A DNA stretch of 64,000 nt from Octopus sinensis (Eukaryota), in NCBI RefSeq assembly GCF_006345805.1, contig NW_021832863.1:1-64000 (forward strand), read 5' to 3'. The notes under the pieces are model-generated. The model saw only the letters and a program-made list of their open reading frames with translations, searched no databases and was not told where the DNA came from. Made by a program: the position numbers and the translations under genes. This document shows positions 1 through 64,000 of the stretch, piece by piece; within the stretch, counting starts at the first letter, position 1; each line of letters begins with the position of its first letter.

Positions 1-127
1 CGCACATATGGTTGTGATGCATGTGCCTGGAGTACACTTATGAGTCGGATAGTCATGATGGGTATACTGGGCTTCATATATTTTTACGTCAGTGTTACTT
101 TGATGGCATGCACTGTCTCTCACTCAA
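1..127 (+). mobile_element. Probable 3' UTR remnant of a non-LTR retrotransposon
   Basis: Non-coding segment ending GGCATGCACTGTCTCTCACTCAA, directly against an R4-like coding fragment; resembles a recalled cephalopod LINE 3' end. Confidence 0.4.
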
Positions 128-139
128 GCTTTAGGTGAG

Positions 140-765
140 AATATCTCAGAAGAACAATTTTAATTATGGGAAGTAGAGTCAATGGGAAAAAAACAAAATC
201 AGGACAATCAACACATGGGCTGTTTCCTTGATGCGATACGGTGCAGGTGTTGTTTGGTGGACAAAGAAAGAGCTTGAGGAAATGGGGAGGAAAACTAGAA
301 AAGTGATGACAATTAACAAGGATTTACACCCCAAAAGTGATACTGACAGACTGTAGAAGCGTGAGGAAGATGCCTCATAGGATGCAAGATCTGTCTTGTC
401 AACGAGAGGAGCAGTCTGGGATGGTACATCAAACAGCAGAGGGAATCCTCGTTTGCCGCTGTCAGAATTAACAATACAATACCTACCGAAAATGTGATGT
501 ATCCACAAACATTTAAGAAACAATTTGAAGAAGAAAGAATAAACAACTGGAAAATGAAACCACTGCACGAGCAGTACCTCAGAGAAATCGAAGGAAAAGA
601 GAAGAACAACACTTGGAGATGGCAAAGAAAAAGTGATCTGAAAGGATGCACTGAGGTATTGATATGAAGCGCCCAGGAACAAGTTCTGGGAACTAATTGC
701 ACCAAGTTCCAAATAGATAAGAGTAGCAAATCGCCCATTTGTAGGATGTGTGGCAGCAGAATCGA
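140..765 (+). mobile_element. Decayed R4/Dong-like (RLE clade) LINE fragment, post-RT region to zinc knuckle
   Basis: Manual translation NKIRTINTWAVSLMRYGAGVVWWTKKELEEMGRKTRKVMTINKDLHPKSDTDRL*, then WKMKPLHEQYLRE...AQEQVL...PICRMCG; stops and frameshifts. Confidence 0.85.
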
Positions 766-841
766 AAGAATCTTAAATATATATGTTCACAGACGCATCT
801 GTTAATATTTAAGGAATTTCTATCAATCAACACTAAATTTG

Positions 842-843
<2 letters not shown>

Positions 844-872
<29 letters not shown>

Positions 873-903
873 CATACATACATACATACATACATACATA
901 CAT
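844..903. repeat. (TACA)n microsatellite
   Basis: Perfect tetranucleotide run. Confidence 0.95.
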
Positions 904-925
904 GTATTTGCGTGTATATACATAT

Positions 926-1272
926 GTGGAGGCGCAATGGCCCAGTGGTAGGGGAGCGGACTCGCGGTCATAGGATCGCGGTTTCGATTCCCAAACCGGG
1001 CGTTGTGAGTGTTTATTGAGCTAAAACACCTAAAACACCTAAAAGATCCACGAGGCTCCCTGCTGTACTCTTTCACCACAACTTTCTCTCACTCTTACTT
1101 CCTGTTTATGTTGTACCTGTATTTCAAGGGGCCGGCCTTGTCACTCTCTGTGTCACGCTGAATATCCCCGAGAACTACGTTAAGGGTGCACGTGTCTGTG
1201 GAGTGCTCAGCCACTTACACGTTAATTTCACGATCAACCGGAACCCTCATCGTCGTAACCGACAGAGTGCTT
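926..1272 (+). mobile_element. tRNA-derived SINE, family C (head H1)
   Basis: A-box TGGCCCAGTGG and B-box GGTTTCGATTCC; homologous to 5030 and 57311. Confidence 0.85.
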
Positions 1273-1894
1273 CCCATATACATATATTATGTGTGCTTGT
1301 ATATGCTGAATTGAAATATATTTAATACAAGGCTTCACCGTCGATTAATATAAACATATTCTTTCTATACTATTGGTGAATAGAAAGCAAAGGTAAGGGG
1401 TCTCCTGACTGAAAGTTTTAGGGCTTGTTGACTAATCCTCAGATAAAAACAGCCCGGCGCTTTTCTCCAATCAATAGCGTATATCAGCTGTTTATAAAGT
1501 AGTCACAAGTTAGGCCAGGCCGTGGTGGATAGCCCAAGTTGCATATTTGTGTTTTTGTTTGCTATTTCTAGCGGGTCGAACGACAGCACAGAGGCTTGTG
1601 TGCTTGTGATATGTATCTATGTAAATATTTCTGTCTTTGAAGAATGGTATGTGCAAAGTCTAGTGGAAAACTTAAACATAATAACTACAAGTAATAATGT
1701 TTACTCTTCACCAGTGTTTGAGTAAACACACTTGGACACGCACAAAAGCACACACACATATAAACACACACAGAAACACACACACATATAAACGAACACA
1801 CATATATGAAACCTAATCTCGCTCACATTCATACACATTGAAGTTTGTATTTTGCGCATGTGTACACAAATGAGCATACAGATAAAATAATGCA

Positions 1895-1947
1895 TTCACA
1901 CACATATACATACATACATATATATAATAGGTACAGGTATGTATGTA

Positions 1948-2011
<64 letters not shown>

Positions 2012-2270
2012 GTGTGTGTATGTGTGTGTGGTGTGTGGTATATATATAATATATATATATATAATATATATATATGTACATTATATATGCATATATATAT
2101 ATATACATTTATGTATATATATATATATGTATATATATATACATATATATATATATGTATAATGTAATTTATATATGCATATAATATATATTAACATTTA
2201 GTATGTATATAATATATATATGTTAGTATATATACAAATTATATATCTATTGTATAATATATATATGAAT
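1895..2270. repeat. (TA)n/(TG)n microsatellite complex
   Basis: Directly visible. Confidence 0.95.
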
Positions 2271-2394
2271 AATGCATACTTACACATTCCCATTATGATG
2301 CAGTATAATGCTTCAGTACAATGTACTGACTTTGTACGTATGTAAACTAATAAATTTTCCATTCCTTACAAAATACTTCAATAACGTCAACATT

Positions 2395-2490
2395 GACAAC
2401 AACAGCAAGAACAACAACAACACCACCAACAACAACAACAACACCAACAACAACAAAAACAACAACAGCAACAACAACAATAGCAACAAC
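2395..2490. repeat. (AAC)n microsatellite
   Basis: Directly visible, imperfect. Confidence 0.9.
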
Positions 2491-2899
2491 GCCAGAAACG
2501 AGAATAACAAGGAAGAATGTATATATATATTGTGTCTTTTATGAGTTCTGTTGTCTGCTGGTACCAAAGTAGTGAAATATTCCATTATTTTAGTAAAACA
2601 GTGTGATCGATAAGTTAATTTGGCTTATAGGTCTTTTCTGAATGAAAGAGCAGAATCGGTGGCGGCGGCGGGCGGGTGGGGGGAGGGGAGCGGGGTTCCT
2701 GAATAGTTAACCGAAATGAGGAGATGGTTATGTAGTAATAGCTATTGTTGTTTGTACTGTGACTGTTTCCGCTTCTTCCTAATTCATCATTGAGTAACTC
2801 TCATTGGTTCTCAAACCGCCCATCACCCAACCACACTCTCTTATATATCATTATCATTATCTTCTCTATCTGCATCTCTCCTACACAAATGTATTTCTA

Positions 2900-3300
2900 T
2901 GTATATATAAGATTTTTAGTTCTGCTTTGTAGTAATATTAGTCTTGTATATTACTGCAATGCATTTTGCGTTCAGGTTTTTGAGTTTATCGATAACATGT
3001 TCATCTATTCTCATGTTTGTTTGCTTTGGCTTCGTGTTGTACACTTTGTGTGTGCTTTGTTTGTATTAAATAGTTATAGTGGTTTGTATGTATCTACTGT
3101 GTTGAGTATATTTGTTCTGTATCGTTCTATGGTTTGGTCTATTAGTTTGTTTGTAAAAGCCGTTGTTGAAGAATGTTTGAACGAGTGTTTGTTTTGGTCT
3201 ACAGATTCCTTTAGGTTGTGGTTTTTTTTCTTTGCTTTCTGAATCTGCAAAAAAAGGGTTAGTGCCAATGACCTTTTGCAGGTACTTCAAGAACCTGTGA
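2900..3300 (-). mobile_element. Decayed Penelope-like element fragment (RT thumb/linker)
   Basis: Frameshifted QTFFNNGF / TNKLIDQTIERY resembles the PLE 'L..NGFP..ID..I' region. Confidence 0.45.
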
Positions 3301-3430
3301 GCTTGATGCCGTTAATATTCCATTTAAAATGTTGCAGGCCAAAACTTTCCAGGAGAAAATTCGAGCAGAGTGAATGTTCTAGAAAAACCGATGTTGCGGG
3401 AAGGAAGGACAAGGCTTAGTGGTTAGTTTA

Positions 3431-3663
3431 AGGCGGCGACTTGGCAGAAACGTTAGCACGCCGGGCGAAATGCTTAGCGGTATTACGTCTGCCGCTACGT
3501 TCTGAGTTCAAATTCCGTCGAGGTTGACTTTGCCTTTCATCCTTTCGGGGTCGATTAAATAAGTACCAGTTACGCACTAGGGTCGATGTAATTGACTTAA
3601 TCCACTTGTCTGTCCTTGTTTGTCCCCTCTGTGTTTAACCCCTTGTGGGCAGTAAAGAAATAG
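3431..3663 (+). mobile_element. SINE family B monomer
   Basis: TGGCAGAAACGTTAG A-box-like head, GAGTTCAAATTCC B-box, GCCTTTCATCCTTTCGGGGTCG..AAGTACCAG core (Nin/Deu-like); TSD GGTTAGTT. Confidence 0.9.
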
Positions 3664-4249
3664 GTTAGTTCGAGTTTCGGGGATGGGGGGTAGTGGTGGT
3701 AGTGCGAGGGATGCGAAGGTTGTACGAGGTGCGAGTGGTGCGGGGTAGGTGTCATAGAGTCATAAAAAGGGGAAGAGACCAAAAGAGACGATGAAAGGGA
3801 GAGAGAGACAATATTTTCAAAACAATGCACACTCAAATTGTTTGGATGAGATTTCCTCGTTATCATTCAGTTGTCATGGTCACGAAGAATTTTGTCGATA
3901 TTGATTCCATTAAAAGGACTGAGTTCAAGAGTTAAAAGAGATAAGAGACAATATCATAGAATTTCATACCAATAAGAACATTCCAGGAAGAATCGGGTAT
4001 TCGTATTAAGGCTTGTAAGGAGTGCATGTTCCTTTTTTTTTATAGGCTTTGACAAAGGAGGAAAAGCGGTGCTTATGACACGTTTTAAACAGAGGTTGAA
4101 AGAAAGGGGGTTAGTAGATGGGGGTTAAAGATGTTTCTGTGAAGAGAGAGAGAGAGAGGGAGAGAGAGATAGAGAGTGAAAGATAGAGAGAGAGAGAACA
4201 GTAATATTTGACGCAGTATATTTATTCCGTCACATAAAATATTGGTACA

Positions 4250-4415
4250 TAGGAGTGGCTGTGTGGTAATGGTACGTGGCTTGCTTACCAACCACATGGT
4301 TCTGGGTTCAGTCCGATTGCGTGGCACCTTCGGCAAGTGTCTTCTACTATAGCTTTGGGCCGACCAAGGCCTTGTGAGTAGATTTGGTTGACGGAAACTG
4401 CAAAGAAGCCCGTCG

Positions 4416-4461
<46 letters not shown>

Positions 4462-4562
4462 TATATAAGTGTGTGTGTGTGTGTGTGTTTATGTATATGT
4501 GTGTGTATGTATGTGTGTCTGTGTTTGTCCCCCTCCCCATAATCGCTTCACAACAGATGCTG
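4250..4562 (+). mobile_element. SINE family A with internal (TA)n(TG)n, 3'-truncated
   Basis: GGAGTGGCTGTGTGGTAA head, GGTTCAGTCC B-box; matches 11712 and 35594. Confidence 0.85.
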
Positions 4563-4680
4563 TGAAAACTTAAGAGAAAAAGCATATTTAAAGATATAAA
4601 CCCTAATAGCAGATTATTATCAAAATATTTTATCATTTTCCCTCTTCCGCCCATAAAAAATTATATGGTATAATTACTAT

Positions 4681-4833
4681 AGGCGTAGGAATGGCTGTGT
4701 GGTAAGTAGCTTGCTTACGAACCTCATGTCCCACTGCGTAGCACCTTGGGCAAGTGTCTTCTACTATAGCCTTGGGCGACCAAAGACTTGTGAGTGGATT
4801 TGGTTGACGGAAACTGAAAGAAGCCGCCGTATA

Positions 4834-4875
<42 letters not shown>
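4681..4875 (+). mobile_element. SINE family A 5' half ending in (TA)n
   Basis: Homology to other family A copies. Confidence 0.85.
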
Positions 4876-4877
<2 letters not shown>

Positions 4878-5029
4878 CTTGAAAATCTTCCGATGGCAAC
4901 TTTGCCTTTCGTTCTTCCACAGATCGATGAAATAAAGTGCCAGCCACGTATCGGAATCGAGTAATCAATTTGCTGGCCTGGTGCTAAAATTAGAATGTAA
5001 CTAATAAATTGTAAGTTACTTCGTACTGA

Positions 5030-5500
5030 GTGGAGGCGCAATGGCCCACTGGTTAGGATCACGGTTTCGATTCCCAGACCGAGTGTTTATTGAGCAAAAA
5101 CATCTAAAGCTCCACGAGGCTCCGGCAGAGGGTGGTGGTGAACCCTGCTGTACTCTTTCACCACAGCTTTCTCTCATTATTTCTTCTTGCTTCGTTGTAC
5201 CAATATTTCAAAGGGCCAGCCTTGTCACCTGTGTCACGCTGAATCTCCCCGAGAACTACGTTAAAGGTACACGTGTCTGTGGAGTGCTCAGCCACTTGCA
5301 CATTAATAAATGAGCTGCGACGTCACTGGTGCCAAGCTGTATCGGCCTTTGCCTTTCCCTTGCATAACATCGGTGGCGTGGAGAGAGGAGGCTGGTATGG
5401 GCGACTGCTGGTCTCCTATAAACAACCTTGCCCGGACTTGTGCTTCGGAGGGTAACTTTCTAGGTGCAATCCCATAGTCATTCATGACCGAAGGGGGTCG
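5030..5500 (+). mobile_element. SINE family C (head H1 + tail T1)
   Basis: tRNA-like head; TSD ACTTCGTACTGA on both sides. Confidence 0.9.
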
Positions 5501-5542
5501 CAACTTCGTACTGAAGAAAATTAACGAAGTCTTGATGGCATC

Positions 5543-5950
5543 TCTTTACTCTTTTACTCTTTTACTCTTTTACTTGTTTCAGTCATTTGACTGTGGCCAT
5601 ACGGGAGCACCGCCTTTAGTCAAGCAGATCGACCCCAAGACTTATTCTTTGTAAGCCTAGTACTTATTCTATCGGTCTCTTTTGTCGAACCGCTAAGTTA
5701 CGGGGACGTAAACACACCAGCATCGGCTGTCAAGCGATGCTGGGGGGACAAACACAGACACACCAACATATACACGCATACATACATACATACATACATA
5801 TGTATATATATACGACGGGCTTCTTTCAGTTTCCGTCTACCAAATCCACTCACAAGGCTTTGGTCGGCCCAAGGTGCCACGCAGTGGGACTGAACCGGGA
5901 ACCATGTGGTTGGTAGGCAAGCTACTCACCACACAGCCACTCCTACGCCT
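5543..5950 (-). mobile_element. SINE family A, near full length
   Basis: Reverse complement of the 11712-12122 type; (GTAAAAGA)n tail. Confidence 0.9.
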
Positions 5951-6393
5951 TTATATGAATATTAAATATTTTACAAATGAATATAGAGAATTTATGGCTG
6001 AAACTATAAGGAAAATTGAATTAAAGGAATGCATAAATGTTATATGATATACTTCGTTCCATTAAACTCAAATTTGCTTCACTGACGCAAAATGAAATAT
6101 TGACTTCTGGCAAAACAATTCTGTTCTTTGCTGTAGAGATGAATAATCAATGAATTAGCAATCAGCAATTGGGAAAAATATATATTTTCCAAAAGTTTGC
6201 GATGTCCTTACGTTGGCAAAAGTCACTTTATAATGTTAGCAAAATTGAACGGGTTTAAGTGTTGTGCTGACGAGAATTGAATCCAGCCAGAAAGGTCAGC
6301 ACTTACTGCTCTTTTATGAATAAACATTTATGCATCCATACATGTAGCGGTCATATCTTCATCCAGTCACAAGCTATCACCCTGGAAAGCTGA

Positions 6394-6807
6394 AGGCGGC
6401 GAGCTGGCAGAAACGTTAGCACGCCGGGCGAAATGCGTAGCCGTATTTCGTCTGCCGTTACGTTCTGAGTTCAAATTCCGCCGAGGTCGACTTTGCCTTT
6501 CATACTTTCGGGGTCGATTAAATAAGTACCAGTTACACACTGGGGTCGATATAATCGACTTGATCTGTTTGTCTGTCCTTGTTTGTCCTCTCTATGTTTA
6601 GCCCTTTGTGAGTAGTAAAGAAATAGGTATTTAGTCTGTCGTCACGTTCTGAGTTCAAATTCCGCCGAGGTCGACTTTGCTTTTCATCCTTTCGGGGTCG
6701 ATAAATAAAGTACCAGTTTTGCACAGGGTCGATGTAATCGACTTAACCCCTTTGCCTGTCCTTGTTTGTCCCCTCTATGTTTAGCCCCTTGTGGGGAATA
6801 AAGAAAT
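6394..6807 (+). mobile_element. SINE family B dimer
   Basis: Two tandem units; TSD CACCCTGGAAA at 6378-6388 and 6812-6822. Confidence 0.9.
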
Positions 6808-7034
6808 GTACCACCCTGGAAAACGGAAAGACATATTGGATACTGTGAAAGCAGGCAGTGGATTTTCTTGAGAGAGCGAGTGGGCAATGTCCTGTTACTA
6901 AGCAAGGCACTTTACATAATTTTTCTCCAATCGCTCAGCTGGAAATAAGTACCAGCATCTGCCGTAGGTTAGCCGTGCAACAGACAGGCATCTCATTCTC
7001 GAGGGAGCGGTTTTCTGCTCTCAGTTACAGAATG

Positions 7035-7225
7035 CATAAATATATATGTGTGCATGTATATGCATATATATGTATCTATATATTATATATATATATGTTT
7101 GTACATGGATGTATATTTTATATACATATATATATATATCTATATATATATATGTATATTTGATATATAATATAAGCACTTCCATATATATATATATATG
7201 TATATATATAATATAAGCACCTTCC

Positions 7226-7256
<31 letters not shown>

Positions 7257-7266
7257 AGCACCTTCC

Positions 7267-7329
<63 letters not shown>

Positions 7330-7830
7330 ATAAATATTAGGGAATAAACCAAATTTACAGGGAAAAATCAGATTTAGGATATTAAATCGATTTTATAGTA
7401 AAATATATAAATTATATAGAGACAAAACCACTATTTTGCAAAACAAACAGGAAAAAGACTTAATCAATACATAAAATTTAATAAATAGTCAAAAATATAT
7501 GTATATGTATATATGTATAATATTGTATATATATGTATATGCATATATATATATATATGTATATATGTATATATATGTATATATGTATATGCATAATATA
7601 TATATATATGTATATATATATATCTATGTACATATATATATATAAACATGTATATATATATATATATATACATACATATAATATATAAACATATATATAC
7701 TTATATATATATATATATATGTATATACTTATATATATATATATATATATATGTATATACTTATATATATATATATATATATATGTATATACTTATATAT
7801 ATATATATATATATGTATATACTATATTAT

Positions 7831-7910
<80 letters not shown>
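7035..7910. repeat. (TA)n complex with three ATAAGCA(C)CTTCC units and a unique island (7335-7495)
   Basis: Directly visible. Confidence 0.9.
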
Positions 7911-7914
<4 letters not shown>

Positions 7915-8842
7915 GTTATACTGAGTGCTATCCGTCGTATGACAGATAACTTGGAAGTGTAATTTGGCCGCCAACGGTAATATCAGAAAATGCAGCATAC
8001 ACATAATAATTATAACTCGTACGAAATTTCCCGGTGTTTATACAGAATGATGAAATGAATACTAATTACCAAAAGCAAAATGTCTCTTACCTTGCAATTA
8101 GCATATACGTACGTGTGTCTGAGCGTGTATGAACGAGTGCGTATATACACAGACATGTCTGTGCGAATGTGAATGCACATATGTATGTATTTTGTGTATG
8201 TTTGGGCGCGTCTGTAATTATACACAGACGCGCTTCTACGCATATCCTCACACACATACTTCTGAGAATGTATTTATTCTCACTTTATCTAACATATTTA
8301 CATTTCTCTGTTTACATCGATACGAACACACATTTATTCATGTTCAGACATCTTGCCATAACTTTCTATGCTGAACTGTTTTAATGTCTTTTAGTCGATA
8401 ATTCTACTATATATTACACCATTTTCATTGTTTTTCATATTTTCATATAGGATACGCTTTAATTTCTTCCATAATACATTTATAATGGACTGCATCTCCT
8501 CCTCTGTCTACTTCCACTACCTATCGCTTTCTCCCCCTACTATTTCGTCCTCTCCTTCACCTATCACCCCCCCTATTCTTACACTCTTCATTTTATTCCC
8601 TGTACTTTGTTTTATAGCTTATTTCTGTTATATATATATATATATTTATATATATCTTATGAAGATTTATTATACAGTTCTGAAATGCTGAGCTTTCATT
8701 TCTGTCCATTTGAAACTATTGCATCAATTCCTCCTGCTCCTCCTGCCCCTCCTCCTCTTCCTCTTCCTCTTTCTGTGTCTTATTTTTCTTTCTTCATCAC
8801 TGTGTGTATGTATTTTAGTGTATCGTTCTTCACACATTATTG

Positions 8843-9030
8843 CTACGTGGGCCTGAAAAGTTCCCGACTCCGAGTATAAGAAAATACACGAAGATCAGTT
8901 ACTTATGATTTTATTCAACCTATTTCCCTCTCAGATTCACACACTTATTGCAGCGGTCCTTCAGCTTTTCTAAGCCCTGCAAAAGAACTCGGAATGTTGG
9001 GCCTCCGACTCGACCTTTCACGATATCCTT
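8843..9030 (-). mobile_element. Mariner 3'-end relic
   Basis: Reverse complement of 36430-36620 (GLEKLKDR..K.VNLRGE transposase C-terminus plus terminus). Confidence 0.75.
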
Positions 9031-9276
9031 GCAGCTCTCTCTCACTTTCTCCCCATTCCCCACCCTCTTGTACTATCTAATATATTTCCCCACCCCTACA
9101 TACCCAATAATACTATATAAAAGAGTCAAAATTCCCGTAAAAGTTCAATTTGAAAACTCCACTAGAGTGGACGAAAGCGCTAATATATGATATATGATTT
9201 ATAAAAACATGTAACATACTAATAAATATCAGTAAATATAAAACCATCCAGATTTCTGAGTACCTCATTTCTTCTA

Positions 9277-9277
<1 letters not shown>

Positions 9278-9344
<67 letters not shown>

Positions 9345-9370
9345 TATACACACACATATATACACACATA
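9278..9370. repeat. (CA)n microsatellite
   Basis: Directly visible. Confidence 0.95.
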
Positions 9371-9884
9371 GTTATGAAAAACGTCGAAATATATTGAAAC
9401 CTATTTCGACTAATTTTTAATGATAAAAAGAAATTATATTTTCTATTCAGATATATTTTCAATTTATTTTCAGGTTAACTCTGTGTATTTTGCATTAAAA
9501 GAAGTTAACTCTAAAAAGAAGTACACCTGAAGCAACTTTTTTAAAACAAGTTATTGTAATATCAAAACATTACCTTTTTTTTTTTTTAGCTGAAATGTAT
9601 GTTTTAGTTATTTTCGTGTGCGTTAATATGTATGTTTTTTAAATATAGCGTCCAACATAATAAACATTGGAACGTTCTAAATTCTTTAATGGTTATAGCA
9701 ATAATATTGATTTCTAACTAAGGCACATGACAATAATCTTTAACGGCGGAGTATCGTCGATTAGGTCTACCTCAGGATTTGAAAGGAACTTATTTTAAAG
9801 ACAGGCGAAGAACTGTAGACAAAGTAGATAATACGTTAACATGATCACAGAAGTTAAAGAGACAAACCTCCATCACGAAGATTT

Positions 9885-10172
9885 GTTTGTTTGTTCCTTC
9901 TCGAGCCATGTCTGGTTCATAAGGGACTGTTTCTCGGTTTCCTTGGCGTATAGGTTCCCCACCTGGACGGGACGCCAGTCCGTCGCAGGTGAGCTGCAAG
10001 ATGCAGGAGGAAAGAGTGAAAGTTGTGGCGAAAGAGTCAGCAGAAGTTCGCCATTACCTTCTGCCGGAGCCGCATGGAGCTTAGGTGTTTCGCTCATAAA
10101 CACACACATCGCCCGGTCAGAGATTCCTCGACCATGAGTCCGCTGCTCTAACCACTAGGCCATGTGCCTCCA
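9885..10172 (-). mobile_element. SINE family C variant (tail T3)
   Basis: Homologous to 41950 and 52272; TSD TCACGA(A/T)GATTTG. Confidence 0.85.
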
Positions 10173-11711
10173 CTCACGATGATTTGCGATTAGTGTTCCA
10201 CACTATGCAAGTTCAACACCACGCCAGCTACCGCCCTTGGAAAATTGTTTTGGAAACAACAACACGACCAGAATAATTCAATGGATATATATTCTCGACT
10301 GACTCAGAAGCAGTTGATTTAAATAAATTGTTGTGTGTCTAGCGTATCTTTCTCAAAAACGCTAATGATTTTTGAAGCAAATGTTTATAGTTAATGTTTA
10401 TCATAGATAACTTCGTCAACACTGCGTCAAATTGTAATATTCTAATTTTAGGCTGTTCCGAATATAATGGACGATTTCAGAAACATCGTGGGTCGTCGGA
10501 CTGGTGATCCTGTAAAAGGGTTCTACAGTCAGGTAGGGCCAACTCTACAAATGGGTAGGCAGTGTATTTGCTTTGAAAAGGTGGGTTCAATAGGGAATTG
10601 AAGAGGACTTAAATAGTACTACATAATGTAGCCGTGTGGTTTAGAAGTTCGTTTTGCAACCATGGGATTTCCGGGTTCGAGCACCATGGAAAGGGCCTCC
10701 TAACGTAGCTTCAAGTGTGTGCGTACGTGCGCGTGTGTACGTGTCTGCATGTGTGCGTATGTATGTATGTGTGTGTATATATCTTTTGATGATATATGTC
10801 AGCAAAGGACAAAAATATCAGAGAGAAAAATTGATACGTTATGAAAGAAGTCCACTGATATAATTCTTCTGCTCCTAGTTACACAGACACTCCCTTGGCT
10901 GAAAAGCCATAACAGAAGTACGGTGAATGAATGAATGACCTGTAGAAAACCTGCAACAAACCACGCCATTGTCAAACAGTTGAAATAAAAATAAATTAAA
11001 AAAAAAAAAAAATAAATAAATAAAAAAATGAATAAATCTCCCATCTTTCTGCCGTTTCTACCTCCATTTTGCTCTGTGTTAAGATAGATTCAATGTGAAA
11101 CCTGTCTTTTGTCATTCAGTATATTTCTAATAATAAGTGAAGTTAAATGCAATAAAGTCTACGCTGCTACGATTTAACAATTGTATAGAGTTGCTCTTGA
11201 GGAGGCGGAGAAAGAAGCTGAAGAGCAACACATGCCGAGAAGGAACTATTTTGCCAGTTGCATTAAAGATATTTCATTTTCTTTTCCATCGTTAATTGCT
11301 AGCAGGAATTCACTGATAGATATAATAGACGAATTAATCACAGCTGTTTTTATTAAGACGCAGGAAGTAATGAAGCTACGGCGAAGTTAGTTGCCAACTC
11401 CATCATGCAACAAATGATTTTTTGAAAATATTTCGATATTGTTGTTGAAGTTTAATATTTTTCTAAATGTCGTAAGAGAATCAATATAACTATTTCAGTC
11501 ATTCGAAACTCGACAAGTTTGTTTAACTTAACAAAACAACGGTGTTTTTTTTTATGTCTAGAATCACTGCAGTAAAAATTGAAGAAGTTGCTTGTTTAAG
11601 GGGGAAAAACAATTAAACGTCTGTAACCTTTTTCGTCTCCCAACGCAAAGCAATGTTAAAGAACATTAGACTTCAACTTCAGATGATTGCTATAGGGAAA
11701 CATTAAAAAAA

Positions 11712-12122
11712 GGCGCAGGTGTGGCTGTGTGGTAAGTAGCTTGCTTACCAACCACATGGTTCCGGGTTCAGTCCCTCTGCGTGGCATCTTGGGCAAGTGT
11801 CTTCTGCTATAGCCCCGGGCCGACCAATGCCTTGTGAGTGGATTTGGTAGACGGAAACTGAAAGAAGCCTGTCGTATATATGTATATATATATATGTGTG
11901 TGTGCGTATATGTTTGTGTGTCTGTGTTTGTCCCCCTAGCATTGCTTGACAACCGATGCTGGTGTGTTTACGTCCCCGTCACTTAGCGGATCGGCAAAAT
12001 ACACCGATAGAATAAGTACTGGGCTTACAAAGAATAAGTCCCGGGGTCGATTTGCTCGACTAAAGGTGGTGCTCCAACATGGCCGCAGTCAAATGACTGA
12101 AACAAGTAAAAGAGTAAAAGAG
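11712..12122 (+). mobile_element. SINE family A, full length
   Basis: tRNA-like head, internal (TA)n(TG)n, 3' AAGTAAAAGAGTAAAAGAG tail. Confidence 0.9.
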
Positions 12123-12264
12123 AGAGAGAGAGAGAGAGTAATCTGAAGTTAAAAGGCTATGGTTTTCGAGATGGAGTGGGAGACGAAAATATTGCAGTAG
12201 GCAAACAAGGACAACAACAGCAAAGGACAACAAGAAGTCTTTTCTCGCGAGAGAAAAAAATTAC

Positions 12265-12412
12265 CAATCTGTATCGGTCTTTGTCTTTCCTTTGGATAAT
12301 ATCGGTGACTTGGAGAGGAGAGGCTCATATGCATAGGCGACTGCTGGCCTTCCACAAACCCTTTGGGGGAATTCTCTAGTTGCAATTCCATGCTCATTCG
12401 TGACCGAAGGGG
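12265..12412 (+). mobile_element. Solo SINE tail T1 (5'-truncated)
   Basis: Matches 5335-5500 and 29378-29548. Confidence 0.75.
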
Positions 12413-12559
12413 ATCTTACTTTGACTAGTGTTTTTAATTTTCCCTTCTTTAAGGTTTCCTTAGCTCATTGTTTCAAATAAGAATCTCATTTAAATTTCTC
12501 TGCGAAATCCAGTTACTATATGCTGCAGTGTATCTAGTTGTTTATCGTTGGTTGTATAA

Positions 12560-15490
12560 ATTGTACCTGTACACACACGATGATTAATTGTTTTACCACA
12601 GCATCTTTATCCGAGTCCATTCTTCCTGTTCACTCAGTATTTCGATATTGTTTTCTGGTATTATATTGCTTGATATTGAAGATGCAACCAAAACTTAGTT
12701 ATCTGATATTTTTCTTCTGATTTTTGTTGTGAAAAATAAACAAACTTGTAGAATTAAGAAAGTTCCCTCGATATTCTATATCGTTAACCAATCATTTAAA
12801 CATCTCCCCACTGTTTTCTAGGCTGATTAAAACTGGAATAATACCAATTTTACGGCAGTTCCAAATGTTCTGATATTCGTATTTTAGGTTCAGTCAGTCT
12901 TCTATCTTCTCGCATATTTTTGCTATCACTCTAGAATGAAACGAATGAGTACACGTTTTCTTCGTTATTGTGTATAACACTATCTTGACATGAATGTTCC
13001 ATTTGCCTGTTTTTGAGTTTTCACTTCTCCATGGTCACTCAAAGGATATGCATGTCCTATTTGATGGACAAACCATTTTTTCACATGCTCATGCTCAAAT
13101 ATTTCACAAAAATCTATTAATGTAAAATTGCAGTAACTTTGTCTTGTCTCCAATTCTCATAAATCCTTTGAGAAAGATTCTTACACTCAGAGACTTCAGG
13201 AGCAGCTGTCGCTTCTCATTCACAACATATTCTTGATGTAACCAAGATGTCTTGTTTATCATTATTATTCCTGTGGTGGTTTGTGATTGCTTGTTTCAAG
13301 ACTCGTTTCTTTATCCATTGAAATGGATTCTCATCTCGATACACGTTAGTATTCTAAAACAAAACAAGAGAAACATACCAGTGAGTGTTTTTATTCTTAT
13401 TGCTTCTAGTTTCGAGGACTTCCTTTTTTTTCTTCATCCCTTCTGCTAGCATCTCCTCCCTTCGTACTGCTATCAAAAGCATCTTATCACTATCAGTAGG
13501 ACACTTTCTTAAACTCTCGATCTTCAATCTCACTCAGTCTCCTACACTTAACATATCATATTCTTCATTCTTTCCTGTTGAAATATATTCTCTTCCATCT
13601 TTTCTGTTGAAATAAAATCTATTCTTTTTAATAGTCTGTATAATTAGAAAAAATATATCTCATGTTTGCAAGTCGAGATAGTAATGGAGCCATCGGTCTT
13701 GGCAGAATGCCTTTACATTCCATTGTAATTGATAAAATCTAAGAGAGAGGCATTATATTTCCCTAAAATACAAGCCAAGTTAAAAGGACACGTGATGATG
13801 GCTCGTCTCTATTCTATTTCCTCTCCCCACTCTCTCTTCTCTGTTCTTTATATCCTGCATTAATTATTAAAATTCTTGGGGATATGTATTATATTTTCCC
13901 TGAGATACAGCACATGATGAATAAGTCACAATCAGTCGTTTCTTTCCATTTCTTCTCTCTTAATTCTTTTTGTTTTTATTTCAATATTCTATATTAAGTC
14001 TACATTACTTTGGAAAATACCCCGTAGAAACAAACATCTACACGTCACTTTCGCTATATGACCTTCTTCTTCTTCTTCTTCTTCTTACTCAGTGACCAGT
14101 CTTTTCCCTCCCTTACCCCTTAATTTGCCTATTTCAATTTCGAGGCATTAATATTTCGAAAGAATTTTTCACAATATTCTGCTTAAAGCAATGAAAATAT
14201 CCACAGAGCTCTTCCTTCCCGTTATAAATCAAAATATCTAAGAATTTTGCATCAGTTAATTGGTCAAATTAGACAGGAATAATTTAAAGAATCTTATCTC
14301 TCCGATCAACCCATTGTCTTGAGTTTTGAAATGGAACTATCTGTAAACTGTAAATTGGATATAGTTCTCTACTTGGTCTTATCTGTGAATATATTCTTTT
14401 TCTGTGAAGACTGGGCAACCAGAAATCGCGTGGATCGATGATTCTGTGTATTTTTGCCTAAGTGTGGTGTTCATTAGCGCAAGCCTCTTAAATCTTTATC
14501 TTATCTTGATAGGTTTTCTGATTAAGCGTTAGTCCAGTTTAATAAAAATCAAAACTTAATCTACCTGTACTGTAGATTTTTTGAGCCATTGATAGCTTAA
14601 TATTGTTTCCTTTCCTCTCACAAATGTCTTACTATTTGGCTCATGCTGCCATTAGTTTTTCAAGAACACTTCTTATAATCACTTGATATTTCAACTGCAA
14701 TAATACGGATTTATGGTATCCTTGTTACTCCTTCATCTTTCAGCAAAACTCATTGTTTTCTTCATAGAATGTTCTCTTTCTTTCTAAACAATTACTTGAA
14801 CAAATACATTTTCTTTGCATTCTTTTTATATCTTCGTCTTTACTCTTTTTAATCACTTTTTGTTTCTGCTTTTCTCCCGTGTATATTCCTGCTGCACGCT
14901 AAGCATTCTTATTTTCCGACATAGTTCTCCAGTCCTACAATTTCCAATTTTACTCTGCCTCATCTATTGAATACTTTTGCTTCTCCCTCTTTTATCAGTA
15001 AATAGAATCTACTAATATTGCTCCTAGATATAACCCATTATATTATAACAACTTTTCGTGTACCTCCTTTCATCAACTTTGTTTTCGTCTTTTTAAAGAA
15101 CTGCGCATGTAGCATCACAATACTGCCAAGTTATTCATACGTATAATGATGTTCTGTTCGTTTAATTCTGTTTCTAAGATCTTCCTGATGTTTCTTTTGT
15201 ATTCCTCTTAAACATTGTCTTTCATTTCTTTCTGTTTCAACATCACTCATACATTTATATGGTCAACCCTCTTTCAGCAATAATATTGTATTTTTTTTCC
15301 AAACGAATGATTCCTTTCGATACCACCCCATTTTACTACATTTTATTACATGTTTTACACATTGGCCAATTCCCAAAATCCATTTCAGTATCTTTACTGC
15401 ATCCAAATGTCTCACTTATTTACCTTGTGTGTCATTCTTTCCTATCCGTCATTTTCTTTCATATTCGTTTCGTGCCGCCTGGTGGCGTTC
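12560..15490 (-). mobile_element. Highly decayed LINE-like segment (possible ORF1 plus start of an APE endonuclease)
   Basis: About 3 kb free of SINEs with strong strand purine skew; minus-strand IWNCRK near 12850-12866 resembles the APE 'WNCRG' motif; no open frame. Confidence 0.35.
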
Positions 15491-16418
15491 ACACAAACTA
15501 AATGATTAATCTTTTCTTATATCTTAATTCACATCTTAAAAAGCTTAAGGTCATGGGTAAGCAAAACAATGAATGAATTTATCAGTGCAAATAAGTACAG
15601 CTGAATTTTGTTTGAATCACGTCCCAATATCTAAATAAAAAACAATTTGCATTGTATTATCCAACAAAGAAAAACACAGTCTTTTGAAATGTGATCATCA
15701 TCTACATTCTTGACGGTAAAGAATTTTGGAGATGATAGTAAAATAGTCGTTAGTATTCCATTTCGAACAGCAGACATCACATAAACACGTAAACACACAC
15801 AGAAGAACATAATTTGAACAGAATATATATTATTGAAATTTCAGGAGTAAAACGAAGGAAAAGAAATAAGTATAATATAAAACTATATAAATAAAGAGCT
15901 GATTATGAATGTATGTATGAATACATGGCGAAAAATCTATAATTATAAAAGGTTATATTCTTTGTTCTGAATAATAAATAAGAATTTGGATTTGAGCCAT
16001 GAAACTTGTAATTGAATTATGTATTATTTTCTAGCCATTTCTATTCCACTTGAATTTTCTTCGGTAATTTTCCAAGATTCCTCTGTAAACAAGTACTAAG
16101 TCTTTATCTTCTTCCCAAGTCTCCAACAGCAGTTTTTAGAATTATTTTAGCCAGAAAATTTAGGCTCGTGGTATGTTATCTTCTCAGTTGTTCTGCAGAA
16201 ATTTTGCAGAATTAATTTTGGCGGCACGGCGTACGTAAATGATATTTTATCAAAATACACGGGAAAGTCGATAGCAGCTGTTTCATTTATAGAATCGCAT
16301 GTCACTATGAGCAGAAAAAAAGGACTAGCTGCCCCACTGCCACAGTTTCAGTTTCTATAGAAATATCAGCAGTATATAACTATTTGCCTTTGTATATTAT
16401 CGGTATCCTATATATATA

Positions 16419-16454
<36 letters not shown>

Positions 16455-16456
<2 letters not shown>

Positions 16457-16602
16457 CTCTCCTTGTTTCTTTCTGTGTCCCTTTCTGTGGAAGAGCGTAG
16501 GCTCGAAATGAAAAGACTTTTTTCAATTCCTGAGTGTTATACTAATACATCTGTTTGTTTTCTACACCACCTGTCTTCGTCTTTTGGTTTATTCGTGAAT
16601 TC

Positions 16603-16608
<6 letters not shown>
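16455..16608 (+). mobile_element. Short PLE-pLTR-like repeat in (TA)n with a degenerate hammerhead motif
   Basis: Near-identical to 40740-40895; CTGTGGAA-GAGC-GTAG-GCTC-GAAA. Confidence 0.7.
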
Positions 16609-16655
<47 letters not shown>

Positions 16656-16790
16656 ATATACATTTTCATGAAGCTAAAAAAGGAACTGATTCAAACGACT
16701 TGGCTATGAACATGTAAAAATAGTTTGTCTTTGTTGTATTTATTAGAGAGAAAGAGGAAACATATAAAAGATGTGATTATTAAGGGAAAG

Positions 16791-16850
<60 letters not shown>

Positions 16851-17512
16851 TGTGTAAGGTGTGCGTAACATGAACTAACTTCAAAATCTCCAGTTGCAGT
16901 TAAGATTACCGATGGTGAGTTTCGAAAATGAAACTTATTTAGAATGGAAATGGCGAATGTTCCGTGAACTTTTGTTTGCATTTCGGCGCGAACACCAGAG
17001 CGGTTCTACTGAACTCGATCGACACCGTGTCTCAGTTATCGTTAGGCGTTGCTTATTTGTTTAGGCATTTTAGCGACTGCTGTTATAAAATTACCAAATA
17101 TTCTAATATTGGATTTACATCGATTCTAAAACTAAGCAAAGATGCTGTGGGATCTATTTCTAGGAGTGATCTGCTACTATTGTTTTGGTTCTGGTTATTA
17201 AAAGTGCAATATGGCTTGAATCGTGAGTGAACATGTATATAAATTCATATCCATATGTTTAATAAACTCACATTTACTTAGATAAAATTTCTTTTAGTTC
17301 AAGATACTGCCTAATTTGTAATACACTCTTTGTTCCCTCATAGTTTTCGAAAATTAATAACAGAAACCAAATAAAACCCCCCAAATTTTTTCCAAAATAT
17401 TGAAACCTAATTACACATCTTTTTACTTGCCAACGTGAGACAAAACCACACAGAGACATACATACTCATGCAATCACTCTTGCACTCACTCAGACAGACG
17501 CATATACATATA

Positions 17513-17890
17513 CTATTTCTTTATTGCCCACAAGGGGCTAAACATAGAGAGGACAAACAAGGACGGACAAAGGGATTAAGTCAATTACATCGACCTCAGT
17601 GCATAACTGGTACTTAATTCATCGACCCCGAAAGGATGAAAGGCAAAGTCGATCTCGGCGGAATTTGAAATCAGAACGTAACGCAGGCGAAATACCTATT
17701 TCTTTACTACCCACAAGGGGTTAAACACAGAAGGGACAAACAAGGACAGACAAACGGATTAAGTCGATTATATCGACCCCAGTGCGTAACTGGTACTTAT
17801 TTAATCGACCCAGAAAGGATGAAAGGCAAAGTCGAAATACCGCTAAGCATTTCGCCCGGCGTGCTAACGATACTGCCAGTTCGCCGCCTT
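17513..17890 (-). mobile_element. SINE family B dimer
   Basis: Two tandem units; the head-bearing unit has an internal deletion. Confidence 0.9.
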
Positions 17891-18531
17891 ACAGACGCAT
17901 AATCATATACATTAGCACACATACGTGAACACTCACTATTGCAAACATACAACTCTACATACACACATGGACACATATACACGTAACAGTAATACATAAT
18001 AAAACAGAAGCAATTCTTGAAAAAAGATATTTGAATATGAAAAACTCATATAATAGTGTTATACAAGTTTAATAAAAATGTTCTGAGATAAAAAATGTTT
18101 TAAATCGACAATAAAAATCGAAAAAAAAAATTAAGGAAAGAGTGTGTATTTTATATAAGAGGAGGTACATTGGGGGTACAAAAACATTTAATCAATCAAT
18201 TTCGATACACAAATTGTAGACAAACAAGAAACATATAAATTTAGTATTTCTGTGAAAATAAACCCCGTGTTATATAATAGGAATCGATAGAGAATCTAAC
18301 CAACTAGTTGGCTCATTTCACTTGGAGTAATGGAAGGGATGTTATCATCGCTGGTAACTCTGTTGATTTGCAGCGTTCGGAAGCGTTCTCACGCTTGGTA
18401 TATTTGGGTTTACGATGATGAATATGGTGGAGTGGAAAGGGTTAATTTTTGAGGCGAGTTATCTAATATGTGCAGCGTGGGGTTGGACGCCAAGTGGGCA
18501 GCAAATGCAAAGCTTTCCCTGTGGACATACC

Positions 18532-18945
18532 TATTTCTTTACTACCCACAAGGGGCTAAACACAGAGAGGGGACAAACAAGGACAGACAAACGGATTAAG
18601 TCGATTATATCGACCCCAGTGCGTAACTGGTCCTTAATTTATCGACCCCGAAAGGATGAAAGGCAAAGTCGACCTCGGCGGAATTTGAACTCAGAACGTA
18701 GCGGCAGACGAAATACCTATTTCTTTACTACCCACAAAGGGCTAAACACAGAGAGGGGACAAACAAGGACAGACAAACGGATTAAGTCGATTATATCGAC
18801 CCCAGTGCGTAACTGGTACTTTATTTATCGACCCCGAAAGGATGAAAGGCAAAGTCGACCTCGGCGGAATTTGAACTCAAAACGTAGCGGCAGACGAAAT
18901 ACCGCTAAGCATTTCGCCCGGAGCGCTAACGTTTCTGCCAGCTCG
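18532..18945 (-). mobile_element. SINE family B dimer
   Basis: 13-bp TSD CTGTGGACATACC at 18519-18531 and 18946-18958. Confidence 0.92.
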
Positions 18946-19427
18946 CTGTGGACATACCGCCAACTGAACCACTATGAATAAGAAATATTGGAAAGAAGGA
19001 TTTCACAAACGTGATAGAGATCCTTTTGTTAAAGGACTAAAAGGATCGACTGCAAATGGGAGGTGGGAGAATTTGTGGGCTATCTTATGGATGGAAGCAT
19101 CATTCGATACTGGGACAATGGTCTTGCAGGAACTGATGTTCATTCACTTTCCAGGAATGGGTGATTTACTCCAGACACTATAGGTTGTGTTCTTCGCCTG
19201 AAATACTTCAGCGTAGTCATCAACGAAAGTCAAGAAGAGCACAAATATTCATTGACTTTGAAGAGAAAGGCCAGCATTTGGAAAGGTGCTTATGTTACGT
19301 CATATACGTGGAGAGACTAAGAAAGATAACAAAACAAAAACCCAACAAAAACCCAGCATTGGTATAAGTTTTAAGGTTATTAGCTGAGCGTGAGTCGTAA
19401 CAGTGTGTCTTTGGTATAAAGTGTTAT

Positions 19428-20084
19428 AAGGCGGCGAGCTGGCAGAAACGTTAGCTTGCCGGGCGAAATGCGTAGCCGTATTTCGTCTGCCGTTACGTTC
19501 TGAGTTCAAATTCCGCCGAGGTCGACTTTGCCTTTTATCCTTTCGGGGTCGATAAATAAAGTACCAGTTATGCACTGGGGTAGATGTTATCGACTTAATC
19601 CGTTTGTCTGACCTTTTTTGTCCCCTCTATGTTTAGCACCTTGTGGGTAATAAGGAAACAGGTATTTCAAAGGAGCGGGCTGGCAGAAACGTTAGCACCC
19701 CGGGCAAAATGCTTAGCGGTATTTCGTCTGCCGCTACGTTCTGAGTTCAAATTCCGCCGAGGTCGACTTTGCCTTTCATCTTTTCGGGGTCGATATAATC
19801 GACTTAATCCTTTTGTCTGTCCTTGTTTGTCCCCTCTATGTTTAGCCCCTTGTGGGTAATAAAAAAACAGGTATTTCAAAGGCGGCGGGCTGGCAGAAAC
19901 GTTAGCACACCGGGCAAAATGCTTAGCGGTATTTCGTCTACCGCTACGTTCTGAGTTCAAATTCCGCCGAGGTCGACTTTGCCTTTCATCCTTTCGGGGT
20001 CGATATAATCGACTTAATCCTTTTGTCTGTCCTTGTTTGTCCTCTCCTCACTGTATTTAGCCCCTTGTGGGTAGTAAAGAAATA
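19428..20084 (+). mobile_element. SINE family B trimer (all units keep the head)
   Basis: 15-bp TSD GGTATAAAGTGTTAT at 19413-19427 and 20085-20099. Confidence 0.92.
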
Positions 20085-20979
20085 GGTATAAAGTGTTATT
20101 GTGTCTTTGTACCGTTGGAAGGGGCCAAAGTGTTAACTGTCTATTGTTTCCGATAAATATTGAATGTGTTTTGTTAGCTTGTAATCTTGGAATTAAATCT
20201 TTCTGTAGGCATGTGATGAATATGATAAAGCCTCATTTTACCGTTGCAGAACCGTTCTGCAAAGGCGATGCTTTCTGTGGCAGTCGAAATACAATAAAAC
20301 ACATCGAAATCTCTTTTTTAGCATTCATAGATGTTGTTTTGCAAAGCATGAACGATCTTAAGAGAACGCGAAGGAAAGAAAAAATCTATTACTAAACCTA
20401 ATAAATAAATATATGAGAAGAAATGTGTGAGTCAGAGAAATAAATCATAACCTGTTCGTTCAGTGAGAGATGGAGAGAGAAAAATATTGGGAAATGAAAT
20501 TAATTTACCTCCCACCAGTGAGAACAACTCGCATATAAATATACTTCTATTAAAGAAAGGTATCAGAGAAAATTGCTTTCTATACGGATAATTCATTTCA
20601 TCTCATGCTGACCACTTTATTTTTGTGGTTCTATGATAGAGAATTAAGTCAAAAACAGGACCAAAATATTATTCAGCAGCATCTCTCGAACATTTATAAT
20701 ACCTTAACTAATAATAGGTATATTTCTATTTCTTGGGTTTTTCTCTGTAGCCAGTGGCCGCAGACGGTTTCAAGGAATATGATAGATAATAAAATTGAAA
20801 GCTAATTAGCCCCCAATGACATCCATGGAGTCTCATTTCTCTCCTTCTTTAATATTGGCAGGAGAAAACAGAAAGGAAAAAGGTGAATATTTAATTAATT
20901 TTTTATTTTTTGCGAATATCATTTCATCAAATCAATTCTTAGAATAATTCCAACTCTTTAACAGTACTGTGAAAAGTTC

Positions 20980-21446
20980 ATCTTTTTCTTTCTTTTGTTC
21001 TTTCTTCCTCTCCTCCGTCCATCCTTTCTTTCTTCCTTCTTTCCCTTCTTCAATCTCCGTTCCTTTCTCTTTCCTTCCTTTCCTCCACTCCTTCCTCTTT
21101 TTACTTCGTTCGATCGTTCGTTCGTTCTTTCCTTCTTTTATCTCCCTTTCCTTCTTTCAAGCTTTCCTTTCTTTCTTTCCTCCCTTTCTTTTCTTCCGTA
21201 TTTCCTTCCTTCATTCACTTCTCCTTCCTTCATTCCTTTCTTTCTTTCTTTTTTCTTTTTTCGTCCTTTCTTTTTGTCTTTCTTTGTTTCTTTCTTTTTT
21301 CTCTTTTTCTTCCTTTCTTCCTTTCTTTCTTTCTTTCTTTCTTCCTTCCTTTCTGTCTTTCTTTCTTTTTCTTTCTTTCTTCCTTCCTTTCTTCCTTCCA
21401 TCCTTCCTTCCTTCCTTCCTTCCTTCCTTCTTTCCTGCCTTCCTTT
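20980..21446. repeat. Polypyrimidine (CTTT/CCTT)n low-complexity tract
   Basis: Directly visible. Confidence 0.9.
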
Positions 21447-22121
21447 GATATATTCTCGTATCTGCTATGTTTCTGTTATCGCTGTTTTTGTACTAAAGAT
21501 TGTTTGCCAACATAACATGGCAGTCCTGGTTTAGGACGATTGTTGGTGTAATTTAGCTCCAGGAAACATCGTCTCCAGCTGGTTATACGACACGATCTGT
21601 ATCCTTATATTTTCGAACAAGGGAATCTAGCACCCCCACTTTAATTATGCAGTGAAGAAAATGGCAATGCTAGTGAAGGAACAACAGTTTTTAATTGTAG
21701 GAAGTACATGATATTCCTTCGGAATGAGGCTAAGCCATGTTTGGAAGTGTCTTCTACTGTCGCCAGAATTAATTGATTATAGGCATAAATAACCACTATT
21801 CTCTTTTCTTCTCTCTCTAATTATTTCTCATTAGATATTCAATTAAATATGGTAAAAGTAACTTTGCTATTATTTTTCTTTCGGTTAGAAACTCTGGGCA
21901 ATTTCTCTCTGTAAAATATTCTCTAAAATTTCGTTGTCGAGGGATAATGCGACAAATCTGGAGATACGAGTGAATGTCGTCGAAGAGAAATCTGCCATCC
22001 TGAATGATTGATCGATCGAACGGTTAATATTAAGCGGTCAATTAATTAACTGGTTAATTGATTAATTAGTAGAGTGTTAAGAATGTTTTCTTTCTTATTT
22101 TCCTTATTATTTTCTTTATTG

Positions 22122-22146
22122 AATAATAATAATAATAGTAATAATG

Positions 22147-22215
<69 letters not shown>

Positions 22216-22242
22216 GTAGTAGTAATAATAATAATAATAATA

Positions 22243-22282
<40 letters not shown>
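22122..22282. repeat. (AAT)n microsatellite
   Basis: Directly visible. Confidence 0.95.
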
Positions 22283-22283
<1 letters not shown>

Positions 22284-23285
22284 CAGTGAAAATGAAAATT
22301 AACAGAAAAATCCGCAAGCTACTGACTTGTAATAAGATACACCATCCAAAGGCAGACGTGGATCGTCTTTACCTTCCCAGAGCTCAGGGAGGACGAGGCT
22401 TGATCCAAATTGAACTTACGTACAAAACCACCACAATCGGACTTGCCAAATACCTTGAAACAACCAACGATTGGATGCTAGAACTTGTTGAAAAACACGA
22501 AAGACCGGAAAAACTTCAATCTATTCTGAAAGAGAGCAAACAATTCGCTACTGATCTCTTAGATACCAACCAGATTGATCAGGTTGAAGGAAATGCGCCA
22601 AATGCTGCTGCAAAGAAAATAAAATTAATTGCAAAGACAAAAGCACATGAAAAATTAGCTAGCAGATGGAACAGAAATCTCTGCATGGCAAGTATGTGGC
22701 CCGTAGCAAACAGGCTGATGTCGACCAGAAACAAACGCACCAATGGTTACGAAGCTCAGGCATAAAAGCAGAGAGTAAAGGTTTCATATTAGCTGCTCAA
22801 GACCAAAGCTTATTAACCCGGAACTACCAAGCCAATGGGATAAAAAATGGAGCTGATCCAAAATGCCGATTCTGTAACGATGGGATTGAAACTATAGACA
22901 ACCTAATCTCCGGGTGTAGAGCCTTAGCAATTCGAGGGTGAAAGGTAATTAAACAGAACAGATTGAGAAATACCAGCTACTACGGGACGATATACGAAAG
23001 TTATGGGGCATGAGGAAAGTAATGGTGATACCGGTGGTAATTGGAACATTAGGAGCAATTTCCAAGGGCTTTGAAAAACATGTTAAGAATATTGGAGCTG
23101 CTGTCAGGCTCGAGGTGACCCAAAAGACAGCATTGTTGGGTACAGCTTGCATTCTAAGGAGAATGTTGTCTCTTTGAGTTACAAGAGAAGACACTACTTG
23201 ACATATTTGATAATTTGTTATTGCCTGCTTTCGAGTAACTGGTAATTAAGATCTATCCGAGAAGTTTTCATAAAAAAAAAGAAAT
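22284..23285 (+). mobile_element. 5'-truncated R4/Dong-like LINE with internal deletion
   Basis: HPKADVDRLYLPRAQGGRGL; LHGKY..WL..LAAQDQSLLTRNY..CRFC (zinc knuckle); then IEKYQLL..LWG..VIPVVIGTLG..QKTALLGTACILRR (RLE C-terminus), 3' UTR and A-tail; adjoins (AAT)n. Confidence 0.92.
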
Positions 23286-23294
23286 CATAATCCT

Positions 23295-23480
23295 CTCTAA
23301 GATAGGTAGAAGGTCTGAAACTTTGAAGGAGACGATTACTGTACCATGTCGACGCCATCACTTAACTGGTTCATAATTTATCGACCGCCGAAAGGATGAA
23401 AGGCAAAGTCGACCATGGCTGAATTTGAAATCAGAACGTAAAAGTGGACAAAATGCTATGAAGCATTTTGACCGTCGCCT
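23295..23480 (-). mobile_element. Diverged SINE family B, alternative tail
   Basis: GAAAGGATGAAAGGCAAAGTCGAC core. Confidence 0.75.
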
Positions 23481-23814
23481 TCATATTCATAAAGTGTTCG
23501 CTGCATTCATAAAGGGTAACAACCCTGAAACATGTCTGCAGATGTCTGACTAGCAAGGTGAAGCGGCTGACCTCCCCTGTTCGAAGGTTGTAATGGACGC
23601 AGGTTCGTGTGTCATATAGCTAGCTAGAGGCGATGGTCTCTTGGAGTTAATCAGCGACAGCTTTAGTCTTATATTTATAGACTGCCATATTAGTATGGCG
23701 ATAACTATTAATATCCAGTAACGCTGTCATAATCTCCTTTAGAGAGACTTAGTAATTTTAATATTTCTAGAATTAGAACCAGTTCGAGTTTTATCTTTAT
23801 TGGTATACAATAAA

Positions 23815-24062
23815 AATAAAAAATGCGCCCTTTTAAAGCCTAGCCGGGCCCGGTTTCCCGGTTTCTATGGCGTATGTGTTCCTCAGCTGGACGGGACGCC
23901 AGTCCATCGCAGTGTTACTAATTTTTGCCAGCTGAGTGAACTGGAGCAACGTGAAATGAAGTGTTTTGCTCAAGAACACAACGCGTCGCCCGGTCCAGGA
24001 ATCGAAACCACAATCTTACGATCATGATGCTGACACCCTAACCACTGAGCCACGCGCCTCCA
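23815..24062 (-). mobile_element. SINE, head H2 + tail T2
   Basis: GGCGCGTGGCTCAGTGGTTAG head, CORE/Meta-like TTGTGTTCTTGAGCAA; TSD TATTGGTATACAATAA. Confidence 0.9.
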
Positions 24063-24545
24063 TATTGGTATACAATAACAGACTGTAAAATACTTTAGAA
24101 ATAATTAACGTAAACTTAATTTCAATCTCTTTCTCAAGATCGTTTTGCGCAGCCTACAGCAGAATATCAAATCCTGTGATTCGAACTACTTTACTCATAC
24201 GTATGTCAAGTCACCGATTATAAAGATTTTATAGGAAAAAAAAACAAACAAACAAAACAACAGCATAATATAGTGGAAGTTGTTGATCGTGTTCACTTTT
24301 GGAAGACTTTGCGAAAATAGCATCCGAATGATTACCTCATGATGAGGATGTCGTAGTATCTGAACCTTTGATTCTAAAAAGAGAATTACACAGATTTCCA
24401 TTTTTAAAAAGTGTTTGAAATCCGTTAATTTTTAAATCAATAAACGTTTGATAACTCTATCTGTAATTATGAAAATCGACTTCCTCTCTCACCATTCTTG
24501 CCTTTTCCATATCTATGCAATCGTACATATGTATACATACATATC

Positions 24546-24580
<35 letters not shown>

Positions 24581-24622
24581 CTATACATAAATCAAAATAA
24601 GCAACAAGGATATCCAGAGGTA

Positions 24623-24707
24623 ATGCAGTACGATCGTTTCATGCGACTCCATTTAATTGAAAAATGCAATCATTAATTGAAAAATGTAGAGCAATCTTCA
24701 GCTGCAC
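24623..24707 (-). ncRNA. Type I hammerhead ribozyme motif
   Basis: Minus strand GTGCAG-CTGAAGA-(stem II TTGC..CATTT/AAATG..GCAT)-GAAA-CGATCG-TA-CTGCAT: intact core, 6-bp stem I, palindromic stem III, GUA triplet. Confidence 0.75.
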
Positions 24708-24833
24708 AAAGACATAGAATTTAATTAAATTAGGACACATTACTATAATTTTACCCCAAATCTCCAAGAGAATAAGGAGATAGACAACAACATCACAGTT
24801 GTAACTGAATTTTATTCAAGAAGACACTGCCTG

Positions 24834-24874
<41 letters not shown>

Positions 24875-25130
24875 GTATTGGTCCAGGCTATCAAAGATAC
24901 AGTAATCCAGAGATTGTTTTTGTCAGACACGTTCCTGACAATCTTCAAATATTCGCAGAGTTTTTACATTTATATATATAAAAAAAAGAATTGAGTGAGC
25001 AAGTTCTTTTATTACATTAATTTACAATTGTTTCATCGGTTTTGATCACATGAATATAGCTATATCATGCAATAATACAGGCAATCATTGATTTACGAAG
25101 TGTCTTTGATACAAATCGATAGAACCTTTA

Positions 25131-25252
25131 TGCATTACTCTGAAGGGTCGAATATTCAATGCGTGTCAATAACGCGTCATGAAGTAATAGCTGCATACAT
25201 TATTGCATATTTATAAGATCGAACTCCGACGAAACAGTTATAAATTAATGCA
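25131..25252 (+). ncRNA. Degenerate hammerhead-like motif
   Basis: TGCATTACT-CTGAAGG-GTCG...CGAC-GAAA-CAGTTATA..TAATGCA; A9 replaced by G. Confidence 0.45.
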
Positions 25253-25289
25253 AAAAAAAAGGTCTTACTCATTCTAGTTTTATTGCTTA

Positions 25290-25301
25290 TACACACACAC
25301 A

Positions 25302-25373
<72 letters not shown>

Positions 25374-25436
25374 GCATATATATATATATGGATATATACA
25401 TATATTCGTATATACATCCTCTCTCTCTCTCTCTCT

Positions 25437-25487
<51 letters not shown>

Positions 25488-25520
25488 AATGTATATTCAC
25501 GCACACACATATATACATAT
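25290..25520. repeat. (CA)n/(TA)n/(CT)n microsatellites
   Basis: Directly visible. Confidence 0.9.
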
Positions 25521-25644
25521 ATGAATGCATAATCGTTTCCCTAACTAGCGCTCATTTTCTTTAGTTTTGTATTTACAGTTGTTTTGTATCAACCTTTTCA
25601 TAAATTTTAATAATATTCTTCGGATTTTTGACTCTAACATTCCT

Positions 25645-25830
25645 TTTATTCTTTTACTTGTTTCAGTTGTAGGACCCCGGCCATCTTGGGGTATGAAGGG
25701 TATAACTGATTAAATCTACCATTGTACGTATTTCTAAAGTCTAGTACTTTATTCGACCGAAAACTACCAAACAAACCAACAGCACTTGTCTAACGGTAGA
25801 CGGGGACCAAATACAAAAACAAGCACATGC
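25645..25830 (-). mobile_element. Diverged SINE family A 3' half
   Basis: CTTTTACTTGTTTCAGT end and CTAGTACTT motif. Confidence 0.6.
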
Positions 25831-25831
25831 A

Positions 25832-26455
25832 TACGCGGGGGTAACCACAGGTAACCGGACACGTTCTTTGTGGGACAAATCCGCTGTAGTTCAGGCTTCC
25901 ACCGCTAGAATCCACTTGATGCGACCCTCAGGTATCAGTCTACCGACCGGTGTCGTCTACTGCGGTCTTACTGCCACGTGGTGCATCTTTCGTTTTGCAG
26001 TGCTTCAACTCTGTTCGTCGATTTTTGCGATGGCTGAATCGAAGAAACACTGTACTTCCGTGAAATCTTCTTTTCTGCTGGGGAAAACGGCAGCCGAAAC
26101 AGTTTTCATGCTTCAAACAGCTTAGAAGTTCGCTGCCATGTACAAAACATAGGTTTACGAGTGGTTTTCATGCGTTAGGAATGGGAAATTGTCGCTTGAG
26201 AACCACCCTCTTTCAGGGCGACCGTCGACCGCCCGAACGAAGGAAAACATCATTGAAAATTCATGAACTGATCTTTGAGGACCGTCACCGAACAATTGAC
26301 GAACTTGTTGATATTACTACTGTGTCCTGGAGCTCCTGCAAACGAATTTTGAGCGAAGAATTGCGAATGAAAAGAGTTGCAGCAAAATGTGTGCCTCGCT
26401 TGCTCACAGAAGATCAAAAGCAGTCACGACTGAATGCGTATCGTGAACTGAAACT
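25832..26455 (+). mobile_element. Mariner transposase pseudogene, 5' part
   Basis: LGKTAAETVFMLQTA..VYEWF..SGRPST..EDRHRTIDELV..ILSEELRMKRVAAKCVPRLLTEDQK (HTH domains plus WVPRLL-type motif); stops and frameshift. Confidence 0.92.
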
Positions 26456-27254
26456 CCATGTCTGTGAAGTGAACTTCTTAATGAAGCATGTCTACTTCCA
26501 CAATAAAATTGAACGAGCTCACCTAAACGATAATCTCACCTCAAGAGAATACCTATTAGCGGATAGTTATGAGCGAATAATTATAGACAATTATTGACTG
26601 TTGTCTGTTAGTGCTGCTAACTAATTTGGTTATCCCAAATTCAATATCGAAGTCCCTGCCACATTTATGGACTGTTTTAGTTCAGGAATCTATCTGTTTA
26701 TAAGATTTCCCATAATCTATTCTCTTTTTTTAAATTTTAAATGCCCTGTTATTTGTGGATAACGCTATTTCACCCTTCTTGTGGGCTCATCAGTACAACA
26801 TAACTTGGGATCATGAAATTAGTTGGTCTATTTTCATTAAAAACCTTTAGGAATCATAAACGATTGATTTTCTTTTCTAAAATACACTAATATTTATTCC
26901 AATCGCCGTTCAATAACATTATTCGTATAATTATAAGCCGCTTCTACTGTATGGCTCCTTCGTATAATTATTTCCACATTTCTGTAGTCCATTATTATTG
27001 AATTCATTAATAAATAAAAGATTAAAATTAGGGTATCTGGAGAGATAGGTCAATAGAATTATCAGACGGACAGTCTTCTTAGCGGTATTCCCTTGTGCCA
27101 AAGGCCCAATATAATTTCAGCTTTCACACAAATTCAGCTCGGATGGAATGAATTATATATATATTATTAACTATGTTATGAAGCCGCATTAATAAGAGTG
27201 AAAAATTCAGAAGCGCTTCATTTACTTTAAGTTAATGAATTGACTGTCGTCAGC

Positions 27255-27448
27255 CAGGTTTTTCGTTGTCTAAAGGCTGACCTGAAGCCCAACTTAGGCC
27301 CCCATGTCTACGGCATTCACCGCTGGAATAAAGAGTGGTTGGAGATCATGCGGTCGTTAGCCTCAAATCACCAGGCCTGGTCGGCGTTTGTGAGAGATGC
27401 AGCACTGAGGATGAATGAAGGCAGCTCAACCCACCCCGGGTGAATGCT

Positions 27449-27479
<31 letters not shown>

Positions 27480-27480
27480 A
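27255..27480 (+). mobile_element. RTE-like LINE 3' end with (AAG)n tail
   Basis: WLEIMRSLASNHQAWSAFVRDA..PG* followed by GTGAATGCTG and (AAG)n; terminal motif shared with the 53762 element. Confidence 0.65.
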
Positions 27481-27945
27481 TTAATGAATTCACTTTCTCG
27501 CTCCCGCGGATATAGTTTGGAGAGTGACAAGCCTTGTGAACCTTACTTGTTTAGATATACGAGATAGTCATTCAGTGTTGAAGTCCACGATTTAAAATGT
27601 TTGGGGAACTCACAATTAAGCATTATTCAGCACAGCTGTTGTAGTGAAACTGTGTAGCGTATAACAACTAATCTGATGTTCTCCGCGCCAGCTTTCTGTC
27701 AAAATTTTGAACAGCTTTAAAGTATGGTGATACTATTTCATATGTATTTCCTTTAAAGGCGCAGAGCCATACAGTCATTTTGCTTCGGCTCGCATAGTTT
27801 ATTTCATTCATAAGTACAAGTATCTTCAGAATGCTTTGAATCTTTTTTCGGATAGCCCTATCCAAATAATGCATCTGGAAACATCATTCTAATCAGTTGC
27901 TCTATATTAAACTCTTAAATTGGCTCTACCAAATTGTTTCCAATA

Positions 27946-28176
27946 CCTATTTCTTTACTACCCACAAGGGGCTAAACACAGAGAGGACAAACAAGGACAG
28001 ACAAACGGATTAAATCGATTATAACGATCCCAGTAACTGGTACTTATTTAATCGACCCCGAAAGGGTGAAAGGCAAAGTCGATCTCGGCGGAATTTGAAC
28101 TCAGAACGTAACGGCAGACGAAATACTGCTAAGCATTTCGCCCGGCGTGCTAACGTTTCTGCCAGCTCGCCACCTT
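27946..28176 (-). mobile_element. SINE family B monomer
   Basis: TSD TGT(T/C)TCCAATACCT. Confidence 0.9.
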
Positions 28177-28474
28177 AAAGTGTCTCCAATACCTCCATGA
28201 ACCAAACCATCGCAATTCAAAAGGCCACGTATATGGTCGTTTCTTACAGAGTCAAGGAGTTGCCACTTAACGTGGGAGTTGTTCAGTTAGTGTTAACATA
28301 TCTAATATGATGAACTTTAAATACCTAAATAGAAATACTTGTACGGGAAGTACGAGACGACATTACCTTAAAGGCTAATAATGCTTTCATCTTTTCAATG
28401 TAAGATACATCCTAGGCCATGGTTTGCTATCGTAACATCTCCTTAAGGCGGCGAGTTGGTAGAATTGTTACTGC

Positions 28475-28889
28475 GGATCTTTTCGGTTTGAACGGCAGTC
28501 TTTTCTTGTGGTGTCATATCAAATTGCCACCCATAATTATGATCCTAGTATCGATCTATTGCATTTCAATCTGTTTTAGGGTTAGGGTTAGGGGTGGGAG
28601 GAAGGGTATCTTTTTTTCTTCAGAAATGTAACTAAACCCAATCTGTTTCTTAAACGAGGGACATTTTCATACGGCACAGAATGTTTTTTTTTTACCTCAA
28701 TAGACGTCAGTGATTGGTTGAAATTGCAGAAAAAAAACAACAACAAATATCTTAGAAACTATAGAATTTTCTCAATAAAGCCAAAAGAAAAAGATGTTTT
28801 ATAAACACATTCTACCAGTATACGAAGTTCAAAATTTTTTAGTTATCTAGAAATTATGTTAAAAACTGCCGTTCAAACCGAAAAGATCC
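28475..28889. mobile_element. MITE with 25-bp TIRs and 8-bp TSD (Merlin-like), nested in a diverged family B SINE (28445-29070)
   Basis: TIR GGATCTTTTCGGTTTGAACGGCAGT / ACTGCCGTTCAAACCGAAAAGATCC; TSD GTTACTGC / GTTACCGC. Confidence 0.88.
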
Positions 28890-29214
28890 GTTACCGCTTC
28901 GGACAAAATGTATTGCAGCATTTCTTTCGGCTCTTTACTTTCTGAGTTGGACTTTACCTTTAATCCGTTCGGGGTCGGTAAAATAAGTATCAGTTAAACA
29001 CAGGGTTCGATGTAATTGACTATCCGCCTCCCGTTAAAATTCTTGGCCCTGGGTCAGAATTTGGAACCCTTATTAAATCTCATACGCCAAACAAACTTCA
29101 ATTCCTTCGCCATTAATACAACAACAGTAGCAGCAGCAGCCGAATAAATGTAGTGAAATAAGATTTATACAGATCAGGCTAAGCTAAAATAATCCAGCAT
29201 TACACACTACAGTG

Positions 29215-29548
29215 AAGGCGCATGGATCAGTGGTTAGAACGTCGAGCTTACGATCGTGAGGTTGTGAGCTCGATTCCCGGACCGGGCTGCGTGTTGTGTT
29301 CTTGAGCAAGACACTTTATTTCACGTTGCTGCAGTTCACTCATCTGTAGAAATGAGTTGCAACGTCACAGGTGCCAAGCTGTATCGGCCCCTTTGCCTTT
29401 GCCTTTCCCTTGGACAGCATCAGTGGTGTGGAGAGGGGAGGCCGGTATGCATGGGCGACTGCTGGCCTTCCATAAACAACCTCGCCTGGACTTGTGCCTC
29501 GGGGGGTAACTTTCTAGGTGCAATCATTCATGACCGACGGGGGTCTCC
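29215..29548 (+). mobile_element. SINE, head H2 + tail T1
   Basis: tRNA-like head, TTGTGTTCTTGAGCAAGACACTT core; tail as in the 5030 copy. Confidence 0.88.
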
Positions 29549-29769
29549 CACATACTACAACAGAACACAAAACAATCATAACATTAAGATGTTTGCAGGG
29601 AAACAATGGTCGAATATAAAATGCTGAAATAATTTTTTTTCAGACATCCGGTAGACCCAATAATTTTGTGAGAAATTACACAATTTATAGAAGACAAAAA
29701 CTTCACATAAAGGGCGAATGAATTTACAACACATCACTAGCGACAGCCCACTACGAAAATAGGGGTTTC

Positions 29770-29972
29770 AAATTTTGGTACAAGGCCTGCAATTTTAGGG
29801 AATGGGACAAGGCAATTACATCGAATCCCAGCACTCGGTTTATTTTAGGGGGTCACCGAAAGGATGAAAGACAAAGTTTACCTCGACGGGATTTGAACTC
29901 ACAACGTAAAGAACCGGAAGAAATGTCGCTGAATATTTTTCGGACTCTGTAACGATTCTGCCAGTTCGCTGC
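29770..29972 (-). mobile_element. Diverged SINE family B, alternative tail
   Basis: GAAAGGATGAAAG..GGATTTGAACTC..GATTCTGCCAGTTCGC. Confidence 0.75.
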
Positions 29973-31286
29973 AAAACCAATCCAAAGTAAGGAGGAAATA
30001 TGTCCTAAAACATCTTAAGTCAATCAACGCAAAAACATATATTATGATGCGAGCAAAATAGAAAAAAGAATGAAACCAAGAAAGAAAAAAGGCCCCTTAT
30101 GTAAACAAAAATATCGTCAGCTTGCATGCTTACTGCCGCGTAGATTTAACAAAAGCAATAAATCAGTTTTAAACTGAAAAACCAGGCATTTAAAAGAAAG
30201 AAATGAATATCCATTGAGAAAACTATAATATTTTTGTGGATTGCTTCGAAAAAGAAAGAGAAACAAAATAATGGTAAATATTGAAAGTGCTTATAGGCGT
30301 TATCGATTATAACTCTTCTCAAATGTAATAATATTATCAAAAGGTAATAGATCTTCATAAAATCCTTCCCACCGTCAGAATGTAAAATTTTGTCATGTTT
30401 TCTGCTTTCATTAGTTTCTGCATTCTGATAACGAAATTCGTAATTATTTTCTGTAGACAATAACAATAAAGAAGCCAGAAGCCTTCAAAGTTTCAAATTT
30501 TAGCCAATCAGGAACCAAAGGCTTACCCTGACCTTAACCTTCTGCCTTTATAATCACCCAGAAATTTACAAATTCATTCTTGAAACGCTCGTTTCGCTCA
30601 TTTTGTGAGATAAAAATTTTGTATTTGACGAAGAAGCGAAAATATACGGCTTGCAGCATTTGTTCAAAGAACCTGGCCGGAAAGAAGATACAGACAACAG
30701 ATGGTTATTGTTGCGGTTATGACAACAACAGGCGATAATGCTAATGCTGTTTCAATGAAAGCAGGTCTTTACGATATCCGGTATGTCAGCAATGGAGGTT
30801 TCCGTTTAGCTAAAATTTCAAACATTAAAAACTTGTAACAGTTTTATTGTCAAGTTCTGTAGGCAATGAATGTGGTTTTCGTCATCGACTTTTAAAGGAA
30901 CATCAGTATAAAAAATGGGAAAAATTCTGGGAAAGAATTATAATATCCATCTTTATTTCTCAAACGCATTCATACATGTGACAACCTATATTGATGTTGG
31001 TATCCTTTTATTTTACTGTTATTGAATCTGATTATAAAATGCGAGGTTTTCTTCAGAAACAAAGATTTTTGTTGCCTATTCCAACTCTTTCTCTTTCTTC
31101 TTCCTCTCTACAACGTGGTCCTCGAATCGTATGTTATACTGCATAGCAATGATTCCCAAAGTTGACAATACTGCTACCTTGAAGAAAGGTGGACATGTTT
31201 TCATGGGTTCTGGGGACTGAGGAATCCTAAGGTGGACAAATAATGCAATCGTGTAGTTTGTAAGTCATTGCATCCTATTTAAATTC

Positions 31287-31440
31287 TGGCTGTGTGGTAA
31301 GTAGCTTGCTTACCAACCACATGGTTCCGGGTTCATTCCCACTGCGTGGCATCTTGGGCAAGTGTCTTCCACTATAGCCTCGGGCCAACCAAAGCCTTGT
31401 GATTGGATTTGGTAGACGGAAACTGAAAGAAGACCGTCGC

Positions 31441-31471
<31 letters not shown>

Positions 31472-31637
31472 GTGTCTGTGTGTTGGTGTGTCTGTGTGTG
31501 TTCCCCCACCATCGCTTGACAACCGATGTTGGTGTGTTTACGTCTCCGTAACTTAGCGGTTTGGGAAAAGAGACCGATAGAATAAGTACTAGGCTTCCAC
31601 AGAATAAGTCCTGGGGTCGATTTGTTTGACTAAAGGC
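31287..31637 (+). mobile_element. SINE family A
   Basis: Homology to the 11712 copy. Confidence 0.9.
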
Positions 31638-31706
31638 ACAAACAAACACACACACACACACATACACACACACACATATATATTGGAGAGAGAGAGAGAG
31701 AGAAGT

Positions 31707-31737
<31 letters not shown>

Positions 31738-32477
31738 CGAGCGAAAGAGAGAAGTGAAGGGACTGAGTGAGTGAGGGAAAGAGAGCTCAAATTTCGAAAA
31801 TTTATAACCTCAACTATATATTTTTTTTTCGTAATCTTTTAAGATATTCTGCTGTATTAGGGCGTTCTTGGGTTGAATTTAGGGTATAAAATATGCTATT
31901 TTATGAAATCCACGAATTTCATCCGGCATATTTCACGATTTTCCTGAGGACAGTGGTTCGGTCTTTTATTTTTGAGTTCTGGTCAGCTGAACGTAACACG
32001 AAGTTAACACAAACGTAATTTTGCGTTGTGAATAGAAAATGTTTGAAAACTAATGTCCTTGATGGCGGTTAGGGGATAAAATTACGTTGTATGTAAATGA
32101 ATTCCTCGTCGAGAATCGATTAGATACCGAAATAGCTTTACATTCTGACATTCCTAAGAGTATTGATGGGCGCAGTAGAAAGAGTAGAAGTACGTTTGTA
32201 ATGGAGAAACATGCGAAATGATAATTTAATTTCTGGTATTATTAGCAGATAAATTGCAAATGGAAAACGAAATGTACAGAGCTAATATGCACAAGGAGAG
32301 AAAGTTCTTTGTATATTCCACATTAGGTTAATCTAACAAACCGGACTCGTACAGTTGCTTCTGTATCAATATTTGCTATGTCATCGGAATAACAAAAAAA
32401 AAAAAAATAGAGAAAAAGAAAACCAAATTTGTTTTAGATCTCGTTGCTTTGCTTGGCTCATAGTTCGATATGCGTAT

Positions 32478-32481
<4 letters not shown>

Positions 32482-32540
<59 letters not shown>

Positions 32541-32800
32541 TAAGTGGTGTGTGTGTGTGTGTGTTTGTTTGTGTGTGTGTGTGTATCTGAGCTCTTTCGT
32601 TAACGAGATCATTCTAGTCTATGGTTCTGCGCTTATGTATATATATATATATAATATATATATATATATGTGTGTGTGTGTGTTGTGTGTGTGTGTGTGT
32701 GTTTGTGTATGTGTGCGTGTTTCTGAGCTCTGTCGTTAACGAGATCATTCTGGTCTATGGTTCCACGTCTATGTATATATGTATATGTGTGTATATATAC

Positions 32801-32832
<32 letters not shown>

Positions 32833-32842
32833 ATATATATAT

Positions 32843-32876
<34 letters not shown>

Positions 32877-32882
32877 ATACAT

Positions 32883-32952
<70 letters not shown>

Positions 32953-33010
32953 AATATATATATGTATATGTATGTATGTATATACATTATAAATGTGTGT
33001 GTGTGAGTGA
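32482..33010. repeat. (TA)n/(TG)n complex with a duplicated ~50-bp unique unit
   Basis: CTGAGCTCT.TCGTTAACGAGATCATTCT.GTCTATGGTTC at ~32588 and ~32723. Confidence 0.9.
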
Positions 33011-34277
33011 ATGTTGATATTTGTGTTGATATATTTATGTGCAAGCTAGCATGTATATCTATGTATGTTGGATTGTATTTATTTTCGAATCCGTTCTTGT
33101 TATATAAGTGTCAATATATGTACGTGTAAGTATGTATGTGCGTGTTTATGTGTGTGTGTGCGTGAAGCTTTATTTGGGACATCCGTGTATCTGTTTGCGT
33201 GTGTTTTTGTTTTGATTGAATTATGTAAATGATTGCATGTGCTTGAGTGATTGTTTCTGCATGTGTTTGTGTTTGTGTTTTTACGTAAAAGTGCACACCT
33301 AAGTGCAATATGCGCGCATGTGTTCCTCTTTGGGTGCTGTCGAGAAAGAGGCGATGTAATTTTTCATTTTCAGTCTCAGATCCGTTAGTAAGAAAATAAC
33401 CTCTTAGAACATCGCTGTCATTAAATGTGTTTTAGTCTTGGGGAAATGTTTAAAAACCATCCTCTGCCTTCTGCCGGCCACATCAGCCCGTTCTTCGCTT
33501 CGGTCGATATTTTCCATCAACTAAAGAAAGCTAGATTTTTCCACACTAGCATCCGTTTGTGCACTGATCTTGTAAAGAAATTCACCTCTCAAATAGTTTC
33601 GTATTGATTTCAGAATAAGAATATTATTTATGTCGTTGCTTGGAAATATTTGTTTTCATCGAAATAGTATTTCTTCTCTTCTTCTTTATATCTAATTTAT
33701 TTAGTATTCGATGAACAAAGCTATGCTGAGTAAACACCATAGTGTTACAGATGAAGAAAAAATCTGTAAAGGATGAAAACAAAGTTATTCCCAGAGCACA
33801 AACACTGTATATGCACACATACACACACCCACAGATTCTTGCGTAGACACAAACACATTTATAGACGAAGGAAGGCGCACAAATAGACTTTCCAACTAAG
33901 CGCGCTTTTACTTTCTGTTTACCCAAACAACCCGCACGACATACAACAGTTTCTTTCTCTCCCGCGTTTATTAATTCTAACGAACAATACACCTACCCCC
34001 TCATGCATGCCGACACAAACACACATTAATTCAGTTATACATGCAAACAAACGCAAACATTCTCATTTCTTTCTACCATTTAATTATTAAACTTACACAC
34101 ACACACAGAAACAAACACACAGACACACAGTTTTCATCCAAAACTTAAACAAATTCTCACGATAAACTCACATAAACATTAAAGATAAACTCTAATTCAC
34201 ATACATAAATGCATACATACACACACACATATATACACTTTCATAAATATACATAATTTTCACGTATATATATAACA

Positions 34278-34345
34278 CTATACTTGTTCCACGTCCTCGC
34301 GTTGTTGTGTTTCTCTTTGTGTTTTCATGTTTGGATTAACTATAT
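34278..34345 (+). mobile_element. 3' remnant of the 46845-type pLTR-like repeat, next to (TA)n
   Basis: Shares CACGTCCTCGCGTT with 46981. Confidence 0.5.
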
Positions 34346-34364
34346 ATATTATATGTATATATAT

Positions 34365-34424
<60 letters not shown>

Positions 34425-34848
34425 TTTATATATATACATATTTAATCTTTCATTCTTTTTACAATGTTCACATTTACAAACAGATGTATTGTAAATATTT
34501 TACATCCATCGTGCATTCTCATAAACTCATCTTACACTTTCCAGTTTCCTATGCATTATCCCCCTTGATAGAACCAACAAACAGCGGACTGGTCGACTGT
34601 ATATATTTGTGTTCTTGTCCATGAGACTCAACTACCAACGTCTTAGATATTATGCTTGAATTTCTGAGAAGAGAAATTATCATTATTGTTTAACCGACCA
34701 TTGTGTGTGAGAATAACTCGGTAGCTTGTACCACGATTTCACAAATTACCTTAAGGAGCTTGTACAGTTGTGAGTAGACTTAAATATTCACTGGGACGTC
34801 CCGTAGCTTACAAATAGCTGGGATAATGTACCTCTATTGACTCTCAGC

Positions 34849-34849
<1 letters not shown>

Positions 34850-34905
<56 letters not shown>

Positions 34906-34937
34906 CAGTGAGAGAGATAGAGAGAATGAGAGAGAAA
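34850..34937. repeat. (GA)n microsatellite
   Basis: Directly visible. Confidence 0.95.
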
Positions 34938-35593
34938 GGCATATATATGTGTGTATGCATATAGACATATACATGCACACATATACATATTTATGATGAA
35001 CACTCGCCAAAAACTGCCGGAACCTTGCATGGGACACCATTAATTCAGTTTGCGATGAATGCTGTTGTTCCTGTTTATACAGCAAATATCTGCTTTCCAC
35101 TCTGACGGGTTACTCTTTCTCTCACATTCATTGAGAAAAAACAAACAGAAACAAAACCTTTTACTGAAAACCATTGAACTATTCGATGCAGACTTAAATG
35201 CACCATGCACAGATTTTCTACAAACAACTTGGCTGGATACGACAACCCAAAACAACACCGAAGAAGCTGCGGAGACAAATATCGTCGAAAAATGTAAGCA
35301 AAAATATGATTAGTTGCAGTTATAGAAGCCACGGTAAGTATAAATTACATTTCTTCTGGGGGTCATGAACTCAATAATGACTCCAATAATTGATATGAAA
35401 TGACAAACACTGAAGACCTACTAATGCTCTCCCAACCAACTCACCCATCTCCCTCGGAAGAAAGGGAGGGCTGGGTTGGTGGTGGGGGGGGGCAGGGAGG
35501 GTTGGGTTGGTTGGGTGAGCGTTAATGGTGGTTTCAGGTATTGTACTCTGTGTAAGTTTCCTCTGTTTAATATATAAATATCTATATATATAT

Positions 35594-35776
35594 AGGAGCA
35601 GGATTGGCTGTGTTGTAAGTAGCTTGCCTACCAACCACATGGTTCCGGGTTCAGTGCCACTGCACGGCAACTCGGGCAAGTGTATTCTACTAAAGCCTCG
35701 GGCCGACCAAAACATTGTCAGTGGATCTGGTAGACGGAAACTGAAAGAAGCCCGTCGTATATATGTATATGCAAAT

Positions 35777-35807
<31 letters not shown>

Positions 35808-36013
35808 GTTTGTGTGTTTGTCCCTCCCCAACATCGCTTAACAACCGATGCTGGTGTGTTTACGTCCACTTAACTTAGCGGTTCGGCAAAAGAGACCAAA
35901 AGAATAAGTACTAGGCTTACAAAGAATAGGTTCTGGGGACGATTTGCTCGACTAATGGCGGTGCTCCAGCATGGCCGCAATCAAATGAGTAAAACAAGTA
36001 AAAGAGTAAAGAG
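35594..36013 (+). mobile_element. SINE family A, full length
   Basis: Head, internal microsatellite and GTAAAAGA tail. Confidence 0.9.
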
Positions 36014-36197
36014 TATATGCATATACTTAAATACTCATCGTCTGAAAACCTTCATTCTTTGCTTTCTCTCTGTTCACATATATACAGTTATGTCTATTTC
36101 GTATATCTAATCCAAGCAGCTTTATTTGTTTATTTGCATCATCGTCTACACATACACCCCACCCCACACAAACATATATATATATATATATATTGCT

Positions 36198-36410
36198 CTA
36201 TTGCCCACAAGGGGCTAAAAACAGAGAGGACAAACAAGGACAGACAAACGGATTAAGTCGATCATATCGACCCCAGTGCGTAACTGGTACTTTTTTTTTA
36301 TCCACCCCGAAAGGATGAAAGGCAAAGTCGACCTCGGCGGAATTTGAACTGGGAACGTAAAGACTGACGAAATATCGCGAAGCATTTCGCCCGGCGTGCT
36401 AACGATTCTG
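36198..36410 (-). mobile_element. SINE family B monomer
   Basis: Homology to other family B copies. Confidence 0.88.
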
Positions 36411-36429
36411 GCTTAAATTGTATAGCGAA

Positions 36430-36622
36430 AGGTCTGGTTGGAGCCCCTCCACACCCACCCCTGAAAAAAAACCCCAGTTCTTTTACAGGGCTTAGAAAAA
36501 CTGAAGGACCGCTACAATAAGTACGTGAATCTGAGAGGGGAATATGTCGAACAAAATCATAATTAACTGATCGTTCAGTATTTTATTTTACCAAAAGCCA
36601 GGAACTTTTCAGCAGCAACTCT
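36430..36622 (+). mobile_element. Mariner 3'-end relic
   Basis: GLEKLKDRYNKYVNLRGEYVEQ transposase C-terminus; same family as 8843. Confidence 0.8.
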
Positions 36623-37137
36623 TATTCAGGAAAAAACCAAAACGTTCCTTTTTGATTTAGTTTTATGAATAGAAGGAAATGAACTTCCCTTAGAGCTAGC
36701 TAAATTATTTCACAACAAATCAGTTACGTTAATAAGCAGCATTCACTGAGCACAGGCGGGGGTGCTTCATTGTAATTATAATCTTGGAAGTGTGAAACGG
36801 TGCACAACTATTTGTACGCAAAGATACTTCTGGAATAAAGGTACAATAACAAGGCTGACGCTGCGTGTCGCAACAGAGCAGGTTCTTACGGCTACAACGT
36901 TACCCTGTAGTAGAGCCGAGTGCTTACGTTAAGGTGTCGCTGATTGAGGCAGAAACAACAACAACAATAATAGTATTAGGAAATGGAAGAATGAAGAATA
37001 TAAACAAATGAATTGAATTTTGATTAAAATATTTCGAGAAGCTTTGCAAACTCCCTTCAGAAGGCTGGCCATATTTGGTAAGAATTCACTCAGTTGATGT
37101 ACCGATTGATTAATGACATCAGGGGCGGTAATACATA

Positions 37138-37736
37138 CGGCGAGCTGGCAGAAACGTTAGCAGGCCGGGCGAAATGCTTAGCGGTATTTCGTCTGCCGTT
37201 ACGTTCTGAGTTCAAATTCCGCCGAGGTCGACTTTGCCTTTCATCCTTTTGGGGTCGATTAAATAAGTACCATTTATGTACTGGGGTCGTTGTAATCGAC
37301 TTAATCCGTTTGTCTGTCCTTGTTTGTCCCCTCTGTATTTAGCCCCTTGTGGGTAATAAAGAAATAGGTATTTCGTCTGCCGCTACGTTCTGAGTTCAAA
37401 TTCCTTCGAGGTCGACTTTGCCTTTCATCCTTTCTGGGTCGATAAATTAAGTACCAGTTACGCACTGGGGTCGATATAATCGACTTAATCCGTTCGTCTG
37501 TCCTTGTTTGTTCTCTCTGTGTTTAGCCCCTTGTGGGTAGTAAAGAAATAGGTATTTCGTCTCCTGCTACGTTCTGAATTCAAATTCCGCCGAGGTCGAC
37601 TTTGCCTTTCATCCTTTCGGGGTCGATTAAATAAGTACCAGCTACGCACTGGGGTCGATATAATCGACTAAATCCGTTTGTCTGTCCTTGATTGTCCTCT
37701 CTGTGTTTAGCCCCTTGTGGGTAGTAAAGAAATAGG
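37138..37736 (+). mobile_element. SINE family B trimer
   Basis: One head plus two 184-bp headless units; TSD GGTAATAC(A/T)TAC. Confidence 0.92.
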
Positions 37737-38313
37737 TAATACTTACAAGTTAGTTTGATTTATTTATTTTGTTTTATTTTTGCAAACTACGACTCGTTTT
37801 ATAAGTCCACTCAACAGTTTCTTATCGGAACCTTGTGGATACGGAGGAAGCAAGCAAAAACGAAAACAGTAAACAAATATGATCATGTATTTGGAAAAAG
37901 AGTAAAAGAGAGAAAAAGAAAAGATGGGAGATCTGCCGAAGAACGCCTGTTACGTGATGATGCTTATCACATGAAAACAAACAAATATCTGCGCTTTTCC
38001 TTAACGAAATATAAAAAGTAAAGTGACAATACATGGAGATAGTAAAAAAAAAAAAATATTTGAGTTTAGATTGATCGCTTACAAACAGGGAATCACGGCT
38101 GTCAGTGAGAAACTCTGTTATCAGATAAGAGTAGCTTGAAGGCAAAAAAAAAACCAACAAAAAAACAAAAAAAAAAAACAGTAAAGAGAAGCATGAAACT
38201 CTGTTGAAGCTGATCATTTGTTTACAGAAATATGGGACAGTGAGAAATCGCAGTCATCCTCTTAGGAAAGTACGCATTCATTATGAAGAAGATATCTGAC
38301 GTGAGATAAAGTA

Positions 38314-38724
38314 TTGGGTTGTCCGGAAAGTTCGTGCCGATTTATAATAGCTTACCTTTCGACTTATTTTAGAACATGGTTGAGTCCATAAAATAGGGTT
38401 TGACTACACCTCCATTTAGAGTACAGTTTAAGCTATCTTTTCGTGGAAGAAGGTTTATGTTCCTATAACCTGTGTTAATTCTGTAATCCTTTAAAATGGA
38501 AGATAAGAAAGTTCATTTTCGGCACATGATGCTTTGGGAACCAGACAAAAATTGCTGCAGCTTGGCTGGGATGTGTTACCCCACCCTCCATATTCACCAC
38601 ATATTGCTCCTTCGGATTTCCACTTATTCAGGTCTCTGCAGAATAGTCTTAAGGGTAAAAATTTCAAGTTACTGACTTTTGTGCTTTCCTTTAAAAATCG
38701 GCACGAACTTTCCGGACAACCCAA
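38314..38724 (+). mobile_element. Internally deleted mariner (MITE-sized)
   Basis: Perfect 30-bp TIRs TTGGGTTGTCCGGAAAGTTCGTGCCGATTT; TA on the left; LGWDVLPHPPYSPHIAPSDFHLFRSLQN (YSPDLAP.D motif). Confidence 0.95.
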
Positions 38725-39504
38725 TTTTTCAACACCAGGATGTAGTATGGCTGGAACAAATCCACAAGAAATAGTGTTGCTGCATTTTATCGAAATACAT
38801 ACAATAACAATAGTTGTAATCTTGAGACAGTGAAAACTACTTCAGGAGAGGAGAGCAATACAACAGACTTGATTATTGATTTCTGATAGAAAGAATCGAC
38901 CTTCTGTTGGATTTACGAATTTACTTTTTACCATTGGGGTGTGGCTATACGAAGCCGACTGTCTTTGGCAGAAATGAATCAGGTACCACACACACATACA
39001 CACACACACATACACACACAAAACAAAGGAAAATAAACAAAGTTACGAGGTTACAACTACTGACCAATAACATGCCAAAATATAATGAAAAAATTGTATA
39101 CGTTTTGTCTGAATCTATTCCTCTAGAATCATTGTGTTAGCAACAATATCATGACAGTCTGCTAGGAAGACAGGGGAGTGAGCTAGGGATGTAATGAACA
39201 TCTTCTAATCACCAGAAGTGCGGTACTGGGTGTGCAACGAAATAGGAGTTCGGTTAAAGTCTGGTTCCGTCACAAGTCAACGTTCGGAATTCCGCAGTAA
39301 AATTTCTGGAAAAATATTAACAGCTAATGTCTTATAATTAGCTGGAAGCTCTGTTAGTGACAGCAATATGACAAGTGAGAATCCATGTGATGGAATATAA
39401 CTGGTTGTTGCAATAAGAGCAGTTTCTGGCTGAAACAAAGACGAAATTGCGAGTGCAAGATGAATTCGTTTGTGCCGTGTTGAGAATATGTCTGGTTATT
39501 TTTC

Positions 39505-39755
39505 TTCTGCGCCCTTTTAAAGCCTAACCAGGCTTATGGGCCCGGTTTCTCGGTTTCAATGGCGTATGTGTTCCCCAGCTGGACGGGATGCTAGTCCATC
39601 GCAGTGTTACTCATTTTTGCCAGCTGAGTGGACTGAAGCAACGTGAAATGAAGTGTTTTGCTCAAGAACACAACGCGTCTCCCGGTCCAGGAATCGAAAC
39701 CACAATCTTACGATCATGATGCTGACAGCCTAACCACTGAGCCACGCGCTTCCAC
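39505..39755 (-). mobile_element. SINE, head H2 + tail T2
   Basis: Homologous to 23815; TSD TCTGGTTAT. Confidence 0.9.
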
Positions 39756-40739
39756 ATTTCTGGTTATACTGGATGAAATATTTCTTGCTTCCGGTGCCTC
39801 TAGATTAAACGGGACAAGAAAGTGGAGTTTGACCGTTCCTAGGTTACCAGGAGTTGGGGTGCGAGTCGCCATGTGCACTACCATCTAGGAATGTGAGAAA
39901 ACCTTCATTGGACAGGTACTTTAATTTTAGCAGTAACAGCTTTGTATTTGGCAGGGGTGTGCGTGGATAAATGTTTCATTCTGACGTAGAGCGCGTTGTT
40001 TGAAGCAATGTTGTCTTGGCGCGTGTAGCTCAGTTCAATATTATGCAAATTAAAGTTTGTAGTATTTATGTGTGTTTGGGAAACGCTACTTAGAGATAAA
40101 AAGTTCATGATTATATTCATAAAGAATGTACTTTGAAAGGAAGGGGAAACTAGCAATTCTCTTTCTGTCTTCAGCTTCTTCTTACTCAGGCCAATCCTCC
40201 GTACCGATTTGCTCTATTAGAGTGCGATTATATCGAAGATATCGCAATTAGAGGACAGACTATAAGTTCATCAACTGATATCGGCTGATAAGTTAATTAT
40301 TGATGGGTTGGAGTGAATGTAATTTTTATTTACACTATCTAGTGTTTTTTTGATTTTCTGTAGTGAGAATTTGGTATGCACACCTCATATATATATATCT
40401 TTCGAAGGATGTAAGCTTAAGTGTGAAAACTGAAAAAAGTTGTGCTTTTCAAACTAAGTCTCTTGTATTATTCTTATGCCTCAAGCTGGATGCACAATCC
40501 TTCACTCCTAGAAATGCAATAAATTTATCATCGGTTAGCGGAAAGTCTGTGACAAAGGACGCTATTATTCACCAAAGAAAATATTAAAAAAAATTAACTC
40601 TCTTGGTCGTTTGGCAACACTTGATGTGACATATCTTATCTTTCACAAAGATAAGGCACATCATAGAAGTGGTATATATATATATATATATATATATATC
40701 CTTCGCCATGATAAAGCTCTAGCCACTACACATACTTTA

Positions 40740-40895
40740 TTTTCTCTCCTTGTTTCTTTCTGTGTTCCTTCCTGTGGAAGAGCGTAGGCTCGAAACGTTA
40801 AAGACTTTTTCACTTCCCGAGCGTTATACTAATACATCTGTTTGTTGTCTACACCACATGTCTTCGTCTTTTGTTTTTAGTGTGAATTCCCCCTA
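40740..40895 (+). mobile_element. Short PLE-pLTR-like repeat with a minimal hammerhead-like motif (40767-40804)
   Basis: CTGTGGAA-GAGC-GTAG-GCTC-GAAACGTT-AAAGA; flanked by (TA)n. Confidence 0.72.
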
Positions 40896-40913
40896 TATAT
40901 ATATATATATATC

Positions 40914-40993
<80 letters not shown>

Positions 40994-41004
40994 TATATAT
41001 ATAT

Positions 41005-41122
41005 TGGCCTGCTCGCTTAGCCAGCGGGGTGGCGTCAGTTGAAGTCTAAAAAAAATGCGAAGCGCATTGTGACCAGTTATGTGTAACAACATCTGATAGT
41101 CTGGTCGGTCACGTGATCACGT
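41005..41122 (+). mobile_element. Short GC-richer insert in (TA)n, probably a retroelement 3' end
   Basis: Unique island ending GTCACGTGATCACGT between microsatellites. Confidence 0.4.
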
Positions 41123-41134
41123 ATTATACATATT

Positions 41135-41167
<33 letters not shown>

Positions 41168-41371
41168 ATTTATGTGTCATTTACAGCTACTTCAACATAT
41201 TTTATCGTGTAGTGTTACGACAGTGGGCCGTACTGTTTCGAAGTAGATAACCTCGTACTCTCGCCCGTCAAAAACACACCAGCCACTTGTCCTGTCCTGT
41301 CTCCCTCATTACTGCCAACGCCAACCTTATCGTATCTTAACGTCAAGATCTCCCCAAAACAATTCACCATT

Positions 41372-41582
41372 CTTTTCTACTCTAGGCACAAGGCTCGAAA
41401 TTTTTGGGGAGGGAGGCCAGTCGATTAGATCTACCCCAGTACGCAACTGGTACTTAATTTATCGAACCCGAAAGGATGAAAGGCAAAGTCGACCTCGGCG
41501 AAATTTGAACTCAGAAGTAAAGACCGACGAAATACCGTTTGGCATTTCGCCCGGTGTGCTAACGTTTCTGCCAGCTCGCCTC
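41372..41582 (-). mobile_element. SINE family B with alternative tail
   Basis: Same head and core; tail TTTCTACTCTAGGCACAAGG as at 63192 and 63607. Confidence 0.88.
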
Positions 41583-41680
41583 CTACAATTCGTCAGCCAT
41601 TTATCTCGAGAACTGTAACCATCCGGAATTCTGTTTGCATTTATATGCCTTTCTGGAAACATTGACCAGTAAATGTTTAA

Positions 41681-41899
41681 CCCTTTCGTTACCAACTCTG
41701 CTGAAACCGCCTCTGGCTCTGAGTAAAAATGTCTTGCTTTCGTAAGTTTTGAATTAAAATTTTCCCCCAAACATTAGTCAGAATTAATTTTCCTAATACT
41801 AGCTCAATGATAACTGAGTTATTTTACTAAATTCTTTGTTATATTTAAAATAATTGAGAGAAACACAGAGTACCTCAAAATAATACAGAAACGAAAGGG
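41681..41899. mobile_element. piggyBac-type MITE
   Basis: TTAA|CCCTTTCGTT ... AACGAAAGGG|TTAA. Confidence 0.88.
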
Positions 41900-41949
41900 T
41901 TAAGCTGAAGTCTGCATCAATATCACTTGAGAGGATCTGCAACGTTAAG

Positions 41950-42258
41950 TTTGGTTTGTTCCTTCTTGAGCCATGCCTGGCTAATAAGGGCCGGTTACCT
42001 GGTTTCCTTGGCGTATACGTTCCCCACCTGGACGGCACGCTGGTCCGTCGCAGGTGAGCTGCAAGATGCAGGAGGAAAGAGTGAGAGAAAGTTGTGGCGA
42101 AAGAATCAGCAGAAGTTTCGCCATTACCTTCTGCCGGAGCCGCGTGGAAGCTTAGGTGTTTCGCTCATAAACACACACATCGCCCGGTCTGAGATTCGAA
42201 CCCGCGATCCCTCGACCACGAGTGCGCTGCTCTAACCACTAGGCCATCTGCCTCCACC
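41950..42258 (-). mobile_element. SINE family C variant (tail T3)
   Basis: Homologous to 9885 and 52272; TSD CGTTAAGT. Confidence 0.9.
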
Positions 42259-43070
42259 CACCGTTAAGTCATGAATTATGAGCTGCATGTTCCAGATACG
42301 ATAAGAAGTTAGTACTAACGAAAATGTTGGTGAGTTGTTTGACCTCATTTTGGACCCAGAAAAATTCTATAGTATTGTACACTTAGCTGCACGTACACAA
42401 CGATTGTAAATGGAAACATTCTAAAATGAGGATAATATTTCAGCTTTTTAGTTGGGCAAGTGTTAAAGATGAATAAAATTCCACCTATAAGTTTGTTATA
42501 GACACTGTGTGAAGAACACTTTACTGGTGATATTTTGATGACGGAGAATACGATGAATGGTGAAGCCTATTTCCATATTGCCTCTGACAGATCGCTGTGT
42601 CGGAGGACATCTAATTAAACTTTGAATAACAATTCAGCAATTTACATCTGAGAGATCGCATTCTGATTCCGCCACGTCTGTCAGAATCTTTGATAAAAGA
42701 ACTGAAGTGACGAGTGTAACGATATTGAAAGATACCTAAAAATACGGATCTGATCGATATTCTAAAGTATTTCCTACAAAACAGATACTTAATAATTCCG
42801 GGAAACAATCGTCTGACATTAAATAATATCGATTCTGACATGACTTACCTTGTTGTTCTTGGGGAAAATATAGACTTCTAGCTAGAAATGTCTTATATAC
42901 TACATTTCCATTTCTTAATTTACGATGTGTAGGTGGCATTTTCTAATAAAAATGATATTCCCGAAATAATTTTCGAGATAATGTAGTAGAGGTTAAAGAA
43001 TATTGAAGTCAGCAATATAGACTTAACCGAAAACAATATACAGACCGTCAATGCCCGTGTGGTTATCGTG

Positions 43071-43115
43071 ATATAAATATATCCGCAAGCACAACATGCC
43101 TATATATATATATAA

Positions 43116-43158
<43 letters not shown>

Positions 43159-43221
43159 GGTTATATATATATATATGGTTATATATATATAGGCATGTTG
43201 TGCTTGCGGATATATTTATAT
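43071..43221. repeat. Fold-back palindrome around (TA)n
   Basis: ATATCCGCAAGCACAACATGCCTAT and its exact reverse complement ATAGGCATGTTGTGCTTGCGGATAT. Confidence 0.92.
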
Positions 43222-43407
43222 ATATATATAAACACATACATATATATATATATAGAAACATATACATATATATGTATATATATATAGAAACATATATATG
43301 TATATATATATAGAGAAACATATACATATATATGTATATATATATAGAAACATATATATGTATATATATATAGAGAGAAACATATATATGTATATATATA
43401 GAGAGAA

Positions 43408-43455
<48 letters not shown>

Positions 43456-43457
<2 letters not shown>

Positions 43458-43762
43458 ACGGGAAGCTTTATGAAAATAAACAAAAGACGAAGGCAGGTGG
43501 AAAACAAACGAACAATTGTATTAGTATGGCGCTCAGGAAATATAAATAAAACAAGTCTTTAACGTTTCGAGCCTACGCTCTTCAACAGAAAGATACACAG
43601 AGAGAGAAAAACACAGAAGGAGAGAAAAAAAATGCGTGCAGTAGCTAACGAATCAACATGGCGATCTGATTTCGGCCAGAGGTCAAAGATCAAACATGAG
43701 ATGCGAGAGCGAAATAAGGGGAGATATAAGAGAAAATAAAAATACAACAAACGGGACAGTTT
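43456..43762 (-). mobile_element. PLE-pLTR-like repeat in (TA)n with a minimal hammerhead-like motif (43556-43593)
   Basis: Minus strand TCTTT-CTGTTGAA-GAGC-GTAG-GCTC-GAAACGTT-AAAGA. Confidence 0.75.
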
Positions 43763-44244
43763 ATATATATATATATATAAACATATATATATGTGTATGT
43801 CTGTATGTATATACTTACATATGCATAGATGTATATATATATGCATATATATGTGTGTGTATGTATATATATGTCAATATCAATATATCTACACACACAC
43901 CTTCTCAATTATTCTCTTCTCAAGTTAAAACTGCCAACGAAACGGATCTCTTTCAACACCTTTAGCAATAATTCTTTCATTCCTCTCTCTACTCTCTATT
44001 TATCGCCATCTCTGCCAATATACACGTAGAAATATATCAAGGAAACCTTATCTGAGTAATTTAAAACTTCATTTCTCTGTCACATCGTCCTGTGTTCTGT
44101 TTATACTATGGTGCGGTGGTGAAGCACGCTCAACTATTTGCTAACAGAGTTTCGTGTTGTTTAAAACATTTCCAGTGAAACAATAGAATTGTCTGTCTGC
44201 TGACACCAGTACCGGAGTAAGAAAGCCAGGTTCGATTCCAGGTC

Positions 44245-44880
44245 AAAGAAAAAGACAATCAGCTAGCATTCCGGGACGTATTAATAACACGCACCAAGTA
44301 TGGATTCAGGACGTCCGTGTACTGCAAGCCGACCATCACTGGACGATACCCCAACTTCAACTCCCACTATCCATACAGTGTAAAGAGAGGGATTGCTCAG
44401 TGTCTAAAACATCGAGTAGTGAATATAAGTAGCGATCGTAATACCCATCACGAAGAAATGGTCACGTTCAATAACAATCTATTAAGCAACAACTACCCCC
44501 AAAACATACTATCTACTCTAATTATGAAGAAAAGAGGGGATGAAACCAATAAAATGTCCACAGTCTGTCTACCTATGTGAAAGGCCTCTCCGAAAAGATA
44601 CAAAAGATATGCGGCCCATATGACATCAGGACAGTATTCAAAAGTGATACAAAACTTCGCAAATATCTCCTTCGAGTAAAACCACCAATAGAAAAGAATA
44701 TGACTAAGAACTGCGCGTACACCAGCCCATGGAGCTGTGGTAGGTTATACTAAGGTGAAACATGCCACCCCCTCAAAATAAGAGTAGAGGAACACCGCAA
44801 AGCTGTGACACAGGGAGATATTGATAAATCGGGTATAACTGATCATGTATGGAAAAATGGAGACCACCTCTCCCTTCTAT
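44245..44880 (+). mobile_element. Penelope/Poseidon-like element fragment (RT C-terminus plus GIY-YIG)
   Basis: EKDNQLAFRDVLITR..TSVYCKPTITGRYPNFNSHYP..KRGI; VCLP-YVKGLSEKI; CAYTSPWSCGRLY*GETCHPLKIRVEEH..SGITDH. Confidence 0.92.
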
Positions 44881-45205
44881 TATGAGACCCATAATAGAAA
44901 AGAACATTCAATTTGTTACCATTTAAACTTCTTAGTATATGAAATTGTATGAATACATCTTCGTAGCTGAAATTTTGACAAGTGCTACCACTTGGAAAGG
45001 CGGAGTCCATTATTGTATCTCCCTGGGAGATGGAAAACACGTCGAGTAAGGTCACGAAAAAGCACCCCTGAACATGTCATAAGGCCTTAACCCATGTGAT
45101 ATTTTGTGTGATCTGTTATTTTTAGCTCCAGAGCAAATAAATAAATAAATAAATAATTATCAGTCAATAAATAATTATCAGTCAATGTCCGCAATAGCCA
45201 CTGCA

Positions 45206-45535
45206 AAAGTTACTGAGAGAAAAAAATAATTAATTTCCAGTAATTATATAAATTAGCATGTTATGTTGAATTGTTTTTTTAAACTTGAGAATAAAATTAT
45301 ATTTTAGGTTCTATTTTAGTTTATTTTTTTATGTGTGTAGTTTTATGAAGCTCAACTTGAACCATCTTCTAACTGGGAGGTAAAAAAATCCGAGTTAATT
45401 AATTTCCCCGGGCAAAATGAAAATTAAAGACTGTCAGCATATTTTTAAAGTAATTTGTCCTAAATATAGTGAATTAATGTAATTATGCTTATTTTCGATA
45501 TTAATAAAATCAAAGTTGGGTATGTCTGTTCGCTT
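45206..45535 (+). repeat. Local direct duplication, copy 1 (~330 bp)
   Basis: Aligns by eye with 46493-46827. Confidence 0.9.
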
Positions 45536-45665
45536 CTGTATAAGGATATCTTTTTTTTTAATGTGCTGTAATATTTGACGTAGTATTTCTCTTATTTCTA
45601 GCAGGTCGAGAAATTGTATAGATGCTCCCTCACTTGTTTTTTTTTATGTAGTTTCTTACAGTGTT

Positions 45666-46062
45666 CTATTTCTTTAATGCCCACAAGGGGCTAAACACAG
45701 AGAGAACAAACAAGGACAGAGAAACGGATTAAGCCGATTATATCGACTCCAGTGTGTAACTGGTACTTAATTTATCGACCCCGAAAGGATGAAAGGCAAA
45801 GTCGATCTCGGCGGAATTTGAACTCAGAACGTAACGGCAGAAGAAATACCTATTTCTTTACTGCCCACAAGGGGCTAAACACAGAGAGGACAAACAAGGA
45901 CAGACATAGGTATTAAGTCGATTATATCGACCCCAGGCCGTAACTGGTACTTAATTTATTGACCCCGAAAGGATGAAAGGCCAAGTCGACCTCGGCGGAA
46001 TTTGAACTCAGAACGTAACGGCAGACGAAATACGGCAACGCATTTCGCCCGGCGTGCTAACG
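45666..46062 (-). mobile_element. SINE family B dimer
   Basis: Two tandem units joined at GAAATACCTATTTC. Confidence 0.9.
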
Positions 46063-46251
46063 TGCTGCAAATATTAATATAGTTATTAACTTCCCAATCT
46101 CCATTTTCTTCTTTTAAACGAATATAAAATATATTCTTTTATAAATACCTATTATTTTAAGGAAATTCATTTCCCTCAGATATTAGGTATTGAACCAACA
46201 TTTCCTTGGTTGAAACCATCCCTTCCTGAGGTTAACACAACCTCTAATTAA

Positions 46252-46450
<199 letters not shown>

Positions 46451-46492
46451 TATCTTATCTATATATTTAGGGGTTTCACACACATTCTGTCT

Positions 46493-46827
46493 AAAGTTAC
46501 TGAGAGAAAAAATAATTAATCTTCAATAATTATATAAATTAGCATGATATTTTGGATTGTCTTTTTAAACTTGAGAATAAAATTATATTTTAGGTTCTAT
46601 TTTATTTTATTTTTTTTTATGTGTGTATTTTTATGAAGCTCAACTTGAACTATCTTCTGACTGTGAAGTAAAAAAATCCGAGTTAATTAATTTCCCCGGG
46701 CAAAATCAAAATGAATGATTGTCAGCATATTTTTAAAGTAATTTATCCTAAATATAGGGAATTCATGTAATTCTGCTTATTTTCGATATTAATAAAATCA
46801 AACAAAGTTGGGTATGGCTGTTCGCTT
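46493..46827 (+). repeat. Local direct duplication, copy 2
   Basis: Aligns by eye with 45206-45535. Confidence 0.9.
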
Positions 46828-46844
46828 GGGTATGTAACCGCACG

Positions 46845-47022
46845 TGCAATGTTGGCGTTTTTTCCTTAGTTTTCCTTCTTTCTCTTTGGACTTTCCTGTT
46901 TCCGATGAAGAGCTATGCTCGAAACGTTAACAACTCCTTCCATTCACCGAGCGTCAAACTAATATATTTCATTTCATGTGCACGTCCTCGCGTTCATTTT
47001 CTTCTTTTTCCTCTGTTTATGT
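46845..47022 (+). mobile_element. pLTR-like repeat with a minimal hammerhead-like motif (46897-46932)
   Basis: TGTTT-CCGATGAA-GAGC-TAT-GCTC-GAAACGTT-AACA. Confidence 0.65.
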
Positions 47023-47731
47023 ACACACACACACACACACACACACACATAGGGATTTCACACATTTTCCGTCTAACAAATTTGCTGCATTTGGAAACAA
47101 TCAGTTCTGCTGTCGCTAACGTGATTATTGTTACTGAACGAACAGAAACAAAAAGATGTATATAATGTGATCATCCTGCCATTCCCTTTAGGGATTGTAT
47201 ATCTAGGGGCTACTTTCTCTGATATGGCCATCCATTTTTTGTTTAACGATGGCTGGTTGTAAAAGTGAGGGAGAATTCAGTATTAGTTACACCAGGTCGG
47301 GCAATAATAGAAACTCCCTCCATTGTTGTTTAGTTTCGTGGATTATTGATGTTTCTCTAGTTTAGAGTCCAGGTTATACAGGTTATGCAGACCTGTCATC
47401 AAATTCGTTCCAGTGACAACACCACTATTCTTGTTTTCGAAATAAAAAAGGGCTTACATTATGCAATGTTTCGTGTACTTTCTACAGACGTTTCGATGCG
47501 GATTGCGGAAGATTTGGTTGCCATTTCTACAAAGTCGTGCATTTTGTCAGAAGTTTAGTTGCCGGAAGTCGAGTAAAATTTTGGCAAATCTTTTATACAG
47601 TACTGTGTTGTTAGTATATGTGTGATGCGCTTCTAAAAAAAGTGGAGGGTGGGAAAGTTAGTCCACCCAGGGAGGAAATTAAACGAGTTAAAGGCAAATT
47701 ACTGGTATCAAATTATTTTAAAATTAGTTCT

Positions 47732-47961
47732 CTTTTAATCTTTTACTCTTTTACTTGTTTCAGTCATTTGACTGAGGGCATGCTGGAGCAACACCTTTAG
47801 CCGAGCAAATCGACTCCAGAACTTATTCTTTGTAAGCATAGTACTTATTCTATCGGTCTCTTTTGCCAAACCGCACCAGTATTTGTTGTAAACACACCAG
47901 CATCGTTTGTCAAGCAATGCTAGGGGGACAAACACAGACACACAAACATATACACACACTT

Positions 47962-47990
<29 letters not shown>
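47732..47990 (-). mobile_element. SINE family A 3' half (5' half at 51374-51618)
   Basis: Collinear with the 5543-5950 copy; shared TSD TAGTTCT. Confidence 0.85.
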
Positions 47991-47992
<2 letters not shown>

Positions 47993-49994
47993 GTGAAATA
48001 GAAAGATGAATAATCTTGTAGTAGATTAATCAAAAGTTTAACCGATACCTTAGTAGCAAAAATCACAGCAGTGAACAGCACGGTTGGAGTACAAACCCTG
48101 GCGTTGCAACCGTGCGTTGGTGCGGATAATTGAAATTAAAACATTATTGGTGAATTGAAGAAATGGGCTGAACGCAGATTGAACAGAAATCGTTTTATTT
48201 CATTCTACACGTGTTTCGAAAGGCACAAATTACCAAATCCGATTGAATAATGGGACCATATTGTGTCTTTCTCTTCAGGAGAAAAAAGGAAATCCGTTGG
48301 AAAAACAAAAACAGAACAGAGGCAGAGCAAAAAACAAATCGAACTGTGCTCCTAAGAGCCCATGGCGAAACTGTTTATCAGTGTATGTGAGAACCGGTGG
48401 CTGAAGAATTCAACAGGTCAGGCATCGGTCAATCATGTGGGTGAGGGGTATAGATGTTCTTTGTGACCGAGAATAAAGTTCTGACTATTTAAAGAATATG
48501 GATGTTTTATAAGGGGCGAGAAAAAATCTACTTAGAGACGTGTGTGTGTGTATACTGTTCTATATATGTGTGTGTTGGCGTAGGGGTAGAAAACATTTTT
48601 TGTGTACGTGTGTGCGTTTGATCGTTCGGCTGTCAGTGGCTACTGCCGTGATAACCGTTGGGTGGCAGAAAAAAAAAATAAAGAATTATATATTATATTA
48701 TGTTTTATGTGTGTGTGGTGTGTGTTCATCTGAGCCTGCCTTGACAAGGAAACCCCCGCTGTGAAAAACAAGCCCCGTTTGTCTTACAGGAGTAATTTCC
48801 CTTGCAGTGGTTAATTGTAGATATCTTAAAATCTATTTCAGAATTTGTTACCAAGGGCTATGGGTGCCGGTCTTATTTATAAACGCTATTTAAAGGCCAG
48901 ATAAGTGTAACGCCGCCAATGGGGGCATCGAAAAGCCGACTGTAAGAGCCCGTTTACCATCCGGCCTCTGGCAAACAAATATGGAAGAGTTCGGAGACAC
49001 AAAGGTTGCACTGTCTTCTGCCCCTATCAAATGGGAGGGCCACCGACAAAATTGACCATTCCAGCCTATAGCTTAAGTTCGCATCCTTCAGTCGCCATAT
49101 TAGCTTACTGAGTCCCGTGGTCTGGCGCTTGTTCACGTCCCGAAAAGTTGCGTAATGGTTGGAGACACGCAAAGACAATCTTGAGGATGATGCCCCTATA
49201 TAAGTGAAGGCATCTGAGTCCGTGTAAACCTTGCATTGGTAGACGGCGTTTTTGATCTTGGAGTTCGCTGACGTGAATCTTACTCTGCTAGGATTGGTTT
49301 CTGAAATTAGAACTGCGTTCCTGTCACTATATTCGTTCCGAGACCTGCAGCCGCTTACTACTCTATTTTCCACTACGTCACTATTAACTATAGGAATAAC
49401 CCCTGATTCTCCACTACTATCAGAGTGCTGTCATTGCTACTGCCCGTGGTACTGCTATTGCGGGAAATGATGCTGGGATGCTAAAGGGGCTCTCTACCCT
49501 ACTCTCCCATTGTTCCATCAACACACAACACCCCTATTTATAACTATACCCCTAGTGGGTACTCCCTGGCTGGAGCTGAGATTATGTGTCACTGTACTGG
49601 CTCTCATATCATTATTACTACTATAATTATTCCTACTGAGCATTAAACCGGGCGGAAAGAGGCTGTGCCTCCGGAAAAAGGTGTGATAGGGTCTTAGTAA
49701 GTAGCCTATTATTATGGGAGGCGATTATCTGGGCGAGGTTTTTAGTGTTGGAGAAAGCTATCCTAACTTTATGTGAGTTAACCGTGGAGTAATATTGGAA
49801 TTTCTGGGGAGTTATTGGCGATTGCTTGTCTAAACATGAGGGGGGTTAGTTCTAATCTGCTACCAAAGGGGATTACAAACCATATATGCTTATTCCTATC
49901 AGTGTGATGGGTCGGGACGCCACTCTCGCATTTGGGTGGGTGATTCTCGGATGAATAACGGGTCTTGGGTTAGTGTAAGACCTCCCGGACCGAT
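47991..49994 (-). mobile_element. Penelope-like element, 5'-truncated sense copy (linker, GIY-YIG, pLTR)
   Basis: RNKHIWFVIPFG..NSHKVRIAFSNTKNLAQIIASHNNRLL linker; NAVYQCKV..TYIGASS..RVSNHYATFR..LSKLIWRLK..CNLCVSE GIY-YIG domain. Confidence 0.9.
48203..48282 (-). ncRNA. Hammerhead ribozyme motif in the PLE pLTR
   Basis: CTGAAGA-GAAAGACACAA...TTGTGCCTTTC-GAAA-CACGTG-TA. Confidence 0.7.
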
Positions 49995-51373
49995 TTGTGG
50001 TTGATGGTAACAATGGAGTAGGGTAGAGGAGCCCTTTAGCATCCCCAGCATCATTTCCCGCAATAGCAGTACCACGGGCAGTAGCATGACAGCACTCTGA
50101 TAGATAGTGGAGAATCAGGGGTTATTCCTATAGTTAATATGACGTAGTGGAAAATAGAGTAGTAAGCGGCTGCAGGTCTCGAACGAATATAGTGACGGAA
50201 CGCAGTTCTAATTTCAGAAACCAATCCTAGCAGAGTAAGATTCACGTCAGCGAACTCCAAGATCAAAAACGCCCGTCTACCAATGCAAGGTTTACACGGA
50301 CTCAGATGCCTTCACTTATATAGGGGCATCATCCTCAAGATTGTCTTTGCGTGTCTCCAACCATTACGCAACTTTTTTCGGGACGTGAACAAGCGCCAGA
50401 CCACGGGACTCAGTAAGCTAATATGGCGACTGAAGGATGCGAACTTAAGCTATAGGCTGGAATGGTCAATTTTGTCGGTGGCCCTCCCATTTGATAGGGG
50501 CAGAAGACAGTGCAACCTTTGTGTCTCCGAACTCTTCCATATTTTGTTTGCCAGAGGCCGGATGGTAAACGGGCTCTTACAGTCGGCTTTTCGATGCCCC
50601 CATTGGCGGCGTTACACTTATCTGGCCTTAAATAGCGTTTATAATAAGACCGGCACCCATAGCCTTGGTAACAAATTCTGAAATAGATTTTAAGATATCT
50701 ACAATTAACCACTGCAAGGGAAATTACTCCTGTAAGACAAACGGGGCTTGTTTTTTCACAGCGGGGGTTTCCTTGTCAAGGCAGGCTCAGATGAACACAC
50801 ACACACACACAAAAACATAATATATATATATAATTTCTTTATTTTTTTCTTTCTGCCACCCAACGGTTATCACGGCAGTAGCCATGACAGCCGAACGATC
50901 AAACGCACACACGTACACAAAAAATGTTTTCTACCCCTACGCCAACACACACATATATAGAACAGTATACACACACACACGTCTCTAAGTAGATTTTTTC
51001 TCGCCCCTTATAAAACATCCAATATTTTAAATAGTCAGAACTTTATTCTCGGTCACAAAGAACATCTACACCCTCACCCACATGATTGACCGATGCCTGA
51101 CCTGTTGAATTCTTCAGCCACCGGTTCTCAACATACACTGATAAACAGTTCGTCGCCATGGGCTCTTAGGAGCACAGTTCGATTTGTTTTTTGCTCTGCC
51201 TCTGTTCTGTTTTTGTTTTTCAACGGATTTCCTTTTTTCTTCCTGAAGAGAAAGACACAATATGGTCCCATTATTCAATCGGATTTTGGTAATTTGTGCC
51301 TTTCGAAACACGTGTAGAATGAAATAAAACGATTTCTGTTCAATCTGCGTTCAGCTCCATTCTTTAATTCACC
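49995..51373 (+). mobile_element. Inverted copy (pLTR) of 48149-49526
   Basis: Near-identical reverse complement over ~1.38 kb, with the same GIY-YIG peptide. Confidence 0.93.
51237..51323 (+). ncRNA. Hammerhead ribozyme motif in the inverted pLTR
   Basis: TTCTTC-CTGAAGA-stem II-GAAA-CACGTG-TA-GAATGAA. Confidence 0.72.
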
Positions 51374-51418
51374 TATATATATATATACTATATATATTAT
51401 ATATACATACATATATAT

Positions 51419-51462
<44 letters not shown>

Positions 51463-51618
51463 CATATATACGAGGGACTTCTTTCAGTTTCCGTCTACTC
51501 ACAAGGCTTTGGTCGGCTAGAGGCTATAGCAGAAGACACTTGCCCAAGGTGCCACGCAGTGGGACTGAACTCGGAGCCATCTGGCTGGTAAGCAAGCCAC
51601 TTACCACACAGCCACTCC
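51374..51618 (-). mobile_element. SINE family A internal (TA)n and 5' half
   Basis: Head ends CACACAGCCACTCC followed by TSD TAGTTCT. Confidence 0.88.
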
Positions 51619-52271
51619 TAGTTCTGTTAATTTCTGGTTCAAATATATTTTTGGGTTTTAAGCACAAGGGTAAAAACTTGGAGAACAATGTGTTAGTCAA
51701 TATTAGCGACCCCAAATTTTTGGTTAGGTTTAGGGTCAAATCATTCGAAGGAACTGAACAGAGAAAGTTAAAAGCCGAGAAAAATCCTGCAAAACAATTT
51801 TGCGACGCTCTAACAATTCTACTAGCACGCCTCCTTTTTTGGTTTAAATAATGTACACAAAGAAAACAAAAAACAAAAGCAACAACAACAAAACCGTGTA
51901 GCCATTAAGAAAGATGGCTGCTAAAGACGAAAGAAGATTGATCGGTTTTAGAATATTTAATGATAATATGTATAAATAATTAGATATTCAGAGTTCTATA
52001 TTACCAGGCTGAATTGTACAAGATGTTCCTGTCAAGAAATTCATAAAATATAAAACGATTTTTTGGTTTGTGTTATGGTAGCTGTCGGTGTTCAGCATGT
52101 GGTGCATTTATGTCCGTGCTGATCCGGAGCTTGTTTGAGCTTCGATATCACCACGCGGTTGTTGCAAAAAAATATCTTCATGTACAGAATTAAGTCGCTC
52201 AAATCTTTGTGAATGGAATCTTGGAGAAGGAAACTGTACGGAAACGCTTCAAAAAGTCATAGTTTCTGTTC

Positions 52272-52560
52272 TTTGTTCCTTCTCGAGCCATGCCTGGCCC
52301 ATAAGGGCCGGTTTCCCCGGTTTCCTTGGCGTTTAGGTTCCCCACCTGGACGGGACACCGGTCCGTCGCAGGTGCAGGAGGACAGAGTGAGAGAACGTTG
52401 TGGCGAAAGAGTCAGCAGAAGTTCGCCATTACCTTCTGCCGGAACCGCGTGGAGCTTAGGTGTTTTCGCTCATAAACACACACATCGTCCGGTCTGAGAT
52501 TCGAACCCGCGATCCCTCGACCGCGAGTCCGCTGCTCTAACCACTAGGCCATGCGCCTTC
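52272..52560 (-). mobile_element. SINE family C variant (tail T3)
   Basis: Homologous to 41950. Confidence 0.88.
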
Positions 52561-53084
52561 ACTTTTTCGTTCTTTGGTAGCAAGTTTAATCTGTCGTTAG
52601 TCTTAACATTACCATGTGAGTTTCTTCAGGGCCTTTAGTGGTGTCGGTTTTGAAGCAGGCATTTGAGCAGAATCAGTCATCTATGTATACTTTCCCTCCT
52701 TTCCTCCACGAATTTCTAAGGTCCTGAAAATGTCATGGGTACACCTTTCGTCCTTCTGTTTAAGCCATTAAATTGTCTTTAATTTTGGTACACTGTCAGC
52801 AGAACAATGGTACTTAATTTTATATCCCTCAGAAAAAAGGAAAGTGAAGTTAACCTGACAACGGTTTGACCAATTAATAAAGGAAAATAATGAAATATTT
52901 TTGTGTGAAACAAATCCTCAAACAACTCTGAGTGTTAAGTCATTTAGATTTTATCTTTTAGGCAGATATAAATGTCATAGATTTCAGTTAATTTTTATAA
53001 CACTGCATATATATTCATAAAAAAATACACAAGATGTTATTGCCTTATGATTAAGGAATCCATCTGATGAAATCATATTTGAAA

Positions 53085-53212
53085 GTTAGTAATAAGACAA
53101 TGATATAACAATGATGTAACAGTATGCATTGAGCCTGAAGATTAGTAATAAAACAATGATATAACAAGCAAGCATTGAGCTTGAAGGTTGGCAATAAGGC
53201 AGTGATATGACG
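53085..53212 (+). repeat. Minisatellite, about 2.5 units of ~45-55 bp
   Basis: TTAGTAATAA.ACAATGATATAACAA..GCATTGAGC.TGAAG repeated. Confidence 0.8.
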
Positions 53213-53761
53213 ATATGGTCGATATTAAATGATTATAATAGAAGAATTTCGGGTTAGCCTTCTAGGAATATTGAATTAGGAGGGTTTTTGCTTTCTCCGA
53301 ATTGAATTTGTTTCTCCGAGATAGTTACTAGAAGCATTCATACAATAACGGCTCGATTTAATCATGTTTACACGCAGTTTTTGTAACAATTAGCCTTCCT
53401 TCTAAAGACCACATTTACTACTATTATTGTTGTTTTCAGCTAACACCCCAAAATAATCCATGTGTCAGAGAATAAATAAGTAAATGGAATATGTTTTTAA
53501 AGGAGACGGATCATACCTCATGATTGTTGATTTTACAGGGATTTTTAAATATAGAAAAAAATGAAGGCATCATCACTTATAAACCATTCTCGGGCAGTGG
53601 ATGCTTTAAGTAGACTTCACCTAAGGTATTTAAGGGCCAGGTTTGCGGAGTTTACCACCCAAGTACGGGTACAGTCCACCCGAAGGACTGTCGCAAAGCT
53701 TATGTCAGCCCAGCAGCGCTCACAAAGATTGGACCAACATTATGTTAGATGAGACTTGTCC

Positions 53762-54128
53762 AACTTGTACTTATTTGTACTTGTACTTGTGACGGCATTC
53801 ACCGGCTTCTTATCTGAGGAGAAGTTTTGTGGGAATATTGAATTCACAAGCGGTCCCCAACATATCCCGAGTGACGGGACACCCTGTTTGCCACGGAGTC
53901 TCCACAGACGCAGGGACAGAACGACCTCGAAGCCACCGGTTGCCGATCAGACGCCTCTTGGAATTTTCACCAGAGCCCCGTTGGCCAGGCTGCGGCTCTT
54001 ATACCGATCGGTGCCAGACCAATCCGCCTTGGGTGGCCCTACCAGGAACCGAAGTTCTCGATGGCATAGCTCTGACACGGCCCGTTTACACCACCCTGCC
54101 GCTTTGAGGAGGGGTTGGACTTTAGGGT
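53762..54128 (-). mobile_element. Short non-autonomous RTE derivative (5' UTR joined to 3' tail)
   Basis: Minus strand GAGCTATGCC..TAGGGCCACCCAAGGCGGA (RTE/BovB-type 5' UTR motif); ends CCGGTGAATGCCGTCA(CAAGTA)n. Confidence 0.7.
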
Positions 54129-55877
54129 AGCAAACTTGTGGAGATATGTTGTTAAATCTGGAAGCCCATAGCTAGGAAATGAATGTTTTAAAAATACGAA
54201 AATTACTGAGTTTAAATTTTACCTTATCTGGTCTTATTGTAACTGAATTGACGTTTCACTTCAGCTTAGAATCACGAGTGTCGTTCTCAACTGCGCAATT
54301 CCTACGCTATGTGGTTCCTCAATAAATTTTGCCAGCCGTTCCAGCCGTTTATTTTCAGTCAAGTACCACTGCATATGATGTTAATAATGATAACATTGAT
54401 ATAAAGAGTCTACAAGCAGATGGGAAAATAGGAGGTTTTTTAGAGATATCAGAGGTAACGTGTCTCTAACAAGGTTCGAACTATTAAGTTTTCTTGATAA
54501 TTGGGTATTCTACTGCCAAACAGTCAGTCTGTTGACTATTTAGCATTCATTAGTAAATACAAAAACTTCAACACTGAAGACATATCTTCTAAGCCGAATT
54601 CCTCGTTTTGCTCGTCAACAAAGCAAAGATCTGGCAGTTAAAGGAAAGTAAAACCAGAACATAAAATTTCCAGTAATCGCCTATTTTTTTATGTCTTGAT
54701 ATTGCAATATAAAGTCTTCGCAATTTTCTCTGTATTTAAAATTTTGTACAATAGGGTTATATTGTGAGACATTTCCTTAAACCAGAATGAAGTACATAAC
54801 AGAGTAAAGCCAAACGGAAACAGAGGAAAACCTAATCGATCAACGTGAATAGGAAGCAAAGTAAGTCTGGCAATAAATACTACTTATACAGAGGAAATTA
54901 AATATTTCACATTCTTTTTATCGCTTAGACAGCGGACTATTGCTTGTGACTATTTCTTGTGAGAAACAAACCACAGAAAGAAGACAAAAAAAAAAAAAAT
55001 CAAAATCAAGTAAGTTAACTCAAAACAACAAATCTACTACTATAGCGATTATAAATGATTGAAAGTCACTATAAAATATTTTAGAGCAGACAATGTAATC
55101 TCAACAATTTAACAATATTTTGTAGACGACCAGAAGAGATCGTGGCTGAAAATATAGTAAATATTTATAGAAACTGGACTAATTCAGACACTATTTTGTT
55201 TTCGTTTTAGCAGCAACTATTCTGGCTTTCATTCCGTGTATGATCAAATCTGCATTAAAATAATTTTGCCGCTATATTTGAATAAATGGCAAGGACCATT
55301 TAACTCATAAAAATGGCATGGCTTTTAATAATGCACAAATATGATAATAGATTTAACTAATTGCTTCTCTCTGAGCATTAATCAATTAATTTTGTCAAAT
55401 ACTATCTCTTGAAGTAGTCGGACGATTTTAATTCGATTACAACTTTGAATTACAAATGTACCGTTGGCACATGTACCGTAAGGTTACAATCCAATTTTGG
55501 CATTCAGTGGTGTTCCTGGCAAAAACACTTAACATTTCTTATTTAATAACCCTGCCTAATTAGAAAGTAAGTGGCTACTTCAACGAGACGTTAACTTACG
55601 ATAATGTTAGTATCTTTTACGGTGCAGATTTGGTTTTAATTTTACAGAATATTGACAAAAATAGTGGGTGGTTAAAGAAGAAACTAAAGGCTAATGTAAG
55701 TTTGCTCCAATTAATTAGATTTAATCGCTTCTTCACGAGTAGGGCGTAATAAAAGAAATGGAAATATAACAGCTAATTCAATCTATGATAATACATAATT
55801 TGGAGTTTATAGTTTACTTCGAAAATCGAATAAGGCTGTAGCAATGGATAAAATCTTAAATATCCATTACTATAGAT

Positions 55878-57200
55878 ACAAGTGGGAAGTCGAAAATTAT
55901 CCACACTTTCGCCAAGACTTTCCTTAGGTTGGCCGAAATCCCGTCAGCGTTTGCATGTAAAAGGTAGCGAACTTGTGGTTACGTAACCGAAGTTTGACCC
56001 TGATCGCCCCAGTTTTCTTAATGACCGCTCCGCTGGCAATGCGCACTAAGGAAGAACAGAGATCAGTGATCCAGTTTCTCCGGTCTGAAGATGTTTCAGG
56101 AACTGAAATTCATCAAAACATATGTGGATAACGCTCTGCTATGAATAAGTGTGAATGAGTGGATCAAGAAGTTTGAAAATGGCCAGCCAAACGTAAAGAA
56201 CGAAGAGGGTGCACGACACCCATCAACCGCTATCAACAGATCCAAGAAGTTCGAGAGATGATTGTGGCGAACAGACGAGTGATCATCGATGAGGTAGTAT
56301 GTTCTCAGAAAATTACTCATGGTTCTGCATACGAACTCATCCAAGACAAGCTTCGCTTCCCTAAAGTCTGTGAGAGATGAGTGCTAAAAAAAATCTTATC
56401 AATGTGAAGTCGCAGGGAGATCTGTCAACGCTTACATATTCTTTACTACCCACAAGAGACTAAACACAGAAGGAACAAACAAGGACAAACAAACGGATTA
56501 AGTCAGTTATATCGACCCCAGTGCGTAACTGGTACTTATTTAATCGACCTCGAAAGGATGAAAGGCAAAGTCGACCTCGGCGGAATTTGAACTCAGAGAT
56601 CTGTCAACGCTTACTCGTCCTCTACGAATGTGAAGGTGAAGCATTATTGGAGAGAATAGCCACGAGAGATGAGATCTGGGCACTTCACTTTGAGCCAAAG
56701 TTCAAAAGGTAGACTATGGAGTGGAAGCAGCCGTAATCGCCAGCGAAAATAAAATTCAACGTCCAACCTTGTACGGAAAAGTGATGCTAAGCATTTTGGG
56801 GGACGAAAAAGGGGTGTATACTAAAACATTACATGGAAGAGAGGTTTACAGTCGCCGGTGTAGGCTACAGAGAAATGCTCGGTTATGGTTGCACGAAAAT
56901 GTATGCCCTCTACGGCCTCCCACACCGTTGAAACCATTAGAAAATTAGGTTTTAAGTTGCTGGTACACTCTGCATACAAACTAGATGTCGCTCCTTCCGA
57001 ATATCTCCCCTTTTTGGATCGCTAGAACATCCTTTACTACGGATTTGCTACGGATGAAAAAATGCGGGGAACGGTGCATCAATGCCTGCAAGACACGCCG
57101 AAAATCGAGTAACAAGGACAAGGAATATATTGAAAATATTGTCTTTTTCAAATTTGGTTGACAAGATTCAGATTAATGAAAGCAGACCAATTCCATAAAC
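55878..57200 (+). mobile_element. Near full-length decayed mariner, interrupted by a SINE
   Basis: CTKEEQRSVIQFL..EWIKKFENG..HGSAYELIQDKLRFPKVC..ERIATRDEIW..KVMLSI..HEN..DVAPSEY (relics of the D,D34D motifs). Confidence 0.88.
56436..56595 (-). mobile_element. 5'-truncated SINE family B inside the mariner
   Basis: 19-bp TSD GAGATCTGTCAACGCTTAC at 56417-56435 and 56596-56614. Confidence 0.95.
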
Positions 57201-57310
57201 TCTTGCTGCCTTGTGAGCATTATCCATCTTTTATTCATCGTTCTCCCACGCAATCAGCTTGTATAATCCTAGTTTTTCAAATATCATTACGAGGCTATTC
57301 TAGATAGAAT

Positions 57311-57625
57311 GTGGAGGCGCAATGGACCAGTGGCTAGGGCAGCGGACTCGCGTTCGGAGGATCGCGGTTTCGATTCCCAGACCAGGCGTTGTGTGTGTTT
57401 ATTGAGCGAAAACACCTAAAAAGCTCCACGAACTCCGGCAGGGGGTGGTGGCGACCCCTGTTGTATTCTTTCGCCCCAACTTTCCCTCACTCCCTCTTCC
57501 TGTTTCTTGAGTAACGCTGCGATGGACTGGCGTCCCGTCCAGCTGAGTGGGGGACAAATACGCCACAGAAACCGGGAAGCCGGGCCCATGAGCCTGGATA
57601 GGCTTGGAAAGGGCACATAAATAAA
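57311..57625 (+). mobile_element. SINE, head H1 + tail T2
   Basis: TSD TATTCTAGATAGA. Confidence 0.9.
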
Positions 57626-58384
57626 TATATTCTAGATAGATAACTCAGCAGCAAGGTTTTATAAATCTAAAGATTTCATAGCTCTCTCTTCTATTTAGCA
57701 TGCCTGATCCGAGTTTGTTTATATACAATCTCGCTTACGATGCTGTTCTAGATAGCTACCTATGCAATAAGGGTCTACTAATCTTTTAAAGGAAAGCACA
57801 AACATTACATCTTCCTATTTAATCTCTCATCCATTAACCATTTGGTGGTTCGATTAAAAAAAAAGTCAACCAAAAAAACAAAAACGAAAAAGCTCCAAAC
57901 CATTCGATTGATTCTTCTAACTAACCAATCCTCTGATTCTACCAAGAAATCAATTTCGTGATTCCACAATGCCTATTATAGAAACGGTATTATTTAACTT
58001 TAGAATATATCCACACGCAAAAGAACATTTATTTTAGCGTTTCCTTTGTGGTTGCTAACATGGAACAACTAATAACTATGTAGTTTCTTGTGAGACAATG
58101 CTTCTCATTGAGTTGCGCTTATTCAAGATATACTTACGAAAACTCGAGGGAGAACATTCCTCATTGTAATTTTTTTTCTTACAGAATCTTCTTACGGTTT
58201 AATTGTTCCTCACTTTATTAGTAGAACCATTTATTTAGCGTCACACTTTTGATGAGACACGAAGATGTAAAAGATATTTCCAGTAAGCTTTTATAATTAA
58301 TGAAAGAAGTCGTTCGGGGGCATCGATGATGAGTTAATAATATTCACTGAGCGCATCTGCCAATATATGGCTGTGTGTATGTGT

Positions 58385-58452
58385 GGATATATACATACAT
58401 ACACACATGCATACATACAAAAATATATACATACATGCATACATACACCCCC

Positions 58453-58491
<39 letters not shown>

Positions 58492-58599
58492 TATATATAT
58501 ATATACATATATATATATACATACATATATATATATTATATATATATATACATTTATATATATTATATATATATATATACATTTATATATATATACATT

Positions 58600-58651
<52 letters not shown>

Positions 58652-58752
58652 TATACATACATATATATTATATATATATATATAATATATATATATATAT
58701 ATTTATATTTATATGTGTGTGTATGTGCGTGTGCGTGTGTGTGTGTGTGTGA
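58385..58752. repeat. (TA)n/(TACA)n/(TG)n complex
   Basis: Directly visible. Confidence 0.95.
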
Positions 58753-59423
58753 TTAAGTGACTGAGAACGTGTATAAGTATATAAATATGTATTGTGTGTA
58801 TCCACGTACGAATATCGCTGCTTTTTTCGCAGGTTTTTTTTTTATATTCTGACTTCTTTTCACAGGTTTCTTCGTTCTTTATAAATGCTACTTTTTCCAG
58901 ATTGCATCGTTAGCAGCAATTGTTTAATGGTGAAAGTCTAGCAATCGGCACGTGATTATAACTTTGAATTATCATTGTCAAGACAATAAGAATCGTTAGT
59001 CTTTTAGAAACCGAACAAAACAAAAGTCCGAATCAAATCAAATTCGTCGGAGATGTGTGCGATGTTGGCTTCTGTTTTGACTACGTGCGAGGTCAGCTTT
59101 AATATGATGCGAGAAGTATAATCAAAAGAATTAACTTTCATATATTACTGGTAACATATTGAAGTTAATCTCACCTAGAAAGCAGAGTAATGTAGATAAA
59201 TAATTCTATAGTCACGGCTGCCATTTTGAAGACGTGTTAATTTGGTGTCTTACTTAAAGGTAAAAGCGATAAAGTGTGATGCTAAATGATAGAGATAATT
59301 GCATTAATTGCACTGTATTAATACTATTTATGATGAAAGGCAACGCCAAAGCAAACAAGGAAAACTCGCTTTGCGATTGACTTACTTGGGGTATGATAAT
59401 GGGTGTATTATATATCCTATTAT

Positions 59424-59930
59424 GGCGGCGAGCTGGCAGAAACGTTAGCGCACCGGGCGAAATGCTTGGCGGTATTTCGTCTGTCGTTATGTTCTGAGTT
59501 CAAATTCCGCCGCGGTCAACTTTGCCTTTCATCCTTTCGGGGTCGATAAATTAAGTACCAGTTACGCACTGGGGTCGATGTAATCGACTTAATCCCTTTA
59601 TCTGTCCCTGTGTGTCCCCTCTGTGTTTAGTCCCTTGTGGGTAGTAAAGAAATAGGTATTTCGTCTGCGGCTACGTTCTGAGTTCAAATTCCGCCGAGGT
59701 AGACTTTGCCTTTCATCCTTTCGGGGTCGATAAATTAAGTACCAGTTACGCACTGGGGTCGATGTAATCGACTTAATCCCTTTATCTGTCCTTGTTTGTC
59801 CCCTCTGTGTTTAGCCCCTTGTGGGTAGTAAAGAAATAGGTATTTCGTCTGCGGCTACGTTCTGAGTTCAAATTCCGCCGAGGTAGACTTTGCCTTTCAT
59901 CCTTTCGGGGTCGATAAATTAAGTACCAGT
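59424..59930 (+). mobile_element. SINE family B 2.5-mer
   Basis: 184-bp period (GGTATTTCG at 59655 and 59839). Confidence 0.92.
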
Positions 59931-60452
59931 CCATCATTATGCCTTTCAAAATTATGCCTGGAGTATCTTTACCTCAAAGAAATATTGTAATTGTTGGGAT
60001 TTTAAGTCTTACCCACTCCTTGAATTACAAGAAGTATTCTTTCTCAATATTCAATTGAAGACTTTTTTTTCGCTTTGTTTGAAAAAGATCTCATAAATAC
60101 TAGAATCGATTGATTAAGTTGAGCCCCAAGACTTTTTATAAATGGAAGTCACTCTGAATAAGACGTCAAGCAACCGGCAATAAAATAAGGCTGAAGCATT
60201 CACTTCGTGTGTTGGAATTACGAAAGAAGAATAGTAAAACGATAAACGGAAGATATGAAATAATTAAGATGATATTTATGTGTGAAATGAGAAGGAAGGG
60301 AGCTGGATAAAAAGAATGTTTGTAGAAAGAAACAACAACGGTAGAAACACTTCTTAGAAGAGGGGACAGCAACAGTAAAAGACGACTCACTGGATTAGTA
60401 ACCTTTAGGAAGAGTGGCGACTAGTGAAGTATTTGTGGCAGAGATGTAGAAG

Positions 60453-60554
60453 AAAAACATAGAACGCTTCACGAATTTGCATGTTATCCTTGTGTAGGGA
60501 CCATGCTAATCCTCTCTGTATCGTTCTAATTTTAGACTATGTAAAAGCTAGTAC
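60453..60554 (-). pseudogene. U6: U6 snRNA pseudogene
   Basis: Minus strand CTAAAATTAGAACGATACAGAGAGGATTAGCATGGTCCCTACACAAGGATAACATGCAAATTCGTGAAGCGTTCTATGTTTTT matches U6 with transitions; 5' stem-loop partly deleted. Confidence 0.93.
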
Positions 60555-60628
60555 AAAAAAAAAAAAGAAAAATATAAACTCTGAGCGATTCCTTACCCTT
60601 AAAAGGAAACTTCACTCTTCCTTCCATT

Positions 60629-60864
60629 TCTATTTCTTTACTACCCACAAGGGGCTAAACACAGAGGAGACAAACAAGGACAGACAAACGGAATAAGTCG
60701 ATTACATCGACCCCAGTGCGTAACTGGTACTTATTTAATCGACCCCAAAAGGATGAAAGGCAAAGTCGACCTCGGCGGAATTTGAACTCAGAACGTAACG
60801 GTAGACGAAATACCACCTAAGCATTTCGCCCGGCGTGCTAACGTTTCTGCCAGCTCGCCGCCTT
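60629..60864 (-). mobile_element. SINE family B monomer
   Basis: TSD CTTCCTTCCATT. Confidence 0.9.
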
Positions 60865-61329
60865 CCTTCCATTCCTTAGTAAATTCTCTCTCTTTTTCTC
60901 CCGCCCTTATTCTGAAAGCAACCGAAGGTGGCAGCACCAACAGTTGCCAGTCAAATTTCCCAAGAAGAAATGTCCTGGTAACGAGTTCAAGATAGAATAT
61001 ATCAGAATATATCTGTGAAGTACAAGACAAGAATGTTTGATACATCAGCGACCATGGGGCTGTTTATAGAATAGTGATACAAAGCAATATCTTTTCGATG
61101 CTAGTAATTCCTATCTTATAAATCAGGTCTGTATTTATATGAACTACACAGATATCAATAACTCAATATCCCAGTCAGAATTTTATGTTGGTACATGATT
61201 ATCTATTTCGGGTAGGATAAAGGAATTAAATCAATGCAGTATTAAACACGTGTAGTGTTAAGATGATTCAAAGACAGAATCAGTGCGTGTCTGTGACACA
61301 GAACGGGACAACGCTGGACTTTCTGAATT

Positions 61330-61505
61330 GCAGGTGCAATCTATCTGGCGGGGATTCTGTACAGTTTCCGTCAACTTAATTTGATTCGGGTGTAGATTGA
61401 ACCGCGGCTATAGAAAATGATATTTGCCTAAGAGGTTATGTATTGGATTCGAACCCGGACGTCATTGCTGCGAATCGAACGTCTTTGATCTTTTGGCCAT
61501 TTCTG
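61330..61505 (-). mobile_element. Old, diverged family A-like SINE
   Basis: CAGTTTCCGTC..GGCTATAG..TTGCC.AAG..GATTCGAACCCGG. Confidence 0.55.
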
Positions 61506-61629
61506 CACCTACACACACACACACATACACACACACACACACACTCACACACACACATACTTATCAGTACGGCTACTTTTTTCTAAGTTTGTGAAGTGAT
61601 AACACCGACTTGTACCTAATAACAAAACT

Positions 61630-61965
61630 CCGCCATCACCACTATAAACATTATCACTATCACCGCTACAACAACCAACACCGCCTGCACCGCCGCCACC
61701 GCCTCCACCGCCTCCACCGCCGCCACCGCCTCCACTGCCACGACGACGAACACCACCACCACCATCACCACCATCACTACCACCACCACTACCACCACCA
61801 CCACCACCACCACTACCAGAACAACTACTATCATCATCATCATCATCATCATCATCATGGATATCTCCACCAACGACATCGTTGTCTTGTTCTTAACATA
61901 CCACCAGCATCACCACCACCGGCAGCAGCAGCAGCAGCACCACCACCACCACCACCACCACCATT
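61630..61965. repeat. (CAC)n/(CAT)n/(CAG)n trinucleotide low-complexity tract
   Basis: Directly visible. Confidence 0.9.
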
Positions 61966-62626
61966 ACCCTCAACTATTATCCCACTCGTCAGTACCATCG
62001 TCATCACCGCCATCGCCGCCATGATAAACCACACTTACTTACCATCGCCATCACCAACAAACAGCCGAAGAAATCTAATTCTTTTATTCCGTTCCGAACA
62101 GTGACTACGGAATCCGATGCATTCTATCATACGCTTGTCTATCTCTCAGCAATGCAATCCAACAGATTGTTCATTCAGGTGTACGCTAATCCATCCGTCA
62201 ATTCATTTATCCATCAATCTATCCATAAAACCGCAACCCGTCGATATAATCCATTCATCTACCTATCCATTTGTTCATTCATCTAACTAGTTAGCTATCA
62301 ATTTCTGCTTATATCAGCCAACCAGTGAAGCAGCGAGCCAACCAAAGCAGCCATTTGTTTGCCCACGAATCTCATATATCTTCAAAGTATCTCGGCGCAG
62401 GAGAAGCCTGTTTCGCTAAGAACATTAATTACCATTTATTCTGCAATGGTAATGATATTTAGTTGAGTTTGTGGGACAGCGACCTTATTGAGCGAATAGC
62501 CACTGGTTCGAATCTCAGCAGTGTCGTTAATCAGTTTGCTTCTTTATTTTGGGTAGGACTACACACTCCAATGCGTCCTTCCTTCTCGAAGACGTCTGGT
62601 TGCAGTTTGAGATGAGAAAGATTTGG

Positions 62627-62629
62627 CTA

Positions 62630-62705
<76 letters not shown>
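62627..62705. repeat. (CTA)n(CTG)n(CTA)n microsatellite
   Basis: Directly visible. Confidence 0.95.
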
Positions 62706-63189
62706 CACAACTACATACAAAGACTATACATTGTAACTGATGAGTAATTTCGTGTTGTTTTTGTTTTTAGTTCTGCGCTTAAATGTGGAGTAAGAAATAT
62801 GATTCTGATCTTGTCATCTGTTGATTTAGTTTCGATACCCACTCGGAGACATCGCAGTTCATTCACATTGCCAATAGGGATTATATTAATCCTTCATTTC
62901 TAACTTTATAATTGCTTTAGGTGTCACTGTGTTGAACATTCAACGCTACAGAATTTTACGATCCCTAGATTGAGTGGTTAGAAAGTCCGCTTCACACGCA
63001 TCAACTGGTCTCACGTTCGGTTCCATTGATTGGTAGACGAAGCAAGTGTATTTACCATGGACTCGGGTCGGTCGTCAAAATTGTTGTGAGTGGACGAAAA
63101 CTGTATGGAAGCCCATCAGTTTGACTGTACCTGTAGTTCAAAAGTCCTCCCTTGTCGCACTCATGTCACGCTGATCCTACCATAGAATT

Positions 63190-63810
63190 CGTTTCTACTC
63201 TAGGCGCAAGGCCCGAAAGTTTGGGGGAAGGGGCCAGTTGATTGGATCAATCTCAGTACGCGACTGGTACTTAATTTATCGACCCTGAAAGGATAAAAGA
63301 CTAAGTCGAACTAGTCGGAATTTGAACTCAGAACGTAAAGACAGACGAAATACCAATTTCTTTACTACCCACAAGGGGCTAAACACAGAGAGGACAAACA
63401 AGGACAGACAAACGGATTAAGTCGATTACATCGATCCCAGTGCGTAACTGGTACTTAATTTATCGACCCCGAAAGGATGAAAGACAAAGTCGACCTAGTC
63501 GGAATTTGAACTCAGAACATTAGGACAGACGAAATACCGCTAAGCATTTCGCCCAGCGTGCTACCGTTTCTACAAGTTCGCCGCCTTAATCCTACAAGAG
63601 GATTCGTTTCTACTCTAGGCAGAAGACGCGAAATGTTTTGGGAAGGGGCCAGTTGATTAGATCAACTCCAGTACGCAAATGGTACTTAATTCTATCTACC
63701 CTAAAAGGCAATGTCCACCTCGGCGGAATTTGAACTCAGAACGTAAAGACAGACGAAATACGGCTAAGCATTTCGCTCGGCGTGCTAACGTTTCTGCCAG
63801 CTCACCACCT
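63190..63810 (-). mobile_element. Cluster of three family B units (both tail types) nested in an older SINE (62965-63855, +)
   Basis: Host tail TGTCACGCTGA..GAGAATTACGTTAAAGGTA is interrupted by the family B units. Confidence 0.85.
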
Positions 63811-64000
63811 TAATCCAACCGGAGAATTACGTTAAAGGTAAACCAGTCTGTGAGATATGGAGGTACTGAACCACTCCGCTAAATTCAATGTATATGTTGT
63901 CCAGGTGATCAACAGAGATCATTAAAATTTATTCCCTGCTATCTATTACTTGTATATTGAAGAATATTTACTTTGCATTGTAAACATTAATTTAATACGT

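What the first reader, a model, noticed from the sequence alone, without database searches (positions are those of the whole stretch)
47725..51625. 3.4-kb fold-back Penelope-like element with twin hammerheads inserted into the (TA)n core of a SINE
Seen: 48149-49526 and 49995-51373 form a ~1.38-kb inverted repeat, and each arm carries a GIY-YIG domain and a CUGAAGA/GAAA hammerhead motif. The ~470-bp spacer continues the minus-strand PLE reading frame (linker region). The flanks are the two halves of one family A SINE, bounded by TSD TAGTTCT at 47725 and 51619. Known: PLEs often carry an inverted 5' pLTR and hammerheads. Inference: the SINE's internal microsatellite acts as a mobile landing pad for a TA-targeting PLE. 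Any read-through transcript would form >1.3 kb of dsRNA, a likely substrate for ADAR or small-RNA pathways.
Basis: partly seen in the sequence, partly recalled or inferred. Interest (0 to 1): 0.75.

Follow-up and report, generated by a model that had tools for sequence, protein, structure and literature searches.

The report
Zinc-finger-less Penelope retrotransposon, two-armed insertion
This 3.4-kb fold-back is one truncated copy of a young jumping-gene family with over a thousand copies that land in TA repeats as two back-to-back arms, likely copied from one RNA; it sits inside a SINE no more often than chance, but the family hits TA repeats without the zinc finger thought to do that job.

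Summary
The anatomy is confirmed: arms 48145-49528 and 49995-51377, a 466-bp spacer, a GIY-YIG remnant and a type I hammerhead in each arm, inside a SINE with a TAGTTCT duplication. It is a dead, 5'-truncated copy of a young Penelope-like family (3.65-kb unit, intact 899-aa ORF elsewhere, roughly 1,200 insertions). The fold-back is the family's normal footprint: 34 of 34 head-to-head pairs join one long and one short end, and the two arms share alleles 136 times against 1. Both arms were likely primed on one RNA from the two nicked strands. The 'SINE landing pad' idea fails: 3 of 114 other insertions split this SINE, against 20 of 305 background TA tracts. Arm differences look like consensus error (39 gap columns, 3 mismatches) with no central gradient. 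dsRNA and ADAR effects are untested and not special to this locus. The unusual point is that this family and a sister family lost the RT-EN linker cysteines kept by 27 of 27 long relatives, yet 641 of 693 ends abut TA. The scan noted the two-end rule, and a PLE in a SINE's TA repeat, earlier on other DNA.

The parts
47725..47731 (.). SINE target-site duplication TAGTTCT (left)
   Evidence: same 7-mer at 51619-51625
47732..47945 (-). 3' half (tail) of a tRNA-headed SINE with an internal microsatellite
   Evidence: median 83% to 38 other copies
47946..47987 (.). SINE-internal (CA)/(TA)n, left part of the PLE target
47988..48138 (-). PLE one-sided tail (unit 1-153, the 5' leader of the next tandem unit); ends at the distal 'long' terminus
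   Evidence: about 45 nt upstream of the ORF ATG in full-length copies
48137..49994 (-). PLE major arm, unit 3648->1772: thumb, linker, GIY-YIG remnant, 3' UTR and hammerhead; no RT core
48203..48281 (-). type I hammerhead motif, left arm
48888..49260 (-). GIY-YIG/CCHH endonuclease remnant, left arm (approximate limits; frameshifted)
49529..49994 (-). unpaired spacer, which is the part of the major arm beyond the start of the minor arm
49995..51372 (+). PLE minor arm, unit 2243->3640, ending at the proximal 'short' terminus
50260..50634 (+). GIY-YIG/CCHH endonuclease remnant, right arm (approximate limits; frameshifted)
51240..51319 (+). type I hammerhead motif, right arm; predicted cut after 51316
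51373..51470 (.). SINE-internal (TA)n, right part of the PLE target
51471..51618 (-). 5' half (tRNA-like head and core) of the SINE
   Evidence: median 83% to 48 other copies; A/B-box reading is recalled
51619..51625 (.). SINE target-site duplication TAGTTCT (right)

Best explanation
The feature is a truncated, non-coding copy of a young Penelope-like retrotransposon family that sits in TA repeats as two outward-facing arms with one long and one short end, likely made when the element's enzyme nicked both DNA strands and primed reverse transcription at two start sites about 150 bases apart on the same RNA; the host SINE likely just supplied one of many TA tracts. Shown: family architecture, TA targeting, one-long-one-short pairing, arm identity by descent, no SINE enrichment, loss of the linker cysteines. 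Inferred: two-strand priming on one RNA, joining of the two cDNA ends through short microhomology, an uncleaved hammerhead in the template, and assembly error as the source of the arm indels.
For: Unit of 3648 bp in natural tandems, with an intact 899-aa ORF whose model matches telomerase RTs best (pLDDT 74; top hit E 1e-8). 2450 exact 3'-junction words, 1188 running into the tail and 935 directly into TA. 34 of 34 head-to-head pairs on C1 0-153 Mb are long+short, p=1e-10 if ends were independent. In 115 fetched insertions: 91 long+short, 1 short+short, 23 with one end untyped. Minor alleles lie on both arms 136 times and on one arm once (198 expected); arms differ at 0.16% of sites within insertions against 1.1% between (68 insertions). 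Inner breakpoints coincide within 5 nt in 13 of 84 (1.5 expected), and within 20 nt in 8 of 31 outside hotspots (0.9 expected). The short-end arm is the longer in 39 of 85, and 19 of 87 long arms consist of tail only, so neither arm can be a simple DNA copy of the other. 41 of 65 junctions overlap by 1-5 nt. 0 of 190 breakpoints fall at unit 3579-3582, just behind the predicted ribozyme cut. PMC11167929 (parts 1-2 of 4 read) reports nicking and extension on both strands, two internal RT starts that define the tail, a predicted dimer, and no need for hammerhead cleavage in vitro. SINE test.
Against: Shared alleles would also arise from two RNAs of one source locus, or from gene conversion between arms. 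PMC11167929 saw no difference in start site between strands, which does not by itself predict strict long+short pairing. One fetched locus is short+short (L077) and one looks long+long on inspection (L149). 80 of the 115 insertions were picked by one end type, and 60 of these by a pattern that required TA. The SINE test has a wide interval (0.5-7.5% vs 4.1-9.9%) and cannot exclude a weak enrichment. This copy has an indel rate of 1.8% against an intact unit, among the highest of the long copies, so its local consensus rests on poor data.
Confidence: 0.8

Rival explanations
1. The inverted arm is made by self-priming or fold-back: one cDNA (or an antisense template) snaps back and copies itself, as proposed for Adineta Penelope elements.
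For: Explains identical alleles and the palindromic junctions where both arms stop at the same base (18 of 87 within 12 nt). PMC3846280 (passages) argues for self-priming from palindromes at inverted junctions.
Against: Many insertions have arms that share no sequence (tail-only long arm plus 3'-UTR short arm), or a short-end arm longer than the long-end arm. A copy of one arm cannot supply those.
Confidence: 0.12
2. The SINE's internal (TA)n is a preferred, mobile landing pad for this PLE.
For: Three more split SINEs exist (L051, L112, L116). This SINE supplies about 5-7% of TA tracts, and most intact copies carry some TA (median longest run 12 nt in 36 head-tail pairs).
Against: No enrichment at any of 5 tract-length cut-offs or 2 distances (odds ratios 0.35-1.03). 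The SINE is far older than the PLE. The flanks are single-copy, so the composite has not moved.
Confidence: 0.04
3. This particular inverted repeat is a long-read fold-back chimera.
For: Arm differences are nearly all single-base indels. The window is an unplaced 64-kb contig.
Against: The arms end at different family-typical termini, the spacer is unique, and the two flanks are different halves of one SINE with a duplication. A fold-back read would mirror the flank. The same layout recurs in about 90 other fetched insertions.
Confidence: 0.04

Closest known systems
C-terminal EN+ Penelope-like elements of the Neptune/Nematis type (Craig et al. 2021, PMC8557442; passages read)
   Same: [quoted passage not shown]
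   Different: The linker Zn-finger cysteines that define Neptune/Nematis are lost (1 of 4 left; 0 in the sister family). The tail is about 150 nt rather than 30-40. A disordered Ser/Asn-rich insert of about 130 aa lies in the linker.
Poseidon_Ac of Anolis (Frangieh et al. 2024, PMC11167929; parts 1-2 of 4 read)
   Same: Two internal 3' termini define the tail; AT-rich target; copies read through the hammerhead site.
   Different: There the starts lie inside the ORF and are adjacent; here they lie in the 5' leader, 150 nt apart, and are paired one long with one short. Poseidon is a different clade.
Adineta Pen2a and Pen3/4 (Arkhipova et al. 2013, PMC3846280; passages read)
   Same: Inverted pLTR with an optional tail; low-complexity N-rich in-frame insert between RT and EN; a PLE nested in another element.
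   Different: Low copy number, true TSDs, and no microsatellite targeting in the passages seen.
PLE type I hammerheads with a small palindromic helix III (Cervera and de la Pena 2014, PMC4209133; passages read)
   Same: Conserved core, short helix I, 2-bp helix III with a palindromic 4-nt loop, predicted to work as a dimer.
   Different: Long helix II (10-11 bp plus a large loop); cleavage untested.

Membership tests
EN+ Penelope-like element | Single ORF with telomerase-like RT | tested here: met
   899-aa ORF in L041 with YRDD; fold closest to TERTs. Pfam gave no significant hit. The window copy lacks the RT core.
EN+ Penelope-like element | C-terminal GIY-YIG EN with conserved R, H, E, N and CCHH | tested here: met
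   Alignment A1 with 12 homologues; same motifs in both window arms
EN+ Penelope-like element | Tandem/inverted pLTR layout with a one-sided tail | tested here: met
EN+ Penelope-like element | Hammerhead motif in the terminal repeat | tested here: met
   Rfam models did not score it
Neptune/Nematis clades | [quoted passage not shown] | tested here: not met
   One Cys left in this family (37 copies translated), none in 12 of 12 sister loci; 27 of 27 long homologues keep CxC-x-CP-x-C. That this is the motif Craig et al. write CX2-5CxxC is my reading.
Neptune/Nematis clades | RT phylogeny with named clade members | tested here: inconclusive
   Nests among motif-bearing relatives on a long branch (quick tree, SH-aLRT 99-100), but no named Neptune or Nematis references were available. 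The Neptune label is recalled.
Type I hammerhead ribozyme | Core CUGANGA/GAAA/UH with three helices | tested here: met
   93% of cells paired, 2 pairs with two-sided change between two families, slid controls 32-54% (12 related sequences)
Type I hammerhead ribozyme | Self-cleavage | not testable with these tools
   Needs an in vitro assay; 0 of 190 breakpoints lie just behind the predicted cut
tRNA-derived SINE | Dispersed short repeat with a tRNA-like head, a tail and a TSD | tested here: inconclusive
   69 heads and 58 tails in 396 kb; 7-bp duplication here; Pol III boxes and the family name rest on recall

The most novel reading that the evidence does not exclude
A long-lived, still-active PLE lineage has discarded the linker zinc finger proposed to steer these elements to microsatellites, yet targets (TA)n almost exclusively, so targeting lies elsewhere (the EN itself or a conserved replacement segment). 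Its roughly 1,200 young insertions record a dimer priming both nicked strands from two fixed sites on a single RNA, a genomic test of how PLE inverted repeats form.
Probability: 0.55. Interest if true: 0.55.

Novelty: new variant of a known kind. Interest (0 to 1): 0.36.

Why it matters
The locus itself is ordinary and the SINE story does not hold. The family matters for two open points named in PMC8557442: how PLE inverted repeats form and what causes microsatellite bias. Allele sharing and breakpoint coincidence between arms give quantitative support for one template with two priming sites. A natural loss of the linker cysteines with TA targeting intact argues against the zinc-finger hypothesis and offers an intact ORF to test it. 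More than a thousand young fold-back insertions are also a genome-wide potential source of dsRNA, which was not tested.

Tried and rejected
Rfam at gathering and E-value thresholds found no hammerhead. Folding z-scores of the ribozyme region were about 0. Pfam and PDB sequence searches of the intact ORF gave no significant hit. An empty allele was sought with both flanks; each is single-copy in the assembly. Sequencing runs: no RNA holder listed. Short-read contigs of four runs cover both unique flanks and run into the SINE ends, but no contig bridged the centre junction in four runs from two samples; contigs show presence only and the insertion may be polymorphic, so this is no evidence either way. 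No RNA run was laid, so expression, editing and small RNAs are open. The central indel gradient was rejected. Indel rate does not scale with inverted-repeat length (rho 0.09). Hammerhead cleavage as the source of 5' ends was rejected for most arms. Rows dropped before counts: L040 and L060 (same insertion as L039), L083 (ran off the stretch); also L041, L050 and L067 (tandem or complex). The reverse-strand count double-counts and was not used. Nine literature searches found no report of this family, of allele sharing between arms, or of a linker-cysteine-less TA-targeting C-terminal-EN lineage. Arkhipova 2006, Repbase, Dfam and paper supplements were not seen and may hold these. Also read without bearing: PMC13282606, PMC12602865 and PMC4758252 (passages); bioRxiv 10.64898/2026.07.22.740005 (part 1 of 5).
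Full report
Observation. The region holds an inverted repeat, 48145-49528 against 49995-51377, with 3 mismatches and 39 gap columns in 1403, around a 466-bp spacer. Each arm translates to a frameshifted GIY-YIG/CCHH endonuclease and carries a type I hammerhead motif. The flanks are the two halves of one minus-strand SINE with TAGTTCT on both sides.

The element. A search of the own genome (2.72 Gb; the window is the unplaced contig C9334) gave 2161 candidates and 41 listed matches at 97-100%. I fetched 37 loci from these. Natural tandems define a 3648-bp unit with an intact 899-aa ORF. Its model resembles telomerase RTs most, and it has 299 relatives at E<=1e-30. The window holds unit 153->1 and 3648->1772 on the minus strand, then 2243->3640 on the plus strand, so it lacks the RT core and is dead. 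It differs from the intact unit by 7 of 1687 and 7 of 1239 substitutions but 31 and 29 gap columns, which points to a very young copy with consensus error. Exact-word counts give 2450 3'-junctions, about half continuing into the tail, so roughly 1,200 insertions. Variants shared by three or more insertions are 18 synonymous and 10 non-synonymous, against 587 and 2098 sites, so source copies are under purifying selection. The host is probably an octopus; that is inferred from the repeats and from earlier scan notes, not tested.

Insertion footprint. On C1 0-153 Mb, all 34 head-to-head pairs join one long and one short end. In 115 fetched insertions there are 91 long+short, 1 short+short and 23 with an untyped end, including single-armed copies, the window's variant short end and one apparent long+long. 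The arms of an insertion share minor alleles 136 times against 1 discordance (198 expected), and their inner breakpoints coincide more than by chance. Either arm can be the longer, and 19 of 87 long arms are tail only, which rules out simple copying of one arm from the other in those cases. Breakpoints cluster at unit 60-70, 3403-3418 and 3558-3578, but none fall just behind the predicted ribozyme cut. This fits PMC11167929 (parts 1-2 of 4 read): both strands nicked and extended, two RT starts making the tail, uncleaved RNA as template. That both arms come from one RNA molecule is my inference; two RNAs of one source or gene conversion remain possible. The inverted copy and one-sided tail are known PLE features (PMC8557442, PMC3846280; passages).

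Target. Of 731 forward-strand tail-end words, 38 are internal and 641 of the other 693 are followed by TATATA within 3 nt; (TA)4+ covers 3.7% of 396 kb of random DNA. 101 of 114 fetched insertions have TA on both sides and 13 on one (partly ascertained).

SINE test. 3 of 114 other insertions have both SINE halves around them and 9 have either half. Among 305 TA tracts in 40 random 9.9-kb stretches the counts are 20 and 42 (p=0.15 and 0.13), and no threshold shows enrichment. The SINE halves are about 83% like other copies and the flanks are unique. The PLE hit an old, fixed SINE because it contained TA. The split microsatellite here totals about 140 bp against mostly 40-70 bp in intact SINEs, so TA may be duplicated or extended at insertion; no empty allele was available to test this.

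Artefact. A fold-back read would mirror the flank and give equal ends; here the ends are the two family-typical termini and the flanks differ. Short-read contigs gave no verdict on the centre junction.

The unusual point. Relatives carry CxC-x-CP-x-C before the GIY motif (12 of 12; 27 of 27 long ones). This family keeps one cysteine. A sister family in the same genome (RT dS about 0.8, dN about 0.05; EN pN 0.16 against pS 0.77) keeps none, and its termini also run into TA wherever enough flank was seen. Both form one long branch nested among motif-bearing proteins (quick tree). PMC8557442 cites the linker motif as the hypothesised cause of microsatellite bias in Neptune and takes Hydra's TA insertions as strengthening the link, while noting that Chlamys lack it. 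This lineage is a counter-example for the cysteines, provided it moves with its own protein; mobilisation in trans by motif-bearing families was not excluded, though selection on RT and EN argues against it. The segment that replaces the motif is itself conserved (pN 0.22 against pS 0.76) and could carry the function.

Hammerhead. Core, 3-bp helix I, long helix II and 2-bp helix III with a palindromic loop match the PLE type of PMC4209133 (passages). Two helix II pairs change on both sides between the two families (this is essentially one evolutionary comparison). Activity is untested. In a read-through transcript only one motif would be in sense, and it would be paired with its antisense copy.

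dsRNA. A transcript across the locus would fold back over 1.4 kb, but no host transcript was shown, and this inverted repeat is the 6th longest of 74 (median 237 bp).

Verdict. Real, explained by known PLE biology, SINE role incidental. The value lies in the family-level evidence for one-template two-arm synthesis, which earlier scan notes saw in part on other DNA, and in the lost zinc finger. Interest 0.36; new variant of a known kind.

Noticed in passing
window 60453-60554 (-): U6 snRNA match, 84 bits, with several departures from consensus; gene or pseudogene.
   Followed up: no
window 6443-6807, 18527-18903, 19577-20089, 37183-37738, 45666-46033, 59471-59930: Tandem arrays (2-3 copies) of a 184-210-bp dispersed repeat.
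   Followed up: no
L191-L202 (e.g. L195, L200): Sister PLE family with open frames of 903-906 aa, no linker cysteines, the same two-end layout and a covarying hammerhead.
   Followed up: partly
L036:875-1287 and L037 beside the short end: PLE insertions stacked directly on older PLE ends, sharing the TA run between them; earlier insertions may supply TA targets for later ones.
   Followed up: no
L051, L112, L116: Three further SINE copies split by this PLE at the internal TA repeat.
   Followed up: yes
L035, L047, L065, L105, L107, L167: Hammerhead motifs of unrelated families with palindromic loop 3 (ACGT, AATT, GTAC, TCGA); 2 in random DNA against 0 in 5 shuffles.
   Followed up: no
L039/L040 and L060; window contig C9334: The same insertion is present on two small contigs and on C5, so the assembly holds duplicate haplotigs.
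   Followed up: partly
window 26064-26597 (+) and 22244-22765 (+): Open frames that look like a mariner-type transposase fragment and an RTE-type LINE fragment (names recalled).
   Followed up: no
unit positions 60-70, 3403-3418, 3558-3578 (L041 numbering from 4814): Breakpoint hotspots (9, 21 and 14 of 190) at the 3' feet of predicted RNA hairpins or short palindromes.
   Followed up: partly
L045:5957-9095: Satellite of about 150-bp period over 3 kb near an insertion.
   Followed up: no
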